Shown here piece by piece: positions 1-64,000 of a DNA stretch of 64,000 nt. The stretch's first letter is position 1, and each line of letters begins with the position of its first letter. The position numbers were made by a program, and so were the translations under genes. The DNA lies in sequence record LC680885.1; one strand, written 5' to 3'. The stretch comes from Staphylococcus phage S6. The notes below the pieces were generated by a model, which had not been told where the DNA came from, searched no databases, and was given only the letters and a program-made list of their open reading frames with translations.

Positions 1-1
1 A

Positions 2-1606
2 ACTATTTTTGATGATGGTATTAGTAGATATGTAACTAAAGACGGTTATAATATCCTAAAAAATATTAGATTTCAAGATACAATCGCTACAGCTATTTTG
101 AATTTTATTAAAGAAGTATCGTTATCACTAGTTAAATCAGTGGGAGATGGATCAACTTCATCAGTAATTAACTCACAAGCTATGTTTAAAGAAATTAATA
201 AAAGACTAAAAGAAAAAGATGATTTAGGTGGATATTCTCGTAAAGAAATTTCTGATTCATTAAATAATATGAAAGAATTAATTTCTAAAGAATTAACTTC
301 AAAATCTACTAAAATTGATCAAGATAATTTCCATAAATTAAAAAATATCGCTACAGTATCTAATAATAATGATGAAAAATTAGGAGAAATGGTTTATGAA
401 ATTTTCTCTAAAATTGGTAATAAAGGTTTTATATTCCCTGAAGTTTCTGATAATGAAGAAGACCATTATTCATTAACTAGAGGTATTGAAACACCACATG
501 CATTATTAGATAATAAATTAATTAATAATAAAGATGATCATTCAGTTGATTTTAGTAAACCTTATGTAGTTGTTGTTAATGATAAACTAACTGAAGAAGA
601 TATTGTATGGACATCAAATATTATTTCTAAAGTTAAACCGTTCTCAGGACAAGGATTAATATTCTTTGCTCCAGCTTTTTCTAAAGAGTTTAAAGATTAT
701 ATTAAAAATAATTTACATGCTAATAGAAATAATGGTTCATTACAAGCAGTTGAAACTGACTTTGAATTATCTATTGGTTCTCATTATCATGATCCAGAAA
801 AATTAGAAGATTTAGCTATATATACAGGTGGTTCTATTATTGATAAAACTATGGAAAAAGAAGATTTCTATAAACAAGTTGAGTCTATTGTAGAACTTCC
901 TGAAAATGACCCAGAATGGTTATTATTTAAAGAAACTGTAATTGGTAGAGCTGAAAGAATTACTATTGATAATTTTAAAACACAAATTATTAATGGTTAT
1001 GGTAATGGTACTCAAAAACTTAAAGATAGAATTTCAGAAATTAATAATGAGATAACTTATTATACTGATATGAATTCAGATCAAGCTATTACAGCTATTA
1101 CTGATTTACAAAAACGAGCAAATTCTTTAAATAATGCTATTGCTAAATTATACGTTGGTGGTTCTTCTCAAGCAGAAAAAACTTCTAGACTATACTTAGT
1201 AGAGGATTCAGTGCATGCTTCTAAATCTGCTTTAGAATACGGTTATGTATCTGGAGGTAACTTATCAGTAAATAAAGTTATTAAAAATATCAATAGAGAC
1301 GTTTTAAGTGATTTAGATAATCTAACATTAGATTTAATTGATATATCTTCAAGAGAAGTTTATCATAAAGTATTAGAAAACTTTAATAGATTTAGTTCGG
1401 GAGAAATTGAATCTATCACTCAAACTTGTATAGATAAAGATGCTATATTGAATATTAAAAATAATGAATATGAAGATGATGTTAATACAGATATTATCAA
1501 CTCAGTAGAGACAGATATCAAAATATTAGAAACAACTATTAGTATTATAGGATTGATTTCACTAAGTAACCAATTCTTAACTAATTCAGTCATTATTCCA
1601 CAATAA
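2..1606 (+). CDS. GroEL/Hsp60-family chaperonin (phage-encoded), 5' end lies outside the window
   Basis: The reading frame is open from base 2, so the ATG at 98 is internal. The N-terminal stretch TKDGYNILKNIRFQDTIATAILNFIKEVSLSLVKSVGDGSTSSVI aligns with the GroEL equatorial segment [41 protein letters not shown]. The 502+ aa length fits a GroEL missing about 45 N-terminal residues. There is no C-terminal GGM tail, as in other phage chaperonins. Confidence 0.72.
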   Translation, partial: TIFDDGISRYVTKDGYNILKNIRFQDTIATAILNFIKEVSLSLVKSVGDGSTSSVINSQAMFKEINKRLKEKDDLGGYSRKEISDSLNNMKELISKELTSKSTKIDQDNFHKLKNIATVSNNNDEKLGEMVYEIFSKIGNKGFIFPEVSDNEEDHYSLTRGIETPHALLDNKLINNKDDHSVDFSKPYVVVVNDKLTEEDIVWTSNIISKVKPFSGQGLIFFAPAFSKEFKDYIKNNLHANRNNGSLQAVETDFELSIGSHYHDPEKLEDLAIYTGGSIIDKTMEKEDFYKQVESIVELPENDPEWLLFKETVIGRAERITIDNFKTQIINGYGNGTQKLKDRISEINNEITYYTDMNSDQAITAITDLQKRANSLNNAIAKLYVGGSSQAEKTSRLYLVEDSVHASKSALEYGYVSGGNLSVNKVIKNINRDVLSDLDNLTLDLIDISSREVYHKVLENFNRFSSGEIESITQTCIDKDAILNIKNNEYEDDVNTDIINSVETDIKILETTISIIGLISLSNQFLTNSVIIPQ

Positions 1607-1614
1607 AACTTATT

Positions 1615-1655
1615 GCCGAAACCATTTGAACATTAATGGTTTCGGCTTATTTTTG
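1615..1655 (+). terminator. Rho-independent terminator after the chaperonin gene
   Basis: Perfect 12-bp stem GCCGAAACCATT / AATGGTTTCGGC with a 7-nt loop, followed by TTATTTTTG. Confidence 0.7.
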
Positions 1656-1775
1656 TGAATATAATTATCTTAATAATCTTTTTTACAAAATTAGATTTTT
1701 ATGATTTTTTATTTGCTTTTTTGCTAATTTTTTGTTATAATTAAAAATATATTAAGTAGGAGGAATTATATAAAA

Positions 1776-2549
1776 TTGACTAATTTTACAGCTTCTCAAT
1801 TTCTCAAAAACCCTACAGGAAAAGGTTCAGCTACAGTAGCTAGACGTGATAGAATCATATTAGATATGAGAACTAGATTTTCTTATCTTTATAAAAAGAA
1901 TAGAAAGAATTTTAAATTAAAAATATTCTTATATCAAGATAAATACTATTTCTATTTCCAAATACCTTCAGAAGATTATTTTAAAGAGAATCTATCTTAT
2001 GATGTTATTATTGAATTTAGACCACCTAATGAAAGAGCAGCTAAAGCAAAAGATCTTAATAATTACTTAATAAGATTTATTAGTAATTCACCTAACTTTA
2101 TGTTTACATATGGTTATCTATATAATAAAGATGATTTACTAATAAGTTGGTTAAGTTATAAATTAGGACCTAAGGCTTTAAATCAACCTCCAGAAGTTAG
2201 AAACCCTAGACTTGAATACGGTTTTGAGAAATCAGTTTATTTTGCACTTCTGTATTTAGAGACTAACCCTAAAGCATTAAAAAATCCGCTTCATTTGACA
2301 TTACCTAACAGACAAAGAATTAAAAGTTCTTTCAAATCTTCAGAATTAAAATTACGTGAATACAATAAGATTAAAAAACAGAAAAATTCTTCTAAGAAAA
2401 ACTCATCAGGTATTAAAAGACAAATAAGTAATCGTGTCGATAAAAGAAATGAAGAAAAGAAAAGAGTAACTAAACCTATTAATAGAAAAGTTAAACCTAT
2501 AGGTAAGGTTAAAAAAGTTAAGAAGACTAACTCTATAAAACGAAAATGA
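1776..2549 (+). CDS. hypothetical protein with a strongly basic K/R-rich C-terminal tail (possible nucleic-acid-binding or internal virion protein)
   Basis: TTG start 12 nt after AGGAGG. 257 aa. The last ~80 residues are lysine/arginine-rich. Confidence 0.5.
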   Translation: MTNFTASQFLKNPTGKGSATVARRDRIILDMRTRFSYLYKKNRKNFKLKIFLYQDKYYFYFQIPSEDYFKENLSYDVIIEFRPPNERAAKAKDLNNYLIRFISNSPNFMFTYGYLYNKDDLLISWLSYKLGPKALNQPPEVRNPRLEYGFEKSVYFALLYLETNPKALKNPLHLTLPNRQRIKSSFKSSELKLREYNKIKKQKNSSKKNSSGIKRQISNRVDKRNEEKKRVTKPINRKVKPIGKVKKVKKTNSIKRK

Positions 2550-2625
2550 TTTATTAAATATATATTATATAAATGATAAATAATACTTATTTATCATAAT
2601 TATTATTTAAGGAGAGTGCCTGATA

Positions 2626-4359
2626 TTGGATAAAGTTAAAGAATTAGAGTACAAAGAGGATTTAGATTTAAAAAAGATTGATGAATTAGTTAATAATGAC
2701 GTGGAAGTACCCCTATTATCTAGTAATGTCAATAAGCTTAAAAGAGTCTCTGGTAATTTTGAATTAACTAATGAATACATTAATTCTAAAGACTTAGATA
2801 CACTTGAAAGAAAAAATAAAAATGGTAAAATTGAATTGGAGTACATACAGAGAACAGATATTCTACCATTAGTTAAATTTATTGAAAGTGAAAAGAATGA
2901 TACTATATTTATAGATTTCAATAAGATATTAGAAACTGATAATCGTAAAGTACCTAAGGATGAAGAGTTTGATAATATATTTACTATTCAAATTAAACAA
3001 AGATCTTACAAGAGTATTTTAGATTATATTGTAAATGATATGAATTTTATAGTTAATGAGATTCCTCACATAATGATTAAAGGTGCTACTATATTAAGTA
3101 AGATAGCTAAATTAAGAGAGAATTATAAAGAAGAAGATTTCTTCAGAGATATTCAGAATATTATTGAAGATGAAGATTTAAGAAATGTTATTAGAAATAT
3201 TGTTGATAATAACTATACAATTAATTTAGATCAAACTAATGCTGAAGCTATGTTACAAAGTAAGAAAGTTATTAAGAGAGATTTACAAGTAACTGACCAA
3301 GTAAATAAATCATTCTTATCTACAGCTGTAATGCAAAGATTTATTATTCCGTTTATTAGTCAATATTATGTAACTACCAATAAGTATCATTGTGAAAATT
3401 CTGATGCAGATAAGGAAAGAACTAAAAATGGTTACTTTAAAGCATTTAATTATTGTATGTGTATTTCTTCATTCGATTATAATGTAAGTAATAATAATAA
3501 ACTTTATAAAATTGTAGAACCTAAAGTAATCAAAACAAAATACAATGATAGAGTTATCTGGAGATTCTTAGATTTACGTTCAATTGACCCTGACACTGTT
3601 ATTAATAAAATAATGGATAAAATCATTAGACAAATTGTATGTAAATTATTAGTAGATACTTCTGCAGTATCTTACTTTACGTCTGTTATTAAATTCTCAA
3701 TCGATTATGAATTTCAGTACAAATATCCAATTAAGTTTAGATCAATACGTTTATCTACAGATGATGACGATGATGAAGATAGCTTCGATAAATTCCAAAT
3801 GAATAACTTCCATAAAGTTAATGAACGTTTAGATTTAGCTAATAAAATCACTATTGATAGATTTATTAATGAACGTTTAGAAGAATTAAATATTAGTGAT
3901 GATTACATTAATCGTTTATATGATAAATTTGATTATATTAATGACTTACAATCTCATTTAATTAAAGTTTATTTTGCTGAATACTTTAACGTTAATACAA
4001 ATGATAGAAAGAGCATTGTTTCATTACTGGCTATTATGTCTAAAGAACTTATTGATAATAATATGGAAACTTTAGGAAAAATAGTAGCAAGTAAAGTTGT
4101 TTCAGGTACAAAAGCTAAAAATGTAGGTAAATTATCATTAGACGTAATTGCAGATAAATATTATATTGCTGCTTGGGATAAATATAGATTTATCAATGAT
4201 ATTACTGAAAAAGATAACTTTATCTTACGTATAGCATTAGTAAATGGATATTCATTTAACTTCACTCCTGAAGATAAAGAAGAAGATGAAGAAGTTATTG
4301 CTGATATTGATAAGAAATACTTTATCTCTGAAGTATCACAATTTATTTCTCAATACTAA
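2626..4359 (+). CDS. hypothetical protein (577 aa)
   Basis: Long ORF with a TTG start 8 nt after GGAGAGTG. Contains an acidic DDDDDED stretch. No recognisable motif. Confidence 0.5.
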   Translation: MDKVKELEYKEDLDLKKIDELVNNDVEVPLLSSNVNKLKRVSGNFELTNEYINSKDLDTLERKNKNGKIELEYIQRTDILPLVKFIESEKNDTIFIDFNKILETDNRKVPKDEEFDNIFTIQIKQRSYKSILDYIVNDMNFIVNEIPHIMIKGATILSKIAKLRENYKEEDFFRDIQNIIEDEDLRNVIRNIVDNNYTINLDQTNAEAMLQSKKVIKRDLQVTDQVNKSFLSTAVMQRFIIPFISQYYVTTNKYHCENSDADKERTKNGYFKAFNYCMCISSFDYNVSNNNKLYKIVEPKVIKTKYNDRVIWRFLDLRSIDPDTVINKIMDKIIRQIVCKLLVDTSAVSYFTSVIKFSIDYEFQYKYPIKFRSIRLSTDDDDDEDSFDKFQMNNFHKVNERLDLANKITIDRFINERLEELNISDDYINRLYDKFDYINDLQSHLIKVYFAEYFNVNTNDRKSIVSLLAIMSKELIDNNMETLGKIVASKVVSGTKAKNVGKLSLDVIADKYYIAAWDKYRFINDITEKDNFILRIALVNGYSFNFTPEDKEEDEEVIADIDKKYFISEVSQFISQY

Positions 4360-4379
4360 AAAAAAAAATATTAAAAATT

Positions 4380-4434
4380 ACCCATACACTCTATATTAAT
4401 GAGTGTATGGGTATATTATTTCTTTTTTTTTTTT
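4380..4434. terminator. bidirectional Rho-independent terminator between convergent genes
   Basis: 12-bp stem ACCCATACACTC / GAGTGTATGGGT, preceded by an A-run and followed by a 13-nt T-run. Confidence 0.75.
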
Positions 4435-4449
4435 GGATCATAGAAAATT

Positions 4450-5589
4450 TTACCGATTTAATTCTCCTTCAAATAAATAATCTATATTAATGTAAGTTCT
4501 TTCAAATATTTCTTCATTAAGTCTTTTAATCTCATTGGGATCATTAAAATCTATTATTTGAGAAGATAATATATTTTGAATTTTACTTCCATCAATTTCA
4601 TCAACTATATGAGGATGATTGAATAGTTTAAACCTTTTAATTAGTTCTTCTAACTTTTCTTCTTTTAATTCATTTTCAAATAGCTTTCTTAAAGATGATT
4701 CATTATTATATTCTTTTAGAGGAGATAATTTTAAATCAGATATCATTTTATCTAATAATTTTACAGTTGATACTGGACCATAGCTTGGTATTGATTTGTA
4801 TTCTTGATCTTTATGTTCCATAAATAAGTTATATAAGTCTAATATATTATAATCTATATTAACAAAATCGTTAATATCTTTTTTAGTACTAGAGCTAAAT
4901 AATTCGTCTTTAATATTCTCTTTAGTTATTACTTTACTCTTTTCTGATCCACGTAGTTCTAATAGTAATAATCTATCTTTATATTTTAATAACTGTCTAT
5001 ATATTTTATCGTTACTAACTATTAATGAATAATCATCATCATTTTCAATATTAGTTTTAGATAATATATAATAAGGTAATATAGTTGGTTCTATTTTATA
5101 AGTGTCTATAAAATATGCGTTAGGTATATATTTAACTATAGTTTTAACTAATTCTAAAGTTGATTTAATAGTCTTATTAGTATCTCTATAAGTTATATTG
5201 TCTTTATCCATCTTTTTATAATATTCTTTCTTATACCCTTCATCAATATTAGTATGATATATTGACTCTTTATCTGAATAGAATAGGAAGAATCTACTAT
5301 GCATATTTAATCTACTAGCGAAGAAATGTCTATAATGTCCTATTATATTAACTAATTCAACAACTAAATTCAATCTATCTTTAGTTTTTACATGTGTAAA
5401 ATTTTCAGCTATTTGAGGTGAATACAATTGTTTAATAACTGAATTTAAATCTACATATATAGTTACATTATCATTTTTAGTATTACTACCAAACCTACCT
5501 CCTTCTACATAAGGTCTAACTAACTCAGTCATTTTGTTATAATTTAATTTTTTAGAGTTTATTATACGTTCTATTATACTAATATCCAT
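4450..5589 (-). CDS. hypothetical protein
   Basis: Minus-strand ORF. The likely start is the second Met (MDISIIERI...), preceded by AGGATGTGgaatacatATG. The track start at 5610 has no SD. Confidence 0.5.
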   Translation of the reverse strand: MDISIIERIINSKKLNYNKMTELVRPYVEGGRFGSNTKNDNVTIYVDLNSVIKQLYSPQIAENFTHVKTKDRLNLVVELVNIIGHYRHFFASRLNMHSRFFLFYSDKESIYHTNIDEGYKKEYYKKMDKDNITYRDTNKTIKSTLELVKTIVKYIPNAYFIDTYKIEPTILPYYILSKTNIENDDDYSLIVSNDKIYRQLLKYKDRLLLLELRGSEKSKVITKENIKDELFSSSTKKDINDFVNIDYNILDLYNLFMEHKDQEYKSIPSYGPVSTVKLLDKMISDLKLSPLKEYNNESSLRKLFENELKEEKLEELIKRFKLFNHPHIVDEIDGSKIQNILSSQIIDFNDPNEIKRLNEEIFERTYINIDYLFEGELNR

Positions 5590-5716
5590 ATGTATTCCAC
5601 ATCCTTTCATTGTTATAATATATAATTATATATTAATTCGTAATTTTATAAAAATTGATATTACCTAGTAACATTCACTTATAATAATAAGTATCGGGAA
5701 GTCGGTGAATTAAAAA

Positions 5717-6991
5717 TTGATAGAAAGCTTGATTACTAAAAAAATATTTAATATAAAATTAATAGCATTGTATTCAGATGGAACTACTGATGATTTATCT
5801 CAATTTATTAAGAGATCTAGAATAGAAATGAACTTCCAAGAATATATTATGCCATACTATAGATTTATATTAAGATTGCCTAAAGAGACTATAATTAAGA
5901 TTAATAAAGATAGAGATAAAGTAGTATTTTCTTTTTCTTCAGATATGATTACTACTGATGCTGAAAGTGAAAGTTTATCTGTTCCTTTTTATGAAGAAAT
6001 AATATTAAAACCATTAATGGATTTAAGTAATCCAGTTAATTATGATGATAGAGTAACTAGAACTGATGAAGATCAAAAACATTTATTTGATAGATATGAA
6101 CTAGTTGCTATATCTGAAGAAACGTTGAAAACTAATAAACCTATAGTTTCAGGTATCTATAATAACTGTACTGTCAGTGAAGTAGTCACTGATCTATTAA
6201 GTAATTTAAAAAATAGAGAGATATACTTACACGAGATAGATAATAACAAAATATATGAACAGATTATCTTACTTCCTGCAAACGTATATGATAATATAAA
6301 ATTTATTGATGACGTATACGGTATATATAATAGGGAAATTAAGATGTTTAACCATGAAACAGGATTAAATATTTTACCAATGTCTGGATTTGATCCTAAT
6401 GAGATAGGTAAAGTTAAAGTAGAAATAAGATTTCCATCAAATCAAACTGATGAAGAAATCATAGAAGGATCTTACGAACAAATATCTGAAGAGGATGACT
6501 TAGTTAGAAATAAAAATATAGTAACAAGAATTAATAATGTATCTTTAGTAGATAATACAAGATTATTTAATGAATTAATTGGTTCAGAAATTAATTTATT
6601 TGGAATGGATAATGAGACAGAATACACTAAATTAAATACATATCGTAGAGATATGGAAGATAGAAATGGACCTATTAATAAAGTTAAAGTATATGACGAT
6701 ATTTATGATAATCCTTATAGTTTAGAAAAAGAATTTAATAACAGTAAAGATATAATATTAAAGATACAGTTAAATGATATTGATTTGACTATGGAAGATA
6801 CTTTCAAGCAATTTGATATAGAGTTCTTTAATGAATATTATAAACACTATAACGGTTTTTATGAATTATTATCTATTAATCAAGAATATAAAAATGCAAG
6901 TAAAGCTTTAGTCTTATCAAACTATGTTACATTAAGAAAGATAACTGATCATACATTTATTAAGAATGATAAAAATAATCCCAATACCTAA
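5717..6991 (+). CDS. hypothetical protein (424 aa)
   Basis: ORF with a TTG start 8 nt after GTCGGTGAA. No recognisable motif. Confidence 0.5.
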   Translation: MIESLITKKIFNIKLIALYSDGTTDDLSQFIKRSRIEMNFQEYIMPYYRFILRLPKETIIKINKDRDKVVFSFSSDMITTDAESESLSVPFYEEIILKPLMDLSNPVNYDDRVTRTDEDQKHLFDRYELVAISEETLKTNKPIVSGIYNNCTVSEVVTDLLSNLKNREIYLHEIDNNKIYEQIILLPANVYDNIKFIDDVYGIYNREIKMFNHETGLNILPMSGFDPNEIGKVKVEIRFPSNQTDEEIIEGSYEQISEEDDLVRNKNIVTRINNVSLVDNTRLFNELIGSEINLFGMDNETEYTKLNTYRRDMEDRNGPINKVKVYDDIYDNPYSLEKEFNNSKDIILKIQLNDIDLTMEDTFKQFDIEFFNEYYKHYNGFYELLSINQEYKNASKALVLSNYVTLRKITDHTFIKNDKNNPNT

Positions 6992-7012
6992 ATGAATTAT
7001 AGGTATTGGGAT
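6978..7012. terminator. bidirectional terminator hairpin overlapping the stop codon of 5717..6991
   Basis: Stem ATCCCAATACCTA / TAGGTATTGGGAT (13 bp) with a 9-nt loop, sitting between convergent genes. Confidence 0.6.
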
Positions 7013-7018
7013 AAATTA

Positions 7019-7753
7019 TTAACCGATGTATTTTTGAACATCATTTAATACATCTACATGACTCTTCATAGCATTATTAATTACTTTTCTATAAAGTACA
7101 TTAAGTTTATTAAGATCATTAACCATTCGTTGGTTTTCTCTTATTTTTTCTTCTTCAATTTCTTTATTAGCAAATTTAATTGAAGTCTCTGAAGCGGATT
7201 TCATTGTATCTGCTGAAATCTTAAATGATTTAGCGAATGATTTAGCTTCATTGAATTGTTCAAAAGATTTATTAACGACATAATCTAAATCAATAGACAT
7301 TGTTAATGGTATTTCCAAGTAATGATCATTTTCTTCTAATTCTTTTTCAAAGTCATGGTATTTCATTGGGAAACTATCATGACCTGCATAATTTAAAGTA
7401 TTTTCATACTTTCTTAAATCGGCAGCTTTCCATATATTAAATACTGAAGCTGGACCTGAAAGTTTACTCATTACGTTATTTATTTGCTCTTTATTCTTTT
7501 TAATTTTCTTAAGTGTAGATTTAGTTTTAATTGTAACTCTGTTAAAATTAGTATTAAAGAATTTCATAAATTTAACTAATCCATTCTTAATTAATGATAG
7601 TATATTTAAGAAAAATTCTTTAACAGTTTGAAAGAAATCTTTAACAGGCGATTCGTTTAGAGTATTTAATTCATTATTAAACTTTAATGATTCATTTACA
7701 ATTTCAATTTCTTCCTTTAAGAATTCGTTATTATAATCTTTATTTTCTAACAA
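7019..7753 (-). CDS. hypothetical protein (244 aa)
   Basis: Minus-strand ORF. TTG start 10 nt after AGGAGA. Confidence 0.5.
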   Translation of the reverse strand: MLENKDYNNEFLKEEIEIVNESLKFNNELNTLNESPVKDFFQTVKEFFLNILSLIKNGLVKFMKFFNTNFNRVTIKTKSTLKKIKKNKEQINNVMSKLSGPASVFNIWKAADLRKYENTLNYAGHDSFPMKYHDFEKELEENDHYLEIPLTMSIDLDYVVNKSFEQFNEAKSFAKSFKISADTMKSASETSIKFANKEIEEEKIRENQRMVNDLNKLNVLYRKVINNAMKSHVDVLNDVQKYIG

Positions 7754-7787
7754 GAAGAATCTTTCTCCTTTCTTTATTAAATAAAAA

Positions 7788-7820
7788 GACCTAATACCCT
7801 ATTATTAAGAGTATTAGGTC
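7788..7820 (-). terminator. terminator hairpin for minus-strand gene 7841..8635
   Basis: Stem GACCTAATAC / GTATTAGGTC (10 bp), followed on the minus strand by a T-rich run. Confidence 0.6.
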
Positions 7821-7840
7821 CTATATATTATAGAAATTTA

Positions 7841-8635
7841 TTATTTTTTGGCAGCAGCTTTTTCTTCTTTTTTACCTGCACTATTAATAGCTTTAGCGGC
7901 AGTAAATGCTGTAGCTAATGTTTGGTTAGATAATTTAACAGCTTTAGATACAGCTGTACGAGCTAATGAATGTGCTTTAGAAGCATTTCCAGCAACACGT
8001 TTTTTCTCAGTGATAGCTTCTTTATCACCTTTAGCGGCAGCTGTTACGCCTTCTTTTGCAACACGTTGAGCTTCTTTATTAGTTTGGTCTACTACTTTAG
8101 CAGCAGCTTTAACTTCACGTACTGAACCTTCAGCAGCTTGAGCAGCTTTAGAAGCATCACTAATGTTAGAAATAGTTCCAGAAACTAAATTCTTTTCATC
8201 AGCAACACCTGATTTAGCTCTTTCGAAACCACGATCAAAGTTGTTACCATCTGGTTTAGCTAATTCGTTTAAGTTTTTCAAAGCAGAAGGTGCTAATAAA
8301 GAATAACTTTTAGCTTCTTCAAGTTTAGCAGAAGATTTAACTCCAGCGATATATTTTTTAACATTTAAAGTACGAGCTTGTAATTTGTTGAATGCTTCAA
8401 CGAAGAAAGCAGTGAATTTTTTGAATGCTTCAGCGATAGCTTTAGCGATTTTGATGAAGAATTCTTTAGCTTTTTGAGCATATTCTTTTAATTTGCTAGA
8501 ACCTTGTTCTTCACCTGCAACATCGTCTTCAGCTTCAGTAAGTACATTAACACTTTCTAGAACGAAAAGTTCTGTTTGAGTTGCTTCTAATTCCTCTTGT
8601 AGAGAAACAGTTTCGAATGATTGATTTTGTAACAT
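7841..8635 (-). CDS. Ala/Lys-rich low-complexity protein (histone-H1/AlgP-like KAAAK repeats; possible DNA-binding or scaffold/internal virion protein)
   Basis: Start is GGAGGAAATTATATAATG. About 25% Ala with repeated AAKA/KAAAK motifs. Local GC is clearly above the window average. Confidence 0.5.
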   Translation of the reverse strand: MLQNQSFETVSLQEELEATQTELFVLESVNVLTEAEDDVAGEEQGSSKLKEYAQKAKEFFIKIAKAIAEAFKKFTAFFVEAFNKLQARTLNVKKYIAGVKSSAKLEEAKSYSLLAPSALKNLNELAKPDGNNFDRGFERAKSGVADEKNLVSGTISNISDASKAAQAAEGSVREVKAAAKVVDQTNKEAQRVAKEGVTAAAKGDKEAITEKKRVAGNASKAHSLARTAVSKAVKLSNQTLATAFTAAKAINSAGKKEEKAAAKK

Positions 8636-8679
8636 TATATAATTTCCTCCATTTATTTTATAATTTAAATTTTTTAATA

Positions 8680-9711
8680 TCAGAAACTAATATTAAAATC
8701 AGTTTCTAATTCTTTTCCTATTTCTGCATCTATTTGTTCTGATTCTGATTTACCTTGAACTTCAGCTACCCCAGAATCAATATCAATTTTATCAGCTAAT
8801 TTATTTAAACGTTCAGTAGCTTTATTTTGTTTCTCACGTGATCTATCTGATAAATCATTATTTTGTTCACCTTCAATGATTTTAACAGCTTCACGTAAAT
8901 ATTCAGCTATATCTGAACGAGTTTTAATTACTTTAATATAAGCTTGTTTTGTTAAATATAAAGCTAGCATAGAACCTGCAATAACCATTATAGAAATGCT
9001 GCCGTATTTAATAGTTTTTTCTGACATTTTTAAGTATTTATTATCTTTAGCTTTTTTAGCTAAATCTACTATATCATCAAAACTAAATTCTTCATTAGCA
9101 TTTACAAAAGAGCCATCAAATTTAAAAATTTCTTTAAGCTTTCCTGCTTTATACATTTTTAAAACATTTTCCAAAGTATTTACTTCTAAAGAATTTTTAT
9201 TTTTAAGTTTTTTACCATCAAATTGTAATTTACCATCTTCATTACTAAATCCTAAGAAGAATAATTGTGAAGTTAATAACATAACTGTTGATGCTAAAGT
9301 AGTATAAACGATTTGACCAACTTCATTACCATTATTAAAACATTTTTTAAAGTTATTTTTTTCTTTTTCAAGTAAGTTTACAGAATTCTCAATAGTATCA
9401 AAAACGGAAATAAGTTTAGGGTCAAAGCTATTAGATTTTTGACTTTTTATGTATTTAAAAGTCTTTTCAAAATCTTTATAAGCTTTAACCTTTTTAAAAT
9501 CGCCTTTACTAGAAAGGATCGATTTTAAATTTTTATTTCCAGATTTTTTCAACATTTTTTCAGATGTTTTAGAGATTGCAACCGAAAGAGCTTCCATCTT
9601 TTCTTCTGGTTCTAATCTTTTAAAAGGTCTGAATGGTAAAGAGAATTCCTGTAAAACTCTTTGTGTAATTGCATCTTCAGTTAGAAGATGTTTTCTTTCA
9701 AGAAGTTCCAC
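8680..9711 (-). CDS. hypothetical membrane protein (two predicted TM helices)
   Basis: GTG start 6 nt after GGAAGTGGAGA. Hydrophobic segments VYTTLASTVMLLTSQLFFLGF and YGSISIMVIAGSMLALYL. Confidence 0.5.
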   Translation of the reverse strand: MELLERKHLLTEDAITQRVLQEFSLPFRPFKRLEPEEKMEALSVAISKTSEKMLKKSGNKNLKSILSSKGDFKKVKAYKDFEKTFKYIKSQKSNSFDPKLISVFDTIENSVNLLEKEKNNFKKCFNNGNEVGQIVYTTLASTVMLLTSQLFFLGFSNEDGKLQFDGKKLKNKNSLEVNTLENVLKMYKAGKLKEIFKFDGSFVNANEEFSFDDIVDLAKKAKDNKYLKMSEKTIKYGSISIMVIAGSMLALYLTKQAYIKVIKTRSDIAEYLREAVKIIEGEQNNDLSDRSREKQNKATERLNKLADKIDIDSGVAEVQGKSESEQIDAEIGKELETDFNISF

Positions 9712-9888
9712 AGGGAATCTCCACTTCCTTTCTAGGAGTTAATCCAAATATAATAAAATAATAAATGAAACCTACACGCTAATATAAATTTTCATTTTAT
9801 ATTTTATAAATTTTTGTTCTAAATATAATTTCATTAATTTATTCAAATTAAGAAATATATCTTATTATATAATAACTGTTTCTATTAA

Positions 9889-11358
9889 TTAACGTTTTAA
9901 TAATTTTTCAAGCATTTCTGAAGTTAAATCTTTTTGATTATTCTTAACTTTGTAAGCACCAAGTTTATTTTCTTTAATAACTTCAAATTTGTTATGATCT
10001 GGTAAATATTTATAAACTAATTCCCTAGTTTGGTCTAATATAATAAAATCTAATAAGAAGAATTCATTATAAATTTTCTTAGCAGCTCTACGGTCAGATA
10101 ATAAATCCACACCAGTTTTACGTTTAACTTCATTAGCTTCATCAATAGTAATCATTAAAGCTGTTGTTGGAATATAGTTAGCTTTAGCTGATTTAGCAAT
10201 TCCTGAAGCTTTATTAACAGAGTAGAGAGAATTTAATTTGTTCCAAATAGAACCAGAACGTCCTTTTTTAGAGTCTTGTGCAATTTTCTTAACTTTATCA
10301 GCGTCCAATAATAAATCTTTAACTAGACGTAATTCACCTGTAGTAAATTTAACTAATTTAGTTACTAAGTTTGAGCCACGAGATTTATCAGAAAGATAGA
10401 AAATGATGTCTTCAGTTTTAACAACATGAACTACTGTCTTAACACCGAATTTAGTATCCTTCTGAATATAATTTGAAGCTGGAAGAGGATTACCATTTTT
10501 ATCTGCAGGTACATAGTTAATTGTAGTTGTTATCGTAGTAGGTAAAGAAGCATTTATTTTTTCTTTATCTATAGTAACTTTTGCTCCAAAATTATCTCTT
10601 TCTGCATCTTTAATAGTAGTAGTAACTTGACCTTTATAATCTTCACTGAATTTTCTTTTTAATTCAGAATTTTTTTCTATAGTGTCGCCATTACTTGATT
10701 TTAATCTACCGTCAAATACTGAATTTATATTTCTATTAGAACTTTCTGACATATTATTAAATTTAAATTCTTTCTCTTTACCATCTTTAAATTCAAGTAT
10801 TTCTAAATTATAAGTTTTATTTGTATTCTTTGATAATTCAAAATCATTTATATCAAATCTAATATCATATTTTACACCATTGGCTTTTACTGCATAACCG
10901 CTATTTGATTCATTTAATAGTTCTTTCATTTCTTCTCTAGTGATAGTCATATCATTTAAAGAATTCATATTAAATTTTTCTTCAGGAGTTTCTAATAAAT
11001 AATCATTGGATCTTTTAATATCCTCTTTTGTACTTTCAGCTAAATTTACATTATTATGCAAATCAGACATAAATGAAGTAGGATCTTTTGGATCAAAAGT
11101 TTGTAACGGTGAATTCGTTAATACAAAATCAAACTCAAAAGCTCTCTCTAATTCTAATTGGTTTCTCATTAATTCAACTGTGTCTTGTTCTATAGTATCA
11201 GATGTAACTAAAGGAAACTGTAGTATAAAATCTCCAGATCTTTGCTTTAATGATCTTTTTCTTTTGTTATTATCTTTATAGTTTTTACTTATACTTGTAG
11301 GATTTAAATCTTTTAAAAGACCTATTACATCCGTAAATAAGTTTACTTTATTGGCCAA
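9889..11358 (-). CDS. hypothetical protein (489 aa)
   Basis: TTG start after AAAGGCGGAAATATAAA. No recognisable motif. Confidence 0.5.
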   Translation of the reverse strand: MANKVNLFTDVIGLLKDLNPTSISKNYKDNNKRKRSLKQRSGDFILQFPLVTSDTIEQDTVELMRNQLELERAFEFDFVLTNSPLQTFDPKDPTSFMSDLHNNVNLAESTKEDIKRSNDYLLETPEEKFNMNSLNDMTITREEMKELLNESNSGYAVKANGVKYDIRFDINDFELSKNTNKTYNLEILEFKDGKEKEFKFNNMSESSNRNINSVFDGRLKSSNGDTIEKNSELKRKFSEDYKGQVTTTIKDAERDNFGAKVTIDKEKINASLPTTITTTINYVPADKNGNPLPASNYIQKDTKFGVKTVVHVVKTEDIIFYLSDKSRGSNLVTKLVKFTTGELRLVKDLLLDADKVKKIAQDSKKGRSGSIWNKLNSLYSVNKASGIAKSAKANYIPTTALMITIDEANEVKRKTGVDLLSDRRAAKKIYNEFFLLDFIILDQTRELVYKYLPDHNKFEVIKENKLGAYKVKNNQKDLTSEMLEKLLKR

Positions 11359-11442
11359 TTTATATTTCCGCCTTTCTTTTTCTTATTATTTTTATAAAGA
11401 TATGTTTGATCATAAGAAACAATAAAAAAGTAAAAAAAAAAT

Positions 11443-11484
11443 AAATTTAGATATCGTATCAATTAAGACACGATATCTAAATTT
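11443..11484. terminator. Rho-independent terminator (strongest on the minus strand)
   Basis: Perfect 15-bp stem AAATTTAGATATCGT / ACGATATCTAAATTT with a 12-nt loop. An A-run lies upstream on the plus strand (a T-run on minus), and TTTTT follows on the plus strand. Confidence 0.7.
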
Positions 11485-11533
11485 TTATGAGTGAGTTATT
11501 TTTGAATACCTATCATATTCGAGAAGTAATTCT

Positions 11534-11668
11534 TTATTTATAATTAGATAGTATATGTTCATTTATAAAGTTGTCTACTCCATAAAAATGCCCTTTATCA
11601 TCTATTTCTTTTATTCTATTCTCCAAATCTTTAATTCTTCTTTCTAAATAATCTTCATCTTTATTCAA
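11534..11668 (-). CDS. possible small ORF (44 aa) in an otherwise ORF-free 650-bp island
   Basis: GGAGAG then 9 nt then TTG. Translates KLNKDEDYLERRIKDLENRIKEIDDKGHFYGVDNFINEHILSNYK. Short and unsupported by any similarity. Confidence 0.2.
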   Translation of the reverse strand: MNKDEDYLERRIKDLENRIKEIDDKGHFYGVDNFINEHILSNYK

Positions 11669-11973
11669 TTTTTGAATCTCTCCCCATTTATATTACTACT
11701 ATTTAATATATGACATAAATATGTGTGAACGGACTAGCCACCTTAAATATAATAGATATGACTGTTTTGATTATTGACCTAATGTCATTTGGTAATCTTT
11801 TTATTGTTTAACTCACTCTGTTCACATTTTGTTATTTTATACTTCCACTCATTCTAGTATAGGGGGATCTAAAACGAATCGGCATATTTATATATCTTAG
11901 TAGAATATAGTGTATTAATGAGAAGTTAATTTCTTAACTTCTCACCTTTATAATATATATTTAAAAATTATTT

Positions 11974-12006
11974 ACAAAAAAAAAGAAGAATCTTGAGATT
12001 CTTCTT
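11974..12006 (-). terminator. terminator for minus-strand gene 12006..12536
   Basis: 10-bp stem AAGAAGAATC / GATTCTTCTT with a tetraloop, followed on the minus strand by T9. Confidence 0.65.
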
Positions 12007-12536
12007 TATCTATAAAAATTTGGATTAGTCATACTTTCTCGTATTTGTTCTACAAACTCATCCTTCGAGTCACTAATGACACGAGCTTTTCCTTTTCTTT
12101 TATAAGGATTAGAAACAGAAATCGATACATCTTTTTCTTTAGCTTTGAAAGATATCATTGAGTTAGCTTCATAAAATAGTTTATTATGATTCATTCTATT
12201 TATATGTCCCCAACTATAACCATTTCTTTTTAAATAATATTTGGCTTTTTGATAGTCAGACATTACATCTTTATTAAATTGTTCTTTATCTAAACCTTCT
12301 TCTTTCATAAAATTATCTTTTTTATTTTTTAGTTCTTTTTCTTTTTCATTAATTTTACGAATTTCTTCTTTCTTTTTCTCTTCTTCTATTTTTATTTTTT
12401 GAATTCTTTCTCTTTCTATTTCTTCTGCTTTTTTAATTCTTATTCTTTCTCTTTCTATTTCTTCTTCAATTTTTCTTTGTTTTTTCATTTTTCTATCATT
12501 TCTGATTTCTTTAATTTTATTTAACATACTATCCAT
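12006..12536 (-). CDS. highly charged (E/K/R-rich) protein; paralog of 13089..13541
   Basis: N-terminal IEEEIERERIRIKKAEE repeats. The C-terminal block QKAKYYLKRNGYSWGHINRMNHNKLFYEANSMISFKAKEKDVSI aligns with QEAKQYLLRNGFNWSDLKRMNNYKIFLEANSLVEYKARKENVKI in the neighbouring gene. Confidence 0.5.
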   Translation of the reverse strand: MDSMLNKIKEIRNDRKMKKQRKIEEEIERERIRIKKAEEIERERIQKIKIEEEKKKEEIRKINEKEKELKNKKDNFMKEEGLDKEQFNKDVMSDYQKAKYYLKRNGYSWGHINRMNHNKLFYEANSMISFKAKEKDVSISVSNPYKRKGKARVISDSKDEFVEQIRESMTNPNFYR

Positions 12537-12558
12537 CCTTTATTATTTTATTTATTAA

Positions 12559-13074
12559 TTAAACTAATAATCCTTTTGAAATAATTATTTCAAAATAAAT
12601 TCTATCAAATTCAGGTTCTCCTTTTTTATTATAAATTACAAATGGGTATTTAATATCTCTAATATATCCATTATCAAGTAAATAGCTATTTTCCAGTTTC
12701 ATCTTTTTAATTTTCTTTTCTAATTTATTTCTACTAAATTTTGTCAAATTTAAATCAAATTTATAAAATTGTGTGTTACCTGCTGTATAGTAAAGATTTT
12801 CATATTTATCTATTGCAAATAATTTTCCAGTAAATCCTACAACTTTCTTAGTTTTTGTTTTTACATCTTCAATATTTAAATATTCTAATTCTCTACCAAT
12901 GCAATTTAATTCTTTATCAGCTAAATCGTTAAAATCTTTAATATAATTATCTTTCTCTTGTTTTAAAATTTTATTTAAATCCATAAAGACATCAATTTTA
13001 AATTTTTCATCTTCAAAAAGTTTAAATTCTCTTACACTATTTTCTTTTTCAATTACAGTTATTCTTTTACTCAT
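12559..13074 (-). CDS. hypothetical protein (171 aa) flanked by the two paralogs
   Basis: ORF only. No recognisable motif. Confidence 0.45.
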   Translation of the reverse strand: MSKRITVIEKENSVREFKLFEDEKFKIDVFMDLNKILKQEKDNYIKDFNDLADKELNCIGRELEYLNIEDVKTKTKKVVGFTGKLFAIDKYENLYYTAGNTQFYKFDLNLTKFSRNKLEKKIKKMKLENSYLLDNGYIRDIKYPFVIYNKKGEPEFDRIYFEIIISKGLLV

Positions 13075-13088
13075 ATTAATCCATCCTT

Positions 13089-13541
13089 TTATTTTTTTAA
13101 TTTTTCTTCTAGTTCTTTTATTCGTTTATTTAAATACATAGCTTCTTTTATAGTTTCTATTTTTACATTTTCTTTCCTAGCTTTATATTCAACTAATGAA
13201 TTTGCTTCTAAAAATATCTTATAATTATTCATTCTTTTTAAATCGGACCAATTAAATCCATTTCTTAAAAGATATTGTTTAGCTTCTTGGTAATCAATAT
13301 TTTCAGATCTATCAAAATATGATTTAATTAGACCTTCTTTTTCTAAGAAAGCTTTTGTTGCTTTTTCTCTAGCTTTCCTTTCAGATTCAACTCTTTCATT
13401 AAATTTAAGAAGTTCTTCTTTTTCTCTCTCTTCTTCTTTAATTCTTATTCTTTCTCTTTCTTTTTCTTCTTTAATTCTTTTTTCTTTTGCTTCTTTTCTA
13501 TTTTGTCTAAATAATACAATTTCCTCTAATAACATTAACAT
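13089..13541 (-). CDS. highly charged protein; paralog of 12006..12536
   Basis: Start is AAGGATGTatttaaaATG. Shares the ERERIRIK N-terminal repeat and the C-terminal block with 12006..12536. Confidence 0.5.
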   Translation of the reverse strand: MLMLLEEIVLFRQNRKEAKEKRIKEEKERERIRIKEEEREKEELLKFNERVESERKAREKATKAFLEKEGLIKSYFDRSENIDYQEAKQYLLRNGFNWSDLKRMNNYKIFLEANSLVEYKARKENVKIETIKEAMYLNKRIKELEEKLKK

Positions 13542-13685
13542 TTTAAATACATCCTTTTTATTTAAATTAGTTGATTAATAATTATCAACTTCATAATTAT
13601 AATATAAATTTATAAATTAATTTATTACGGAAAATCTACTTTAACATAGCCTTATTAAAAATAACGATTGGTGGTGTAAAAGAGA

Positions 13686-14654
13686 TTGGCTGAAGATAAG
13701 AAAACTACGGAAGAAAAGTTTAAAAAAGCATTAAAAGAAGAAGGAGATATAAAAGAAATAAAATCCTTTAATCCATATAGAATGAAAGATAAAAACTCAG
13801 AGATATTTAATAAAGGATTACCTTTTATTTTCATAACAGCTCCTAGAATAAATCTAGTAGACGAAAATATAGGAAGAGAAAGTTTCTTTCTTTATTTAAA
13901 ATCAGTTAAACCTGATTTATTAAAAAGCTTAAATTTTAGTAATAATGGAGCCTTAAGCTCAGGTAGACCTTTCATCCCAATCCTTTCAAATAGATTTATG
14001 GGAATATCTATTCCCGATACACAAACAACAATGAAAGAATTTCATGAAACATTTTACGGTTATAAACAACATTTACCGGTAGGTACAGTTAATTCAGTTG
14101 CTGGTGGAGAAATAGCTGTAGATTTTGAAGAGAATAAAGAAATAGACGTTATACACTTAATTAAAGCCTGGAGTGATTATATAGAAGGTGTGACTAGAGG
14201 TTATCTATTCCCTTCAGATGATGCTAAAGATAAACGTTATATAGATTATACTAGTTCTATATATTATTTCTTATTAGACTTTGATGGTGAAACTGTATTA
14301 CATTATTCTAAGTATACTGGATGTTTCCCTATAAATGTACCTTACGATATATTCTCACAAAATATTGGTGATGATCCAGAAGTTCCTCACGTTTCTATTA
14401 ACTTTGCTTATTCATATAAAGAAGATATGAATCCCGATATATTAGTTGACTTTAATTCAGTTTCAACAATGTCTACTAGTATAGCTAATGCATCTGGAAC
14501 TGAACCTATTAGAGCTAATATTAATAATGCAACTATGGGTATAAAATTAAATTATGATGAAATGTATCCAGTTAATACAGGTAATCCTTATATCGTTGCA
14601 GGACAAAGAAAAGAAGACAAAGCTAAACCTAAATATAGATTAAGATTTTTATAA
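13686..14654 (+). CDS. hypothetical protein (322 aa), first gene of a three-gene plus-strand block
   Basis: ORF with a TTG start. No motif. Confidence 0.5.
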   Translation: MAEDKKTTEEKFKKALKEEGDIKEIKSFNPYRMKDKNSEIFNKGLPFIFITAPRINLVDENIGRESFFLYLKSVKPDLLKSLNFSNNGALSSGRPFIPILSNRFMGISIPDTQTTMKEFHETFYGYKQHLPVGTVNSVAGGEIAVDFEENKEIDVIHLIKAWSDYIEGVTRGYLFPSDDAKDKRYIDYTSSIYYFLLDFDGETVLHYSKYTGCFPINVPYDIFSQNIGDDPEVPHVSINFAYSYKEDMNPDILVDFNSVSTMSTSIANASGTEPIRANINNATMGIKLNYDEMYPVNTGNPYIVAGQRKEDKAKPKYRLRFL

Positions 14655-14677
14655 AGAAAGAGAGTTGAAAATAGTAA

Positions 14678-17665
14678 ATGGCTATAACACAGTATTTCTC
14701 TAACGAACAAGAGAAAATAGATTTCCTTAATAATGCTAAAATAGATACTGAAAGCGTTATTAAGATAGGAAGTACTTCATACGATGTCAAAGATAAATGG
14801 TTCAATATGGCAACTAAGTTCTTTGAAATTGATACAGAAAATACTCCTATAGATGAAAATGAAGATGAAGATTTAATTTCATTATTAAAAGCTGGATTAT
14901 TTGGTTATATTAATGAAATTAATTCACATGAAGTTAAAAACGCTATATATCACAGAAATGTATTATACGATGAATTATTCTTGAATACAGCTTCTATTCC
15001 TATGTCTATATACAATTTTGCTAAGTTGTATAATGTACCTATTCAAATGGCTAAACCTGCTAATTTTAAAGTAGATTTTGTTATTAGAAAAGATGATGTA
15101 TTAAAATTACCTTCTAAAGAGATTGTATCTACTCAAGAAATAGATAAAAAGAAATCATTAAAAACTTATGAGATAAAATTATCTAAGGATCAAGATTTTA
15201 CAATAGGTAGTTTTAAATATTGTTTACCGTATGATGTATCAATGGTATTAAAACAATATCCAATAACTAGAGATGGAAAAGATGCAATAGATTATAAAAT
15301 TACAGCTAGATATGATATAGATAACGATCTATTTAAATTTTCTTCTATTTTAGATAATAATGTCAAAGTAACTAAGAATATAATAAATGGTGTAGATTAT
15401 ATGTATTTCTCTCTAGATCTATACCAAATAGAAAGAATTTCTAAAGAATTTAATATAACTAGCAATGATATTGCTGAAAATATTTACTTCAATGTTGGTT
15501 ATGAAAATCAATTAGCTGGTTTTAATGTATTCTATGAATACTTAGGTACAAGAACACCTATGGAAACTTATTTTAATAATACTTTTACTCCAGATACAGA
15601 TAATCCTTTCTGTTATTATAATTTCAAAGATGATAATTCATTAGAAATTTCATTCTCAAACATGGCTAATTCTTTTAGACCTAAAGCTAATAGCAAAGTT
15701 ATTGTAGAAACTTTAACTACTAAAGGTGAGAAAGGCAACTTTAGTTATAATGATAATTTAAATGTAGCGTTAGATTCTAATAACACATTTGAAAAAGTAC
15801 CAATAACTATTCTTCCTAAAGGTAATTCAGTTGATGGTCAGAATAGACCGGATGTTTATACTGAAAAAAGAAGAATAATTAATAAAGCTATTACTAGAGA
15901 TAATATTATTACTGACTTTGATATTAAAAACTATTTTAATGATGTTAATGACAATAATAATATTAATAATTCTTTTATTAACTTCATTAAAAAACGTAAT
16001 GATCTTTATACACGTATGTATAATGCTTTCTTATTATTAAGAGATAGTGATAGTAAGGTAATGCCTACAAATACTGCTCCTTATATAGAACTTCCTAAAC
16101 AGTATTTTGAGGGAAATACTTCATTAGGTAATGAAGAAGATGGTTATGTAATACCTGAGAACAGTTTATTCAAATATGATCAAGATAGTAAAAAATACGT
16201 TCACATTGAAAAAGGTTTAGATGATGCTGATGAGAAAGAAAAATTTGAAAAAGATAAAGATTCTTTATATTATGTAAATCCTTATTTAATTAAAATTAAT
16301 AAATATCCTTTCTTATCTACTAACTATTATAAACTTCATGTAAATGAACTATTTACTACTGAATATAAATACATTAATGAATTAATACCTAATAATATTA
16401 CAACTACCGATTTATATGTAGAAAAATTAAATGACTTCAAAAATACTTTGGAATCAGATACATTTAAATTTAGTTTAGAAATTGGTATGGACAGTTCACT
16501 TCAAGAAATGAAAGACTTATTAAAAGTTAGAGCTGTATTATTATCTCAAGAAACTGGTGAAAGATACGGTTATTTTGAATTAAATCCGGAAGAAAGTATT
16601 GAATCTGAAAATAATATTATTGATGAGTCAGATTCAACTGTAGATAAATCTTCTTTATATTCAGGAATGATATCTACTAATAGATCTTTCCATAATGGTA
16701 AATTATCTATAACGGATTCACTTTATAATGATAAAGGTATAGTACAAGATAATGTATTTATAGATGAAAAATTTGTAGTCAAAGTAGGATTACTATATAA
16801 AGATGAAGATATGAGATATTTCAATGATCTTGATATATCTGATGAAATGAATTTCTTTAAAGATGAATTCCCTAGTCATAGAGATGATGAAGTTAGAGAT
16901 TATACATTGGCTTGTTCTATGGAAACTTTTGAAGGAGTATCTATATACAAAGACATGTCACATGTAATGAATAGTACAGTATCTATGACTGATGACAGTT
17001 GTAAAGTAGAATTAGTTCCTTTATTCTCATTAGGATACTTTATGAATAATTATGAAGAAGTTTATAGCGTATTAGAAGGATATAAAGAAATATTAGAAGA
17101 TGCTATACCTAGATTACAAAATAACACTAGTATAGATATGAAGCTTTATAATACTAAAGGACCTTCTAATAATTATTATCTAGATACTGAATTAGACGAT
17201 GATAATTTAAATAATAAATATATCTCTAGAACGGATATACTATTGGATTTAAATATCACTCTATATGCACCTATTAATGATTTCTTAGATGGAGAAATTA
17301 AACGTTATATTTCTGATTTTGTAGAAGCATGTAATGAAAAAGGTGTATTACCTATATCTAACTTAATTAGATTATTAGAACAAAACTTCGATATAATCAA
17401 GTATATAGTATTTAATGGTATTTCTGGTAAGTATGCTGAAAAAGTAGACAACCATTATCAAAAACTACTTAATACTAATATAAACTATATGGATCTAAGT
17501 AAACAAGAAATTATTGAATACGTTCCTGAATTTATTAATATCAAAAAATCTCTTAAAGATAATAAGGTTGAAGTGAGTAATGAAGATTCAGAGGATGGAA
17601 CAACGGTTATTGATTTAGGTTTATCTTACGATGATGTAGTTAATATAACTTATTCAATCTCATAA
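14678..17665 (+). CDS. large hypothetical protein (995 aa), possibly virion structural
   Basis: Long ORF starting 23 nt after the previous stop. No motif recognised. Size and context suggest a structural module. Confidence 0.5.
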   Translation: MAITQYFSNEQEKIDFLNNAKIDTESVIKIGSTSYDVKDKWFNMATKFFEIDTENTPIDENEDEDLISLLKAGLFGYINEINSHEVKNAIYHRNVLYDELFLNTASIPMSIYNFAKLYNVPIQMAKPANFKVDFVIRKDDVLKLPSKEIVSTQEIDKKKSLKTYEIKLSKDQDFTIGSFKYCLPYDVSMVLKQYPITRDGKDAIDYKITARYDIDNDLFKFSSILDNNVKVTKNIINGVDYMYFSLDLYQIERISKEFNITSNDIAENIYFNVGYENQLAGFNVFYEYLGTRTPMETYFNNTFTPDTDNPFCYYNFKDDNSLEISFSNMANSFRPKANSKVIVETLTTKGEKGNFSYNDNLNVALDSNNTFEKVPITILPKGNSVDGQNRPDVYTEKRRIINKAITRDNIITDFDIKNYFNDVNDNNNINNSFINFIKKRNDLYTRMYNAFLLLRDSDSKVMPTNTAPYIELPKQYFEGNTSLGNEEDGYVIPENSLFKYDQDSKKYVHIEKGLDDADEKEKFEKDKDSLYYVNPYLIKINKYPFLSTNYYKLHVNELFTTEYKYINELIPNNITTTDLYVEKLNDFKNTLESDTFKFSLEIGMDSSLQEMKDLLKVRAVLLSQETGERYGYFELNPEESIESENNIIDESDSTVDKSSLYSGMISTNRSFHNGKLSITDSLYNDKGIVQDNVFIDEKFVVKVGLLYKDEDMRYFNDLDISDEMNFFKDEFPSHRDDEVRDYTLACSMETFEGVSIYKDMSHVMNSTVSMTDDSCKVELVPLFSLGYFMNNYEEVYSVLEGYKEILEDAIPRLQNNTSIDMKLYNTKGPSNNYYLDTELDDDNLNNKYISRTDILLDLNITLYAPINDFLDGEIKRYISDFVEACNEKGVLPISNLIRLLEQNFDIIKYIVFNGISGKYAEKVDNHYQKLLNTNINYMDLSKQEIIEYVPEFINIKKSLKDNKVEVSNEDSEDGTTVIDLGLSYDDVVNITYSIS

Positions 17666-17703
17666 AAATAAAATTATAATATAAAGAAAGAGGTATAAAT
17701 ATA

Positions 17704-18684
17704 ATGGCTAAAACATTTATTTCTGATTACCGCAAAAAACAAGCTGGTTTAAATAGAAAAGCAGCTAATGCTTTAGAACAGAAAAAATACACTGATCAAA
17801 TTAATGAAGAATTAGAAGTTTCAAAAGAGAAAGATTTAATTGCAGGTAGAAATAATAAATTACGTGCAACTAACAAGAAAGCTATTGATAATGCTAAAAA
17901 TAAATCAGAAAGAGAATTAAAAGACTTAAATGCACAAACTATTATGACTACTTTATTCTCAGCATTAGTATTTAATACTTTCCCTAACAAAATTGCTGAC
18001 AAATCTAAATTACGTGAGAAAATTGTTTCTAAAAGTAGAATGTTCTTTAATGAAGCAATTAATGCAGAATTAGCTGACTATCAAGGTAGTGAAGTATTCT
18101 CTAACGCTAAATTTAATGCAGACGTGTACGCTAAAGATGCTCGTGGAGTTATTGATCCTAAAGACTCTATTAAAGGAGCTAAAGTAGTATACAAAAAAGG
18201 TAGAACTGAATTCGATTACCTAACAAATGTAGTCGCTAAGAAAATTGAATCAGCTGTAATTCGTGAATCTGAATTAGTTGATGTTCGTGAAAAATTAAAC
18301 GAAAGCTTAGCAGACACACATAAAAAGAACAATAAAACACTATTCCGTACTTTACATGAATCAGCTATTAATAATATTGTAAATGATGAAGCTTATCTTA
18401 ATGAAGAAATTTCAGCAGAAGAAGTTAACATGGATGCTTTAGTAGAAGCTACTTTAGATTATACTATTATGGAATTAATCCATACAGCTAAATTGAGCAC
18501 ATTCAATATGGGTGAAGTTCAAAAAGCTGTTAAGAATGGTACAATTAAAGTTAATACTAAACAAAATAGTAAAATAAAACCTGAAAATGGTTCTACTAAA
18601 CCTTCAGCTGATGGAGTTAAACCTAGAACTATTGAAAATGAAAATAAACCAAAATCAGGTTCTGTTAAGTTAAACGAAGAATAA
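17704..18684 (+). CDS. hypothetical protein (326 aa), coiled-coil-rich
   Basis: ATG 10 nt after AGAGG. Charged helical N-terminal half. Confidence 0.5.
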   Translation: MAKTFISDYRKKQAGLNRKAANALEQKKYTDQINEELEVSKEKDLIAGRNNKLRATNKKAIDNAKNKSERELKDLNAQTIMTTLFSALVFNTFPNKIADKSKLREKIVSKSRMFFNEAINAELADYQGSEVFSNAKFNADVYAKDARGVIDPKDSIKGAKVVYKKGRTEFDYLTNVVAKKIESAVIRESELVDVREKLNESLADTHKKNNKTLFRTLHESAINNIVNDEAYLNEEISAEEVNMDALVEATLDYTIMELIHTAKLSTFNMGEVQKAVKNGTIKVNTKQNSKIKPENGSTKPSADGVKPRTIENENKPKSGSVKLNEE

Positions 18685-18699
18685 AAAAAAATAATATAA

Positions 18700-18740
18700 A
18701 TCCCCCTAATACTAAATTAATAGTATTAGGGGATTATTTT
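18700..18740. terminator. bidirectional terminator between convergent genes
   Basis: Stem ATCCCCCTAATACTA / TAGTATTAGGGGAT (14 bp with one bulge), 6-nt loop, then TATTTTT. Confidence 0.65.
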
Positions 18741-20482
18741 TAAAAGTCATCAAATATTTGACCTGGTTCAAATGTTTTATCTTCTTGAGAAGGTGATTGA
18801 GCTAATGCACTTGACTTAAATTGATTAGCTATAGTTGACATTTTATTTTTAGCACGTTCAGAATCCATAGTATTTTCTAAATTAGAACCAATTGATTCTA
18901 CACCTTTAATTTCAGGCGTTCCTTCATCAACAGCAAGTTTAAATGAATTATCAAATGGTTGAGCGAAGTATTCAATTCTATCTTCACCCATTTTACCACG
19001 ACTAGCAATTAATTTAAATGATAAATGATCATCTTGAGATTCATCTCTACCATTTTCTCTATTTATAATCATACCATAGTCTAAGTTTTCTAATATCATT
19101 GCTGATTCTGCAATTTGACTTCTGTCTAATTGTTTAGCAATATCTGTTTTATTTTCAGATAAAGCTTTTTCTACATTTCTATATGCTTCTCTGTTTAATT
19201 GTGCCGCTGTTACTAATGGTATTTCTTTTTCTTTAGCAAATACCGTAAATTCGTTAGTGATTTCACCAAGTCTAATACGTAAATCTTCAATATGATCTGA
19301 AGCTCTAATACGTTTTAAATAGTCTTGTACCATCATAATCATTTGATATCCTTGATCTGCTAAATTCTCATATACTTCATACAAGTAGTCAGTTGATACT
19401 TCATTATTTTTCTTATATTCAACAACTAAACTAATTCCTGTTTTCTCATAAGTATATTTAATTAATTCATTTACACATTCTTGAGGTGTTTGATCTGACT
19501 CACTCATAGAATATCCAGTAATATATTCATACATACGATCTAATGATTCACTCATAGAGTTTTCCATAGTTAAATAATAAACTACTGGTTTTTTATTAGG
19601 ATCTAATGACTGTATATCACTTGCTTTATTAGCTAGTGTAACTGACATTAACATATTTAATAATGTACCTGATTTAAATGATTTTGGTGTCCCGAAGAAT
19701 GAATAAACACGACCATTCTCGAAACCTCCATTAATCATTTTATTCAACATCTTATAACCAGTTTTTAATTTATTAGATGGATTACGTAATTTTTCAATAG
19801 AATCTGCCATTACTTCTACAGCATTATCTACTTCTAAAAAGTTAATAAAGCTATTTTTAGCACTTCCCGCTCCATTAGAAGTTCTTTTAATAACTTTAGT
19901 AACATCTGATATTGGTTCTAAAACTTGTTTAAGTAAATCAGTTGGATTTAATCTATCCATAGTAATTTGATCATAAATATATTTAAATACATCTGCTTTT
20001 TGATAAAGTTCTAAAGTAGCAAATCTTTCTTTAATATACGTATTAATTTGATCAATTTCTCTATCTGACAATTGTTCTATTTCATTTTTATAATAATTAT
20101 CAATTGTTTTAAGAGTTTCATATAAATGACTTTCTGACATTTGATTTTTAAATTTATCGATTAAATGTTCAATTAATATTTCTGGTGATTCAATAGATTC
20201 TTCAATTCTTATCTTAACTAATTCTTTAAGAACTTTAATTGTATCTTTTTGATGTTGCTGCCCTTCATCATATACATACTCTTCATTAATGTTCTCTAAA
20301 AATTTATTTAACCTTTTTAAATTAGTTGCATTAATTAATCTATTTTCTGTAATAGTATATTTAACAATTTGTATTAATGTGTTATAAGGTATACTTATAT
20401 TAGCGTAATTTATAAGTTGATTATTTTCATTAATGTAAAAACTTTCGTTGTTTTTTCCTTTTGAATTGTCTAAAAATGCCAT
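18740..20482 (-). CDS. DnaB/gp41-family replicative helicase-like ATPase
   Basis: H1/Walker-A-like GYKMLNKMINGGFENGRVYSFFGTPKSFKSGTLLNML (degenerate G-to-F). H2-like MIMMVQDYLKRI. H4-like VTAAQLNRE, the DnaB SQLNR motif. The start is corrected to the ATG 9 nt after GGAGAGTG; the track's GTG overlaps the SD. Confidence 0.6.
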   Translation of the reverse strand: MAFLDNSKGKNNESFYINENNQLINYANISIPYNTLIQIVKYTITENRLINATNLKRLNKFLENINEEYVYDEGQQHQKDTIKVLKELVKIRIEESIESPEILIEHLIDKFKNQMSESHLYETLKTIDNYYKNEIEQLSDREIDQINTYIKERFATLELYQKADVFKYIYDQITMDRLNPTDLLKQVLEPISDVTKVIKRTSNGAGSAKNSFINFLEVDNAVEVMADSIEKLRNPSNKLKTGYKMLNKMINGGFENGRVYSFFGTPKSFKSGTLLNMLMSVTLANKASDIQSLDPNKKPVVYYLTMENSMSESLDRMYEYITGYSMSESDQTPQECVNELIKYTYEKTGISLVVEYKKNNEVSTDYLYEVYENLADQGYQMIMMVQDYLKRIRASDHIEDLRIRLGEITNEFTVFAKEKEIPLVTAAQLNREAYRNVEKALSENKTDIAKQLDRSQIAESAMILENLDYGMIINRENGRDESQDDHLSFKLIASRGKMGEDRIEYFAQPFDNSFKLAVDEGTPEIKGVESIGSNLENTMDSERAKNKMSTIANQFKSSALAQSPSQEDKTFEPGQIFDDF

Positions 20483-20506
20483 AATGTCAAACACTCTCCG
20501 TTACTA

Positions 20507-56687: not shown

Positions 56688-57059
56688 ATGGGCGATATTA
56701 GTAAAGACAATTTATATATTTTTAGAGCAAAATGTGAAAGAGTAGTTGATGGTGACACTATCGATGTCATTATTGATTTCGGTTTTGATGTGAGTGCAAA
56801 AAGAAGAGTAAGAATTCTTGATGTAGATACTCCAGAAAGAGGACAAGATAATTTTAAAGAAGCAACTGAATTTGTTAAAGAACGTGTGGAAGGTAAAGAG
56901 TTACTATTACAAACTTACAAATCTGATGTTTTTGGAAGATACCTTGCTAGAATTTGGTATAATAATGAAGATACTGGTAAAGTATGTTTAAATGATGAAT
57001 TATTAATGTCTGATCTGTTAAAACCAAATTCAAAATGGAATAATATGAACAATATTTAA
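56688..57059 (+). CDS. thermonuclease (staphylococcal nuclease / SNase-fold)
   Basis: VVDGDTIDV and RVRILDVDTPE match the SNase DGDT and R.RL.GID.PE motifs. FGRYLARIWYNNEDTGKVCLNDELL matches the YGR.LAY...G..VNE.LV block. Confidence 0.72.
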   Translation: MGDISKDNLYIFRAKCERVVDGDTIDVIIDFGFDVSAKRRVRILDVDTPERGQDNFKEATEFVKERVEGKELLLQTYKSDVFGRYLARIWYNNEDTGKVCLNDELLMSDLLKPNSKWNNMNNI

Positions 57060-57064
57060 AAATT

Positions 57065-57100
57065 ACCTAATACCTAAATACTGGTATTAGGTTTCTTATT
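57065..57100 (+). terminator. terminator hairpin
   Basis: Stem ACCTAATACC / GGTATTAGGT, then TTCTTATTT. Confidence 0.55.
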
Positions 57101-57143
57101 TAAGCCTTTAAAAATAAAATACATTTAAGGAAGTTGGTATATT

Positions 57144-57677
57144 TTGAATAAGTTAAATTTAGACAATATTGAAGATTTATCATTAATGGTTAAAAAACTA
57201 AGACCTGAAATTGAAGAATCGACAAATGAATTTAGAATGATATCTGAATTAGAAAAAATATTTATACAATACAATCTTAAAAATAGAATTCTTGAAAAGT
57301 CTTCTGAATTTAATATATTTGAATTTAATGAAATTTTAAATGGTCAGCATAATAAAGACGATGTGTTTAGTTTCTTTGTTAATTTCAAAGATTTTTTAGA
57401 TTATGAAGAAGATATAGATATCTATGGTTTAATAGAAATAAATGTATTTGATAATCGTTCTCTTAAGGAAGAAATGGATATTCAAGAATTAGACGATTTT
57501 ATGGTACAAGGAAAAGCTTATATCATATCAGAATCTTTTAATTTTATTGATAAGAAAGTTCCTATGTATTTTGGAGATTTTTATATAGGGGAATATGGTA
57601 TGATGCAAAATCTAGATTTCATGAAGGACATATACTCTGAAGTAATGATGACTATAAATGACGAAGGTTTATTATAA
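57144..57677 (+). CDS. hypothetical acidic protein (177 aa)
   Basis: ORF only. Confidence 0.4.
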   Translation: MNKLNLDNIEDLSLMVKKLRPEIEESTNEFRMISELEKIFIQYNLKNRILEKSSEFNIFEFNEILNGQHNKDDVFSFFVNFKDFLDYEEDIDIYGLIEINVFDNRSLKEEMDIQELDDFMVQGKAYIISESFNFIDKKVPMYFGDFYIGEYGMMQNLDFMKDIYSEVMMTINDEGLL

Positions 57678-57709
57678 ACATCAAATTATTCACACATATA
57701 GATGGAGAG

Positions 57710-57955
57710 ATGTTCGCTATGAAAATATTTTACAATTCTTATATTCTCATGGATACAGGTCCTTCAATAGATTCTTATAATTATGATGGAACATATATTA
57801 GTCAAAGTGAAGATTTAACAACAGCTAGTTTCGTATCTAGTGATGAATTCCTCGGATTTCTTTTAATTTCACTCATATCTATATTTTTAGTATCGTTTGT
57901 CATATTTAGAACTATAAAGAACAATAGAAAGAGAAAGAAAAATAAGAAAAGATAA
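57710..57955 (+). CDS. small membrane protein with a basic C-terminal tail (81 aa)
   Basis: TM segment FLLISLISIFLVSFVIF, then RKRKKNKKR. Confidence 0.35.
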   Translation: MFAMKIFYNSYILMDTGPSIDSYNYDGTYISQSEDLTTASFVSSDEFLGFLLISLISIFLVSFVIFRTIKNNRKRKKNKKR

Positions 57956-57963
57956 ATATTAAA

Positions 57964-58006
57964 TTAACCTAATACTCTAAATAATGAGTATTAGGTTAAT
58001 ATTTTT
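57964..58006 (+). terminator. terminator hairpin
   Basis: 14-bp stem TTAACCTAATACTC / GAGTATTAGGTTAA, then TATTTTT. Confidence 0.6.
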
Positions 58007-58062
58007 AGAAATTTGCAATAACGAGAATTTATAATATTTAAAAGTAAAGGATGAAATAGATA

Positions 58063-61000
58063 ATGGCAGAAGTTTTTAATAAAGATTTAAAAGAAATAGT
58101 TCACGATAATATGATGATATATTTTAATGAAATTAACACTAACCGTCAAATACCAGATATTAGAGATGGTTTGAAACCTATTCAAAGAAAAATACTTTAT
58201 ATTATGTATAAAAATGGTTATAGATCTGATAAGAAATTTGCTAAATCAGCTAGAATAGCTGGTGACACTACTATATTACACCCACATAGTAATGATGGTA
58301 TTTATGATTCTGCAGTTAATATGGTTACACCGTTTTCTATGAACCAACCATTAATTGAAGGACATGGTGCATTTGGTTCTATTACAGGAGCTTCAGCAGC
58401 CGCTTCACGTTATTGTTTAACTGGAGAACATATAGTTGATATGAGTAATGGAGAACTTGTAAGAATTAAAGATATAGTACCTCATAGTGAATTAGACAGT
58501 GATAATAAAATTGATAAAGTTGTCATGGACTTTAGACGTAAACCAGTTAAAGCAATTAAATTCTTTAATTCAGGTAAACATAATGTAATGGAATTAAACA
58601 CTAATGCAGGCAAAACTATTAAAGCCACACCAAATCATCCTTTATTAACTGTAATCAAACACCCAACAAAAGGATTAGATTTCAAATGGAAAACAATGGA
58701 TGAAATTAAAGAAGGAGATTATTTAATCAACAGAACTATGATTAAAAATGATCTCAAAGATTTTAGAAGTAAAAATCTTAATGAAAATGAAAAAGAAAGC
58801 TTTAAAAAATGGGGAGAAATTCTTTCTAATAAATATTTTAATAGAACTTTAGATCCTGAATATGGAGTATTAATGAGAAGTATTGAAACTGAAAAGAGTC
58901 TTCCTAATAAAGTATTAGAAGCTTGTTTAGGTTATAAAAGAGAATTCTTATTAGAGTTATTTAAACAAGATGGATTTATTGTAGATAATATTGGTTTAGT
59001 TATCGAAAGTCATAGTAAAAGATTCTTGCAAGAAATAGCTACTTTATTATCTCAATTTGGTATTTATTCTGTGATATCATTATTCAGTGATAGTGATTAT
59101 AGATTACAAATTCAAGATATTCACTCACTTAAGAATTTATCTAAACACTTAATTAAAGATGATGATTTATTTAAAGATAAAATTGATGAAATTATTGATA
59201 TGTATAGAAATTTAGAAAGTAATAATCCATATCAAGTTATTCCTTATTTAGATGAAGTATTAGATGAGAGAAAAATGACTTCTTATCTATATCCAGAGTT
59301 ATTTAATACTAGAAAGAATTTCTTAAATAACTTTAATTTACTTGAAGAAGAATACGGTATTGAAATTGAAGAAAGAGATCATTTAATGTTATTTATCTCT
59401 AAATACTTAGATAACTATACTTATTTTGAACAAGTAGAAAGTATTGAAGAGTTGGAAGAAGAGGAAGTAGTTTATTCTATTAAAGTTGATACAGATGATC
59501 ATTCATTTATGTCTGAAGGATTTATTCATCATAATACAGAAATGAGATTAAATAAATTCTCAGAAAGAAATTTATTAGATAATATCAATGATAATGCAGT
59601 TAATATGGTTAAGAACTTTGATGGATCAATGTTAGAACCTTTAGTGTTACCTTCTAAATTACCTTATGTATTAGTTAATGGTTCATTTGGTATTGGTGGT
59701 GGAGGACATAGATCTGATTTGCCACCACATTCTACTGAAGATGTAATTAATATTACTATTGACAGAATTAAAAATCCTAATAAGAAATTAAAAACACTTA
59801 TTAAAGATAATAAATTTAAACCACAATTTCCTTATGGTGGAGAAGCATTTTGTGATGATTTAGAGAAATGTTATCGTACAGGTAAAGGTTCTATGTTATT
59901 AAGATCTGTAGTTGAAAAAGATGAAAGTAAAATGACTCTTACAATTAAAGAAATTCCTTATAACGTTACTTTGACTAGGGTTAAAGAAGCTATCAGAGAA
60001 GCACATAAAGAGGAACAATTAGATGGTCTTAAAAATATTAGTGACGGAACTCAAAACGGAGATGTTCGTTTAATTCTTCAATATACAAAATCTTCTGACT
60101 TAGATTTAGCATTAAATCAATTGTATAAAGTTAAGACAATTACTTCTAGAGTTAACTTTGATGTTAAATTAGTAGATAATAATAAGCTAGTGGAAACTAA
60201 TTTATTAGGTATTATTGATAGATGGATTGAATTTAGACAATCAACTGTGAAACGTTTTAAATCATTTAAAATTAAAGATTTAAGAAGTCGTATTCATATT
60301 ATTGAAGGTCTATTAGTTGTATTAGATTCTAAGAATATCGATGAATTAATTAAAATAGTTAAATCTGGTAAAGGTAAAGAAGATATTATTGATGTAGTTA
60401 GTAAGAAATTTGGTATATCTCATGCACAAGCTTCTTATGTAGCTGAAATGAAACTATATACAATTAATAATCTTGAAATCAACAAATTGGTTGAAGAAAA
60501 GAAAGAAAAAGAAAAGATTGTTAATGAAGAAATGGTATACATGAAAGATGTAAGTAAACTGAATGATCTTATTATTAATGAAATGAAAGAAATTAAGAAA
60601 GATAAAAATACACTTAAACCATCTAGATTAACTAAGTACTCTGATATTGATTTTAAAAATGATAATAAAGAATTATTAATTAAAGATGAAGATTTCATGT
60701 GTATTATTACTAGACAAAATAAGATTAAGAAAGTTAAAGATGAAATTAGTAAACCTCAAAAGAGAAATGGTAAAGGTATCTCTATTGGTAAATTATCAGA
60801 TGGTGATATTCCATTAAACATCTTTAATGCTAATAGTAAAGATAACTTATTCTTAATTACTGATACAGGAAAAATATTCTATGATAAAGTTTATGAATTC
60901 CCTGAAATTAAATCATTGAATAACTTTGGTAAAGATATTAGTAGATTTGTTAAGAATGAAAAGATTATTAAAGCATTTACTTTAACTGATGAAGAATTTA

Positions 61001-61617
61001 AAGATCCAGATACAGCTTTTGTAGTAACAACAGCTTTGAATAAAACTAAAATGGTTATGGTTGAAGAAATTAAAAAATCTGGTGTAATTCTTATGAAATT
61101 AAATGAAGATGATAAAGTTATCAATGTTCATAATGTACATTCTAAGAAACCATTTAATTTAATAGCTATATCTGAAAAAGGTAATGCTATTAGATTCTCA
61201 AGTGAATTAATTCCAGTTCAAAATAGAAATACAATTGGTTCTTCTATATTCAGTAATACAACTATTAATAAAGATAATAAAGTTGCTTCAACTGTAGTTG
61301 ATTCTGGACAAGATAAGATGTTAATAGTAACTCATAAAGGTTTAGCTAAACAAATTATGACTGAAGACATTCCAGTTAAATCTAGAATGATTAAAGGTGT
61401 AATTGCAGCTAAATTTAAAAATGAAAAAGATTCTGTAATGTATATTAGTATGATAGATGATGAAGAAGATAATCTATTATTAGTTACTGAAAACAAAACT
61501 ATCAATGTACCTTTAAAAGAAATCAATACGTATAAAAGAACAACTTATGGTAATCCAGTAATGAAACTTAATGATAACGAATTCTGTATAGATTCTTCTA
61601 TCATTAAACATAATTAG
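58063..61617 (+). CDS. type IIA DNA topoisomerase DNA-cleavage subunit (GyrA/ParC-like; T4 gp52 equivalent) interrupted by an intein
   Basis: The extein reads IRDGLKPIQRKILYIMY (GyrA RDGLKPVQRRILY) ... GAFGSITGASAAASRY | TEMRLNKF, matching the GyrA AAMRYTEARL block whose Y is the catalytic tyrosine. The intein lies between RY and TE. Confidence 0.85.
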   Translation: MAEVFNKDLKEIVHDNMMIYFNEINTNRQIPDIRDGLKPIQRKILYIMYKNGYRSDKKFAKSARIAGDTTILHPHSNDGIYDSAVNMVTPFSMNQPLIEGHGAFGSITGASAAASRYCLTGEHIVDMSNGELVRIKDIVPHSELDSDNKIDKVVMDFRRKPVKAIKFFNSGKHNVMELNTNAGKTIKATPNHPLLTVIKHPTKGLDFKWKTMDEIKEGDYLINRTMIKNDLKDFRSKNLNENEKESFKKWGEILSNKYFNRTLDPEYGVLMRSIETEKSLPNKVLEACLGYKREFLLELFKQDGFIVDNIGLVIESHSKRFLQEIATLLSQFGIYSVISLFSDSDYRLQIQDIHSLKNLSKHLIKDDDLFKDKIDEIIDMYRNLESNNPYQVIPYLDEVLDERKMTSYLYPELFNTRKNFLNNFNLLEEEYGIEIEERDHLMLFISKYLDNYTYFEQVESIEELEEEEVVYSIKVDTDDHSFMSEGFIHHNTEMRLNKFSERNLLDNINDNAVNMVKNFDGSMLEPLVLPSKLPYVLVNGSFGIGGGGHRSDLPPHSTEDVINITIDRIKNPNKKLKTLIKDNKFKPQFPYGGEAFCDDLEKCYRTGKGSMLLRSVVEKDESKMTLTIKEIPYNVTLTRVKEAIREAHKEEQLDGLKNISDGTQNGDVRLILQYTKSSDLDLALNQLYKVKTITSRVNFDVKLVDNNKLVETNLLGIIDRWIEFRQSTVKRFKSFKIKDLRSRIHIIEGLLVVLDSKNIDELIKIVKSGKGKEDIIDVVSKKFGISHAQASYVAEMKLYTINNLEINKLVEEKKEKEKIVNEEMVYMKDVSKLNDLIINEMKEIKKDKNTLKPSRLTKYSDIDFKNDNKELLIKDEDFMCIITRQNKIKKVKDEISKPQKRNGKGISIGKLSDGDIPLNIFNANSKDNLFLITDTGKIFYDKVYEFPEIKSLNNFGKDISRFVKNEKIIKAFTLTDEEFKDPDTAFVVTTALNKTKMVMVEEIKKSGVILMKLNEDDKVINVHNVHSKKPFNLIAISEKGNAIRFSSELIPVQNRNTIGSSIFSNTTINKDNKVASTVVDSGQDKMLIVTHKGLAKQIMTEDIPVKSRMIKGVIAAKFKNEKDSVMYISMIDDEEDNLLLVTENKTINVPLKEINTYKRTTYGNPVMKLNDNEFCIDSSIIKHN
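58414..59535 (+). mobile_element. intein (374 aa) with a LAGLIDADG-type homing endonuclease domain, inserted directly after the catalytic Tyr codon of the GyrA-like gene
   Basis: Begins with Cys (CLTGEHIVDM) and ends ...GFIHHN, followed by Thr as the +1 extein residue. Internal LAGLIDADG-like blocks LLELFKQDGFIV and FLQEIATLLSQFGIYS. Removing it restores the contiguous AAASRYTEMRL. Confidence 0.75.
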
Positions 61618-61628
61618 TTGAGAAAGAA

Positions 61629-61817
61629 GTGTATTATATGAAACCATGTAAATATATTATAAAAATAAGTAATGATTCTTATCTTTGCTATAAGTATGAT
61701 GAGCCTTTAGAAACAACAGATAAAAAGAAAGCAACTAGATTTAATGAGCTTGAATTAGCACAAGAAGAAGTGAAATTAATGGGAATTGGTGAAATTGAAA
61801 AAATTCCTTATAAATAA
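61629..61817 (+). CDS. small hypothetical protein (62 aa)
   Basis: ORF followed by an 11-bp terminator hairpin GGGAGATGGCA/TGCCATCTCCC (61828-61855) and a T-run. Confidence 0.35.
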   Translation: MYYMKPCKYIIKISNDSYLCYKYDEPLETTDKKKATRFNELELAQEEVKLMGIGEIEKIPYK

Positions 61818-61933
61818 AAATTAATCAGGGAGATGGCATTAATTTGCCATCTCCCTCATATTATTAATTTTTTGGTAAATTCTCTTGAAACAACCAAATA
61901 TTGTTAAATAAAAAGAATTGGATGTGAAATATA

Positions 61934-63670
61934 TTGGAAAAGAAATATATTAGATGTAATTCATGTAGTTCAGTACAAGAATATAGTGAAGATATTACAT
62001 CTTGTTCGGAATGTAGTTCTGAAAATATTTCAGTCATTAAATCTCCTGTTGATTTAGTTAATGAAGCTGAAGTATTAGTTACAGAATCTGAAATGGATTT
62101 CTTATTAGACTATAATGATTATCAAGAATACGATAAAAAAGGCAAATCTTGTTGGTTTGATATATATTTAATTAAGTATCCTAGAGATAATACTCAAATT
62201 AAACATATTGTATTACAGAATCAAAAAGGAAGAGAAGAAGATTTATTAATTGATTACGCTGGAGACGATAAAGGTGGTAATCCTATTGTAATAAATGATA
62301 CAGGAAGTATTAAGACTGTATTAAATGATGTTGATACTTTATCTGAAGTTGTTAAAGTTAGATTCTTAAGTAAAGAATCAACTAAGAGAAGAGGTAAAGA
62401 AGATTTTGGTTTAAATTCAGAAGAATACGTATCATTTAATAAAGATAAATATAATTTTTATAATGATGCTAAATTAAGAACTTTAGTTAAAGTTTTAGAA
62501 TCAATGGGCAACACATTATTCTTAGATAGCAAAAGTGATATTGTATGGAATAAAATATTCACTGAACACAATGTACTTAATTCACCTTTATTTACTTATC
62601 AAGAAGTAATGGATTACAATGAGACTAATCTTTATAAAGAATATGGAGATTATGAATTTGAAGAAAGATTAGAAGACGTTATATACGAATATCAATTAGA
62701 AAATGAAATTGGTGTATTTAATTTCTTATATAATAAAAATAAAGGTAATAAGCCTAAATTTACTGAAGATATGGAAGAAGTATATGCTACAGTAACTCCA
62801 TCTATGTTGTTATCTGATGATTTTAAAATGTCAGAAGATCACGGTAGAATTAATCCGAATGTATTGTCTTTATTATACTTTAAAATATTAGAAAAGAAAT
62901 TAGGTATTAGATCAATTGAATTAGTAACATATGTAAATTCTAATAGAGATGACATAATTCTATTCCCTGTTTCTTATAACGGTCAAGGATATGTATTAGC
63001 TGACTTTAAATTAGACAGTCCTATAGTTTTTAAAAATATGGATGATGTTAATAAATATTGTGCATACCAATTTGGATATGATCAAGAAAATGAAGAAAAT
63101 GAAAATATATTTAAATTCTCAGTTAAAGAAGTACCTGCTGAATTTAATTTCCAAAAAGCTATTTCAAGTAATATGGAAATAATTGAAAGATTCTTTATGA
63201 AATTCAATGAGAATACTTTAAATGAAACTGTATTAGAACCAGAATCAATTTTAAATGAAGCTGTTGGAGATAATAAAAAGAAACGTCAAGAAATACAAAA
63301 TAAAATATTAGACGTTATTTCTTCATTAGACAAAGATCAATCTAATATGAATAAATATAAAACATTCTTTGATGAAATGAATGATGAAGAATTCATGAGA
63401 TATATTAAGAGATTTGTTAATAGTAATGAAAACTTCTACATTGAAGTATTACCTAATAAATCTGAAGCTGGATTTAAAGAAGTTGAAGAAGCTTTAAACA
63501 AACTTGATGTACCTATGAATGAATTTGTTTATTATCGACATGATGGAAATAAAGATGATCCTTTAAGAACTAGATATAAAGTTCCAGTAGGGTATTTGCA
63601 TGTAAAACGTCTACGTGTGAAACGTTACACAAGAAAGACAATGAAGATTGTTGAGGATTGTGTGGCATAA
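61934..63670 (+). CDS. hypothetical protein with an N-terminal CxxC...CxxC zinc ribbon (578 aa)
   Basis: CNSCSSVQEYSEDITSCSECSS at residues 8-29. The rest is unrecognised. Confidence 0.5.
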   Translation: MEKKYIRCNSCSSVQEYSEDITSCSECSSENISVIKSPVDLVNEAEVLVTESEMDFLLDYNDYQEYDKKGKSCWFDIYLIKYPRDNTQIKHIVLQNQKGREEDLLIDYAGDDKGGNPIVINDTGSIKTVLNDVDTLSEVVKVRFLSKESTKRRGKEDFGLNSEEYVSFNKDKYNFYNDAKLRTLVKVLESMGNTLFLDSKSDIVWNKIFTEHNVLNSPLFTYQEVMDYNETNLYKEYGDYEFEERLEDVIYEYQLENEIGVFNFLYNKNKGNKPKFTEDMEEVYATVTPSMLLSDDFKMSEDHGRINPNVLSLLYFKILEKKLGIRSIELVTYVNSNRDDIILFPVSYNGQGYVLADFKLDSPIVFKNMDDVNKYCAYQFGYDQENEENENIFKFSVKEVPAEFNFQKAISSNMEIIERFFMKFNENTLNETVLEPESILNEAVGDNKKKRQEIQNKILDVISSLDKDQSNMNKYKTFFDEMNDEEFMRYIKRFVNSNENFYIEVLPNKSEAGFKEVEEALNKLDVPMNEFVYYRHDGNKDDPLRTRYKVPVGYLHVKRLRVKRYTRKTMKIVEDCVA

Positions 63671-64000
63671 TAAATTATGCTAACTTTTTAGTTGAATAAG
63701 CAGTATCTACCTATAAAGATACGATATGCTATTAATAATACTCCCGCATGTATAAAAAGTGATTTTTATATGTGAAGCCGGGTGAAGACACTATATTTTA
63801 ATTATAGTGGTTAGGGAAATGTATATGGTTAGGAACACAAACTATTTATGAATGTCCTTTATATATTAGTATTAAATGTAGACTTAATACTATGATTTAA
63901 TTGATAGGTTATTAAATCTCTTAACGGAATATAAAGGGAACAGATAGAACCTAAGTACATTTATTTACCTAGACTAAAAGGAACGTTTGATATCTCATAA

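Follow-up and report, generated by a model that had tools for sequence, protein, structure and literature searches.

A class 1 intein at the catalytic tyrosine of a Staphylococcus jumbo phage GyrA, with a LAGLIDADG domain that looks half-decayed

Mycobacteria have been known since the 1990s to carry inteins directly after the GyrA catalytic tyrosine. In Staphylococcus phage S6 (record LC680885.1, of which a stretch of 64,000 nucleotides was analyzed, hereafter the window), the gene for a GyrA-like topoisomerase subunit is interrupted by 374 in-frame codons directly after what appeared to be the same residue. This arrangement raises the question of whether the insert is an intein of the mycobacterial type, whether a functional gyrase subunit is produced from the interrupted gene by protein splicing, and whether the LAGLIDADG domain nested in the insert can still support homing. 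An earlier note, made from the letters of the sequence, had proposed an intein that looked intact and was probably still mobile. The features on which the following analysis rests are collected in Table 1.

Table 1. Features of the gyrase genes and of the intein, in positions of the window
Feature	Position	Strand	Details and basis
gyrB, partner subunit of GyrA	49056..51338	+	760 aa, uninterrupted; HATPase_c, DNA_gyraseB (5e-38), Toprim, DNA_gyraseB_C (Pfam)
HNH_3/NUMOD4 ORF, free-standing HNH endonuclease	56161..56592		1.5 kb upstream
Phage gyrA ORF including the intein	58063..61617	+	1184 aa
N-extein, GyrA aa 1-117	58063..58413	+	last residues AAASRY; Pfam and E. coli GyrA alignment
Tyr117, catalytic tyrosine	58411-58413	+	codon TAT; aligned to E. 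coli GyrA Y122
Intein, class 1, Cys1 to His373-Asn374	58414..59535	+	374 aa; Pfam, NCBIfam, PDB homology, AlphaFold, Foldseek
Cys1	58414-58416	+	codon TGT, directly after Tyr117 TAT
N-terminal half of the HINT splicing domain, intein aa 1-110	58414..58743	+	block A (Cys1), block B (T72-P-N-H75)
Degenerate LAGLIDADG motif 1 helix, intein aa 124-141	58783..58836	+	...WGEILSNKY...; alignment and AlphaFold
Asn139, at the family's catalytic Glu position	58828-58830	+	63-sequence alignment
Sole complete LAGLIDADG half-domain, intein aa 165-246	58906..59151	+	alpha-beta-beta-alpha-beta-beta-alpha; Pfam and AlphaFold
Asp186 in motif 2, FLLELFKQDGF	58969-58971	+	
C-terminal HINT part, intein aa 335-374	59416..59535	+	blocks F and G: VYSIKVDTDDHSFMSEGFIHHN
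His373-Asn374	59530-59535	+	Asn374 codon AAT at 59533-59535, then Thr ACA
C-extein, GyrA aa 492-1184 and stop codon	59536..61617	+	first residue Thr+1; Pfam DNA_topoisoIV and DNA_gyraseA_C
Thr+1 (Thr492)	59536-59538	+	codon ACA
GyrA-box-like QKRNGKG in the C-extein	60757-60777	+	aligned with E. coli QRRGGKG (6rks alignment)

The interrupted gene has the features of a gyrase subunit A: a breakage-reunion domain with its catalytic tyrosine, a β-pinwheel C-terminal domain, a GyrA box, and a GyrB partner encoded by the same phage. The Pfam DNA_topoisoIV profile (PF00521) matched at E 2e-89 and was broken into two stretches at Tyr117, while DNA_gyraseA_C (PF03989) matched in five stretches of the C-extein, which includes the β-pinwheel. 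Alignment of the spliced 810-aa extein with E. coli GyrA (6rks) left no gap at the junction; the phage residues gasaaasrY/temrl lay on E. coli gdsaaamrY122teirl, with Y117 at the position of Y122. The NCBIfam gyrA equivalog cutoffs were missed (498 vs 902 bits), which indicates a divergent phage version of GyrA. The earlier note called the enzyme essential, a role that is presumptive here; in phage LY01 this gyrA carries a TnpB element as a second interruption. An intron or IStron was considered for the LY01 insertion, for which a search of Rfam returned 0 matches at E ≤ 1.

Judged by its sequence, the insert is a true class 1 intein, located directly after the GyrA catalytic tyrosine and carrying a LAGLIDADG domain of endonuclease origin. 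The junctions read ...AAASRY/CLTGEH... on the N side and ...GFIHHN/TEMRL... on the C side, and removal of the in-frame insert leaves a contiguous GyrA. The nucleophile Cys1 is invariant in 10/10 phages and throughout the alignment of homologous inteins (alignment A1), in which H75, the last residue of the block B TxxH element T72-P-N-H75, and the following P76 are also invariant. His373-Asn374 and the following Thr+1 are likewise kept in all ten phages, among which the C-terminal HINT part is almost unchanged. Pfam Intein_splicing (PF14890) matched at E 2.9e-20 (73.1 bits, cutoff 35.8), TIGR01445 (intein_Nterm) scored 35 bits against a cutoff of 24.5, and the crystallised Mxe GyrA intein was found in the PDB at E 3.6e-25 (1am2) and E 1.1e-23 (4oz6); TIGR01443, which covers the C-terminal region, remained slightly under its cutoff (13.4 vs 15.6 bits). 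By these scores, the matches to Intein_splicing, TIGR01445 and 1am2 are far beyond chance. The GC content of the intein (25.0%) is close to that of the extein (25.9%).

The predicted structure points the same way as the profiles. The AlphaFold model that we used was run with alignment A1, of 9 sequences only, and had a pLDDT of 80.6 and a pTM of 0.84; a model made without an alignment reached a pLDDT of 34 and was discarded. Both parts of the HINT domain were modelled well (pLDDT 85-97 in the N-terminal half, 90-95 in the C-terminal part), and a Foldseek search with the intein model returned the endonuclease-containing inteins TliVMA and PI-PfuI, 7qss (E 1e-15) and 1am2 (TM 0.80). The earlier note had placed the intein directly after the active-site tyrosine, and its boundaries were exact to the base; the Cys1, the HN terminus and the Thr+1 that it listed are all present. 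Its estimate of a spliced product of ~810 aa agrees with the 810 aa computed from the ORF minus the insert, and alignments along the lines that it proposed, of the extein with GyrA across the junction and of intein blocks A, B, F and G, here with the Mxe intein, came out in its favor.

We then placed the intein among others at the GyrA tyrosine. The alignments indicate that it and the mycobacterial GyrA inteins are homologous alleles, and that it belongs to a very large family at that site. The intein-bearing family comprised 405 matches at E ≤ 1e-3, and an RY/C junction was found in ~115 of the best 150 cluster representatives. Intein lengths in the family peaked at ~405-440 aa and tailed off into shortened forms, among them mini-inteins of 150-200 aa. 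One mycobacterial-type fragment (P0095), 74% identical to the Mxe intein, reads PPAAMRY/CVTGD at its junction; together with the Mxe homology, this bears out the site that the earlier note had assigned from the mycobacterial inteins. Like the M. xenopi mini-intein (1am2/4oz6) and the endonuclease-bearing M. leprae intein, the phage intein follows A-x-R-Y, starts with Cys1, ends in HN and is followed by Thr+1. The Mxe intein has the same fold, and its blocks A, B, F and G align with those of the phage intein, the Mxe C-terminus VYSLRVDTADHAFITNGFVSHN lying on blocks F and G. The similarity to Mxe is modest and restricted to the splicing regions (intein aa 2-114 and 329-374 in the PDB alignment), and the host protein is a phage gyrase instead of a bacterial one. 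With its 374 aa, the phage intein lies between a GyrA mini-intein without endonuclease (198 aa) and the full form (420 aa) (PMC8861304). The NCBIfam model NF038098 (GyrA_w_intein) scored 533.6 bits against a cutoff of 1850; as an 'exception' model it serves a single, specific group of bacterial proteins, and the phage GyrA diverges too far to reach that score.

The endonuclease domain differs from that of its full-length relatives. Inteins of 405-440 aa that occupy this site in metagenomes and genomes (e.g., P0007 and P0009) share the HINT domain and the nested LAGLIDADG domain with the phage intein at 26-36% identity. These inteins have both catalytic acids, in SEG and GDG, at a spacing of 95-107 aa, and as Pfam controls P0007 and P0009 gave two LAGLIDADG_3 stretches at 77-80 bits. 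The phage intein, in contrast, has SNK for SEG and only 47 aa between the two catalytic positions, a comparison by which ~50 aa are gone from the first half-domain. LAGLIDADG_3 matched it weakly and partially, in a single stretch (aa 174-222, profile positions 2-53 of 82) at 25.9 bits, above the cutoff of 22.5. In the 63-sequence alignment, the catalytic column of motif 1 (consensus LGalVSEGy) is E in 49 sequences and D in 2; across the three phage clades the position is N, Q or H, and it is acidic in 0/10 phages. Asp186 of motif 2 is kept in all ten, so that a catalytic Asp/Glu is present in motif 2 only. A non-canonical motif alone is no proof of an inactive endonuclease: the M. leprae RecA intein PI-MleI reportedly cleaves DNA without canonical LAGLIDADG motifs.

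The model showed the same asymmetry between the two half-domains. The second was modelled with its full set of elements (H172-186, E188-190, E194-199, H202-213, E220-225, E228-233 and H236-246), whereas the first consisted of the helix H124-141, a disordered segment (140-156) and zero strands in 142-187, where pLDDT is low (40-66). Neither the spacing of 47 aa nor this model, in which the strands of the first half are absent, provides for a DNA-binding saddle of two half-domains. On sequence and model together, the LAGLIDADG homing endonuclease looks like a half-decayed remnant in which the second half-domain, with Asp186, appears intact. Having lost ~50 residues of the first half-domain and the catalytic Glu, it very probably could not make the double-strand break that homing requires, and because the module looks half-decayed, the intein is probably no longer mobile. 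Of the two LAGLIDADG-like helices seen in the earlier note, both are there; the first has neither the catalytic acid nor the β-sheet. Its expectation of an intact and still mobile element was not upheld, given Asn139, the short spacing, the one weak Pfam stretch and the strandless first half, and given also the sister phages described below.

The nearest relative outside the clade of isolates is P0003, a metagenomic phage-type GyrA of 1173 aa with a similarly shortened intein of 364 aa at the same site. Its extein is 69% identical to that of the window phage, and its intein only 39%. In the P0003 intein the motif 2 Asp is gone as well, and Pfam gives no LAGLIDADG match, so that it represents a later stage of decay. 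That both are decayed suggests that decay of the endonuclease preceded the divergence of the clade.

We compared the sister phages to assess the distribution and descent of the intein. Staphylococcus phage PALS_2 matches the window at 99.5% identity, and the intein is present in 9/9 related phage genomes or, with the window phage, in 10/10 known in the clade. No intein-free gyrA allele occurs among these ten, which are a sample of closely related phages; intein-free relatives may exist beyond it. At the protein level the intein shares 97.9-99.5% identity with its counterparts in PALS_2, DC4, MarsHill and Madawaska, and 78% with the one in Machias. Identities for extein and intein are 82-96% and 77-80% in Machias; in SA1 they are 95-98% and 61-75%. 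For the SA1 mismatch, horizontal transfer of the intein from one phage clade to another was considered and dropped, since the intein and extein trees rooted with P0003 were congruent (support 100% for the extein, 78% for the intein) and dS was similar between intein and exteins. Congruent trees and similar dS instead attribute the divergence of the SA1 intein to an acceleration of rate, not to transfer. A scan of IMG/VR with the extein returned zero relatives, and homologue searches that started from the intein by itself or from a profile of 9 sequences yielded just two near-identical fragments. Phage AR9, whose gyrA contains introns, was absent from the tblastn matches listed.

Selection has acted on all parts of the gene. 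dN/dS was 0.03-0.16 in the exteins and 0.18-0.27 in the middle, endonuclease-derived region of the intein; in the second half-domain and the helical region it was 0.09-0.25, as low as in the HINT domain. A ratio of about 0.2 indicates that the endonuclease remnant is under purifying selection. The invariance of Asp186 and the slow evolution of the second half-domain are also compatible with a retained nicking or DNA-binding activity. The low ratios argue that functional GyrA is made, for which splicing must occur; we infer protein splicing from the intact catalytic residues and the strong purifying selection on the exteins.

How else could the locus be read? The chance that the insert is no intein, being instead a lineage-specific insertion kept in the mature protein or an artefact of sequencing or assembly, is negligible: no intein block or junction residue is missing, an intein crystallised from the same site (1am2) is homologous, the same insert occurs in nine independent genome assemblies, and a 374-aa domain retained after the catalytic tyrosine would be incompatible with exteins as conserved as these. 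We also regard as quite unlikely an intact and currently mobile intein, whose endonuclease would cut intein-less gyrA and spread by homing. Such an element would explain why LAGLIDADG_3 scores above its Pfam cutoff, why two LAGLIDADG-type helices are modelled, and why Asp186 and the endonuclease-derived region are conserved, and Korn et al. likewise name a homing endonuclease. It is difficult to reconcile with a motif 1 position that varies among N, Q and H and is never acidic in the ten phages, with the loss of about 50 aa from the first DNA-binding half-domain, or with a Pfam match so weak and partial beside the controls. The clade moreover holds no empty target allele, its trees are congruent with similar dS, and the closest outgroup intein, P0003, lacks even the motif 2 Asp and the LAGLIDADG match.

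A remnant domain with a retained or new function is, in our estimate, unlikely; it might be a nickase or bind DNA, make splicing conditional (e.g., on temperature), or support 'collaborative' mobility through the upstream HNH endonuclease. The selection on the second half-domain and helical region and the invariant Asp186 would fit it, but are equally explained if the inserted domain has to fold for the HINT halves to come together. The failure of these phages to grow at 37 C, reported by Korn et al., and the HNH_3/NUMOD4 ORF are suggestive in the same direction; however, the data connect neither temperature nor the HNH gene with the intein, and same-site mini-inteins of 150-200 aa imply that splicing can in principle do without the domain. 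Very unlikely, we think, is the narrower proposal that the endonuclease-derived domain is kept for a non-homing purpose and not merely for folding, either conditional splicing of the gyrase or a nickase or DNA-binding role of the excised 44-kDa intein. Such a purpose fits a dN/dS of about 0.2 and the invariant Asp186, which do not require it. Were splicing conditional, it could contribute to the failed growth at 37 C; were the excised intein a nickase or a DNA-binding protein, it would act on the presumably uracil-containing DNA of the phage.

The explanation that we consider likely is a class 1 GyrA intein at the catalytic tyrosine that is ancestral, vertically inherited and fixed, with splicing taken to occur and with an endonuclease reduced to an immobile remnant. 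Translation would give a precursor of 1184 aa, with Tyr117 and Thr492 kept apart by 374 aa. Cys1 would undergo an N-S acyl shift, Thr+1 would then attack the thioester, and cyclisation of Asn374 with the help of His373 would release the intein. An O-N shift would complete an 810-aa GyrA with the native SRY-TEMR active site and the junction peptide ...ASAAASRYTEMR..., and the spliced GyrA would pair with GyrB, whose gene lies 7 kb upstream. The intein, a member of the mycobacterial GyrA allelic family, would already have been carried by the ancestor that the known Staphylococcus jumbo phages share and have descended vertically since, as a fixed passenger that is no longer mobile. It would persist because imprecise loss would destroy the active site of the gyrase, and the purifying selection on the remnant domain would most simply arise because the precursor must fold for splicing.

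The intein itself is already known, being annotated for sister phages and described in two papers. GenBank carries annotations of it for MarsHill, Madawaska and Machias, and the mat_peptide 'intein' of MarsHill has in-gene offsets identical to those of the window intein. Korn et al. (bioRxiv 2020) describe it with the boundaries Y117/T492 and call it a homing endonuclease. The sister-phage intein (PALS_2/MarsHill type) is an orthologous element with the same published boundaries and no substantive difference. In the portions available, the published descriptions mention neither the degeneracy of the LAGLIDADG motif nor that the site is the catalytic tyrosine shared with mycobacterial GyrA inteins. 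What our analysis adds is the allelic tie to the mycobacterial GyrA inteins, an endonuclease that looks half-decayed within a fixed and vertical element, and the purifying selection that acts on this remnant.

For annotation, the lesson is that the label 'LAGLIDADG homing endonuclease' on these genes is no evidence of activity. For the biology of the family, an intein that is probably fixed and vertically inherited would illustrate how the homing cycle ends, in a late, post-fixation stage, and would not be an active invader.

The 374-aa insert in the phage gyrA gene runs from 58414 to 59535, and the order of codons at its two edges (see table) gives the junctions ...SITGASAAASRY/CLTGEHIVDM... 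and ...SEGFIHHN/TEMRLNKF..., exactly the boundaries proposed in an earlier note made from the sequence alone. Pfam DNA_topoisoIV (E 2e-89) matched the protein in two stretches, one on each side of the insert, and five DNA_gyraseA_C blades were also found. When the flanks were joined, the resulting 810-aa extein aligned with E. coli GyrA (6rks, E 1e-94) without a gap at the junction (gasaaasrY-temrlnkf in the phage, gdsaaamrY122-teirlaki in E. coli), which places the insertion directly after the catalytic tyrosine, as had been suggested. A GyrA-box-like QKRNGKG in the extein pairs with E. coli QRRGGKG in the same alignment.

Features of the window and of the LY01 gyrA gene
Feature	Position	Strand	Details
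gyrA ORF	58063..61617	+	encodes 1184 aa
Tyr117 codon TAT	58411-58413	+	followed by TGT (Cys) at 58414-58416
Last codon of insert, AAT (Asn)	59533-59535	+	followed by ACA (Thr) at 59536-59538
gyrB	49056..51338	+	single ORF, 760 aa, uninterrupted
HNH_3/NUMOD4 homing-endonuclease-like ORF, free-standing	56161..56592	+	E 3.4e-7; 1.47 kb upstream of gyrA
HNH_3/NUMOD4 homing-endonuclease-like ORF, free-standing	47292..48635	+	weaker match; directly upstream of gyrB
Metallo-beta-lactamase-fold ORF	54744..55571	+	Apyc1 (anti-Pycsar) below threshold, 37.4 bits vs cutoff 50
Small staphylococcal-nuclease (SNase) homologue	56688..57059	+	Pfam E 1.4e-8; between HNH gene and gyrA
ORF preceding group II intron match	61934..63670
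Group II intron domains D1-D4 (RF02004)	63679..63821	+	Rfam gathering-level, 44.5 bits, E 2.7e-6
LY01 insertion in gyrA	OR836606 4744..6741		insertion point corresponds to window 60804/60805

Inteins in GyrA classically sit at this point, and many proteins carry one here. When 1.84 billion cluster representatives were searched exhaustively with phmmer, 405 matches came in at E <= 1e-3. Among the best 150, about 115 have the ...RY/C junction, both junctions (RY/C ... HN/TE) could be extracted for 94, and intein lengths peak at ~405-440 aa with a shortened tail to 150 aa; the window intein is shorter than that peak. The junction of a mycobacterial-type GyrA fragment whose intein is 74% identical to that of Mycobacterium xenopi (Mxe), ...GNFGSPGNDPPAAMRY/CVTGDAAV..., confirmed the expectation that mycobacterial inteins occupy the same position.

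As a feature, the gyrA intein is nothing new: it has been annotated in sister phages and described in print. A mat_peptide 'intein' appears in the GenBank entries for MarsHill, Madawaska and Machias, in MarsHill at offsets inside the gene identical to those of the window, and the PB50 label reads 'intein-containing DNA gyrase subunit A'. Korn et al. (bioRxiv 10.1101/2020.12.14.422802) place an intein in MarsHill gp228 'between residues Y117 and T492' and note a LAGLIDADG domain in the protein, and the DC4 paper (PMC10638138) describes the same for DC4 and PALS_2.

The splicing machinery looks complete. Intein_splicing (Pfam, E 2.9e-20, 73 bits, cutoff 35.8) matched the insert alone; among NCBIfam models intein_Nterm passed its cutoff, and the top model overall was 'intein-containing DNA gyrase subunit A'. 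The closest solved structure was the Mxe GyrA intein (1am2, E 3.6e-25), a mini-intein without the middle region present here, which aligned with residues 2-114 and 329-374, both halves of the splicing domain. Cys1, block B T72-P-N-H75, block F/G VYSIKVDTDDHSFMSEGFIHHN and Thr+1 are all found and are essentially invariant across the ten phage sequences (the window phage and nine related Staphylococcus jumbo phages); the insert is indeed an intein with the terminal residues ascribed to it. H75, P76, H363, H373 and N374 do not vary either across an alignment that includes eight distant homologues. An AlphaFold model built from that alignment (mean pLDDT 80.6, pTM 0.84) reached pLDDT 85-97 in splicing segments 1-110 and 335-374. 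Foldseek matched it to the endonuclease-containing inteins TliVMA (7qss, E 1e-15), PI-PfuI and PI-SceI, and to the Mxe GyrA intein with a TM of 0.80 (normalised to target). We infer that GyrA is spliced, because the strong purifying selection on its exteins (dN/dS 0.03-0.16) would make no sense with a 374-aa domain wedged beside the catalytic tyrosine.

The earlier note also held that the intein looked intact and was probably still mobile, a view that is wrong or at least unsupported. Comparison with 63 GyrA-site inteins of 340-460 aa gave the consensus LGalVSEGy for motif 1 and FLxxLFEGDGSV for motif 2. The catalytic column of motif 1, Glu/Asp in 51 of the 63, is Asn139 in the window (WGEILS-N-KY), a position that is Asn, Gln or His across three phage clades, unconserved and acidic in none. 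That of motif 2, Asp/Glu in 52 of the 63, is Asp186 (LFKQ-D-GF), invariant in the ten phages. The two columns stand 47 aa apart, against 95-107 aa in almost every member that reaches 400 aa, and the ~50 absent residues amount in essence to the first half-domain's beta-sheet. Pfam LAGLIDADG_3 matched a single stretch at 25.9 bits, above the cutoff of 22.5, and this covers positions 2-53 of the 82 in the profile, against two stretches of 77-80 bits in two full-length controls. In the AlphaFold model, helix 124-141 leads into a stretch that is unstructured and of low confidence; beyond it, just one canonical alpha-beta-beta-alpha-beta-beta-alpha unit runs from H172-186 to H236-246. The nearest outgroup, a metagenomic phage-type GyrA (P0003; extein 69% and intein 39% identical to the window), has an intein shortened in much the same way, with no Pfam LAGLIDADG match; its motif 2 Asp is also gone, unlike Asp186. 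LAGLIDADG enzymes use one metal-binding acid per motif and bind one half-site per half-domain; with one acid gone and one half-domain truncated, the window intein should not make a double-strand break. The endonuclease is a remnant, and probably an inactive one; we go no further than probable because non-canonical LAGLIDADG inteins, PI-MleI among them, are reportedly active.

Other interruptions were seen nearby. The RF02004 match, cut off at the window end (64000), starts 9 nt past the stop of an ORF to which sister-phage annotations assign the N-terminal exon of the beta subunit of viral RNA polymerase, a position that makes the interruption of this gene look like a group II intron. According to the DC4 paper (PMC10638138), Rfam found no introns in DC4. 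Gyrase B appears among the intron-disrupted genes of MarsHill-like phages in Korn et al. (bioRxiv 10.1101/2020.12.14.422802), whereas the window gyrB is uninterrupted; intron content thus appears variable between close relatives. The MarsHill homologue of the metallo-beta-lactamase-fold ORF is annotated RNase Z-like.

In Staphylococcus phage LY01, gyrA carries the intein plus an insertion of 1998 bp that separates codon 914 from codon 915, directly past the GyrA box. This insertion has TTTGTTAAC at both ends and codes for a 401-aa TnpB (OrfB_IS605 E 8.6e-18, Cas12f1-like TNB E 7e-19); no intron was matched in it by Rfam. The element matches six places in the LY01 genome and one Machias copy (88.8% identity, annotated transposase), with no copy in the window. 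Either the element is somehow removed, or the phage manages with a GyrA whose C-terminal domain is separate. This may be a case of a TnpB element proliferating in a jumbo phage; it splits a presumed-essential gene.

The window gyrA is 99.5% identical to that of PALS_2 and 83-98% identical to those of DC4, MarsHill, Madawaska, LY01, SA1, Machias, PB50 and AH12, and the intein is carried by all ten; the nearest intein-less homologue among the matches listed from the phage collection was that of Listeria phage LPJP1 (45% identity). Synonymous divergence is about the same in intein and exteins, as is GC content (25.0% and 25.9%; window 24.8%). Neighbour-joining trees rooted with P0003 gave an identical clade order (bootstrap 100% extein, 78% intein). 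In phage vB_StaM_SA1 (SA1) the intein lies at a protein distance of 0.47 from that of the window, strikingly more than the 0.046 of the extein; topology was nevertheless unchanged under this root, and the apparent discordance is explained by the intein branch of SA1 having evolved faster.

At the protein level the intein changes ~3 times as fast as the extein, but it is not evolving neutrally: dN/dS is 0.18-0.27 for residues 111-334 (bootstrap upper bounds <=0.42) and 0.09-0.25 for the surviving half-domain, and only in a 23-residue loop at the deletion scar does the interval reach 1. The leftover domain may keep a nicking, DNA-binding or regulatory role. On the simplest reading, the intein would be old, fixed and inherited vertically; its loss would destroy the GyrA active site, so that it would be retained, with the leftover endonuclease domain still required to fold for splicing.
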